Source of the DNA: Lingula anatina
Taxonomy: Eukaryota; Animalia; Brachiopoda
Direction of reading: 5' to 3'
DNA length: 64,000 nt
Assembly (NCBI GenBank): GCA_051362555.1
Contig: CM120647.1
Span: 8,184,001-8,248,000, forward strand
Below, one piece after another: positions 1 through 64,000 of the stretch (the first letter of the stretch is position 1; every line of letters starts with the position of its first letter). The translations under genes and the position numbers were made by a program. The notes beneath the pieces were generated by a model. That model saw only the letters and a program-made list of their open reading frames with translations. It did no database searches and was not told the origin of the DNA.

Positions 1-3000
1 GACATTTTTTTTTATCACGAGTGATGTGATCACACTCATTTATCACTGATGATCAAAAGTCATTCTGTTCTATTTTCCATTGCAAAACTGCTAATAATTT
101 GAAATACGACCTTAATTATTTACGTGACCAACTTCAAACCAGACGAGAATGGTTGAGGAGAAACCCATTAACAGCATAGGCAAAAGAGCTTCCATTTCAA
201 TAGTTACTCAAAAATCAAAAACACAGACTTCATAAAAAGGATCTTAAATTTGTCAAAAGATTTTGATATGGTACAGGTAAACCTTGTTGATTAACCAAAA
301 AGTGTTTTCAGTTCTAGGAATAACAAATATTTTGCTGTAAGGGTGCAAGGGCTCATTTTGTACATGTATTCAAGAGGTATATTTCTCTTTCTGTAAATTG
401 TTTGGGGCATTCTCAAACTATGTTGAGCCCATTTCCTGAGATAGTAAAGAGCTTAACTTCACTAATCTTTTTTTCGGACGTAACTGGCATTTTACCCTGC
501 CTTATCGCATTGCTATGTCTGCAAATTATGTTCTATTTACTAGTCACAGAAACCTTTCCATCGCTAGCTCCGTAAGCCAAAAGGTCGAACCTTTCATACT
601 GAACTACAGGTGTAGCAGTAATCTTGCCGATGTCTGTTGAAGTTATTCCATCCCAGAAAACCAGCAAGGGAAATACTTTAAGTGTATCAAAACAAGATGC
701 AAAATAACAAAATGCTATTTTTGCATTTTTCAATAAAAAAATCTTTTTAATCATTTAATTAATATTTTTTTATCTTTTTAACCTATAAATTCAACAGGAA
801 ATTTAAACTTGATGATATTTGTGTGTGAGACTGGTAAATATCACTACGAGTTTGAGCGTTATCTAATAACAACTTCACCACAATAGCTAACACATAAAAT
901 TTTCCAGACAGTCATTAAATGTTTAGTGCCTCTGCAAAACAAAAAGTTTATAGACTAAGTGCAATTGGCACTAAGTTACCTGCCGTAAGCAGCAAGGCTT
1001 ACTGGTAGATCTGAACTGCTTCATAAAAAATTCTCTCTCGCAGATAAAATGGAAACATCTTTCAAGAAATCGCATCCCACCTAACCACAGATGATAACAG
1101 ATATTAAAGATATAAAGAACCAAGGATTGACACTTTCTGTTATACCCCCCTGCTCCCCAAGATGTGAACTCAACATGAATGTCAGAACATGATATTTTAC
1201 TTACGTCACCATCCTCATGAATTATACCAAACTAGCTAATCCTTTCAGACATTGGAGCAGTTTCCTCTTGGCAAATTGGGTTACTTCATAAGTGGGCAAT
1301 AACTTTTCCATAAATCAAGGCAAAAAAACAGTCCAAATTTTTATTTTATATAATTAATTTTCTATTTGATTTATTCATTTTTTAGCTTTGTTTTGTTTAT
1401 GGGAAGAAAAATCAAGCCCTTGTCCTAAATTTATATTAAGGCACACTATAGTATAGACTAAATCCAATCTATTGTTCTACTAAACAAAGGTACCATTCCC
1501 AAAACCCTGTTGTACTAGCAGGATCGATCTATCTCCAAAAGGATTCCCTCTTAATTGTATTCAATTTAACGTGCAAGAAAGTTAATTACGCCCCCCCCCC
1601 CCCCCCCCCCTCTCCTGCAGCTTCAGTGGGCATGACAGACTGAATGCAATTTAGCGAGAATCCTCTTGGGAGTCAGATCGATCCTGCTTGTATGATATAT
1701 TTATGGGAACCCTGTCTAAGTCAGTCGTGGCTTCAATTATTAGCTAGAATTTAGTTGCAGGACAAAATACGCCAACCTACGCACACCAGTACTAGGACAC
1801 TTAGACCTCCTAGATCGAACTAGAATAATCGACCCATCTCCGAGGGGCTTCTCACTAATTTTTTTCAGCTTAAGGGGCTCTGATGTCTGGCACGCCTACT
1901 GAAGCTGCTACCGTATAATTAACTATCGATTAGCAGCTTCAGCAGGCGTGCCAGACATCAGAGCTGCTTTAGCTAAAAGCAATTAAGCAAGAAACTGCTC
2001 AGAGATGGTCCGACCTTGTTAGATTGATCTAGGTATGGGAATGGGGTCTTTTATAATATTCTGCCCCCAAAATTGGCCAAAAACATCCTTTAATGGTACC
2101 CACTCCAATATCCTGGACTTTTATCTCCATAATAATGGCTTTCGCCTGCAATCTAAATCCCAAATCATTAATCAAATCTCAGTTTTCGTCCTGTGTGTCC
2201 TTTTGTCAGTCAATAAGATGAAATGAAATGAAAAGGCTGGCATGTTCCTTTAATAAATCGAGTCATTTAATCCGTAATCTGAATTGCTGATCTGCAGCAT
2301 TTTTTTTTTTTTTTTTTTTGAAAAAAATATCTATGAATTATCAGAAATAATAGTAGAGGTAAGAGCTAAAGTGCAATGCATATAATTATCTCAATTTCAA
2401 TTAACTATGAGCAAAACTATTCATCAGCTTGGTAAAAATGTAGTCCAAAGAGGACATTTTACATGTACCTGCACAGGTATGTGAACCAAGTAAAACATCA
2501 CTATATCACATAGCAGTTAAGTCCAGTTACATGTACAGTTATCTGATGAAGGATTTTTCCCAGGTGGGCTGTAAGCTATATATATGTGTACATAAGTTTT
2601 GATAATTTTTCTAGGGATAACAACTGTTTGTTTTGGCCAAAAAACAGATTTTCCTGAGGTAAACGACAATTTTCCCATGCTTACTAAAGGTTAAAGAATT
2701 CAATATGACATTTGAAGTTAGTCCATGTTTCATTTCTAAAAAGGTTTTATGTATTAAATATCCCTAAATTTTCCTCAAAAGAAATTCTCTCCTATTCACA
2801 AATCACTGCTAGCTCCAGTTATTTGTACTTGGACTCAATTAATGTTTCATACCATTTTTAATTAAATAGTTTGGTTCTAAATGCTTCCTGCAATGTTTAA
2901 ACTGCCATGCCTTTCTGTACATTTCAGTAGGATATACCAACATCAGGTACTTTAAGTAGAGGAGGTTTATTAGTATATAGGTGTGAATTGGAAAAGATCA

Positions 3001-4359
3001 GTTCACATAGCTTTGGGGAGATATGCAGACATATAAAATATGACTTTGGGGCACCTTAAATGCAGATGGGATATCTTTAAATTGCTATTATAAACATTAT
3101 TTAGTTAAAAATAAGAGATCTATATATACACATAAACCATCTCTAGACTTTATATTAAAAAGTGATTTTATTTTTCTAAAACAAAACTTAAAAGTATATG
3201 AATTTCTATCACTCATAACAAGGAAACAAAGAAAGGGGGGAAAAAAGGCTGAAATGTTCATAAAATACAGAAATGATCTTCTAATGATTCTTATAAAATA
3301 GAAATGGCTAAAAAATTGAAAGTTCCTTATGAGATCTCCATTTCTTGTATCTACTGGTTCATTTTTCATGCGAGCATGCCGTTATTTCTGGGCTTAATCC
3401 CATTAGTCTAGTGCATGTAATTACATGAAAATACATGGACATACTCATCTGTACCATAATTTCTCACCAAATTCAAGAAAATTAATTTTCTTTTACCTCC
3501 CAACAGTAGAAATACCTAACTTCTTTGATATAATTGAAAGTCTATATGTTTTCCTGTTATGCCATAAAATAATTATTTTTTAAAGTGCATAAAACTCGTA
3601 AACTTCAAAGAAAAACAATTATACAATTAACGAGGGAGTTCGAAATTTGAGAATAAGCACATGTACCATAACTCCCATACATAAACAGCCCCACAGGTGT
3701 TTTCGTCAGCTAGTGTTCCTTATTAACTCCCACACCTGCATATTAAGTGCTGAGCAGGGCACTTATAATTAGCTCTCGAAACTTAATCCCTTACTCTGCA
3801 GTGCTGATAACGAAAATTTAGGCATTCTTAACAGGACTCCCATTTCACATTAAAATCCAAGTAATCAAGGTTTTTTTTATTGTTTTGCTGTTTGTCGATG
3901 GGCATGGACCTTAAATTAAAACATTAAAAATCTAATTATTGCACTTCCCAATGATGGAGTATTATTTTTTTATTGGTGTTGGTATGTCTGTTTGTAAGTA
4001 GACTTTATATCTAAATGGGTTTCCTCAAATATTTTGGTGACATTTTCAGAAATGAAAAATCAATCAGGATCAAGGGAAAGAAGTGACTACTTAAAATGAT
4101 TTTTCAACTGTTTACCATTATAATGCGTTACATTTCCTATCAGATCTGTAACCTAATTTTCACCAGATTCTGCTGGAGAAAAATACATTTTTCAAGTAGT
4201 AAGTTATCAAATGACATTATTTTTTCCTCTTTTTAGTATATGTTATTTTCACTCATTTTTATTGTATTTTATCTTATTTTATAATTTTTTTTATTTCATC
4301 TTATTTTTTTATTACTTTTTTTTATTTTCTTTGAAAAATTAAAACACTGTCCCACTTAC

Positions 4360-7300
4360 CAATCATTCCAGCTTTGATCCAGTTGACGCCCTTGGCGCCA
4401 TGAGCAACCAGAGCAAAACCCAAGGTGGCGCCAACGATGCTGTGAGTCCCCGACACTGGGAGACTGAGGAAGGTCGCAATCAACAGCCAAATACAAGATC
4501 CTGGGAAAGCAAGGAAGAGAATGGATAAATTATTTCTTTAATTTTTTAAAGATCTTTACAGCTTATTACTACAATGTAATTATGGCGGACAGGAAAATCG
4601 AATTTAATTTACTAGTTATAGGCGTATTTTCACTGAAGTTGAATATGCATGCAGATCCAATGGTTACATAAACATATTATTGTTATTATTACAAAGGTTA
4701 CAGCAAAGTTAAGATGGAAGCACATTTTCAAGTGGCATATCGCAAACAGTACAACATCGGGAACAAGTAACTGAAAAAATTCAGGTGCATTTGCACTTGA
4801 GATAGCTCCACCCCTCTGTAAAAAGTAAGGAAGACTGGTAAATCTAAACACCAAGCCAATTAAGTGAATGGTTCATCACAATTAACTTGCTTCATGTAAG
4901 TTGAACTGTATCATCTTGGATGGAAATGTGACTTCAGAGAAACTGACTAATGTAGCACTTGATGTGAAAAGTACCAAAGAGGACAAATTCCACTTTTTGA
5001 CCTTAATACATGAGGTTAAATATCTTATCGACACCCCTTTGTTTATACTTAATAGCCAAAATCCTGACTACGCAATGAATGAAATCACTACAACAATTTG
5101 AAGAGGGGTTTATCTACTCAAAATATTTGTTTAGTAAGGGGATTAAGTCAAGAGAGGTCAACAAGGTAAAATTGTTGAACACTTACTCAAATCGCGTTGT
5201 AATCGGATTCATTCAAACCAAGATATGGAGATATCTAGCCTCTTATCTTAAGGGGCATTCCCTCTTCTATTCCTTTGCCCATGCATGCCAAAATTCAGTA
5301 CAACATGACAAACCAAAAAACTTTTCCATCCTTGTGTCAAAATGTATTGTAGTAAAATTACCCACATCTAGCATTTTCTTAATTTTATCTTTTTTGTCTC
5401 CCTCACCCCCTCCTCCTTTTCCTTAGGAGTATGAGTATCCCTTTACCCTCCCAAAAACATTATTACAAACAAAATGAGATGGTACCAATCTTTTTTTCAT
5501 CCCTGTATTCTTATTACGGTAATTGTTCTATCCTAAAAGTTGTGCCCCCTCCCCCCCCCAAAAAAAAAATAAATAAATAAATAAATAAATAACAGTTATA
5601 TAAATTCAATGATTAATTTTAATTAATTTAAAAATGTTTAATCTGCCAATAAATTTAAAATAGTTATGTATGAATCACGAGTGATGCTAGTCGTTGCTTG
5701 TGTAAGGTCACAAAGTTTGCCATGTTGACAGTCAGGTTATCTTTACATTAAATGATTTTCATAATATTTACACAATAAATGAGCAATATTTAAGTTCATG
5801 TCAACAACCTGGGGTAATGAGTATACAGAGAAAGATAAAACATTTAATTGTAAAATTCTCCAAAAAAATTTAATTAACTGCACTCAAAATGCATTTTTCA
5901 AAATCCAAAAGTTAAAATTTCAAATTGAATTTAATTTCAAATTTGATGGCAACCCTGATGACTGACTTCACAAAAGAACTTTGGCTGGATGCTGGTCTTC
6001 AACTGAAGATTGACCTAACTAACTCTGATTGAATTATTTTGCCCAAATAGTGCTGAGGCAATCTGAAATTGGATACTAGTAACTTACTAGAATTTGCAGC
6101 ATTTCTGCCCACAATATAGTGTAACATACTGAAAACTGAGTTGCATGTGCCACTCTGAACTGAATCTTTCCATCATGTGTCAAAATATCTTTTAACTTGC
6201 CCCATGTATAGCTATGACCACTTTTGTTAAAAAAAAAAAAAGACTTTCATTCTATTGCACAATTTTACTTGGAAAAAATATAACTTCATTTTCCTAATCA
6301 AAAAATTGATTAGGTTGAAAAATTGCTCCCAAAATATCCTACAGCAAGTCAACTTCCCCAGGTGCAAATAGAGCCTTAAAGGCATGTTTATCTCTTTACA
6401 TTTCATTCCCTCACCCCGACCAGCAGCTTGCTTCTACTTAATATTACCCAAGAGAGAACAACTGCATAATAGAAACTATAACAGTACACATTTCCACAGA
6501 ATAATAATAAATTTTAATTATTTAGTATTTCCTGGATTCAGATCAATCTACCGCCACAACAAATGTGTAAAGAACTGATGACTGGAATGAAATATGATGC
6601 TAGAATCAACACAGATTTATTTTTCTCCATAATCCTAACCGAAGAGCAGAATAAGCATACACTTTTGAAATAAATAAGTAAATAAATGGATAAATAAATA
6701 AATTGAAACAATAAAAAAACCTGTTTTAAAACTAAAAAGTCTACACCGAAAAAAGGAAAAAATTGACAAAAAATGCTAAAATGTTAAACAGGAGGATGAA
6801 ACTGTCTCTTGAATAAATAAAAGTAACAGTAGAGTACATCTGGCATGAACTACCACATCTGTGCCAGAAAACGTGTCCTACTAACAAATTCCAGAGAGTA
6901 TTCTCCCAGGAGGATGAATTAAGGGTTTCCAAGAATAACCCGCATTATTGATGAGCAGCTTACCTGACAGAGCGCAGATATTGCCCACCATGAGAACCTC
7001 TTCCGTGCCGTTGTAGGATCCCACGTCAATGATGCCCTTTCGTATGGTGTCTGATACTTTCGCACCTAGGAGAGAAAGAAATATGAACATTTGGAATGCG
7101 TAGAGTGACATTCACAATGATGCCCTTTCCTATGGTGTCTGATACTTTCGCACTTGGGAGGGAAAGAGAGAAACATGAACGCTTGGAACATGTTAAGTGA
7201 CATTCACTGGTTAGGCCAAGTCATCAATACTTTGCATCATGCAGTTATTTTTTATATAAGGTGGAGATTTAGACCGTCTTCTCTCTTTTTTTGTGTAATC

Positions 7301-7744
7301 TTGTCATGTTTCTTGAAGGTGTTTTTTTTATTTTCAGCAGAAAGTGCAATTGGTGAAATAGGGTTTTCTTTATCTCTTGTATAAAATTGGGGAAAAAAAT
7401 CTTTAGTTCTTTAGAAACTATTTATATTTTCTTTACCAAATTAAAATTGGCCTTTCCATTACAAGTTTGACTCTGCAATACTGTCTGACCAGACATCCAC
7501 TTTTTTTTCTTTAAAACTGAAATACGCTAAGTGTAAAAGTAGCCTCACCTAACAAAATGGCGCCCAAGGTCTCAAAAATGGCTCCCAGAATGCATGCCTG
7601 CCTCAGCGTCAACACTTTCGCTCCAACGGATGTCCCAAAGGAGTTGGCAACATCATTTGCTCCGATCCCAAAAGCGAGGACGAAAGCAACGATGAACCCA
7701 ACAATGATCATCCAAAGAACGTTTTCGGGAAAAAGAAGTTCCAT
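4360..7744 (-). CDS. SLC20A: SLC20/PiT-family sodium-dependent phosphate transporter, first three coding exons (7744-7549, 7065-6964, 4500-4360); gene continues beyond the left window edge
   Basis: Spliced translation [80 protein letters not shown]...[33 protein letters not shown]; contains the PiT signatures GANDVANS and LPVSGTH; all junctions GT-AG in phase 1. Confidence 0.95.
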
Positions 7745-8612
7745 TTCGATTTTTTTTTTCCTGTCCTTCTTCTGGTGTTTGATGATCTTTCAATGTATCT
7801 GGATCAAGTCTAAATTGAAAAAGTCTCTCACTGTCTGCTAACTATGGCTACCACAAAGAAACCAATCAAAATCTACTGGCTGCAATGTCAACGCCTTCTT
7901 TTTTAGATGAAATAGTTTTTCTAACTCCCCTTTAATATCACAGTTTGCTGTACGATAGTTATTTTATGAAATGAATGTATGACTTTTTTTCAGCTGATGA
8001 GGATAATTGTACGAATAAGACAGAAATTAATGTCAAGATTTTGTTTGTTCTTTTTTTTTTTCCTTGAACACTGGACAAGTTTCTACGATGAGCATGAAAT
8101 GTTCACTTGGCAATATGGAGGTTGAGCAATTGAGTTGTTGTTGGTTTTAATTGTGTGGACGACAATTCTGCTTTTTCCTTTTGGAAACAGCTTCTCTTGT
8201 TGAATTTGTGTTTCACTCCAACTGATCTTGCTTGGATATTCAGATTTCTTTCTTCTTTCTCCTCTTAAAAACTCCTCTTTGAAAGCCTTCAAAATAAAAC
8301 GTAGCAGACGACAGGGATTGTTATGCAACGCAAAGCTGTCACCTAATATTCAATCACAAATGCAACAAGGGAAGAAAAAAGCCGCTGCGTCACAAAATGA
8401 TCCACACAAGTTTATCCACCGTTACCTAGTCCTTTCAGAAAGTATATACTTTTTCAGGTGGTGATTTTTTCTAGTCCTTTGAAAATTCGACATTGGGAAA
8501 TGGTGTTACTTGTTGAGAGCTGAGCTTTCAATCCAGCCAAAGTAGGAGGTCTCACAGGAAGAATAGCTGTGCTTTACGATTCGTCTCTCAGGAGGAGCAA
8601 AATTCCAAGTAC
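7745..8612 (-). other. Long 5' UTR part of the SLC20 first coding exon
   Basis: Pyrimidine-rich acceptor TTTCTAG|G at 8613-8614; only two upstream ATGs found in about 870 nt. Confidence 0.6.
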
Positions 8613-11600
8613 CTAGAAAGATGAAAAAAAAATTAATGGGATAAATGAATATCCAAGAACATACTTATTAACTTACTTTCCTGGGAGGCAGACGGAAGAG
8701 AGTGATAATGGTTAAAAGAATAATATCCTTTGGCTGTTATTCCCTCTTTTTAAGCTCAAGCTCGCATTTAGCTCATACAGGCCTCAATTCATGTGATTTA
8801 AATAGAAACTGGAAGACCTCAGATTTTCCCATTTTCTTCCCCTCTATCTCCGATTTCACTCCCCCTCCTTTTCTCCCTTGTATACAGCTAATTGCTCTTA
8901 CCAGTACCTTAGATCGATCAGGAAATAAATCTCATTCATCCCTTAATTTACTACACTAGCACATATTTTCTTCACTCTAATTTTCAAATATTCAACATAC
9001 TTTTACTCTTTGCAGTCGATCACACTAGTAACTGAGCATTTTAAATAAGCAATGACTAGAATTTATCTTTTCTGACCTTTTCTGTCCCACAAACGATGTT
9101 CGAAGCATTTTTGTCCTATATGTACAACGATATACCAAATACATGTGTAGATTATCACTACTCCTGTATTAAAAGAACACTATACTTCTCCATTCTCTTT
9201 TACTTTGTTCCTTCATATATTTATCTTCCCTAACAACCACCTACATATATATGCACTGTAAAATAAATACTAGATTTTTCCTGTTTTACTTTCTCCTTCA
9301 AACAGTCCTTAGGGGGAAGGAGAAGGAGAAGGCAAAAAAAACCTTTCTTTTCAGCTTGCAAAGGTCCACACTGAGCCAAAATTTGATGTACACTATTGCA
9401 TTCAATGCCATTTCTCAACTTGGGTCAATTGGTGACATAAATATTAGGGGGTCAAATGGCCCACTTTTTTTTTTTTTTTTTTTCAGAAAAAGGGTCTCCC
9501 AGTGAAATTCCTGGCTTCTAGATTGCATGAGTGGGGGGGGGGGGGGGGGGGGGGGGGGAGGAGGGGAGGGTATTGATTATCTGTATGAGGTCAGATCAAT
9601 GCTTTCTCTTTTCTTTGTCTCGCTTTCTTTTTTTTTTTTTTTTTTCTATTTCTATTTTTTTTTTTTTTATTGCTTATCCACATTTAGGGTCTCTGTTATC
9701 TGGACATTTATTTCCCCCATCTAAAAATAAACAAGCCTCGATATTTTACTTCTCTGTTGGAGGAAAATTTCATCCAGTAGGAAAATCCCTGATAGAATAC
9801 CTTTTATGTTTTTTTCTTCTTCTTTCTTTTTTAAAGTTTTTTTAACCAAGTGCTTGTGAACTCTTAAGTTAACATTACACCTCTTAAGGAAAAAATAACC
9901 CTTCACCCTGAAACTAGAATGATCCAGTTTTTACTGCCCAGGCCAGAAAACAGACCTCTTTCTAAAGCTGACATCACCCAATCAATAAAAAAACATGCAA
10001 TATGCGAGGTAAACACTGTTGTTGCTTTACCAATAACTTGTTTACACCGAAATTTTCTAAACCCAATCAACGGTTTAGATGAGATTTTTAATGATAATCA
10101 ATTAACTACTAACGATTCTAGAATTATTACTAGTAATCACTTAATTATTGTGGAACAGAAATTTACATGAAACAGACCTACATTTCTCTGATAAGTAGGT
10201 GATAATTATCACTAGAATCATTAGAAAATACAATTCCTTGGAACCATGAAAAGTATCATCAATAAGAATCACCTAATTTTAAATTGGAACACTATCTCTA
10301 TTGCGTGCCCTCATCATCATCAATGTTCATGATAAGCTTTACTAAAATCATAATCTTGGCCCCTTAACAATATATATCAAGGACACAATTCAATGGAAAA
10401 CAGACAAAAAATGGTTATATGTTCTGATTTCCTTTAGTGGGAGAGAATTTAATTACATGATATTATATGTCAATGTAGGCCCACGCAGGGCAAAGAGAGA
10501 GAGCTCTCAAGTTTCTGAAGAATTTGGCAAAACTTCCTGGCTTGGGCTCAAATCAGTTGTTAAGTCTTTATCACTTGTGATCAGCTTTTCAAAACAGGAC
10601 ACAGGGAACTAGCCACCTTTATCAGACTTTATAAAGTACAGTAAGTATTGTATTAGAGGATATAAAAATTACAGTCAATTCATCAAAGGGTTATACTGAT
10701 GAGTGAGATGATTATAGTTTACCCTACATTTACCTGGAGATATTTTTAGATCAGATTTTTATCAAATTTTCTGTAATTCTATTTCTAACATTTTGTGTAC
10801 TTGTACTTTATAAAAATGAAATTGGGATAAAATAATTTGTTTGGTGATACTGATACTCTCTATCCTGGAAATGCATTATCACGTTTAAAAAAATTCATAT
10901 ATTTTATACATATATTGTTTGGGGGGAATTGTCTGGGGGGGGGGAGGGGATTTTCCTGATAATATCATATACATGTACATTGAAAACCATCAAATGGGAC
11001 AATTGTATGATTTCATCCTCAATAAATATTTCGAATGTATAAATTTAAACTAGATATAGTTTAGATATTTTTTTAAAAATCATTCACACCACCCAAAAAA
11101 TAAAAAGCTGATCATGATTCCATGTATCTCAGGTAGGTATAGTCGCATATACTAGTACTTAATTTGAAATTTCCAAGAAAAAATGTATGCTAATACCTTT
11201 CATGCTTGAGAAAAATGGAGGCCTTTAAAATATAAATGTTATGAAATCACACACAATATACATCATGTATATCTATAATGAAAATGGCGGTTGGTTGTCA
11301 GGTAATTATTAGATAGAATGGTTTGGTTCGTAAACAACCCATCTGTACCTGACGTAACCTTGAGAGTCAAATGAGGTAGCAGAAAGTCTAAAGAGCATAA
11401 TTATGGTGAAATACTGACAAATCTGATAACTGTTTCAAAATCAATAACACATGATGAAGAAATAAGCAAGCTATTTGTTATAATTCAATCTTTATTTGCC
11501 CTTTGGTATTCGTATAGAATTTTAGCATAAAAACAAACTGGTGTTAAGCAGCAAATCTTATTCAAAGTCCTGAGAGAGAGAGAGAGAGAAGGAGAGAGAA

Positions 11601-13167
11601 AAGGAAAAAAAAGCATTAAGAAGCCTTTAGCAGCCCTGTAGCCAGGAATTTTAAATAGAGGCTAAACCAGTACATAAGTGTTGCAACCACAAATACCGAT
11701 ATCACTTTGAACTATCACTTATGACTTCCACATCAAATGTCTTTGCCTTCAAATGACCTTCAAAGAAAACCTCAGCCATGTATTCAGTACAAAACAAAAC
11801 CCTAGACTAAATGAGGGATTAAACTGATAAAAACAATTTAAACTTGTCACGTAATATTGGGCTAATGCTGCTAGCTCGTGTATTTTGTATTAGCTGGGCA
11901 ATTTTATTTAGTCTCACAAAGTTAAAAATATGGAATATGAAAATGTAATCAAACTGACAAAAAAGGGGAAAAAGGAGTACCAGCATTAGACAAATGTTCA
12001 AAACATCGCCAGTATGATCAATAATAATGAGTAACGGCAGAGATTTGAATCATGCCTTCTGCACACATACCAGATATATGTACTGGTACAAGTACATGTT
12101 GTAAACTGATTTGTTTTACACAGTTGGTAATTTGATCTAACTGTGTATTGTGGAAAATATTTGATTTTTTTTTTTAATTTTATTTTCAATATGCACTGAT
12201 TTTGAGAAAAGTGAATTACTTCAAAAATTACTCAGACAGGCCATTAGAGAGTGGTATGAAAACTAGTGGAACTGTTAGTGGCCTATTGAGAAAAATTATG
12301 ACTAGTGAAAAAGCCTTTACCCTGCCAACAGTATAAGTATACCACTAAAAGGATTTTAAAATATCGGCACTTTGCCAAATATTGATTTCTACAGGCCATG
12401 ATCCTCCCTTTAAGTAAAACAAAAATCTAAACAAGCTAAAACAAAATCATTTATTAAGTCTTATCTTTCTTTCTCCTTGGTCAATAATTGGACCCTAAAA
12501 TGGTAAAGTGGATCTTTACATTAACCGACTTTTTTTCCCCATTTGAGATTCAAGTTAAATTCTAGCACTCTACATGTATGTCCATGAATAGAGCATGTGA
12601 CCCTAAAGGACCAAATCGTGATTTATTTCTAAAAATGGACGCCCCAGACGAACCAGCTGCCTATGAATATTCAAGAGGTCTCATGTAGCCGTCTGTCTGA
12701 ATTTTTTTATGCTTTATTGAAAAAACAAAAATTGCCTAATATCACCTCTTAAAAGAGTCAACTGTGTTTAAATTATGTATCTAATTATTTTGTATAAGGT
12801 TATAAGAGCATATTCAAGAAGCTCTTTCTCTCTTTCACTCTCTCTCTCTCTCTCTCTCTCTCCATATCTCACACATCCACTTCTTCAACAAACAGATACT
12901 TGTAAGATGTACATGTACACAAACAGTCTAATATTCAAAAATTCATAGCAAAACCTAAACTCATTTTAATACAAAAATACATAAAATTAAAAAGCCATAT
13001 AAATGCAATGAAAAGAAACATTCATTAAATGTTAATAAAAAAATGACATGAAATGAATAACTAAGATTCACTGGATATTATCATAACATAATGGTCAGCT
13101 ATAATAATATTATATAATATATACCCTATTTCAATATATTAAATCATACATTGACTGAACGTTTTAC

Positions 13168-13420
13168 CTGTTATGTTTCAACAGCTGTCCAAGGAATAAA
13201 TCTGTGTCACTGAAAAGTACAGTCTTTCCAAACGCTCTTCATGTACTCTGATAAGACCAATTCGTCAATAACAAAAGGCGAATTTAGTCCCACTCTTTAT
13301 ATAAAGGCAGAAAAGGGTATTCCAGTTTATTTTTAGATTCACCCTTGCGACCACGTGGAGTCCACGTTTTCTTTGTGTGGGGGTGTGTCACTCACGTCAC
13401 TCATGGTGTTTTCCCCAATT
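13168..13420 (-). promoter_or_regulatory. Candidate SLC20 promoter and non-coding first exon
   Basis: Donor CAG|GTAAAA at 13167; TATA (TATATAAAG) near 13296-13305; E-boxes CCACGTGG 13351-13358 and CACGTT 13363-13368; TGACGTGA about 13392-13399. Confidence 0.45.
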
Positions 13421-13957
13421 ACTCTATAATCGAGGCACTCCTTTGATAAAATGCGCACATATAATACACAAGATTTAAACCCGATAACACATAGCTGTCT
13501 TTTATAGTTTAAATCCTGCCATTCAACAATTAAATGACTTTGCTCCGTATTTCTTTTATCTAGGTCAACCACGCATGCATTTCACTTATGATCAATAAAA
13601 TCGTGCGATGTTTTTAAACACGTACGGGAACGATTAACCGGCGTTTTATGGAAGGTCAACAAAGAAACGTCCTACAATTATTGCATTGACACCCCTATGC
13701 CTTTTTTTAAATTAAGTAGATGAATTAATCCTACGGTATGATCGTGACTTTAAGATAGATAGTTAAACCTATTCCTTATATTTTCCGAGAATCCGGTTCG
13801 CGGCGGATTGTAACGAACACATGGGATTCCCTTAATTCTAACCTTTATTTCTCTTCATTCATTACTGAAACATGGCGATTTATCTTTACGATATCATACA
13901 AAAGTATCATATATGGTTCGAACAGGTGAAAACTTGATCTGTACTATCGTATCTTAC

Positions 13958-14100
13958 CTGAAATTTCACAGGAATTCTTAGGCTTGCTTCTTGCCGGGAA
14001 AATGCTCGCGCTAAAATATGAGCTTCCTGTCATGCGCAAACTTTCAATGTGCTTGGATCATTTTCATAATAAATGAATTTACCGTATGACGTGGGCGAAT
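13958..14100 (-). promoter_or_regulatory. Candidate alternative SLC20 first exon/promoter
   Basis: Strong donor CAG|GTAAGA at 13957; locally CpG-richer; TGACGTGG at about 14087. Confidence 0.35.
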
Positions 14101-16249
14101 AAATCGATCGTTTATTTTAAGGCGCCGTATGCCAACTTATGTAATCTGTTTCGAGAGAAAGACAATTATGCTTTAATCATTTATAAAAGTTCAACTCGAT
14201 TATTGCCAGTGTTCGTGACCCTAGTCAAATATGAACACAGACATTAGTTTTCCTTTAGTAAAGCGCGTACGTTGACCCACTACCTCGAAGGCAGCAGTTG
14301 AGAGGATGTTGGCTTATGATTCTGGCGCGAAAAGGAATGAGGGTCATTTCTGCCTGTTGTGATTTAAATGACAATCGAGCTGCGGTTTCGACCGTTATAA
14401 AAACAACCACTCCAGAAAGTTCTTTGGTGACCTACTGTGGCTTAGGCTACTGTTCACTCTCGACACATATAGAAAATGCGGGCGATCAAATTATTATAAG
14501 AATACATTAAAAAATATATATAATTGACTTGGACGGTGGGATGTTTTTTTAATCAATACGTAATGAATAGCGTTGCTATATTAGTCATGTTTACAAGATA
14601 GGCCTATAATATCGGCTACAAGTGATTATGTTTAGCTGAAATCATTATTCGGCTATTTAATTTATTAATTTTCAATATAAGATAAATTCTTAATGAAGGC
14701 GCCAGGAAGTTGCAACATGCATAGGCATACATGCCCAATGACAGCACAGTTCTGTACGAGAAATACGATCATACAACTCTAATTCTTATTTTAAGTACGC
14801 TTACCTGACTCTCTCCCATTTCCTGTTGTTGTTTCCATTCCAAGTGCGTTACCTAGCAACAAAATTATTGTGACGCCACAAACAAAGCGATTTACGGGTG
14901 ACTCGCTCTCGCGTTTCTTGACACCTTCGATTTCCACGAATTTTGTCATAATGTGATACACTTAACCAATACAATAAATACTTGTTTGCAAATTTAGTCT
15001 GTTTGTTAATGTTCTTTTTTTGCTGCTGTTGTTGTTTTATTTTTAAATGATATAAAACTTCCCTCCATCATTTGTGAATAGTTATCAAATATATCCTTTG
15101 TTGTTGTCATAATGAGGGACGTGATTGTTGACCTTATTTACGCGCGTGTACGGGTCGTTTGTTGACACGGGGAATGGGTGAATCAAAGGCACAATACTAC
15201 TGAATGTTATTTCAACACGCTCAAAAGGACTGACATACTTTGCTCCGCTATGAATTATTTTGGTTTACCTCTATTAAATGGTATAGAGGAAAAGCTGGTA
15301 TGAATTTGATTATTAGTTTTGATTATAGAATAATCTATAAATATTCAACTGTATATAGTTCACGGCTGTTTATTTCCACTTAAATATAGGTTAAGCTAAT
15401 TTCTGTTTATTGTTATTATAAGACATCATAATGTTCGCATTAACTCATATTTTGTACTCTAAGTATAGGCAATGATAGTGAGGGCTGCAGACCTGTAGGG
15501 CCTAATACTGAATAAATGTTAGAAATAATCTATCTCTCTTAAAAATTAGTTCTGCCTGGTCGCTTTAATCAGAGCGATATATCTATGGGAAACACGTGTT
15601 ATTATTTAATTAATTTATTAAATCATTAATCCATCAATTAATTAAACTCAAGACCCCTTTTCAAGACTACTACACCCCATCTCGAGTTTCAAATGACACT
15701 ATTAACACGCCTCTCTGCCAATACACCAGATATGATAAAGAAAAATTGAAACGGACTGTTCTGACTTCACAATACATCGACCTTATCACAAGTCCTGTTT
15801 AAGGTGAACCGAGGTAGAGTTCTCAGAAATCCGGTGTCACCTTGTGACTACCGGAAATTACGTTTTAAAACTTAAGATCCTGTATAACACGACAGAGTTA
15901 CATGTATACCATTTGTCTCTGCTTTTAAGTCATATTCACAATTACAAAAAGGGAAGCCGAATTAAGAAACAAAAGTCTTCGCGGTGTAATAAATATAAAT
16001 AACAAATGTCCACCCTTTTGGAATCGACAGAAAAGTGAGACACTGTGGCGGTCCAAAAATTGTCGAGGTATTTTTTTTTTTTTTTTTTTTTGGCCTCATT
16101 CTATCATCCTGACTCTTTTGATCGCTTCCACCAAAACCAGTTGCCACGCCTGAGATAATTTCGTTTGAGTCAGTCGCAGGTCCGAGCGTTATGTAACCTT
16201 CCTACCCGGAGAACATATCCGTGTTCAGGGCTACTATAAAAAGTAATAG

Positions 16250-16423
16250 CAGGCCCGTAGCCAGGGGGGGTCGGGTGGGGGGGGGGGGTCGAAAGAACCG
16301 CCCCTTTTGTAAGGAAAGGTCCATTTTGGATAAAATTTGATCTAGGTACCCATAAATTTGATTGTAAAAGGTCCACTTTTTCAGAAAAAGAACCCCCTTT
16401 TGAAATCGCTGGTTACGGGCCTG
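16250..16423. mobile_element. hAT-like MITE
   Basis: TIR CAGGCCCGTAGCCAG / CTGGTTACGGGCCTG; imperfect 5-bp flanks AATAG/AATAC. Confidence 0.65.
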
Positions 16424-17809
16424 AATACAGTCCCTGCATTTAGTTTTATCATACTTCCTATTAATCACATGTGTTACATTTAGTTCCTTTATTATTCCTA
16501 TAAATTACACACATTTAGTAATAGTTATTGGGCACGCAGGATTTAGAATGATTCCCTATAAAAAAGAGGGCTTCTCAGGTAGTGAAGAAGGACCCCGAGA
16601 GATCGTCGTGACTGTCCCTGCCTGCGTGCCAACCTGTAGCCCGTGTGGGAAAAATAAAAAGCTACATGATCTACGATTGGAGTTGTTCTTCATTTTTCGA
16701 GCCGCGGTTCGATAAATGTATTAACCAACCCAGGTTACACCGGCATGAAAATCAATTTCAATTCCATCTTTATCTCTGTTTAAAAGAACTGAATGTATCA
16801 AAACAATCATTTTAATAGCAGAATCAATTATATGAATATGAAAAGGATGGGGTCCTAAACCGAAAAGATAATGAACGTTACTACTCACCATGCTGATGAG
16901 ATTTTAAAAATTCTTCTAATCAAATGTGGACTTAAACTTCTAGAGGAAGCAAATGTTGTTTTTTTAAATCTTTTATCCAACCGCCACATTTCCTTTTAAT
17001 GGTAAATTATAATGATTTTGCACTGATTGTAGCGACTTCTTTTGGATGCTCAGATTAGAAAATTTTCACAACAAAAGGTTAAGGAGGAGGCAGCATTGCT
17101 TATAATGTTTTATTTACTTATTTTTTCTATTTATTTGTCATGTGGATTTTTTGTCAATCAACTGTACATTACTGCAGGTCTCAGTTTTTTTACCTCTTTT
17201 ACGCACGCGGCGGAGTCGTTTGCCCACAAGGTGCGCCGGCAAATAAAAGACACAGCGTTGGTTTTTTAATTATTTTAACCAGCTGCATACGCCACTGCAT
17301 TCTGTCTTGAATACGTAAAATGTGCACCTGCCAATGTATCAACTCAAAGGTCATCGTGCCCTTACTTATGTTTTTTCGTTACGGGATTCTGGTCTTTCAC
17401 TAAATCCACATCCTTATCCTTATCTCCTTCATAATATTTAAACTGCGCTCCAAGATTAAGAGGTTAGAACGACAGGCTGTGAGACAAGTGAGTATTACAA
17501 TTTGCATTGCGACTGCTGCGACCGTTCACTACTATCGCATTTAAGCGCTCTCGTTGGACAGTAAATCCTGTTTAACCAGAAAAGAAAAAAAGCAGTGGAT
17601 ATTCCACAAAAAGCGACTCATTTTGTGTAATATTTGCATAATTATTTGATATCACTTTTCTAAAAACGTGGTTCTTAATTTTTTTACTAAAATAACATAA
17701 ATTAAGTAAATATAACACAAAAAAATGAGCGTTGCAGACATGACTAGGAGTCACTTTTTTTGTGAAATGATCCGAAAAACGAAGGAGTTCAATCTTAACT
17801 TACAAACCA

Positions 17810-17853
<44 letters not shown>

Positions 17854-19140
17854 TGGAGATCAGATGCATGCCAGCTTTTGCATTTTCAAATCTCGAGATC
17901 GATATGTGCGTTCCTTTATCGCTCGGACAAAGTCAATTCCCTCACAGTTATCGAAATTGTCATCAATAATCAGGACTGGAGCTCTTGTAGGGACAGGTTT
18001 CACTAACAAACTTAGGGCAGAACATCGGTAATAATTTTTAAAGTAAATTTTTTGTCTATTTCACTTCAGGTCTTACATGTAGGCCTACATGTACGTCTCT
18101 AGCAGAACTTAACCAAAAAATAGAAAAAGAAAACATTCATCAACTGACTAAAACAGTGCCAATTCCTCCCTCTTAAAAAAAACGCAATATTTTATTTAAC
18201 TAGTAGACTACCACATTTTGGATCAAAATTGACTAAAAGTTTGAGCTAAAGGTTTGGACCGATTTTTAGACTAAAGTTTCTTGTTAAAACGAGACCCTGG
18301 GAATGTTCTGTTAACATTTCGTTGTTGACTCGGACATACAGGCAGCGGAGTCTTTGACCACTTTCATCACACAAGAGGCCTCTGTCCCTCGTCTACGCGG
18401 TGGTCACTCTTCTGATACCACTGACCACACTGTAAACAGGACGTATGATACCCTGACCAGATACATGGAGTACACAGACTCTGTTATCTGCCGGTATTGA
18501 TATTGTCTTGATATTCCAAAGCCGAAGACTTGTTTCTTTGTGTCTGCAACGGGTATCTCTTCACATGCAGTTTAGCCAAGTATAGCAGATTTATTCTTTA
18601 TCTTAAAATAGCCAAACACAGCAGATTTATTCTTTATCCTAAAACATTTTTGCAAACCGAGGTCATTTCCGTGGGGTGCAGGTTTTATTAAGCTTCATAT
18701 TCCTTACTCTATACAAGGAGTTATAACAGAACTCTGTTATAACTCTTTGCTCTATACTAGAGTTCATCTGAGTGATGGCATTAATCCCATTCAAAAGCAC
18801 ATGCTGATCACAGAAGAGAAAAATGTAACAAATGATCCAGACACGCCGGTGAATATATCTAGTGAAAAATCAATCTTAGGTCCTGGTAGTGGGAACAGGT
18901 AGTTATCCCACAAGGCAACTTAAAATAAACGCCCTTAAATAAGACCACAAAAAAAAAAAAAACAAACTATTTTCACAAATATACATTTGAAGACAAAAAC
19001 ACATCGCAAAATTATTTCTTGAAGTTTTAATTATCTGTACCTTTTTAAACAAGGGAAGATTTTTCGTGCAAGGCCTAAGAATAACTTTTATTGCCTATTG
19101 AAAGATAATATAAAAATGTCTCGAAACATGCATAGACTTA

Positions 19141-19366
19141 CACCCCATTTCCATAGATTTTTAGATCGATCTATCCCTGTGGGGAGTCTCACTAGATTAC
19201 TGTCAGCTTGGCCGGCTTAAGCGTCTGCCCCGCCTACTAAAAGCTGTAAGGGAGTAATTAACTATGGTGCCCGCTTGGCTGACTGCAATTTAGCGTGAAC
19301 CCCCAGGGAGTTAGGTCGATCTAAATCTTAATCTCTAGATCGATCTAAATCTCTGGGAAGGACCCA
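19141..19366. mobile_element. MITE, TAGATCGATCTA family
   Basis: Alignable over its whole length with 56653-56867. Confidence 0.7.
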
Positions 19367-19613
19367 TATTTCCTTCATCGTTTTCGTTCTGGTACACAAA
19401 AATTAATTCTTTCAAAGATTAAGTCTATTAAAGCCAATAACAATCAAGTAATTTTGAACATGTCCAATATATAGACATATTTAATCCTACTATCCGTCCA
19501 ATATATGGTCAATCATACTTAACAGTCATGCGCCAAATATATATATATATATATATATCCATTCCGCGCATGCCTGGAAAGACACCGCGCGAACGTTGCC
19601 ATGGAGATCAAAA

Positions 19614-19862
19614 TCACGCGTAGCTGAACTCACAGACGAAGCCGTTTCCGTCCTGGCAGTTTTTGTCGTTGAAGGCAAAGGATCTAAAGAGCTGCAGGCA
19701 CGGTTCACGGTTCAGTTTGGCGTTCGGTTCCCCGCGATCCCAGTTGGAAAATGTGAACTCTTTCCCCGTGTAAACCCACCTCCATTTCCCCGTGGCTTCA
19801 TCCAGGTAACCGCTTGCCCAGCTGTCTCCCAGATTTTCTTTACAAATAAAATAATATTATAA

Positions 19863-19913
<51 letters not shown>

Positions 19914-21721
19914 GACTGATTATTTCCATAAATTTGAAAGGGTCACAATACTTCTCTTAATTCATTTTAATTCTACTGGTAGGCCCCACTCATCTGTCTT
20001 TTCTTCATATTTCATCCTGAGTTTAATAACAATAGCAATGTTTTTCAGTCATCGTAGGCATTATACATGTATAAAAAACATTCGGAACTGCTTGATACTG
20101 TTTGTTGTACAAGAGAGTTCTCTAAACTCTAAAACCCAGGGTGCAATATAATCTATGTTCCACACGTCGTCTAAGTTTCAAATAAATTAAAATAACCATG
20201 TCGATGAAAATAAAAACCCTTCATCATATCCCAAAATCGAGTGACTGATATGTTCCAGTAATATCGACCAGTAATATCGATTTCAAGAAGTCGCTTTAAA
20301 CTGAAATTTGTCGTCACGTGTGTTTCTCTAATTTCATCGGTATCTTTAAAACTGACGAAATGATGAAGATCTTAAACAAAATAAAAAAATATCCTTTTAA
20401 ATGGGCAATATTAAAAACATCTCACCGTTCTGAAACACCTTGTTCTTTAAGATGTCCAACTTGGCGGCAGAATCCACCGACAGTAGTTGACCGCCTCGAA
20501 CTTCACAGTATTTGCGGGCGTCGAACCAGTTGAGGCTGATCCAAACACGGAGGAAGCAGGAGCGGAGTTCTGGCGAGGACTTGAAATTGGCTGGGCAGGC
20601 TGATATGATGAAAAAAGCAATGGACGACTTGAAAAAAATATGTATTTTTACCTTGTCTAGGAGAACGTACAATAGAAAGAAATAACTAGCTTTATCTTTA
20701 CACCAATTATTAGCCAGCTTTACCTTATATCTAGCGATAACTCAGTTACCACTACTGATTCATACATATATAGTTTGCAATTTTCTTTCTTTTGAAATCT
20801 CCTGTCGATGGCGAAAAATACCATCAATTTCAAATCCCCCAAATAAGATTAACCCCCAAAAATGTATGGAAAATATCATAGAAGCACCTTCGTCAAACTC
20901 CAAAATATTGAAAAAAATTTAAAGAAGGAAAAAGGTTGTAGAGCTGCGAGCTAATCGCCGTAAAACAGGCGTTGATATTAAATCATCCTCATCTGTGTAC
21001 ATGCAATAAAGACTTAAAAGCAAGCTTGCTGCTAGTGCGCGCTTGACTTTTTGACAAAAAACAAACCTGTAAACTTCTGCAACTGCGGCTTCAGAGTTCC
21101 TTGCTTCAACGCAGAGACTTCAGCTACTTGTACCTGAAATCCATATGTACACATTTTTAAATTTCCTATTCTAAGCTTTCACATAAACTTCATCTAAAAG
21201 ATATATAATGCGTAGCATTCTCCCTGACTGTAGTTGATTAAGTTGGATATTTTTCCGTTTTATTGGCGCTGCATGCGTACATTGCAATTTGTTTCATTAT
21301 TTGTTATTCTAAACGGTCACTGAATCAAAACAATGCCATGTTTTGGCAATATTTAATTAAAAACCAACTTATTTATTAATTTGAAAAAAAAATTAAATAC
21401 CTGTAAAGACGTCTTGAGGACATCCACCGTCCGCACCAATTGATCAATCTGCGTTCTCATCGAGGCGGCGTCTCCGAGGGCGATTTCATTCTCAATCAAC
21501 AGCCTCTGGATCTGCTGGCTCTGGGTGGTCACAACCGCAGTGAGGTTGGCGGTGGCCGCTTTGCACGAGCAGGTGTCCTTGGGAACATCGACGCCATTCC
21601 CGCCGTCGACCGGATTCGGCATTGTGGCGGGATTCTTCGGCTGTGGCGGAGTCACAGCGCCTAGGGCTGTGCTGGTAAGCGCCACGAGCGAGAAAAGCAC
21701 GAAGAGATTAGAGAAAGCCAT
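19614..21721 (-). CDS. Secreted C-type lectin with Pro-rich N-terminus and coiled-coil neck, about 261 aa (exons 21721-21401, 21133-21067, 20599-20426, 19837-19614)
   Basis: Signal peptide MAFSNLFVLFSLVALTSTALG; CTLD CPANF...SCF...LNWFDARKYC...GGQL...WRW...FSNWDRGEPN...EPCLQ...FNDKNC...FVCE; phases 0/1/1 consistent; TATA-like ATATAAA about 21776-21782. Confidence 0.9.
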
Positions 21722-24679
21722 GTTGAAGGCTCGGTGTAACTTCAGCGAAGTGTCTGGTCACAGATATTACCTGCGTTTATATTGGGTAGGTTTTGGAGAG
21801 ATAGGGTTATCACGAAAGGGTCACGGAGTTGTCTGGCGGTTTTATTGATTTTCAGTGTAGGTCTTAACTATCTCTGTTATCGTTAGATTTAAAGATTTCA
21901 TGTCTCATCATTTTGTGAAAGTGTTTCTTAATTGTGCATGATTTTCATCATTTCATCGTGGTCTACATACCTTCTGTCACAATAAAAAGAAAGCACTTCT
22001 GTTTCTTTGAGCTTTTCTCTGTTACACATTATACCCATTGTAAACCCCCCCCCCTCCCCATTCTCCCACTCCTGGTAGCTTTTATCTAGTGGGTAGAAAG
22101 AGATATTGAAATCACCCTCAGTCTGGACGATATCTAGTCCAGATACCGCCACTTGTCCGATCGCTTCATAAAGTAAGGCTTCAGCGGCATTGAGGGCAGG
22201 CAATCCATTGGCGCGAAATATTATAAATCCGGTGAAAGATTTTTTTTCGCGTTTTTAATACTTTTCTTAAAAACATTCCCTTTTAATTAATTTATTCGAA
22301 GGCCTTCACCCAAACGCCTTCCCATGCACTTTTGCTTTTTATTACAATCACCTGCCATTAAAAACCTCCGTACCTCAAATTTCACTTTCTTTATTACATT
22401 TTTTTAACAAATAGATTTTCAGTTGTTTTTAAATATCAAATAACTGAAGCATGACAGTTAAACTTTAATTTGACATCAAAACTCGCCAATCATTTAGGAA
22501 TTACTGATATCAACAGACACTACTAAATTATGCTGTCATAGTTGAATGACATATGGATACAGGTTTCGAAATTATCGCGCTTCTATGTAACCGCCAGATG
22601 TCACCACTAGCTAACCCATAATTTACTTGCCAAAAGCCGAGTCAGTTTACTCAATAGATGATGTAAGCTGGATCACAATGGTGTACTGTTGACTCAATGT
22701 TCACAAGCACTATAAAGCCAGTCAAATTTTTAAGGGGACGTATACGGAAATCTGAATTTTGGGGTTCTCATTTAAAATTTTAAGGTCGTCTTATTACTCT
22801 CTACCCACTAACCGCCTTTGCTAGAGTTTCAAAAGCATGCTTCAACATTTCGGAATTATGATAATAATATAAAGAATGGTTTTAAAAAACACAAATTTAA
22901 AACACAACAACAATTTACGCTGTTTGTTCGCTGAAGAAAAGTAAAGGGCAAAGTTTGATCTTCAAAACGTAATATAAACTCCGCATATCCCCATTGTACC
23001 TTATGTATAAACAGGTGACGGCTCCAAAGCGTGACTTCAAAGCCGTATTTTGCTTTCACTCATACTAATTTGCGTAGCGCCAGCAACCCATTTAGAAGTA
23101 GTTTAAAATACAACGAAGAGGAAAAAATATAGGGCCTAATCCAGATTATTAAAAAGGGGAGGGAGGGGGCAAAGATAAATCTGCTTCCCCTGGTGACGTC
23201 ATTCAGGCCTGAACAGGTTAATTTATACAGTCCCGTTCACATCAGTCTTAACATAAAGCTCGATCAATTTATTCTTTTATGGGAATTGCCATTTAACCCG
23301 TTCGTCTCATTCGTGACTCGTTAAATCTGCCAAACGGATTAAAACCGGGCTGTAAGTTAGACCCGGTGTGTCTGCATCTGAACGAAGGTGTAGGGAACAG
23401 AATATGGGACACCGCTTCATACCTGCGCCTATTCATGTCCCCGTCACTCAGAGCTGGCTGTAGTATATAAAATATAGCACGCCTAATGCATTTGTCCAAA
23501 CAACTCAAACAATTGACTTCGACTTCGTAATGCGTTACCCCTGTGACCGGTCAATACACTAGTATATGTACCTGGTTTGCATAAAGGATACGTATGTGAT
23601 TTAAGTCTCGGGATTGAAGTTATAGGCGATGGCTCTTACAGGTTGAGGTTTATAGTTGTAGTCGTTACCTGCTGATGTGAGGAGGTGGAACAAGGGATGC
23701 AGTTAAGGTGAGTGAAATCCGGCTGTTAACCACTGTTTAATTTTTGGGCGTGTGACACTTGTGGCACTCCCGCTCAGTATGTTTAAGTTTATGAAGGTAA
23801 GAATACATGACAATCGTCTATAGGTATGCACTTTTAATTGTCCACTGGAGTTTAAAAATGCAGCGACCACGATGTGGCATAGTGTCCATGTTCGGTATGT
23901 CTTTAACACAATAACGGAGAGTAAGGCCCACATAAAAGACGACCCAACAAGCAACCATTGTGAACACATCTAGCGTGTTCTCAAATTTCAATTTTTTAAC
24001 ACCTTATGGCGTAAATATGCCGTGCCTATTGATAAACAAGATGGTGGAGACGGTGACGACCGCTCCCCCTACATCATGTTTGTTTTGCCATAAATATACC
24101 ACAGCGCACGTTTTTAGCGATTTCCCTGGGGATTCGAGTAGTAGCTGAGTCCTAGTACAATCAAAACACAAGTTCGTACCAGAAGCTTGTACCTCCGTAT
24201 AAGCCATACATTATATGACATTCATATTATACGTTAACAAATGGGAGCCACCCCTGACACAGATAATACACATTCCCTATAGATGTTCTGCGGGATCTTA
24301 TGGGACTTGATAGGAATCTTACAGGACTCTATGAGACTTAATGCATGTTGGGATTCCGTCGGACGTCCTATTGGATTCCTGTCTAGAACATATGTGCTTA
24401 AGGATTCTATTAGATATTGAGCCAATTTCCCTATACATGAATGAAACGTTATACAGCACCCTATAAGATTTTTAGCCAATTTCCCTGTATAGGACGTAGG
24501 ATATGGTAGGAAATTTCCATGTGAGTGGTTAGGGACAGTTGAGGGGGGGATTATTCGTCATTTTCTCCCATGTTTTCTGTCAAACCACAACTTGTATTCC
24601 ATTGTTCAATGTAGTGATGATACGGGTTAAATCCTAAAGCCAACAGACACTATACTGTCAAATGGATGGATACAAATCC

Positions 24680-25166
24680 CAGGGCCGTAGCCTGAGCAAA
24701 ATGCCAAGGGGGGCAGTAGCAGACACGAGGGGTCGAAGCCCCCGAGGGGGGAGGGTATGGGAGGGGGTGTCCCCCTCCCATGGTGTTGAAAATTTTTAAA
24801 AACTGTATGTATAATACTGCATTCTGGTGCATTTTAACTGTTTTATTGCTCAATCAGAAGTCAGAAATTGTGGGTTCATTTTGCCATAAGTATAGCTCCC
24901 CTAAGGATAGCTCCCTAAGGGAGGGTGAGCTTTTTGGCATGAACTGAGTTGGCTAAAAACAGTACACCTTTGTTAACAGATTGTTGAATGATTGTCTAGT
25001 GGCCATGAGTGCATTTTCTCACAGAATTGATACCAACTTTGCAATTATTTTTTGTTAATTATTATTTTATTAATTATTATTTACCTTTGCGATTATTATT
25101 TATTTATTTATCTATTTTTTGCACATCAAATCCCAGGGGGGGCAGCTGCCGGAGGCTACGGCCCTG
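24680..25166. mobile_element. hAT-like MITE
   Basis: TIR CAGGGCCGTAGCC / GGCTACGGCCCTG with 6-bp TSD AAATCC. Confidence 0.75.
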
Positions 25167-25787
25167 AAATCCTGAACATCGACTTTGCCGCAGGTACCCT
25201 TGCAAGGGCATGGAAGAACAATGTTGGTGTAATAAATATATGTGTACCTGTATGATAACAATAATTGTCAATTTCCCTGGCATATAACAAAATCAATTAT
25301 GTACCGATACCACATGGATTTGTCTCAACCGTAGTAGAGAGCCTACTCATATATCAAACGCCTTATTCAGAGCACAGCGAATTACTTTGATCATTATTAT
25401 TTAATTGAACGTTGGAAAGCAGGCATCGCAAAAAGAAATAAAAACCGTGCAAGCTAAAGAAAATCGATGCCCATCTTGGTACCGTCACCACGTTGAACAG
25501 ATGAAAGTGAAATCAATACCCAAATACGGCGAGATAAACCATATGGGCTGTGGGCTGTGTAAATATATCAAGAGTCGAGGCCGTCTCAAAGGCGTCATGA
25601 CGACTGGGGATGATCAAGGGTTGGTCCAGGGGCGCGGTGGGGTTGCTTTCCACCCGATCTCCTTTTTAAATTAACAGCATAACGAGTGAAATGAGTGAAA
25701 CAGCAAGCGATTTTCTCATTTTTATTTCCTTCATATCATAGTAAAATTTTGTCTGTTGTCCTACACTCAATTTTTCTTATTCTCGTG

Positions 25788-25831
<44 letters not shown>

Positions 25832-28025
25832 TTTCGTATAAAAATTACTCCAGTAGGAGACGGATGGTTAACACCCGCCACAGGGGGGGTCCAGAGATAT
25901 TTTCCAGAGATATTTTCTGACAGTCTTCCAAATGATCTTTGTTGACCCATGCTCATTTTTGACCGTCTTCCAGCAGAAAAAATTACATACCCGTTAATGT
26001 AAACTGAAGACCCAGAAGACGGCCTAAATCCGCTCCTGGCCTGCCTATTACAGTTACGTGTTCTTTATTATTATTATAATTACCCAGCAGCAAAATTCTC
26101 TTCTATGACACAGAGAGACACGCGAAGTCAGAGCTACAGACTTATAGCACCGATATCGAAATACAGGCTTGACATTTAATATGGAATATTTTTTCCAAAT
26201 CATAATTTATCAGTTTTTTTCCTACTTTGCTGACTGATAAATGAAAATAAGGATTAAAATCATATTTTCATAACTTTTGATAATCTATTCGATGTCAGTG
26301 TGACATCAGTTCATTAACTGAATTCGCCAGTGAAACATACAAAAATACATTGCCTATTTTAAGTCATACGACAACCATTGATAGCGATATTTTGGATCTC
26401 CATATTTTCCTAATTATTGTCTTTAAAAGAATTACATGTCCCACAAAGGCCCCCCATGTCAGTGTCTAGTCAAAGCAACAGTCGCTGTTACGCTTGACCT
26501 CATCTTGCTGCTACCAGAGGTTTCAAGCCGCAAGGTATTCCTTATGATAGATTTTTAGAGATTAATCTGAAATAAAATTCCAGGCAACCGTTAAAACTTG
26601 TCCAATTTGGCTCAGTTTTGTTGTAGGACATGCAGGCTGTTGATTCGGGGAGTAATGACCTACCGACATATTGTCTATGTGGTTCAATTATGGCGATTTA
26701 GATGACCAAGGTAGCTACTCATTCCCTTGGTTCTGTAAGTTATCTGCTATTAAAAGTGCTCTGTGTGAACCGGCAATCTCATCGTGCAACCTTAAATTGT
26801 TCCTAAGGTGCCCCCTATCAAATGAAAGTCAAGTGGTTCCCAGATTATTCCTTTATATGATCTGGTTCAGGTTTTCATCGATGACTACCATTGGTGTTTT
26901 GGCACCAATGTGGTTTCCACTCCAAATACTGACACTGTCAATGACCTTAGTCACTTAAGAAGTGGCACACGCTTCGTCGTAGGCCTCTTCAGGATGTCTG
27001 TAAACTCTGTTTAGACCAGTTTAGCGGTACAGGTGAAATCTGACCCCAATAAAGAATGCCACGCGGTTTCAGTGTTCTACCCAGAAACGGTCATGGCCCC
27101 CAATTCATTAGAGAAACAGACTACGCAACCTTGCTGTTTACAATGGCTTCCTCAGAGGTCATCTGGTATCTTAACCTGCTGAAACCAGTTTGGTGTTCGC
27201 TAAGAGCCTTGAAAAACGCGTTTTGGTGACAATTTGCCCCTCATTCAAAATGGACTTGGTGGTTTTGGTTTAATTGCAGCAGCATATCCTGAAGGACAGT
27301 GAGTCCTGTACCCTGGCGGTAAGACGTCGATGCATTGGGTGTGGTCTCTGTGTAGGTACATCAGTCTGGGCATTACTCTATAAAACTGTATAGACCATTC
27401 CGTTTGACACAATAATCTGTCTGGCAATGTCTGTGCTTTTCGTGCCATTCTGGCACAGCTTGACAATTTTGTAAAACACTTCTTAACTCATTTTACGCAC
27501 TGCAAAACCGACCGCTTGCATGTAAAATTTCAAATTCTTCTATACAGTAGTTGCCGACATATGGATACTTTTTTAACAGAACCATGCTTCACCATAGCCA
27601 AGCTTTGACCAGCCCAAAGGAGCACTGCCCAATTAAATCAGTGCATATTACACAAGGCAACAGTGCAACAGACTTGGTAGTCAGTTAATTGGCAGCGACA
27701 CACTTGACTTCACACTTCTCCAGTCAGATGTCTTATATGAGATCTGAATTTTTTGAAAAAAGAACGCATTTTTTCCTAGGTATACCTTTAAAACTGAAAT
27801 ATTCCATATTAAATGTCAAGTCTGTAATAAAATGTATCACAAATACTGTATTTTATATTATGCGTTATTTATTTATTTATTTATTTATTTTCATATGTTT
27901 TCCTTAATTAATTAAATTATTTATTTATAGTTTTCTATTTCTTCTTTCTTTTACAGATGAAACCAAAATGACAGCATATTATTTACCGGATGGTCCCAGT
28001 GTTGTGATAGCGTGAGAGGAGAGAC

Positions 28026-31000
28026 ATGCCGGTGGTACTAGCACGGGGGTTGAGGTTCCTCTCGCTAAAGGTGGTCTTCGTCTACGCATTACTCTCCTGC
28101 TCCTTGTTTTATTACTGGCTGGAAACGGGACGTAAGCAAACAGATTGATTTGTGTCCATGACTTTTGTTTCTTTGCATCTTATGCTCTCTCTCTCTCTCT
28201 CTTCGTCTGCGCGCGCGCGCGTGTGCGTGCGTGTGTGTGTACAAGGCCTCGGTGTTGCAGTTTGTTCTTTTTTTCTTTATTATTGATGTTAATAAACATT
28301 TTTTTGGGGGGGAGGGGTAATTAATTAACATTCTTAATGGCTGACAGGCAACATCCCTTCCTACTCTTACCTATCAAAGGCCCCTATGTGTAACCATCTT
28401 TTCTCAAACAATCTATACTACATGTAATTTGGTTTAAGCAATCGTATCGTTATATTTCTAAACATTTCAACAGCTACACTTTCGTTTTAACGAAAAAACA
28501 GTCATGTGTTTTCCAATGACCCTTTGTTTTCCAAACGCGTACTGGTTTTCTTCAAATTAACTATTTACAAAAACCTGACATAAAAAACTTTTTTCAATAC
28601 TTCCAGTGGTTACAAACGACCCTCAAAAAGTGGAGCGACTCTTCGCCCCCCTAGTGGGCATCGGAGAGGAACTAAGCGCACGACAGGTTATAATTCTGAC
28701 CTATCAGAGGAGCGGGAGTTCTTTCACCGGAGAGCTCTTCAACAAAAACGACCATGCTTTTTACCTGTTTGAGCCAATTTGGGGATTCTACAAATCTATG
28801 GAGAAATATGGTTCCCTTACGTATCCGAACGGCACAACAAAGTAAGTGGGTGTTTTCGTCACTTTTTTCTGTCAGAAGTATTTAAACATATATTATGCTA
28901 CTTTAATTTGTGAAATATAAAGTATTTGAACATTAATATGTTAATTCAAATAAAAATTGATATTAGTTGGTTTGCATGACTTTTTTATTTTCATCACTGA
29001 AATTAAGTTATTACTACAAGTATTTTGTCATTATTCCTGTTTTTTTTTTTTTAATAATTTACCAATCAACTAATTTACCTACTTTACCTCATAAATCGGA
29101 TGGAAAACTGAAGTCGATTTCAGATCCTCAGTCGTAGGTGAAATTTCCACAGACAATAAATTTACCAAAGCAGAAATATTTTAAACGTTGCTAAGCAAAT
29201 CATAACTGACAATTACATGGTTGAGGTTACACAAAATACAGTACTTTCAAGAACATATCACAGATAAAAATCTTCGTTTTCAGACCGGCTCCAAAGCATG
29301 GTATCGAGTTTGACGAGACCACCCAGATCGTGGATGACCTCCTGAACTGCCGCATGTTTAATATTCCATTAGATGTGACCGCGCCATACGATATCGTCTT
29401 CCAGTGAGTGTCCAGTCACATTTACTTCTGTCGTTATCTTTCAATAATTATTACGTCACTTGGCTAAATGACGTTGTCTTTCAGCAATTATTACGTCATT
29501 TGGCTACATGACGCTATCTTTCAGTGATTATCACGTCATATGCGTCACGACGTTATCTTTTTATAGTCATGTCGTCGCACGGCCTTATGACGTTATCTTT
29601 CGGTAATTATTACGTCATCCTGTCTTATGACATCAACTGACCGTAATGGTTAGTCACAATGCCTTATCTTCATTAATAATTACGCCATAATGGCTTGTGA
29701 CGCTATCTTTCAGAGCCTCTTTTAAGATAAATAGGTTTTTCACAAAAAAAAAAAAAAAGAAAACGTTTTTCTTTTTCTTTTTTTTTTTTTTTTAATTTTT
29801 AGTCAGTTTTTGGGCGAAAAAACTATTCCAAAAGCTTAGAAACTGAGCCTATTACTATACAGGTTAAAGCTACTAAAGGTCACTGAAAAGACTGAATGAA
29901 AAGAAATTCTACAAAAAATTCCGAAAGTGCATACTTTCACAATGTTTTACGGTAAACTTATCATATGTTTGCGATATTTTGAAAAGCCTATTTAGAAACT
30001 TTATTTTACACCACCAAAGCTGTTTGGAAATTTCAACCTCAAATGACGCATGATGGCGTTTCAAGTCACGACGAATTTTTTACGTTACATCGATATCGAA
30101 ATTAAGTATAGAAATAAAAAATTTAGAAAAGGTAGAAAACTGTCACAATAAACCGAACCCAACTGCCACCAGTTTTACAAAAAATATTCGTATCACTTAG
30201 ACGCGTACTCGTACAATCACTGTCATATGACAAAGCCTGATTAAGAATGATCTAAAAACGTCTTTCTTTTTTGTACTGCAGGATATTCAGAACAGATAAA
30301 GGTAAAGAAATCGTAGTACCCAAGGACAACCACGACTTCCAAGCTGGTCTTGGCAGACACCAGAGACTCAATGACTTCAAGTATTTCGACTGTCTTAAAT
30401 CAAAACGGGGACTGGGAAAGGCGTCATGTTTACCGTTGATGCAGGAAGCGTGCAGAACAGCATCACTAAAGACGCTGAAACTGTTGCGAATCCGTATGAA
30501 CCAAGTGGAGACGCTGATGCAAAAGAATCCACGATTGAAAGTCATTCATTTAGTGCGAGATCCACGGGCTGCTTTAATCTCCCGCCGCAAGGTGGGCGAG
30601 ATGATAGGGAATCTCGAGATGGAGGCCAATATGAGATGTATGGAGATTTTGCGAGATTACAGTACGCGCCAACGTCTAGAGCACGTGTTTCCCAACCGCA
30701 TCATGCAGGTCCGTTACGAAGACCTGGCCGAGTTTCCTACAGAAACGGCTACTGCTATATATGAGTTTTTAGGCTTACCGTTTCCTAAGTCAGTAGAAAA
30801 GTGGCTGTTTAACGCCACTCAGAGTGCGGGCAATGTAACAAAGGGTATCGGAGACTATGGCACCGTGCGCAAAAACTCTACTGCTACTGCACATGCGTGG
30901 ATTCAAAAGATTTCCCCAGCGGATGCATTTCAGATTGACCAAGTATGCTCTGTGATATATCCTCTCCTTGGCTACCGACCATATAAAGAACTGCAGCCAT

Positions 31001-31359
31001 TACGTAACTTGACGGGAGAGTCTTTAAGCAATAACGTGCGGGGCTCGTATGGCTTTTTATACAAACGGCCCAAACCACCGGTCAATATAGACTGGTTTCG
31101 TGAAAACCCGTACCAAAAGCAAGTCCAAAATCAACCGTTCAATCCTCGACCGCCACCCCCGGGTATGGGGTTTTGGCCTCCACCGCCTGGCCCGCCCCAG
31201 GGAGCGCCAGTCCCGCGTGGCGACCCTCGTGCGGCGATGGAGATGTTTCAGCGTCAGAAACAGTGGAAAGCTTTGGCTGATTTTCAGGCAAAATATAGAA
31301 ACGCTCCGCGGAACAATAAACCGCAGATTAATTTTATGAAACATAAATTGAAAGGTTGA
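28026..31359 (+). CDS. Golgi carbohydrate sulfotransferase, CHST1/3/5-like (Gal/GlcNAc-6-O-ST family), about 512 aa (exons 28026-28131, 28607-28841, 29284-29403, 30282-31359)
   Basis: Type II signal anchor MPVVLARGLRFLSLKVVFVYALLSCSLFYYW; 5'-PSB TYQRSGSSFTGE, FYLFEP, 3'-PB HLVRDPRAALISR, VRYEDL; junction phases 1/2/2 consistent. Confidence 0.92.
29430..29715. repeat. Degenerate approximately 40-bp minisatellite in a sulfotransferase intron
   Basis: TGACGTTATCTTTCAGTAATTATTACGTCA-like unit repeated about 7 times. Confidence 0.7.
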
Positions 31360-32375
31360 AGATTTAATAGGGTACACGTAGCTCTGTTATTAAGTGGTAT
31401 TTTCAAGGAACCTGAAGTTTGTTTAATTAACATCTAATGTAGAATGAATGTTTGTTAATTAACATGAATTGCATTCTCTTAGGACATATTTGGACGGAGT
31501 AGCCATCCAACTTGTGTCATCAGACCGTTTAAAGGAGAATTTAAATCTAGTCCTCTCGTCTGAATTCATATTAGTTTGACTTGTTTTAGTACTTTGGTAG
31601 TTATGCGTAACAGTGGGCCATTCTCCGTTCTGCCAAAATTTCCTATTCCTCATAAAGCAAGTGCATTTCTCAGGCGTCACTGTTAAGCAAAATTGCTCAG
31701 TTTACCTTTAAAAGTCATTATATAATTATTGAATTTTTAGGCTTATCTTTTATGTTATAATCATTCTTATTCTTAGTTGCAATTATGTTCAATCTTATGC
31801 TCTAAGCAAATGTCCTATACTTCAACTCATTGTTGAGTTCGGCCAAACAGGGTGTGAAAATGCCTTCTTTGTACCGGTGAAAGTGACCTCTACTCTTGAT
31901 TTTTAATTATATCGAATAATAATTTACTTTTAATAATTTTAATGATTTTTTTTTTTTCAATATGATTTGTTACGAATGAAGCTTATTTTCTGGCTGCAAA
32001 AGGAACTCGTGTGCTTGTTTATTAATAGGATTTTTATGTGAATCAGTTATAATAAATTGAAATAAATGAAATATTTTATATTATTTTTAAAACTGATTAC
32101 GCATTACTTACATGCAGACACATGGTTTCGTAGGCTTAAATTTGTTTAGATGATTAATTACGTCAAAATATCTCAAATAAAAATGCACTCTTTTACAATT
32201 ATGGTTAGGCAACTTTGGAATTGGAATGTGTCCATAAATATGTACTGTAATTTTAAATAACAAATCAAATGGAACACAAAATAATTAAAAATGATACTTT
32301 TTTATATTTATAGTACAGTGATAAGTTGAAGAATAAAAAATATTTTGTGTAACAGAGTTATCTTACTTCGGCTCC

Positions 32376-35300
32376 CTACGTTATTTTATCAGGAACGTCA
32401 ACTGGAGCCCAAGCACCATTGTGGAACTTAGAATACAGGGCTGGGTCCGGTGGTGGAAACATTGTAGATGGTGCCATCTGGCGGATTGCTTCAAGTCTGT
32501 CCAATAGGTGGCGCACTACGCCTGGGTTCTTGTCTGCTACGTCATTGACTTCATACGGATCTTTAGTAATGTTGTAGAGCCATACGTTTTTATTCAAAGA
32601 AACGTTTTGAATGTTGGGGTCCACACCTATAATATCCAATCCAACAGGTTCGCCATCCTCGGTATAGGCCAAGAGAAAAGCTGCAATAACATATTTTGGT
32701 GTAGAGGTTACAATAAAGTAAAAGAAAACAAACGCCGAACATATAATTTTTTTCTAGAAAAACAACTGTGAATAGATAAAATCCACTTTAAATGACAACC
32801 TAACTAACCGAACAATTTAATTGCTACAGAAATGCTATACAGTGATCACTTCTCTTTAAAGATAATGATTCTAAAAAGATTTTATTTGGTGAAATAAAAA
32901 GATTTTAGAAACAATTTAGGGTGAAAGGATATTCGGAAAACAAAGACAAACTCACACGGCAATTTTTGATAAAAGTAAGATAATTTTCATTTGGAAATCA
33001 AACTGACGAGGCGATTTGGACTTAAATGTACAATTAAACAATATAACTTTTTTTAAATTCACATTTTTAAGCACAATTGATGCACTGAATACCAAGAAGT
33101 ATATCAAAGATGGAACAAAAACGAACTCTGTGGCAGGTTGGCATGGTTACCTGGAGTTCCAGTGATGATTTTCCAATCTCCCTGCCGTAAAGAGGCTCTC
33201 AATGATGTGTCAAAGGTGTCGTTGTACAGTCCCTTGCCACGTCTTGGAATAAATGATGGTGGGGACACTAATTCATGGATAATTTCCACTCTCGTTCCGC
33301 GGTGGTCTTTGCTGGAAGGATTTAAGGCTTCGTTCACATGCAATGTCTATTTTCTAAAAATCTATTTTCTATTCGCGATATCTTATGATCACGGTCTGTG
33401 CACTGAATATCCCGCCGCGTAATTACTGGCAGCGCGAGCCAGTTACTTATAGTAACTTTTAGTAACTGGCTCGCGCTGCCAGTAATTACGCCGCGGGATA
33501 TTCAGTGCACAGACCGTGATCATAAGACATACCGAAAATAGAAAATAGAAAATAGACATTGCATGTGAACGAAGCCTAAGTTCAATCAATACCTGTACGT
33601 TGATTTCGCATTTGTATAATACAGAGATTTTGAAAAACAAAAGTATGGGAGATACTTTTTTAATTGAAATGCTGTTCATCAAAGCTTTTTTTCCTTTACT
33701 TTTCCTTCAGTCAGCAAAAACATTTGTGCATAGGTGGTACAAATAACCCGATACCATGTAACACCTAGGACTTCAAAAGCTGCTCCAAACATTTCCCTCA
33801 GCCGACTGCTTAATTTAGGCCTGTATATGTGTAGCATGCTACCCTATCTGTAGATATTGGGGAATTATTTTATTGGTGCTTTTAGGACCAGGATGTAACA
33901 TGTATCACTCGCTGTAGGCAAATTGTAGGCAAATTTTAAGCCAACCAGTATTGCAAGTAACGATATGAATGGTTTTTAGAACAGGAGTTTACGTGTAGGC
34001 CAAGTTGCACGAAAGTCCTGCCATTGCAAATGAAACAGAAATATGGAGCATTCACAACCAGTTGATCCGTTGACTAACTAGATCAACTTGAAAGCAAGCC
34101 ACATAAACGTCTTACAATAACATGATAGAAACCCTTCTAGCAAGGGCAGCTACAGCAATTTTAATTTAAAAATTAAAAAATTTCGGCACATGCTTTCAAG
34201 TACGCGCCATATTTAATCCGCGGACTAGTTAATCCGAGGATCAACTGTGTGTGAATGTCCCATTGTAGTACCTCACCACGTCCCATACATCGAATCCGTC
34301 CATCGCTTCAACCCCTTCCACCTGGACTCCCGCTAAACCGAGCAATGTCGGACACCAGTCTGTGATGGTAATGAGGTCACGAGCGGTTCTTCCCGGTTTC
34401 TGTAGCAGTTTACTCCATACGAAGGCTGGCACTTTTATCCCACCTTCCCAGAGAGATCCCTTGATGCCCCTGTAAGGGCCGTTGTCAGCACCGACGTCTG
34501 GGGCACCGCCATTGTCTGTCAGAGAGAGCATTATTGACAAATAATAGGCAATATCATGGGCGTAACTAGGCATACGCACGGATGCACTGTGCGTACAATT
34601 TTTTGAGCCAATTATGATATTACTCTCTTTAAATTTAGTGTATTTTTCACGAAAAATAATCGAAAATCCTCTTCGATTGCAAGTTAGAGTCACCTGAATG
34701 TACAAATCTGTATGAATCTGTATGAAACGTATACGCACCATTGTTCTGACGCCCCCCGTCTCGTTTGCTTTCAAAGAACTGAGGTAAATAAACAATGCTA
34801 ACTACCTCCAGAAGTCCTATCTTAAAAGTCCATCTAGCTGGAACTTCCTTTACCTCTTAATCGGAGGTTTGAATGCCCTTCAACTCTCAGGTAGCCATTG
34901 TCTTAAGTGTGTCGAATGCACACTCGCTGGCGATATTTATCTCAGATAAAAATCTACCTGTGTTATTTTCAAAGAGCAGCTCCAGCAGACCTGGGGACAC
35001 TAGATAAAATCTGGACAACGGGCTTTATAAGGAGCCAGAGGAAAAAAAATTTCTGCGAAGCTCTAAAGAATTTTGACACGGACTTGACCCAGCTTAACCC
35101 TCTAAACCCTTAACAGGGTGATATGGGCAATTTCCACAAACAAACACAGCTTTATCCTGTAATATAATTGGTTGATTTTGGATGATACTATATATAAGTT
35201 CAATTTTTAGAAGATTCATCATTAAACTGACCATGGATATGACGAATAGGATAGCAAGATCAACTGTTCTTAAGATTATTTTCTGACAACTCGGGATAAC

Positions 35301-38300
35301 CGCAACAAACCACATCGAACAAAGGTGCCTCACCGTTATGTAGAATTTAGCTTAAAACAAGCGGGCATCATTTGCATATGTTCCGAAAGTTTGTGTCAGT
35401 AAGCCCCTAGTTCAATAAATATACCATTCTAAGGCTTTTCCCAGCGAGCCGTCCAGCTGCCAATTGGACGGCCGCTGTCATCACGGCCGTCTTACGATTA
35501 AAAAAGTCTTGACTTGTCGGGGCAGCTGTGGACGTCGTATGAAAATCCACTGCAATAATTTGACGTATGAATATTATATTACTTTGTAGTGCACGCTGTT
35601 TTTCAGTCACGACGTAACTACTACCTAAAGCTAACAAAACACAATAAAATGTTTCCACTAATTTTAAAATACAAAATTCAGAATTGACAAGAATGAACTA
35701 CATTCGGTACAAAACACGTGTAGGCCCTAAATGAAATATGACCTAACTTGCCGCCAAATTATGAAAGGGGACACCTTTCGGAACTTTATACGTATGGCAC
35801 CTGACAATGCTAATACATAAGAAAGGCAATTTTTATATCTTCGGCGAGAGATTGTTCGCAATCCGAAAGAGACGAGAAGGCAATTTTCATATTTGTTCAA
35901 GAGACTTCGTTAACCGAGGATCGGGAACAAGAGATAGTTACCGACCGCAGTTAGACGACAAGCCAATTTTCGTATCTTCAGCGAGAGATAGAGCGTGATC
36001 TGAGCGAAAAGAGAAAGCAATTTTCACATTCGTTCAATGGACTTCGTTCGCAGAAGATCGTCAGCCAGAGATCGTTCGCGATCCGAGCGAGACGAGAAGG
36101 CAATTTTTATATTCATACAAGGGCGTTCTTTCGTGGAAGAGCGTGACGGGAGATCGGTATCAATTATTTTCAACCCTCTTTCCCAATGAAATTTATTATT
36201 AAAAAAAATTCCATTAATTTTTACCCCACCCCCATCCCCGCGCACGGCTTTTGAGGCCCTGAAGTTTGAGGCCCTGAAATTTTGAAGTAAGATACAGATG
36301 GCAATTATGGATGGCCTGTACCCCAATCCCGGAAAAGGTGTTGGTTCTGGAAGAAATAATTTACTGGAACTTAATTATACTGTGGGAATATTTTAAACTT
36401 TAAGTAATGATTTTATAAACGGTGAAAACTAAGCTATTATATTTGGCACATATAATTTAAAGGGTTTGCTTCATGCCGTCAGAATGGCCTGAACGGAACA
36501 TATTCTTCAGAAAACATGCCCAGCTAACGATATCTTTATCCAAATACACAAATTAAAAGCTCATTTTGTAAATTTTTGGCTTTAAAAAACGTCCTATTTG
36601 CTCGGCCTGAGAGTTAATGAGCTACGTTGTCACGTGGTCTGATGACGACAATCGAGCCACTGGAGAATAGAGCGTGCTTAGCTGCTAAACTGAGCTGCAT
36701 TGTCTACCTGTAAGATTACTTCTCTGGCTTCTGATAAAAGTTTATACTCATTCAAATCTCTTACCCGAGGGGTCTAAATCCTCGTGAAGCTGTGTAAAAC
36801 CATTTCCCGTCTAGTCAATTCTTTAACAAGCATTTAATCATGGTTATCCCAAGTTGTATAAAACACTGCATTTGAATGAGTTAAGGGAAATGTTGATTAT
36901 TGCATATGAGGTCCATGTTATTTGTGAAATTCAATTTTATTAAACCGCTGACACTCCGTCTTGCATACTTTTATTAAACTGAGGTAAACAATGCCCGTTA
37001 CCTTTACAAGTCCTATCTTAATCATCCATCTAACTGGAACTTCCTTTACCTCTTAATTAGAGGGTTAAATGGCATTCAATTTTGTCTTGCTTGTATCGAA
37101 CGCACTCTCTATCTAAGCTTTACTCCAGTTATCTCAGGTAAAAATCTTCCTGTGCGTTAGTTACAAAGAGCAGCTCCCGTAGACCTGGGGGTACTAGATA
37201 AAATCTGAACACCAGGTTTATCGAGGAGCTAGAGAAAGAAAGGAAGAAATTTTCCTGCACAACTTCATAGGAATTTTATGTCTCCTTGATCTAAAGGTTC
37301 AATACGATGCCGAGAAAGGAGCAATAAAGTGACAAACACAAGTATGATGTTCGAAACTTGGCCGATGCCGGCCGCTTTTATTGTGAATCCTTATACTAAA
37401 ATGAATTAAATTTTGATGTTAAAATTAATTAATTGTGACAGTGCCAAAATACGTAATTTTTTACGCCTGAAAAGACTATTTTATATATAATTCCCAAAGA
37501 ACATAGTGCAGACGTTTTAATTTGTGGGGTTGCAAAGAGGCCGAAAAGAAGCCGATAGTGAAGCCCGAAACAAGTTGCTTTCTTAAATCAGAAGGATAAC
37601 CAGAAAGATATTTATTGAGTTTGTTGGGGTCTACTGGGGTTTTTAGGACCCTGGGGGGTAGATGGTGAGTTTCTGTTGGCCCGTGAGGGGTAGGAGGGGC
37701 GGGCAGCTGCTCTATTCTCCGATCTGGGACACTGGGACGCTGGATGGGTACCCCCTGAGCATCTGAAACATTTGTGGTCGTACGTGCAATCCCCCCTACA
37801 GTGGTTTCCGGAGTGAAATTTGTAGCAGACCCCTTGGGGAAATTTACGAAATGGCTGCCTAGATGTGAATGACCCCCTTGGGCGAAATTGCTGGACATTG
37901 TTATTTGGGCGAGAATTGAGAAGAGCCCTGTTCCAAAGATCCCAATTAGTATCCTCCCAAGGGTCACCAGACCTTTCTTTGTTAGCCCTGAAGTTGCGGT
38001 CATAAGCTAACCAGTCCCCCCTTAGCCCTGCTAAGACCCTGATGTCTTCAGCGTATTTAAGTAAATTGGGCGCCTCCTGGGGGTGTTTAAGGGTGTACAC
38101 TGACATGAAAGTATGAAAGGCCGTTGTCCATTGGGACATGGAGGTGATCTGAGGCCTTCTACCCTGGGAGACTACCAGTGTGATTTTACCGTGGTTGTTT
38201 TCCATGGCCAATGGGAGGGGGTCGCCGGGTTGGGGCAATTGCGCTGACTGGTCTTGGAGGAGTAGTGACATGTCGACAAACTCGTTCCCCCAAATTCGAT

Positions 38301-41300
38301 CTTTTAATTTGTCGTCGACTAGGGCGTGTAAGGGAATGGACTTAGTTGAATACCTATTAGTCTGGGGGGATACTATACCTGTGTCCGCTGAAGGAGGAGT
38401 AGGCGGAGGGTTTTCTGGCAGATTGCGCTGGCCCGACTGAGGTGCCACCGAGTTGGCTGCCAGTGTTGCCATGGCTTGTGACATCTCCTTCAGAATGTTG
38501 AAGATGGCCTGGTTGTCCACGGGCTGTGGGGTTGAATGTGAACTCCCAGAAGTTGAAGGTGAGGAAGTGTCCGCAGAGGAAGGTGCAGATTTACGAACAA
38601 GTTGCTTCCCCTTACTGACTCGCGGGCGTTTTTCCGATGCTGAAGAGGGGCCGGCGGAAGAAGTGCTCGCAGTAGAGGGAGTAGGGTGAGTTCTGCTTGC
38701 CCGGCGTTTGTTTGGAGTGCTCTCAGGAGCTGTTGAACTTCTTGATCTCTTGGGAGGCACTGAAAAGTGTAATGAAGAGAGCAGCAGACAGGTGAAATTA
38801 TTTGTAAGTTCCCATGTAGTTTTTTATAACTCGGAGGAGACGGGGAAGGTGGCGGGTATCAAAATCGTACTGAGGCGAATTGAGCAGTGATCCGTTGATT
38901 GTTCTCTTGCGACTGTCGTGCGTGAGAGCAAAGTGAGAAAGAATACTATCGTACATTTCGTTAAACGCGACGGCGCGTACCTTGTGGAACACACCTGACC
39001 TAGTTCAACCTGATTGGGCAAAAATTAGTAACGAACCAAATACTCTGATTGGATAAGAAAGATTGGCCAATCACAGCCCATTGCCGATGCAGCACTAAAT
39101 CCACGATTCTATGTGCAGCATTGAATCCGAGGCTCGTCAGTTCATGCAGCACTCAATCCGAGGTTTGTACAAGTATGGCAAAATTACAATGCGAATCCCG
39201 TCGGAACTAGGTTACAATCCGTCGCCATAAAACAACGTTTGACTCAGCCGCCAAACTTCCCTTTATGTCTCCTTGATCTAAAGGTTCAATACGATGCCGA
39301 GAAAGGAGCAATAAAGTGACAAACACAAGTATGATGTTCGAAACTTGGCCGATGCCGGCCGCTTTTATTGTGAATCCTTATACTAAAATGAATTAAATTT
39401 TGATGTTAAAATTAATTAATTGTGACAGTGCCAAAATACGTAATTTTTTACGCCTGAAAAGACTATTTTATATATAATTCCCAAAGAACATAGTGCAGAC
39501 GTTTTAATTTGTGGGGTTGCAAAGAGGCCATAACCTTGGGATCGCAGAGGCCAAGGAAAACCCCACAAAGGACAAAGGAGCCTGCTGATAAGGACAGAAA
39601 GTTTCCAGATGAGTAAGTAGTGCGTAATGAGTAGAGGTCGGAAATGTAAAGACACAAAACGTGCCGCTCACCTAGGCGAAGCTAGGCAGACGAAAATATG
39701 ACAAAAATAAGGCATGAAAAGTTATGCCACTCAACCTGAAAACCAGGTCGGAAAGATAAAGACACAAAACGTGCCACTCACTCTGACGAAGCAGAGCGGA
39801 ATATAAAGACACAAAACGTGCCACTCACCTAGGCGTAGCTAGGCGGACAAAAATATTGCAAAAATAAGGCATGAAAAATTATGCCACTCAACCTGGAAAC
39901 CAGGTCGGAAAAGTAAAGACACAAAACGTGCCACTCACTCTGACGAAGTAGAGCGGAATATAAAGACACAAAACGTGCCACTCACCTAGGCGTAGCTAGG
40001 CGGACAAAAATATTACAAAAATAAGGCATGAAAAAATACGCCACTCAACCTGAAAACCAGGTCGGAAAAGTAAAGACACAAAACGTGCCACTCACTCTGA
40101 CGAAGCAGAGCGGAATATAAAGACACAAAACGTGCCACTCACCTAGGCGTAGCTAGGCGGACAAAAATATTACAAAAATAAGGCATGAAAAAATATGCCA
40201 CTCAACCTGAAAACCAGGTCGGAAAGTAAAGACACAAAACGTGCCACTCACTCTGACGAAGCAGAGCGGAATATAAAGACACAAAACGTGCCACTCACCT
40301 AGGCGTAGCTAGGCGGACAAAAATATTACAAAAATAAGGCATGAAAAATTATGCCACGTCGTTGCCGACTGGAGTAGGATAGAGGATAAAAGGAAGGAAA
40401 ATTACCGGTGGTCCTGAAAAGGTCGGGACCTGACAAAAGGGGGAGATGCGCCTATGGGCCTGAAAAGGACATGTGATGAGGGTGACAATAGATATACAAC
40501 AAGAAATCTCAAGGAAGTGATGTAGATATGGACTAAGAGCTATGGATAAAGGAAATGCTATGGGCCTGAAAAGGACACGTGTTGAAGGACAATTTAGGAA
40601 AGCGAAACGCGAAGCCGGGAGGCCTTCCTAATGATGGCGCCCCGTAGACTACGATAAAGTTTATACTGGCCCACATCCGAGAGATGCACCCCGTCTGGCT
40701 TGATGTGGAGCCGGTTAACTCTCCGCAGACCTACGTTCTTCCAAAAGGAAATGAATGGATTTCTTAGGGGCAAGTCTGCTAGGAGAATATTGAGCTGATC
40801 TACTTGGTCATTAAACGAAGGGTGAGGGGGACGTAGCCTGTGGTGAACTTGGTTCACCACCACATGTGAAACACCAAATACGTCGTGAAACGACGGGCTA
40901 ACTCCTCAATATCCTTACAGAGGTTTGAGGGAGAAACGTTACGATCGGACAGGTCATTAGAACCAATGATAAGAACGACCAGGTCGGGCCGTACCCGGCG
41001 AAGGATCCCCAAATCGTACTTGACCAGTTTAGGGACCGTGCGGCCGCCTATCCCGTGCCAGTGCACAGAATTGGGGAAACCAAAATCTTTCGCCGCCCGT
41101 ACGTCCCGACCCTGGTCGAGAAATGAACGGAGTCTATGAACAAATGAATGACCAATAACTAGAACTGCCATGGTGATCGTAATTCTGTGAGTCAAAAACT
41201 AGCAAATTATATTGAAAAAGAGAAAAAACTTACTTGTTAGCTGATCAAAATCGTACTGAGGCGAATTGAGCAGTGATCCGTTGATTGTTCTCTTGCGACT

Positions 41301-44300
41301 GTCGTGCGTGAGAGCAAAGTGAGAAAGAATACTATCGTACATTTCGTTAAACGCGACGGCGCGTACCTTGTGGAACACACCTGACCTAGTTCAACCTGAT
41401 TGGGCAAAAATTAGTAACGAACCAAATACTCTGATTGGATAAGAAAGATTGGCCAATCACAGCCCATTGCCGATGCAGCACTAAATCCACGATTCTATGT
41501 GCAGCATTGAATCCGAGGCTCGTCAGTTCATGCAGCACTCAATCCGAGGTTTGTACAAGTATGGCAAAATTACAATGCGAATCCCGTCGGAACTAGGTTA
41601 CAATCCGTCGCCATAAAACAACGTTTGACTCAGCCGCCAAACTTCCCTTTAACAAGGACTTGATCCAGCTTAGACCTCCAAACTAACAGGGTGACATGGG
41701 CAATTTTCACACACAAATCATAAAACTATATTTCAGTTAACCGCCTTTGAAATAAATATACCGTTCTGGGTAAATTAGAATAGTTATTAAATCGCGAGAA
41801 TATTTTTGACTTAAATGATGATTTTATTATTAATGGGAATTAAGCTACTATATGAGGTACATTTGCTTTGATTACGCTGTCCTTCATGTTTTGCGTAAGT
41901 CTACATTTTGCTTTATGTGCTTGTAATTTTTTAAAATATGTGCGTACAATTTTTGCAGGTCTAGTTACCCCCTGTTATGTGATGAGAGTATAAATTTGGC
42001 AATTAGTTCCTTAGCTTATTTGAATAGAATTGCATTGTAAAATGTTCAACAAGATGTTGGCGAAATAGCCCATTACTCTTTGTAGGTATTTCCTCCTTCA
42101 AAGTTTGTCTAAAATTATCTTTCAATCTTTACTCTTTCAAAGACAGTATAAAGTAACCTGACATATTTTCGTGTAAACTTAATGACAAGCCAAGTGTCTC
42201 CAGTTCATTCCGTACTCAATTTTACCCAAGCAAATTTTTTTCTTGAGTAGATCTTTATAGCACGGTGTTATAAGCTTACAAATTTGAAAAAAAAAAATTG
42301 CGTACTGACGCAGAATTTGCGTTTCAAGTTATAAAATGATCAATCTTTTAAATTATTTAATATTTCAGATGAAACAATCTTCAGAAACAAATCCTCAATG
42401 CATAAACGAATTAGGATAACGAACCGTTTTATTACAGCAGTTCCCATTTTTTCTTTAATATAACGCTCTTTTTCCTGTTTTTCCTCAACACGTTTTCTTC
42501 CACGGAAGCTTCAAGATACCCTGAGAGCAATTTCTTTTATTAATGTTCGCGACCGTGTTAGAACTTAATTGTTTAATTCAAATTCTTGTTTTTCTTTTTA
42601 TCAAGAGCTTGTAAAATATGTGGGTATTACCTCAATATTGCTCTTGATAAAAAAGAAAAACAAGAATTTGAATTTATACATACAGAGCTAATGAAACTGT
42701 TCTCTCTTAATTGTTTAAGTATTGATATTTAACGTCATTTACAAATACCAATAAAATAACCCCATGAAATAAATGAGATATATTGAAAAATATGAAAGCC
42801 CACCAAGACGAGTTTCATACCTGTTATTACCTGGCTTGGGAATTGCAGCGGTGCATAATTAACAGGTTTTATTGATAACGAGCTCTTGGTCAACTACAAT
42901 GAATTTAAAAATGCATCAGCAATTAGTAAGCTTGCCAACTGATGACAGTATCTAAAAGACTATCAGCTTTTGATATGATCTAAAACACCTGAGGTGACCG
43001 AGATCACGAGGATCGCAACTATTGTCACCAAAGTTAGCAAGTTAGTCACGGAAGACCGTCACAGATAAAGAAAGATAGTCAAGGAGTGCTGTAATTTTGG
43101 TGAATCCCACGGCAACACACTGAGGCATAAAGAAAATTGCTCAACTCCGTTCAACACAACTTTCCAAAATCATTCTGTCTGTTTGCACCATGCAGCTCAG
43201 TTGAGTCTCATAGACCTTTATCGTGATTGTCGTCACAGTACCACGTGACCCAGATCTGTTGCTTCATTTATGCATATTGAGGTGAGGTTTACTAAAACGC
43301 TTTTTTACTATTAATAGATTGTTTTTATAATTTTTAAATGGCGGGGATCGATTAAAACATACCTCTAGTGTATAGATTGAGTGCTGAATCTTCAAAATTC
43401 GAGAAATGGATTTTTACGTGAACATTGTCCTTTAAACTGCCCTTCATCTTTTGCGTAAGTCGATGTACATTTAGCTATACCTGGAAATTTTGAAATTCTG
43501 TGCGTACAATTTTAAAAGGTCTGGTTACGCCCCTGAATATTGAGATGTGTGTTACAATCGAGACTGATCCTGATTTAAAGGAAATACTACTGCAAATAAG
43601 AAATTTGTCGCACCCATTTTCACTTTAAAAAATGCTTTGTGTGTTGGCTTGGTAAGTTGGAGAAATTTACAACTTACTCCAGGAAAATCTTGTTGGTTTT
43701 ATGTTCTAATGAATAAAATAGAAAGACACCGACCGATTTTTAAAATTGAAATTCCTTGGTGCTTTATTTCAACATGAAAGTGACTCAACGGGGAAAAATC
43801 GGTCTCGAACTGATTAAAGTGACAGTTGAAAGAGAACGCCACCTACCGGATGAAAATACGATCACAGTGTTGTCAAGCATTCCTCTCTGTGCCAACGAGC
43901 CCATCACCTCGGACACTGCGTCGTCTAACGCAGATACCATTCCTACAAGTAAATAAAAACAACAGGAAATGTTAAAATAATTTGTCCTGTGATCTAGCTG
44001 CACCTGGCATCAGGCACTAGGATGTGTAAGGGCGCGTTCCCAGTGAAACGTAGTCATTCTACGTAGATCGATTCAACTCCGTGAGAACGAGATTTTCATT
44101 GCTAACGCACCCTTAAATGAGACCGGTGCTATGTCCAAAAGAGTTCCTTCCCTTGCGAAAAATTTCTTTTAGGTTCCTATGGGAAAATTTCCCCAAAACC
44201 CTCTACGCACGTGACGTCCGATAGAACTCCGGATCCTGTAGAGTCCTGTAGGATTCCTTTACAGACCAAGAAAAGTCCCACACAGCCCTATAGGATGTAC

Positions 44301-45386
44301 TATTGGAAATTATTTTGTAAGTGATATTTGTAGACCACATGGTGTAGCAAAAATGGCAGTCCATGACATAGCAATGCAACGGGTTAGTATACGAGTATAT
44401 GAGGTGATAAAGCTTTTAAATTTGCAGCACCAAAAGAATGGAATATTTTACCCATCAGTCTTAGACAAATTGTGGACCCTGGACATTTTAAAAAGGAACT
44501 AAAAACCCACCTTTTTAAACAATATTATCTTTAAATTCTTGAAAAAACACTTCTTCAGAAAAACTGTTCTTAGTCATAGTTTTAAATTTCCCCTTTTTTA
44601 TCCATTATATATATCCTTTCATCTTATAACCATTAGCAATATTTTTCTTTTAATTTGAATTTTATAATTTTTGTAAAGTCTACTGAACACATGTTGGATT
44701 TTAGACTATAAATAAATAAATATATTATATATAATATTATAATATTATATAATATATTAATATATAATATATTATTATAAATATGAGGGCGAATATCGCG
44801 TGTAAGAAGTATTGGACAACTGAATACGGTCCCTAACGGGCTGCCCATTCTTGCCAAGCCGTTTATAAAAGTACCCTTAGCAAAATATCTGGCCTGTCAC
44901 AAACTAAATGCAAATTTGCAAGAAATATTATCATGCAAATGAAGATTTTTTTGGCAAACTTACTGCAAATGGGAATAATTTTTATGCAGATTTGCGTCAA
45001 TACATGTATTTTCCTGCAAAGTCCGTAACCCGTTCCCGCAAACTAGGGTGAAATGAAGGAATGGAACAGAATGCAACGGAACAGAATGCAAAAACTGAAA
45101 CTAGGATTCATGCGTTCTGAAACTTTTCCCGTAAATTTCACCTCATTTGTTCAGCAGTTTGTGACATGAAACATCCAAAACGGTTGCATGATGAGGGAAA
45201 AGAACCAAAAAATGTCTGTTTCTCACCTAAATACATTTTCCTGACGCCCTCTGGTACGACACCGTCATAGAGTGCCATGTATTTCGTAGGTACTTGTAGA
45301 GGTTCGTGAACAAGTTGGAAGGCGAAGTACAGGAAAAGTGGCTGAAAGCATGAACATCGCAAAACATTGTTAGAACCAGATTATCA

Positions 45387-45430
<44 letters not shown>

Positions 45431-46606
45431 TTTCATTTAGAAAGCAAAATAAAGTGACTACTTACGTATAATTTGTATATTCAACTATTCACTCCGAGAG
45501 CGCGACCTCCGCCAAGGCAGCAATTTTTGATTGTTATTGATTATTGATTGATTATTGATCCAGATCACCACCAAAAACGAATCACTTCAAAGTTAACCCA
45601 TTTCTGACCTACCCTGAAAATTCCATCGAAATTCATCCATAACTTTTTGAGTCATGTTGATGACAAACAGACAAACAAACAAACAGGGGTGAAAACATAA
45701 CCTCCTTGGCGGAGGTAATAAGACAGTTATAAAGTGAAATAAAATTTAAATAGCACGCAAAGACATACTACAAATAAATCAAATGCAGTGGAATTGCATA
45801 TGCTTTACGTGCATTTATGTGCTTCCTGTGGTTGAAACAGCTCGATCTGACCGTGCTGATGCTACACACTTTCTTGGCACAGCTATCAGAATGGCGATGT
45901 ACGAATCAAAATTGTCCTGGCAGAAAGTGAGCAGAAATCCGTGCTTCGTGATTAGCCATGCATGTTTTTGCCTTTGTTTGTCAGATTCAATGTGACGTCC
46001 CGGTATGGACGAAATTATTGGTGATTTCGGATTGAAAAAGCAAACTCAAATTACGTCAATGCGTTGTTTTACATTCTAGGAAAATCAATACTAGTATAGG
46101 AGTATATAGGCAGATATTAAATAATGGAAAATCAACACAAAAATATAGACTCACCTTATCAGTACCGTGTTTATTAATGATGTCCTTGGCCACGTCGGTG
46201 TAGATATACGTGGCAAAAGTCCTGTTTTTGGTCCAATCCGGCCTGCTCCCGTTCCAAAGGTCAAGACCACACTGACCAAACATGGACAAGCAGTCCGTGT
46301 GAGTAAAGTAGTCATTCGCGGCGCCGAAAATACCTTATGAACGAGAAGATAAGGGTTTTTTATACCAAAGTGTCGAAACCATAAAAAAATCTCGCTCTCT
46401 TATATGTCTAACTGAACTACATACATATAAAGATAAATTTGTCAGTAAATCATTTTCTCTGCAATTATAGCCCCAGCTATAAAACGCATATTCCGGGAGA
46501 TAAATAAACTATTAAATGATTAAATAAACTGAATAATTTACGAAAATGTCATCCTGACTCATCAGTATAGCAACTTTAGTTTTCAAAAGCACGAAATCGG
46601 CTTCAG

Positions 46607-46640
<34 letters not shown>

Positions 46641-47878
46641 GGGGGGGGAGGAGAATATATCTAGAGGAATCTTACCATAGAAACTATCAAATCCCCTGTA
46701 AAGAGGAGTGTTCTTCCAAGTGTAGTGACCAATGTGCCACTTGCCGACCATGTGGGTTCGGTAACCTCTCTCCTTGAGCCGCTGTGGAAGTAAAGTCTCG
46801 TTCAGCGGCAGTGCCATAGGCATTCCTTGCATGTATGGCAAAGAGAGGCCTGTCCAAGCCTGAAAATATAAATTACTGGTAATTTGATGTTAAAGGTACA
46901 CTTCATGGGTCTGAAAATCCTCCAAATGTTTATTTTTGCCATCCACATGCACTTATACTACTTTACATACGCCTTAAAAACGATTTAACTCCTTAAAGAA
47001 TTTATTGCGGAGCGTGCTATATGTTGATACTTCCATCGGAGCTTAGGAAGATGGTCCCTGGTAGGCCTAATAATGACTGGCCTTTTTAAAATACGTCAAC
47101 CTTTATAAATTCACTTAAAGGTCGAATTCAAGTAGAGAAAGGGATAGATTAGTGGTTTGTGAGTGCTAGAAAATGGCTAATTTCCCCGGAAAAATCCATT
47201 TTGGTGGGTAAATCCCATCAATTGCCATTTAATGGATAAAGAAACTCCAAATTAGCTTTGCCTAGACCATATGCAAGGCTTGAATTAACGATAAGGCCTG
47301 AGATGGGCTCTATAACAATAGCGAATTCGTATGCTGTGTAGAGGACTGTAATTTAACTATATAAACATATCTAGTGATTTAACTATGCAATTTTTACAAA
47401 CATCTAATGCAATCTCGTAAGCTCTCGTAGTAAAAGCGAAATATATACAGTGTAGAGTGAAATAAAGGAAAGAAATAAAGAGATAGCAGGACAGAAAGAA
47501 ATGATTTGAGAGTAAAGGGATGAATAAGCGGAAAGTGGCCAGAATGACACACACACATACAGAGAGAGAGAGAGAGAGAGAGGATGGAAATTAACAGTGA
47601 GAGATAAAGAAAGAGCTCACCGCATTCCGACCTGTTAACAGTTCTCCTCTGCTTGGAGTACACACGGACTTGGCGTAATAATTCTCCAGTTTCACTCCCT
47701 CCCTGGCCAGGCGATCCAGGGTTGGTGATTTCACCTGGTTGTTATGGTAACCTACGTCGTTCCAACCCATGTCGTCTGCTAGGAACACGACGATGTGTGG
47801 AGGTCTCTTCCCAGCCCCTCTCACACTATCTCCAAGCAAACACAACATAATAATCAACACAGAAATAATAAGCTCCAT
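32376..47878 (-). CDS. Arylsulfatase B/I/J-like sulfatase, copy 1, about 513 aa (exons 47878-47621, 46859-46676, 46333-46155, 45341-45227, 43942-43847, 34515-34272, 33311-33151, 32680-32376)
   Basis: Signal peptide, [15 protein letters not shown], FGly motif [46 protein letters not shown]; every junction GT-AG and in phase. Confidence 0.93.
33326..33576. mobile_element. Fold-back MITE (Tourist/PIF-Harbinger-like)
   Basis: GGCTTCGTTCACATGCAATGTC...GACATTGCATGTGAACGAAGCC, almost entirely palindromic, TAA TSD on both sides. Confidence 0.85.
37543..37680 (-). pseudogene. Truncated N-terminus of the overlapping RT (pol) ORF; RT/RNaseH/YR deleted
   Basis: [32 protein letters not shown] resembles the TPV...L...GF..GF lead-in of DIRS/Ngaro RT ORFs, overlaps the gag end in another frame and is cut abruptly at repeat B2. 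Confidence 0.75.
37612..38759 (-). CDS. Gag-like ORF1 of the YR retrotransposon
   Basis: Basic/Ser-rich N-terminus, [46 protein letters not shown]-terminal Cys/His finger [33 protein letters not shown] typical of DIRS/Ngaro ORF1. Confidence 0.85.
39647..40357 (-). repeat. Higher-order tandem array inside the retroelement: 157-bp period, three hairpin-bearing monomer types, 13 complete monomers
   Basis: TAAAGACACAAAACGTGCC(A/G)CTCA recurs at 39647, 39757, 39804, 39914, 39961, 40071, 40118, 40227, 40274. Confidence 0.95.
40594..41171 (-). pseudogene. SGNH/GDSL hydrolase ORF of the retroelement with one frameshift near 40890
   Basis: Blocks VLVIGHSF (I), HGIGGRT (II), IIGSNDL (III) in the 40854-41195 ORF and DGVHL (V) in the 40594-40863 ORF. 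Confidence 0.85.
45490..45720. mobile_element. Helentron-associated (HINE/DINE-like) short element
   Basis: Subterminal IRs ACCTCCGCCAAGG (45505) and CCTTGGCGGAGGT, terminal hairpin ACCTCC-TTGGC-GGAGGT, internal microsatellites. Confidence 0.55.
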
Positions 47879-48502
47879 CTTTACCACGGCAGAGACTTGG
47901 TTGCGGTATGTATTCCCTGACAAAACCTATAACGTTGAACAAAAGCACTTCTTTTCATATTCTGCAAAAACGCCCCGTGTTAAACAATGTGTTGACCCGC
48001 ACCGTATACATATAGGGCACCATTAGGGCATTTTCTAATTCTATATTAAGTACGTGATGCCTCCGATACGGGTCACTGGCATTGTTCAGCTTACATGTCC
48101 CCTTTTTCCTACATGCTTAGCGAGGTAGAGTTCATATGAAAACCGGTAAAAAAACACAGGCCTTCTTTTTATGACGGAAACTGTATATATACTTTATTAA
48201 AACTATGGAAATACTGTAATTTCATTGGATCTCAGTTTGTATTACCTGTTCAGTTTTTTCACTTTCACCTTGAACAGGTTATTCAGTTGTTACCAAATCT
48301 GTCAGAGTGAACAGACGAAACAGTCAACAGGTAAATCAAATATGTGTATCTATCGTAAATGAAAACTTAAGAACTGTTTATAAATACTTTTTGCACTAGA
48401 CCGATCGAGCTGGTAAAATGCACATGGATAAATAATAGAGATAGTGCGTGCCTTTAGCAATCCAATGAAATTCATATGATACCTGCGCTGGTACATAAAT
48501 TT

Positions 48503-48640
48503 TGTGATATAATATGTGATATGTGATATAATATGTGATTTAATATGTGATATGTGATATAATATGTAATATAATATGTGATATGTGGTATAATATGTGA
48601 TATAATATGTGATATGTGATATAATATGTGATATAATATA
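48503..48640. repeat. TGTGATA/TAATA low-complexity minisatellite between divergent sulfatases
   Basis: Direct reading of the sequence. Confidence 0.85.
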
Positions 48641-49218
48641 GTGCACGTGCATTGGGTTTTTAAACATGCTCCGTAATATGATAGAAGAAAAAACAGTCAA
48701 GCATAAACGCAAATCACACTATGTACACTGATATATATATAGGCCTGCACAGGGGCTCTAATAAGCCATCTATACTCAACATTTGGAATTCTTCCACGAA
48801 TTTATATTTAACATCCGTAAGTTGTTGTTTTTTTTTTTTTTAATTGCCTTAACTTTGCCATATCAACGAAACAGAAGCACTTTTTTCCAGATACAGTCAC
48901 TGTATACACGTGCACAGACAAAACAAACCTGAATAAGTTAAGAAGAAAACCAACCATTTTCTAGATTTGATGTTAAGCAGAGACACGTATGCCAACCCCA
49001 GAAATGCGAAAGAGAATAGTATTTGTTTATTCTTTAAAACAAGCTGTAAAAACGCAGATTTAAGTGGCGCCCCTCAGTTTTGTTAACACGGTGTTTTTTG
49101 AAGCCACCAAGGGCAATGTACCAAATACAATTACCAAATTTAGAATAACATTCTTAGTTAGAAATACGAGAACTAATATAGCAGTGTCTTTCTAGACTTA
49201 GAGAAGTAAGCGATTTCC

Positions 49219-52200
49219 ATGATGAGGTGGACTCCTGTCATTCCATTAGTTCTTGCTTGGGTTTTGCTGCATCGGATTTGTTCGGCTGTTTCCACCACAC
49301 CGCCGCACATTGTCTTGTTCCTGGCAGACGACATGGGATGGAATGACATAGGTTACCATAACAACCAGGTGAAATCGCCAACCCTGGATAGACTGGCTAG
49401 TGAGGGAGTCAAACTGGAGAATTATTACGCGAAGTCCGTGTGTACTCCAAGCAGAGGAGAACTTTTAACAGGTCGGGATGCGGTGAGTGGTTTGAATTTC
49501 CACCCCATTTTCGCGTTCCCTATCAACATGTACCACCCAAGCTATCACTTCAGTTCCTCTGCATCAGATCCCACTCTCTCATATGCATCTCCAACACCAT
49601 CTCTCTTTCTTTGTCTCTCTCACTGATCATTTCCATCCTCTCTCTCTCTCTCTCTCTCTCTCTGTTCATTTTTTCTCTATCTTTCCCTTTCTCTCTGTTC
49701 ATTTCTCTTTCTCTGTTAATTTCTCTCTTTCACCCTCTTTCTCTCTCTCTCTTTGGTCTTTCCCGTTTTTCAAGAGTAACCTCAATCACCCATGTGTATT
49801 TTAATTCATACACTTCAATAACTGATGTACCCGTCTCTTAGCATATCTTTTCTTCCTTATCCATTTATTTACAATTAGTTTTTTTATCTGTTCATTTAGT
49901 CATTTAGTTGGTCAGTCAGCCAATTAGTTAGTTAGTTAGTTAGTTAGTTTGAAAGTCAGTCAGTTAGTTAATTAGTCAGTTAGTTATCAAACTAATAATT
50001 GTATATACATGTATAACTTTAGTAATGTCAACGATTTCTAGGTAACCACCGGTCTGTCGGTTGCCTACATGCATGGCTATCCCGTGGGCATGCCTTTGAC
50101 GGAGAAACTACTCCCCCAGAGGCTAAAAGAGAGGGGATACGCCACCCACATGGTCGGGAAGTGGCATCTAGGGCACTACACGTACAAACATACCCCAACG
50201 TATAGAGGCTTTGACAGCTTCTACGGTAAGTTACAACAGAGATCTCTTCCAGCAAGACCTTAATTCAGTGTAGAGTTATTTCTACTTCAGTGTAAGAAGT
50301 CTTCTTCAGTGTATGATACTGGTACAATATCGTTATAGCCTCTATATACACTGTATGTATACCATTACAAACCATTACTTTTCACCGTCGAATTGAGACT
50401 AATATTGAAGTTCTAGGTACTAAAGGCGCATTCAGAACAAGACGATCCGCGGACTAACAAATCCGTGGATCAAATATGGCATACCCACTTGAAAGCTTGC
50501 CGCATAATCCTTATATAGACACTGAATAGATTCTCTGTGGGGGTAGCGCAACAAGCATTCAAGTAGGACGGCCATATTTGATCCGCGGACTACTTAGTCG
50601 GCTGTTGTGAATACGGCCTTAGATTTTACGATTTTTTTCCTATTTAGGGATATACGGCGGAGGCACAGACTTCTATTCCCACAAAAATTGTCTCTCTGCA
50701 TTTCCTGGTGTCTGCGGCCTTGACCTTTGGAACGGGACGGTGCCAGATCGGTCCAAATACGGCGTGTTCGCAACAGAGATATACTCTCGCGTGGCAACAG
50801 ATATCATACGCCAGCACAATACCAATCAGGTAAGTACAGGGGATCGCTACAGTGAAGAGTCGTCTTTTCATATCATACATAATAAAGTTTAGTTTTCAAA
50901 TTTAATGTTATTTTTAATGTTATTTTACCAACGTTTTGTTGTGCCATGAAAGGTATTTCATCCACTTTTGCAGCCTTTGTTTTTGTACATGCCATTCCAA
51001 CTCGTTCACGAACCGGTTCAAGTCCCGCAGAGATTCGAAAGCCTATACGATGGGTTAGTTCCGAATGGCTTGAGGAAAACGTATTTAGGTACGTTCATTG
51101 TCTATCCTGAAAGGAAGCGGATCTGCGTATTTTCAAGAGATTATCTTTCGTTTATATTCGCAGGTTCTAGCACATGTAATCTCACCACTGTAGTTGCCTG
51201 TGATCATTGTGTGATCATTATTTTTCTTTCCTTGTCAGTCTCATCTTACGTGGTTTTTGTAACCCTCTACTATATTGTAGCATCCTGGTCAAACTGTCTG
51301 TAATGTTTTATTTTCTTTTTTTTTTTTTTTCTAGGTATGGTGTCCGCTTTGGACAAGGCAGTATCCGATATTGTGGAGAGTTTGATACAGCGGGATATGC
51401 TTGAGAACTCCTTGATTGTATTTTCATCCGGTAGGTGGCGTTTGTTGCTGCTGTAACAGATAGTATTTTAACGCGCTGGAGATGAAATAGACTAAGACTG
51501 CATTCCCACAGATTTTAGATCGATCTTTCCCCGTGGGGAGTCTCACTAAGTTACTTTCAGCTTAGCCGGCTAAAACTTTTCTGTTTACAATACAACTGAA
51601 AGATTAAGTCTAACCAACAACTCACCACTGTTGTCGTAGATGTTTTGCGATATTTTTCAGACAATGGCGGTGCTCCAAAACAGGGCGCTGACAACGGTCC
51701 CTACAGGGGCATCAAGGGGTCTCTCTGGGAAGGTGGGATAAAAGTGCCAGCTTTTGTATGGAGTAAACTGCTACAGAAACCGGGAAGAACCGTTCGTGAC
51801 CTCATTACCATCACAGATTGGTGTCCAACATTGCTCGGATTAGCGGGAGTAGATGTTGAAAATCTTGGATTAGATGGATTTGATGTTTGGAATACTTTAA
51901 GGTGGGTGACACTTTTCCTAGGTGATAATTGAAAATTTGTGGTCATCACTTCCATCTGCTTGCGTGGGTGATTTCGACTTAAGTTTTTTGCTTTTTTATA
52001 GCATGCATCACAAATCTTTGCTTTTATTAATGAAAGTTTATCTAGCACATTTGATTGTTTAAGAGCTTACGTATATATTTTTCCATCATCCAACCAGAAT
52101 CCAGGATATCTCTGCGCGAATTACTTTGGATATATATTTCTTTGGTCTCAAAAATACAACCGTTTAGTCTTTAACTCGACCGCCACTTTCAGTTCCGGAA

Positions 52201-54418
52201 AAACGGGTCACAGATACGAGGTCATCCATGAACTGATATCTCCCTCGTCGTGGTACCCCCCTCGAGGACGCCCGCTTTACAACGACACCTTTGACACCTC
52301 ACAGAGGGCGTCTCTAAGACGTGGGGATTGGAAAATCATCACGGGGACTGCAGGTAGTAATAGTAAATAAAAAATTAAATAAATCAAAGAAAACCAAGAA
52401 AAGAGATATCCTACGATTTAGATACGATTTTGCCATTCATCATTTTCTCATTTTCTCCACCTTGTTTTGCAAGTTTGTATATATGTATGTTATTGTACAT
52501 GTGCTGTAACTGTACCCTCTACCAGGGCGACTGATAGATTTTTACGGATATTCACAGATATGTCTCTAGCTAGATAGATTGTCATTTTAACTCTAAGTCA
52601 CCCTGTACAGAAATCTCAAGGTTGATTACATGGCTGGTAATTGATTGCATAACTGCTCAGGCACTGCCACTTGGGAGGTCCAGTCTAAGTCTGCATGACA
52701 GCAATCAAGACAGTTAATTGCTCTGACCTTAATCACTTGCTCTTCTGACACAGATAAAAATAGCCCCCAGTGTACTGCCCGGAAAAAACCTTCACACCAC
52801 TCCTCCCCCCGCCCCCCCCCCCCCCCCCCCCAAAAAAAAAAAATGAAATAAATAAATAAAAATAAAGATGAGAAAGAAAAAAAACTAGCTATTTATCAGT
52901 GTTAAAAAAACTTTCACCAGGTAAAACTCACTCAGTATTATAATTTATTTATCTTAAAAACAGGATATCTAATTTGTTTTCAAAAAATAAAAAATTTTGC
53001 CGTGAGTTAAATTTAATAATCGCCAGGGTCCGAAGCCGCCTCCGACAGTCATACGGAGACGTTATTCAAAGTAGGCCTAAATTTATTCTCAGATATAGGC
53101 CTAAGGTTTGTTTTGCATACCTGTAAACTCCTAAGGGTTAAACTTACATAGAAGTGTGATTTTTAACATCGTTTATATCATAAATCGGCATGAAATAATT
53201 GACGTTTGAAAACAGACACAACTTCTTTGCTGCACTTGAAATGACCTTCTTAGCTATAAATATGATCCTATCACCTTGCGACATTACATCATTCGATCGA
53301 TATACATGAGTAGTTGTCACTGTTGAGGAGAAACAGTAGCTGCACCGATATTTCTTCTCATTATACTTAAATTTAGGAAAATAAAAAACTTGACTTGTAC
53401 TTGTATATTTTCCCACCGGTACGATAGGTATTTAATAAACATACCGGGTGGTAGATTTTTGAAAAATTAATAAGCGTACTGGGTGGAAATGGAGCGTACC
53501 GATGGGAAGAAATTTGAAAAATTAATTGACGTACCGACCGGTATGTGAGGAAACACCGGGCGTGATAGCCGCCTTTTTTTTAAAGATGCAGTACGGAATT
53601 GTGGGATACGGCTCACTTCGGGAAACCCCTTCCAACCACGTGACTGGTTTTTGCAGACAGCAGAGCCTAGACACGTAACGTGCAGTTAGCACATCGTCGC
53701 GAAGCGAAGCTCAAGCAGAGCGAGAATAAAGCCCTCTGCGCGCGGGAAAAGATAATTGCTTTCAGATGGCATTTCTGTACAGGGTGACTTAGAGTTAAAA
53801 TGACAATCTATCTAGCTAGAGACATATCTGTGAATATCCGTAAAAATCTATCAGTCGCCCTGGTAGAGGGTACTGTAACTGCATGTGTGTGTGACACTTA
53901 AAATGTTTTACAGGTATAAGGAATACAAAAATTAAAGAAAAAAACGGGAAAGAAACGAGTAAAAAAGGCCCTCGCGTGGGAAATGAACCTATATGGACAT
54001 TTTATATTAAAACGTTTCTTTTTTAATATATGTTTTTCCTAATATAGCTTTTGTCACAGAGTATGTCGATGGAGAACCAGTGGAACTTGAAATCATTGGA
54101 ATCGACCCCAGCATCCAGAACGTGTCCCTTAGCAAGAACGTGTGGCTGTACAACATTACTAAAGACCCGTTTGAGCAATATGACGTTTCAGAAAAATACC
54201 CGGATGTAGTGCGCCTCATGTTGGACAGACTAGAAACTATCCGGCAGATGGCACCACCTACAATATGGCCCGACCCAGATCCAGCCCTAAATGCAGCAAC
54301 ACAGAATGGTGTTTGGGGTCCGGCCGTTTATCCTACTAGTGGTTCAATGTCTGAAAGTGCTAATCGTTACTTTTGGCTTTATTTCCTCGCCTCAACGGCT
54401 TTTAATGTATTAATGTGA
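49219..54418 (+). CDS. Arylsulfatase B/I/J-like sulfatase, copy 2 (exons 49219-49482, 50042-50225, 50648-50829, 50974-51088, 51335-51430, 51661-51901, 52193-52353, 54048-54418)
   Basis: Same motifs ([23 protein letters not shown]) and same intron positions and phases as copy 1; hydrophobic C-terminal tail. Confidence 0.93.
52513..53872. mobile_element. Non-autonomous DNA transposon with about 100-bp TIRs and 9-bp TSD (MULE-like)
   Basis: TACCCTCTACCAGGGCGACTGATAG... and ...CTATCAGTCGCCCTGGTAGAGGGTA; CTGTAACTG on both sides; single CTGTAACTG at the paralogous site 60574-60582. Confidence 0.88.
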
Positions 54419-56348
54419 GACTATTTAAAGTTAAAAAGTACCGGTGGACTAGCTAGAACAAGTCTTTTAATACGATTTACCAAATGAAATCAAGTAGTTA
54501 TGTCAGAATATAGCTCATTGATTTAATTACGTACAAAGAGAAAAAAGTAATAAAGGGCATCCTTTAAAGAAATGACTTTGCCTAACTCTGCAATTGATAT
54601 ATGCCAAGCAAATAAAAAAAGATATGAAAAATATTGAACTACTAACTGGCACTTGTTGGTAATGTCTTGAAAAGACCTTTTCTTTTTGGAAAATAATTCC
54701 TTACGTATCAGACTACAAAAAATTGATACGTTAACGGTTCCTTAGTGTTTATTTATATTTATCTAACATATATTTTCTTAATTTTGTATATAGAGACATA
54801 GACGAGAGTAAGATGCGTTTTTGACTTGGAAAAGGTAAATTTTGAATAAAAATTTGATCCCGGTGTGATAGGAATTGTAGTCCGCTAGCAACCGTAGGCA
54901 GTTCCCCATTACTGTGTACAGGTGGAATTCGTCCAATATACATATACTAACCCCAATACTTGCTACTAACCCTTACCAGTTCTTATCATATGGATCCGCG
55001 GACTTCCATTCCTAGAACTGCAATACCTGTCACACCGGACCTTTAAAGAAACAAAGGCCTAGTTTTACATAAAAGGCCCACTACATGTATTTTTTCAGAA
55101 AATGCCCCCTTAAGGCAACTTTTCTGGTACGTTTTAACATATTTCGTTCATTCGAAAGTTCCCCCTCAAGTTTCTGCCCAACATCCTTAAAAGAATTTCA
55201 TATTAATTTGATACGTTTACTGTACGAAAGCAATCTTTCAATTTAGCTTTTAATACGTGAAATTGTAATAGAACAGGCTGTTGAAAATATAATTGGTCTT
55301 CAGATAATGATAAATGATAGAAATATAAACTTGTGGACCTATTTTATTATGGAGAGCAGGATGGACCTGATGAGAAATTAACAAATTGTTCATTTGGCAG
55401 TAGTAGATCGGAAATATCCAGAAAAGGGGGTGGGGGGCACTGTGTGTGTGTGTGTGTGTGTGTGTTTGTATGCGTGCGTGTGCGTTTCCTTGATTGTAAC
55501 GATCGCTGTGCTATTCTTAAGCCTTAACCTTAATAACATGTTAATATCATTGTTGTTAAAAAACACATTTACAAAAATATGTATGAATAAAACACTTTGT
55601 ATCTAAAATAAAGTTTAATTTACATGTTACAACGATGTACAGCCTCGCGGGAATTCTTTTCCCTTGACGCTCTTTGACGCGCTCATGGTCGATGCAGCAT
55701 ATATTTCAAAACAAAATGACTTCAAATTAAGCAAAATTTCACACCTTCAAGTATCGTAACACGTTTTCATATCATGTACCTATTATTTCTACAAGTATTT
55801 TCTGCTCAAAATACCAAAAGAAAAAATGTTAACTCGCTGTGTTGTTGGAAAAAAATGCTTTTCTCTCTGAACCCACATCTTCACTCCCGTTCACCTCCAG
55901 CTAAAAATGACTACTCAGCTTCAAGTCTTACACCACTACACGTCACTTCCGACACAATCCTGCCTCTTCCGGTACCCTCAATAATTAAGGGGAAAGGCCT
56001 ACAGCGTTTGCATGACAAAGAGAACGCGACCACTTAATTATTATTATTATTCATTATTATTTGTGCATGCGCGTGTGCCTGTGTATGGTTTACAGGGACA
56101 GGTAATACATCTGGTAGTGTGTTTTGGGTCAAAATTAGCACATCGAAATTCCGCACATGTCAGCACTTAATTAGCATTTTGGCCATCTGTTCCTTGTTAT
56201 AAAAACTGTTTATCTAAATCTGTTTACCTAAAGCTTCAGCTCTCAGCTACCGACCTGCAATAGCATCTATCGGCGCTGAGGTAAACTGATGTTGCATTAA
56301 GATCTGGCCAAGAGACGCTTTCTCGATTTAGAGAAGTAAACGGTTTCC

Positions 56349-59300
56349 ATGATGGGGTTGACTTCTGTCATTCCATCGGTTCTTGCTTGGGTTTTGCTGC
56401 ATCGGATTTGTTCGGCTGTTTCCGCCACACCGCCGCACATTGTCTTGTTCCTAGCAGACGACATGGGTTGGAATGACATAGGTTACCATAACAACCAGGT
56501 GAAATCACCAACCCTGGATAGACTGGCTAGGGAGGGAGTCAAACTGGAGAATTATTACGCCAAGTCCTCGTGTACTCCAAGCAGAGGAGAATTGTTAACG
56601 GGTCGGAATGCGGTGAGTGGTTTGAATTTCCACCATATTTTCACGTCCCTTAGGGCGTATTCCCAAAGCTTTTAGATCGATCTATCCCCGCGGGGAGTCT
56701 CACTAGATTACTGTCAGATAATCCGGCTTAAATGTCCGTCCCGCCTACTATAAGCTGTAAGGGGGTAATTAACTTTCGTGCCTGCACGGCTGACAGCTTT
56801 TTAGCGTGAACCCCCAGGGAGTTAGTTCGATCTAAAGTAGATCGATCTAATCTCTGAGAATGGGGTCTTAGGCTGTGTTCACAACTGAAGATATAGTACT
56901 AACAGAGTCGCTCTATCTCAGCGGGGATTCTCACCAAGACGCAGTCAATGTAATCAGTTTAATTGTCTAACCCATTTGAATAATCATTCATATATTACAA
57001 TTACTGATGTATCCGTCTCTTTGCGCATCTTTCTGTATTTATCTATTAATTCATTTGCAGTTAGTTCCTTATCTGTTTATTTATTCATTTGGTTAGTCAG
57101 TTAATTAGTTAAGTAGTTAGCAAACTAATACTAGTATCTATACATGTATGTTGTAATTGTGAAAATAGTTTCATTGGATCTTAGATTTGATAGTCAGAAA
57201 GTTTTCATTTATGATAGATACTGAAACTTGATTTACCTGTTGACTGTTTCGTCTGTTCACTCTGACAGACTTGGTCACAACTGAATTACCTGTTCAGGTG
57301 AAGGTGAACAGGTAATTACATCAGTCTTGATGATGACTTGTTAGTTCTTCTCGCCCCCCTCCCCCCGGGTGGGTTTGAGAATTCAGTTGTGACCAAGTCT
57401 GTCAGAGTGAACAGACGAAACAGTCGACAGGTAAATCAAATTTCAGGATCTGTCATAAATGAAAACTTTCTGACTATGTATGTTTTAATTGTTTCCACGG
57501 TTTCTAGGCTACTACCGGTCTGTCGGCTGTCTTCACGCATGGCGATCCCGTGGGCATGCCTTTGACGGAGAAGCTTCTCCCGCAGAGGCTGAAAGAGAGG
57601 GGATACGCCACCCACATGGTCGGGAAGTGGCATCTAGGGCACTACACGTACAAACATACCCCAACGCACAGAGGATTTGACAGCTTCTATGGTGAGTTAC
57701 GACACAGGTTTCTTTTAGCAAGACCTTAACTCAGTGTAGAGTTAATTATTTCTATTTTAGAATTTTTTTATCTTGTAAGAAGTCTTTTTCAGGGTGTGAT
57801 ACATGTACAGTATCGTTATAGGCTCTATATACACTGTATACATACCACTAACTGCCACCCTAGCCTGAGCTTCAGAGATAACTTCAAACAAACCTCTAAA
57901 CGAAAACCTTTGCCGTTTCGAGTTCCTTCTTTAAACGGCAACGGAATGCTACAGTTTAGAAGTTATCTCTGAAACACAAGATACTACATTAAGACTGTAC
58001 ATAATATAGATTTCTGCTGGTTGATTGATTAACCAGTTGCTTTATACCGGTGTTGAAAAACAGGTAGCTGTAAGTCAAAGTGTCCTAACTCCATTAGATT
58101 TATTCAGGCCAAGGGCCAGCTTCGGCGTTTTCGCTGTCAAATTTCCATAAATGCCTGCTAGATATGCACATAGTCTTATATAGGGTGGTTTGGAACGCGA
58201 GGTTGGCTCCCAACGGAACTGATCATGAGCTCTAAAGACGCATTCAGAACAATATGATCCGCATTCGAAAGGGTTTCCCATAATCCCCTAATAGCCACTG
58301 AATACATTCCCTGTGGGGAATACGCGACAAGCTTTCAAATGGGTCGGCCATATTTGATCCGCGGATCTGTTAGTCCGCGGACCAACATTGGTCGTGAATG
58401 CTGCCTAAGATTTCATGATTATATCCCATTTAGGGATATACGGCGGAGGCACAGACTTCTATTCCCACAGAAGTTGTTTCTCGGTATTTCCTGGTGTCTG
58501 TGGCCTTGACCTTTGGAACGGGACTGTGCCAGATCGGTCCAAATACGGCGTGTACGCAACAGAGATATACTCTCGCGTGGCAACAGATATCATACGCCAT
58601 CACAATACCAATCAGGTAAGTACAGGGGATCGCTACAGTGGAGAAAGGTCTTTTTATATGATACATGATTAACTTTAATTTTCAAATTTAATGTTATTTT
58701 ACAAACGTTTGGTTGTGCCATGATAGGTATTTCATCCACTTTTGCAGCCTTTGTTTTTGTACATGCCATTCCAACTCGTTCACGAACCGGTTCAAGTGCC
58801 AAAAAGATTTGAAAGCCTATATGATGGGTTAGTTCCGAGTGGCGTGAGAAAAACGTATTTAGGTGCGTTAATTGTCTGAAAGGAGTTAAATCTGAGCATT
58901 TTCAAGAGCTTATCTCTCGTTTATATTCGCAGGTTCTAGCACATGTAACCTCACCACTGTAGTTGCGTGTGGTCATTTGTGATCATTTTTTTTCTTTCTT
59001 TGTCAGTCTCATCTTACGTGTTTTTATAAGCCTTTATCATATTGTAGCATCCTGGTCAAACTGTCTGTAATGTTTTTTTTTCTAGGTATGGTGTCCGCTT
59101 TGGACAAGGCAGTATCCGATATTGTGGAGAGTTTGATACAGCGGGGTATGCTTGAGAACTCCGTGATTGTATTCTCTTCCGGTAGGTGGCGTTTGTTAAT
59201 GGTGTAACAGAAAGTATTTTGATGCGCGGGAGATGTAATATATTAAAAAACTTTTGTGCAAAACACAGCTGAATGACTAAGACTGGGTTCTCATACTTAG

Positions 59301-60663
59301 ATTGATCCATCTGGATCGACCTAACTCCCTGGGGGGGGGGGGGTTCAAGCTGAATACATTGCTATCAGCTCAAGAGGCTTAAATGTCTGTCACGCCTACC
59401 GAATCAGCTAGGATAAAGATAATTACCCCCTAACAGCTTTGCTAGGCGCGACAGACATTTAAGCCAGCCAAGTTGAAAGCAATTTAATGAGACTCCCCAG
59501 TTAGATAGATAGATCTAAATATCTGTGGGAATAGTCCCTAAACAGTTAACGCGAAAACAATTCACCACCGATGTCTCTGTATTAGTTGCTGTAATAACAG
59601 GTGGTATTTTTACGCACAGGAGATGAAACAGACTAAGATAAAACTTTTTTGTTTACAACTGAATGACCAACCAACAATTCACCACTGATGTCTAAGAAGT
59701 TTTGCGGTGTATTTCAGACAATGGCGGTGCCCCAAAACAGGGCGCTGACAACACCCCCTACCGGGGCATCAAAGGATCTCTCTGGGAAGGTGGGATGAAA
59801 GTGCCAGCTTTTGTATGGAGTAAACTGCTACAGAAACCGGGAAGAACCGTTCGTGACCTCATTACCATCACAGATTGGTGTCCGACACTGCTCGGATTAG
59901 CGGGAGTAGATGTTAAAAATCTTGGATTAGATGGGTTTGACGTTTGGAATACTTTGAGGTGCCTTGAAACGAATTTCTTACGTGATATTTGTAATTGTAG
60001 TCATCATTACCATTTGCTTGCTTGCGTGGTTTCGACTTCATTTTTTTTCTTTTTATAGTATGCATCACCAATCTGTTTTTAATGAAAGTGTCCCTAGCAC
60101 ATGTGATTGATCTTAAAATAGCTTACTTTTCTCCAACATCAAACCAGAATCCATTGCACGCGCATTTCTCTGCGCGAATTACTTTGGAAAAACAGTTCTT
60201 TGGTCACAAAAACACAACCATTTTGACTTTAATTCGACCACCACTTTCAGTACCGGAAAAACAGGTCACAGATACGAGGTCGTCCATGAGCTGATAACTT
60301 GTCCGTCGTGGTACCCCCCTCGAGGACGCCCACTTTACAGCGACACCTTTGACACCTCGCAGAGGGCGTCTCTAAGACGCGGAGATTGGAAAATCATCAC
60401 GGGGTCTCCAGGTATAAATAAATAAATAAATAAAAGAAACCACGAAAAGAGATATCCTACGCTTAAGATACGACTTTTGCCATTCCTTACTTTTTCATGT
60501 CCTCCACCTAATTAGTTTATTAATTTAAATTTGTATGTTTGTATGTGTAATCTTAGGCCTAGGCCTACTACTTCTGTAACTGCATGTGTGTGTGGGGCAC
60601 TTAAAATCTCTCTTTGATTTTTTTGCTGTTTACATATAACGTTCCAGTTATTGCAGGTATAAG

Positions 60664-60719
<56 letters not shown>

Positions 60720-61196
60720 GAGTAAGAATAGCCTTAGCATTGGGAATGTACACTGATAGACATTTCATATAAACCGTTTCTTTTTTAATATACAGTATAT
60801 AGGCCCTATATATGTTTTCCTATAGCTCTCGTCATACAGTATATTGATGGAGAACCAGTGGAACTTGAAATCATTGGAATCGACCCCAGCATCCAGAACG
60901 TGTCCTTTGACAAGAACGTGTGGCTGTACAACATTACTAAAGACCCGTATGAGCAATATGACGTGTCAGAAAAGTACCCGGATGTAGTGCGCCTCCTGTT
61001 GGACAGACTAGAAGCTATCCGGCAGATGGCACCACTTACAATATGCCCCGACCCAGATCCAGCCCTAAATGCAGCATTACAGAATGGCGTTTGGGGTCCG
61101 GCCGTTTATCCTACTAGTGGTTCAATTTCTGAAAGTGCTAATCATTGCTTCTGGATTTGTTTCTTTGTTTTAACGGCTCTTAATGCATTGGTATGA
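56349..61196 (+). CDS. Arylsulfatase B/I/J-like sulfatase, copy 3, tandem duplicate of copy 2 (exons 56349-56612, 57508-57691, 58434-58615, 58748-58862, 59086-59181, 59718-59958, 60251-60411, 60826-61196)
   Basis: Exon lengths identical to copy 2 (264,184,182,115,96,241,161,371); alignable introns and 3' flank. Confidence 0.93.
56653..56867. mobile_element. MITE of a dispersed TAGATCGATCTA family (other copies about 1495-1710, 1800-2050, 19141-19366, 51497-51572 partial, 59281-59538)
   Basis: Shared internal sequence GGGGAGTCTCACTAGATTACTGTCAG, imperfect TIRs, TTA/TAA flanks at 56653 and 59281. Confidence 0.75.
57193..57474. mobile_element. MITE with about 100-bp TIRs and TA flanks; related fragment at about 48220-48370
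   Basis: GTCAGAAAGTTTTCATTTATGA...CAACTGAATT inverted at 57380-57474; absent from the paralogous intron 1 of copy 2. Confidence 0.75.
59281..59538. mobile_element. MITE, TAGATCGATCTA family, reverse orientation
   Basis: TAA flanks; reverse-complement similarity to 19141-19366. Confidence 0.65.
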
Positions 61197-63359
61197 GTCA
61201 TTGAAGTTTAGACTTACCCGGCCCTCTAATACCAGTATTTTAATAGGTTTCATCAAATCAAGGAGTTATGTCAGAATATGGCTCATTGTTGAAATTACGC
61301 ACAAGTGATATATACAGTAATAATCTTTCAGTGACGTAGATGAACAATTAAAAAAGGAATTACTACGCCTAACCCTTCAATTGATATATACCAAGCAAAT
61401 AGAAAATGATGCCTACTAACTACCAACTGGCACTTGTTTCTAATGTCTTTAAAAGAAAATCTTTTTAGAAAATAATTCCATACATATCAGACTATGAGAA
61501 AATGATTAGTTAACGGTTATTTACTGTTAATTTATATTTAACAAACATATACATACACTGTATTCTTAATTTTGTTCATAGAGAAATGACAATGAATTAA
61601 ATGGCGGTGGCTGTGAAATCGAATCGAAGGAACCTCCGGTTTGGCTTGGAAAAGATCAATTCTGAATCAAAATTCGAGCCCGCTATGGCACGATTTGTAT
61701 TCCGCTAGGAACCGTAGTACAGTTTGTACAGATGACATTCATCCCATATAATAAGTATTAGTCCCAATACGACCGACTAACCCTGACCTGTGCATGTGGA
61801 ACCTCGCACTTCCATTCCTTGACAATTCCTGTCTCACCGGACCTTTAAAGAAACCAAGGCCTAGTTTCACGTATAAACCCTGTAAAGGACATAACCTACC
61901 ATCCCTTCAGTTTAGTATAGTCCACACACCCCTATTGAATAATAGACAATGCCACCTAGAGTGAGCAGTTCACTACACAGACACCTTAGAAGCAAGCAGT
62001 TGATTTTTATGCAGACACCTAAGAAGCTAGAATTTTGTCATACAAAAGAGGACATAAAATTGTAAGTTTCATTTACTTTACTTTATACAACTGTCATTGT
62101 TACTATTAAATTCATATTGAGTTAAAATTTAGTTTTAGGTATATATATATTTACAAGTCTCAGTAAAATTTGGGTGTGGACTCGTGGATAATTTCAAAAG
62201 AAGTGTGTCATTTTTCTTTATTATTTAATGTATTCACTTTATTAATATTTATTTATCTGTTTGTTTCTTTATATCTATATATATATAATGTGCTCTAGGG
62301 TTTTTGTCAGTTATTTAAGCATATTTATTTTTACAGATTTGAACCATACATACGCACGTATACAGTCACACAAGTTTGTGTAGAGACAGTTAATCGTATG
62401 AGTACAAATACAGTCTCCTCTTTTGTATCGAAGTGTCACCCGTCATAGGCCCACTATTTTTCAGAAAACGGCCCCTTTGAGGCAACTTTTCTGGTACCTT
62501 TTAACATAATTCGTTCATTCTAACCCCCCCCCCTCTCAAGTTTCTGCCCAAGGTCCTTAAAAGAATTTCCTATTAGTATAATACATTTACTGTACTAAAG
62601 CAATCTTTCAATTACGCTTTATGTGAAATTGTAATGGAACAGGCTGTTGAAAATATAATTGGTCTTCAGATGATGATAAATGATAGAAATTAAAATTTTT
62701 AGACCTATTTCATCGTGGACAGCAGGATGGGCCGGATGAGAAATTAACAAATTGTTCATTTAGCAATGGTAGAACGGAAATATCCTGAAAAGGGGGGAGC
62801 GGACTGTGTGTGTGTGTGTGTGTGTGTCCTTGATTGTAAACCCGACTGTCGCTGTGCTATTCTTTAACCTTAACATTAAAAAATATTATCATTATTACTT
62901 TTTTGTTGTTGTTGTTAAAATCTCAATTTACAAATAATTAATTTAAACAAAACACTTTTTGTATCAAAAATAAGGTTTGATATACATGTTTCCAGCCTAA
63001 ACTCCAACTTAAAATTATCATTGCAATAAAAATTTAGATGCTGGAATTAATTGGGTTACTAATCGCAAAGTTTAGTGATGTATTTTTTCCTTTTTTATTT
63101 ATTTTTTACAAATAATATATCGATGTTTTAATTTGATCAGTAACCCCGTTGACGAGGAGAATGCTTTATGAAGTGTTTCTGGGTGGCCGGAACGGAGGAA
63201 AGTAATTTTATATTCTGAAGTGGTGGCCCGTTTAGAGAATTTTAATAGTCACATTTATTGGTTGTCAAATTTTCGATCAATATATTAATTTGGTTCCACA
63301 TACAGCAGCAATTTAAGTTTATGTCATTCACTTAAATGCTTATACGTAACTTGTGCATT

Positions 63360-63362
<3 letters not shown>

Positions 63363-63427
<65 letters not shown>
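63363..63427. repeat. (AT)n microsatellite; others include (GT)n 17814-17848, (AAAT)n about 19860-19913, (CA)n 25790-25830, poly-A 60664-60718
   Basis: Direct reading of the sequence. Confidence 0.95.
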
Positions 63428-63428
<1 letters not shown>

Positions 63429-63531
63429 GCAGTAGTTTTGGTATATATTATGAGCAAATAAGCAAGATATCCCATAGAAGTATAACTTGTCACGGTAAAC
63501 GAACACGCACACAACAGACGACTAAAGGAAG

Positions 63532-63966
63532 ATGCTGCCCTCCGTCAACTTGATCGTGACCACGGCATGTGCAGGCCTCTTGCTCGTAGCTACTTTACCC
63601 GCACCCGGCACGCAGGATGGACAAGATGGTACTGCCATAGACGACCCGACCTCGGTGGAATCGATGTGCAAGATTGGCAACCTCACGAAAGATGGTCGCC
63701 CTCTCGTTGTGCTTCAACGAGACGGTACCTTGAAGGCGTGCAGCTGCGCTGCGCCCAGTGCCCCCTGCCCTGTGACGCCCTCTATAAATGCCACCTACAA
63801 TGACGTGTGCAACAGAGGGGTGGCCACGGCCTTGTACGATTTTGTCGCTCCCAGTTCGCCGGCGAATCCTTGGACGGTCTTCGTTTCTTGTCACTGTCAG
63901 TGCGACGAGGTGGCGACATGTCGACATGGTAACTGTATTGACTGGGTCATGTCTCTCAGACAATAA
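63532..63966 (+). CDS. Small secreted cysteine-rich protein of unknown family (144 aa)
   Basis: GC-rich ORF in AT-rich background, hydrophobic N-terminus MLPSVNLIVTTACAGLLLVATLPAPG, 10 Cys in the predicted mature part. Confidence 0.65.
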   Translation: MLPSVNLIVTTACAGLLLVATLPAPGTQDGQDGTAIDDPTSVESMCKIGNLTKDGRPLVVLQRDGTLKACSCAAPSAPCPVTPSINATYNDVCNRGVATALYDFVAPSSPANPWTVFVSCHCQCDEVATCRHGNCIDWVMSLRQ

Positions 63967-64000
63967 ATAGGTAAATACACGCATGTATACTTCAATTCAT

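Follow-up and report, generated by a model that had tools for sequence, protein, structure and literature searches.

A tandem array of predicted RNA hairpins between the SGNH hydrolase and gag-like genes of a Ngaro-like retrotransposon in Lingula anatina

Introduction

The algal tyrosine-recombinase (YR) elements TOC1 and kangaroo-1 carry internal tandem repeats, for which, to our knowledge, no fold has been described. In Ngaro elements, the split direct repeats have been described as following the order A1-ORFs-B1-A2-B2 (PMC7192593), which two further papers expand to A1-gag-RT/RH-YR-(SGNH)-B1-A2-B2, thus placing SGNH after YR (PMC9210276; PMC8547959), with the SGNH hydrolase being said in one of these papers to have "no proven function" (PMC9210276).

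Examination of a 64,000-nucleotide stretch of Lingula anatina DNA (the window) revealed an element that shares split direct repeats and a B-A junction with Ngaro elements (Xenopus DIRS-53_XT; Cafeteria Ngaro), with gag, RT, YR and SGNH being found in its relatives. By contrast, SGNH is here the first ORF, gag needs splicing and a hairpin array lies between the two, while in the Lingula copy the array is separated from gag by B1-A2. An element that starts with SGNH, splices its gag and has B1-A2 in a permuted position extends the described Ngaro anatomy, and the array bears on the choice of RNA for reverse transcription in DIRS-order elements and on the role of SGNH. The array is a real cis-acting RNA array, apparently without earlier description: literature searches on arrays, packaging signals, splicing and structure in DIRS and Ngaro elements, and on Lingula elements, returned nothing relevant, with the founding Ngaro papers, the 2015 review, Repbase and supplements, any of which may note the SGNH-first order or the repeats, lying outside the scope of these searches.

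Results

The array is found within a 4.4-kb insertion on the minus strand (41648-37275), the order of which, read along that strand, is A1, SGNH gene, array, B1, A2, gag-like ORF, pol stub and B2. A1 (41244..41651, with the left end of the element near 41648) and A2 (38858..39265, directly after B1) are 100% identical, as are B1 (39262..39529, containing AATAAA) and B2 (37275..37542, the right end of the element), such that the Ngaro features of A1 equal to A2, B1 equal to B2 and an internal B-A junction are all present. The internal B1-A2 junction is the circle-junction template. A TAAA core is common to both element ends and to the B1-A2 junction, no target duplication beyond this shared 4-base core is seen and empty-site joints (37274-41648) were found in all four sequencing runs. 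Given the shared core and the empty-site joints, the element has inserted recently into a host repeat of high copy number and is still polymorphic, in keeping with integration by a recombinase. The element sits between minus strand arylsulfatase-like exons.

All coding regions of the element likewise lie on the minus strand. The SGNH/GDSL hydrolase gene (40594..41171; Pfam PF13472, E 9e-7; relatives 40-54% identical) bears a frameshift near 40887 in the window copy that is missing from 24 of 25 RNA reads. The gag-like ORF (37612..38759; 382 aa) is homologous to ORFs found between SGNH and RT in relatives, is 100% identical over residues 150-340 to L. anatina LOC106156593, an identity that assigns the window to this brachiopod, and, upon motif inspection, ends at its C-terminus in CCCH-like and CCHC-like zinc-finger motifs, for which Pfam offered no support and a PDB sequence search with the finger region returned no meaningful match. 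The pol stub (37551..37700) shares 41% identity over 32 aa with the start of the RT ORF in one relative (L030; E 6e-4). The window copy has lost RT/RNase H and the tyrosine recombinase to a deletion, with RNA reads of other copies departing from the window sequence at 37550. Judged from these sequence features, the element represents a Ngaro-like tyrosine-recombinase retrotransposon of L. anatina that is non-autonomous.

The described order A1-[all ORFs]-B1-A2-B2 is not that of the window (A1-SGNH-array-B1-A2-gag-B2), nor does SGNH follow YR in the window, where it is first and 5' of gag. The described order is, however, found in a relative, L058 (A1, 1789-2010; B1, 7827-8052; A2, 8056-8277; B2, 8341-8566), and the Lingula copy is therefore a permuted version of this canonical arrangement. 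Since contigs spanning the A-gag and A-SGNH junctions were of like depth (175 vs. 159; DNA run X3) and no array-to-acceptor joint appeared among the joints listed in the runs examined, the permuted position of B1-A2 seems to be common to several Lingula copies.

The original prediction had placed the array inside an intron, and RNA reads bear this out. A GT-AG intron of 2474 nt (38760..41233, minus strand), supported by the junction sequence, is spliced in 17 reads with 13 different starts in RNA run X11, of which about 6% was read; no spliced reads were listed for X14, X17 or X3, the depth of X14 and X17 over the array being too low to bear on splicing. Removal of the intron joins A|TG, creating the gag start codon (MPPKRSR...); unspliced reads also span the A2-gag junction. 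Reads over SGNH, the array and gag are almost all in the minus strand orientation in X11, and also in X12. In X11, SGNH is covered in the sense orientation at a depth of 10-33 and the array at 2-20; immediately past the array the depth is 11, in B1 it is 1, and the B1/A2 junction, like the 5' part of A, shows 0-0.1. Coverage then rises again at the 3' end of A2, and gag is covered at 28-61. A1 holds CCAAT-like boxes and may act as promoter: its 5' part has almost no RNA coverage, which increases toward the 3' end, and transcription likely starts near 41390. Host pre-mRNA was rejected as the source of these reads, because coverage is almost absent from the 5' part of A and the reads differ from the window copy.

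The collapse of depth in B1 indicates that most of the array-bearing RNA seen is SGNH mRNA ending in B1, which is likely the 3' end of this mRNA, with a poly(A) site inferred there. The array thus doubles as the 3'UTR of the SGNH mRNA, beginning about 220-280 nt past the SGNH stop codon, and full-length element RNA is rare in the X11 sample. As such, the earlier proposal that the array is present only on genomic RNA does not hold, since it is also carried by SGNH RNA whose coverage stops in B1. Among the properties expected of a packaging signal, confinement to unspliced RNA is observed and confinement to genome-length RNA is not.

The array is one tandem repeat (39643-40357; period 157, 4.6 copies, 96% matches, as determined by TRF). 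Monomer splitting and folding resolved it on the minus strand into 13 two-hairpin monomers (40317-39647) and one partial unit upstream of the full monomers (40373-40334), for a total span of 39643..40373. The monomers follow the order ABC ABC ABC ABC A, with A being 47 nt, B 47-48 nt and C 62 nt, so that the predicted cycling of 13 monomers as a 157-bp trimer was confirmed. Only three independent monomer types are present in the window. The consensus put forward for the monomer, with UCCG and UGAGU, is seen in 12 of the 13, the exception being monomer 13, which reads UCUG and UGAGC. Uridine accounts for 305 of the 715 nt of the array.

On the minus strand, types A, B and C each fold as hairpin-AGU-hairpin, with minimum free energy (MFE) and centroid structures in agreement. 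Hairpin 1 comprises 7 bp and hairpin 2 comprises 5 bp. Stem 1 had been proposed to be of 5 bp, in the versions CUCUG/CAGAG, CCUAG/CUAGG and ACCUG/CAGGU; the compensation among types stands, while the length does not. Likewise, UCCG and UGAGU, previously read as linkers, are partly paired, with CG and UG closing stem 1 through a G.U pair seen in all 8 distinct rows, leaving AGU as the true linker. The loops of the array fall into two classes, N-UNCG-Y hexaloops and GUUUU pentaloops. MFE values for A, B and C were -14.8, -14.5 and -15.6 kcal/mol on the minus strand, as compared to -9.2, -8.2 and -13.1 kcal/mol on the plus strand, and the folding z-score of one trimer was -4.5 on the minus strand and -2.4 on the plus strand. 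Type C by z-score prefers the plus strand (-4.3 vs. -3.4), although energy prefers the minus strand for all three types. G.U pairs that never vary indicate that the RNA strand is the one concerned, and the suggestion of a structured RNA on the sense strand of the element is supported.

When types A, B and C were compared, 5 of the 12 pairs had changed at both positions and a sixth at a single position, with none being broken. Stem 2, originally read as occurring in two versions, accounts for a single double change (C-G to U-A) together with a wobble change. The full pairing claimed for the stems thus holds among the types but fails in monomer 8, where the loop-closing pair is broken (A.C), this being the sole unpaired cell among 88 when all 13 monomers are considered. 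Overall, 98.9% of cells are paired, as compared to 87.7 ± 2.2% in 500 shuffles, none of which reached either the observed paired fraction or the covariation score; the number of doubly changed pairs was not significant relative to these shuffles (55 of 500 reached that observed). Slid registers pair only 16-53% of cells. When equal numbers of substitutions were randomly placed on the 24 stem letters, all pairs were kept in 1138 (A-B), 152 (A-C) and 560 (B-C) of 400000 trials, i.e., 0.04-0.3%, for comparisons that are not independent of one another. Since these very sequences had served to define the structure, both the shuffle and the placement controls lean toward structure.

A search with Rfam covariance models, as had been called for, matched no family: the region 39000-41000 of the window gave one match (E 1.5), outside the array, and none at the gathering threshold, while eight relatives gave only tRNA and the histone stem-loop, both in the flanks.

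Variants in other Lingula copies were read from two RNA and two DNA runs aligned to one trimer, with some rows coming from the window's other monomers. Of 35 variant rows, 11 fall in stems and 9 of these preserve pairing. Two further compensatory changes were so detected, extending the covariation to other copies. One, A-U to C-G (40154/40145), was seen in 6 and 6 reads in X12 and at equal contig depths in X2 and X9, while the other, U-A to C-G (40107/40098), was seen in 7 and 8 reads in X12 and in one X9 contig. Both (four rows in total) are absent from the window's own monomers, and the equal read counts suggest that the paired changes are linked. Five stem rows keep pairing as single changes, and two break a terminal pair, in X17 only (5 and 3 reads). 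Stems showed no significant depletion of variants (11 of 30 places; p 0.20).

Related elements were sought in metagenome contigs using an SGNH alignment, with the best 80 of 207 relatives, falling into 24 clusters, being kept. The query alignment includes a protein carrying the label Paramuricea clavata. The relatives nearest in SGNH (P0001 and P0002) are known as proteins without DNA placement. In every relative locus where tblastn found gag, it lay downstream of SGNH and was followed by RT and YR ORFs (RVT_1, E 7e-11 and 9e-10; Phage_integrase, E 5e-4 in one of two YR ORFs). An AG acceptor after a pyrimidine run was noted by eye just 5' of gag in about half of 17 representatives.

The spacer that follows the SGNH stop codon carries family-specific hairpin arrays in several clusters, such arrays recurring at the same SGNH-gag position. 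A G-[N-UNCG-Y]-C hairpin with three more pairs gave 106 matches in 47.3 kb of sense spacer (the first 700 nt after the SGNH stop) and none in the antisense orientation, as compared to one match in 324 kb of sense sequence outside spacers and nine on the antisense strand of that sequence, seven of which are one site in one cluster. This hairpin was detected in 21 of the 80 loci and in 4 of the 24 clusters; the pattern was built on window monomers A and B only, yet was written after viewing the relatives and so is not fully blind. Among 37 distinct loop-anchored sites in relatives, G.U pairs outnumber A.C pairs, 15 to 5. A covariance model of the complete two-hairpin module recovered only the window's own monomers, with nothing convincing in the 80 loci (best match, E 0.013, inside an ORF), such that the relatives examined have in common with the window the single hexaloop hairpin and not the two-hairpin fold.

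An unsupervised search for the most-repeated loop was conducted on the 17 representatives, with hand-set gag starts and 100 shuffles. Five representatives (L058, L040, L027, L030 and L080) gave a repeated loop for which no shuffle of the 100 was as high, namely, UUUCGC ten times in L058, CCUUGUU seven times in L040, CUACGUU four times in L080 and AUUYGU five times in L027 and nine times in L030, each of the latter two on five different stems. Any tandem unit will outscore shuffled sequence as a matter of course, and the informative representatives are therefore L027 and L030. AUUCGU is also among the loops that differ between families. Three representatives were borderline (3-7 of 100 shuffles), and in nine of the 17 no repeated loop was found relative to shuffles. 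Folding z-scores of the spacers did not favor the sense strand, with antisense being lower in 9 of the 17 representatives, including all four hexaloop clusters.

In the SGNH tree, the hexaloop needs four changes and the window is not grouped with the hexaloop families; in the gag tree, three changes are needed and the window lies on a long branch in a starred set with five non-hexaloop rows. Since the trees do not join the window to the hexaloop clusters, the shared hexaloop may reflect convergence on the stable UNCG fold, and, based on this phylogeny, it was probably either convergent or repeatedly lost. In five loci, a second multi-copy hairpin follows the YR stop codon, such that the placement of arrays follows stop codons no less than it does the intron. 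The array is retained in each of the deletion derivatives (L060, L028 and the window copy), an observation that is biased because loci were found via the adjacent SGNH gene. In viral contigs, the pattern scan gave 22 single dispersed matches, taken as chance, and no array, while the SGNH profile found no relative.

Discussion

The array is very probably a structured RNA under selection, and a multivalent protein-binding platform is the likely prediction as to what it does. Who binds there is a matter of more tentative choice. We lean, at somewhat under even confidence, toward the array being a putative multi-copy docking signal for the element's own Gag, acting in packaging or RNP formation. 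The element would make a spliced (or A2-started) gag-pol RNA lacking the array, together with an intron-retaining RNA that contains it; the latter would serve as SGNH mRNA and, upon read-through to B2, as the template for reverse transcription. Short stable stems with U-rich linkers would display one loop many times, allowing for avid, family-specific binding, and the zinc fingers of Gag would dock on the array, such that intron-retaining RNA would be selected for particle assembly. Tandem amplification of a partner-recognized hairpin could then give each family its own loop and copy number.

Gag is favored as partner because the loops are family-specific, because the array is absent from gag-pol mRNA and because signals in single-stranded RNA viruses are similar. 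Different loops in different families (UUUCGC, AUUCGU, CUACGUU and CCUUGUU) fit a partner that the element itself encodes. Retroviral Psi is likewise kept out of spliced mRNA. The main objection to packaging by Gag comes from the SGNH mRNA that ends in B1 and from the second array after the YR stop, since genomic RNA would face competition from a sub-genomic SGNH mRNA bearing the same packaging signal. Also counting against this reading are the restriction of the hexaloop hairpin to 4 of 24 clusters and of a clearly repeated loop to 5 of 17 representatives, the failure of the two-hairpin model and of the trees to link the window to the hexaloop families, the spacer z-scores and the lack of a significant depletion of variants in stems. 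The SGNH mRNA and the second array fit a host-bound 3'UTR element almost as well. Such an element, in which hairpins and U-rich linkers recruit host export, stability (anti-NMD) or localization proteins, is the main rival, a possible if somewhat doubtful explanation. It would account for a U-rich array (305 of 715 nt) that begins 220-280 nt past the stop codon of the first ORF, in the 3'UTR of an expressed SGNH RNA, for the second array after the YR stop and for the recurrence of the hexaloop in unrelated branches, as a host partner would impose; moreover, the unspliced RNA of canonical relatives has about 5 kb past the SGNH stop. The RSV RNA stability element and PTBP1 offer a stability analogue, but PTBP1 protection is described for sites within 200 nt of the stop codon (PMC4764554), whereas the array is further out and mostly paired. 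Export and packaging are, in addition, both served by the CTE and RSV DR hairpins (PMC9143442). Against a host partner are also the differences in loops between families and the 9 of 17 representatives without a repeated loop.

Readings in which no such partner is involved fare less well. It is improbable that the GUGAGU linkers are U1 decoys, i.e., unused donor sites that would adjust how the intron is spliced or how often the B1 poly(A) signal is read through. Although a 9-mer in agreement with MAG|GURAGU at 7-8 of 9 positions is present in 9 of the 13 monomers (the true donor matches at 8), no array site is among the used donors listed in RNA reads and full-length RNA requires B1 read-through, the GU and preceding bases are paired in stem 1, type C keeps the fold without the GU register, the hexaloop arrays of relatives lack GUGAGU by eye, and stem 2 and the loops are left unexplained. 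The RSV negative regulator of splicing reportedly holds a decoy 5' site (PMC3082916). Somewhat more improbable still is a neutral repeat, in which slippage of chance inverted repeats and template-switch correction of quasi-palindromes mimic compensation. This would suit a recently amplified trimer (96% identical) with only three independent types, stems that are not depleted of variants and the many relatives without an array. Palindrome correction would, however, erase G.U pairs, yet one is invariant and G.U exceeds A.C by 15 to 5 among 37 sites; arrays that are not tandem present the same loop on five distinct stems, and the position and strand of the hairpins are strict. Least probable is that the structure acts as single-stranded DNA (cDNA) or as a self-cleaving or nuclease-blocking RNA. 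Folding with DNA parameters gives z-scores of -4.2 on the minus strand and -2.5 on the plus strand, and the plus strand of monomers A holds GCGNAGC, which we take to be a very stable DNA mini-hairpin. DIRS-1 cDNA is single-stranded (PMC7192593), but first-strand cDNA would here be the plus strand of the window, where G.U becomes A.C, and closure of the GNA triloop is not kept in relatives. As for ribozymes and xrRNAs, no Rfam match was obtained and no pseudoknot or hammerhead core was seen by eye.

Of known systems, TOC1 and kangaroo-1 share with this element tandem repeats within an element with split direct repeats. Psi, CTE/RSV DR, the RSV stability element and the RSV negative regulator of splicing are structured elements confined to intron-retaining RNA, as is the array, and decide packaging, export, decay or splicing; they are single or duplicated and without sequence or Rfam likeness to the array, whereas here a module of 47-62 nt is repeated 13-fold. 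An RSV-type stability element would be expected to have pyrimidine-rich sites near the stop codon that act against UPF1; the array is U-rich but begins 220-280 nt from the SGNH stop. Returning to docking by Gag, repeated short hairpins are presented in one report as a common form of packaging signal in single-stranded RNA viruses, including the UUYCGU hexaloops of coronaviruses (PMC8206606), while the function of the coronavirus SL5 UUYYGU hexaloop is called unknown in another (PMC10705266). The array and SL5 (UUYCGU/UUYYGU) have in common several short hairpins, a near-identical hexaloop (N-U-U/A-C-G-Y here) and a proposed packaging role. They differ in that SL5 arranges its two or three loops around a four-way junction within a 5'UTR, while here 8-13 loops form a linear, U-spaced array in a 3'UTR and intron. 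This is an analogy, not homology.

As a short and well-delimited RNA present in many copies, with compensatory variants that arose in nature and loops that differ by family, the array lends itself to telling recognition by Gag from that by a host protein through family swaps. The most far-reaching interpretation, which we consider rather unlikely, is that of an undescribed, widespread animal YR clade in which SGNH comes first, gag is spliced and an expandable, family-specific hairpin barcode is read by Gag, with a hexaloop convergent with that of SL5. Were this so, DIRS-order elements would gain their first packaging signal, and the engineered MS2/PP7 arrays a counterpart that evolves in nature.

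Layout and Insertion Site of the Element

Examination of the Ngaro-like element (window 41651-37275) revealed the order of its split direct repeats to be permuted, with B1-A2, the internal junction, placed between the unit comprising the SGNH hydrolase gene and the hairpin array, and gag. As such, the element comprises two putative promoter-to-terminator units. This layout appears, from DNA run X3, to be common to several copies. The intron splits the gag start codon as A|TG (window 41234/38759); the public protein model of the matching Lingula anatina gene, LOC106156593, differs in that reading continues through A2 into gag.

The element is inserted between exons of a - strand gene predicted, upon inspection of the sequence, to be arylsulfatase-like. 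Inspection of the same kind pointed to another arylsulfatase-like start nearby, as well as to an exon of sulfotransferase-like character, with these arylsulfatase- and sulfotransferase-like features lying at window 32376-34801 and 46512-46889 (-), 49210-49626 (+) and 30256-31359 (+). The host repeat hit by the element (36956-37241 and 41684-41717) has a second, uninterrupted copy in the window (34756-35144), the pieces being 80-91% identical, and presents very high depth in X3.

Additional Motifs in Related Loci and Near the Array

Among the best 80 of 207 relatives, the stop codon of the tyrosine recombinase (YR) is followed in five loci (L029, 5613; L030, 5504-5813; L058, 7238-7704; L059, 4943-5400; L060, 1133-1822) by a second multi-copy hairpin, built of a stem, a small internal loop, a GC stem and an AAGG-type loop. 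Across the 80 loci, 17 matches were sense and none antisense; the same search found no match in the window. At the post-YR position, L069 carries another repeated motif, unlike the AAGG-type hairpin.

In three clusters lacking the window-type hexaloop (L069, L076 and L092), the SGNH-gag spacer contains a conserved block, GAGUGUACAA...UGCACUC (L069, 2450-2520), and a candidate GC-type donor, CAG|GCAAGU, lies 5' of SGNH. A longer irregular hairpin with the core GUCGAC-loop-GUC..GAC is present in at least one copy beside the arrays in the L027, L030, L058, L052 and L080 spacers.

Several short hairpin-like or acceptor-like motifs containing UUUUCAGG were also seen on the - strand of the window, between the SGNH stop codon and the array and in B (40579-40410 and 39465-39450). 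A search of window 39000-41000 against Rfam returned no match to these motifs, which resemble the histone stem-loop.
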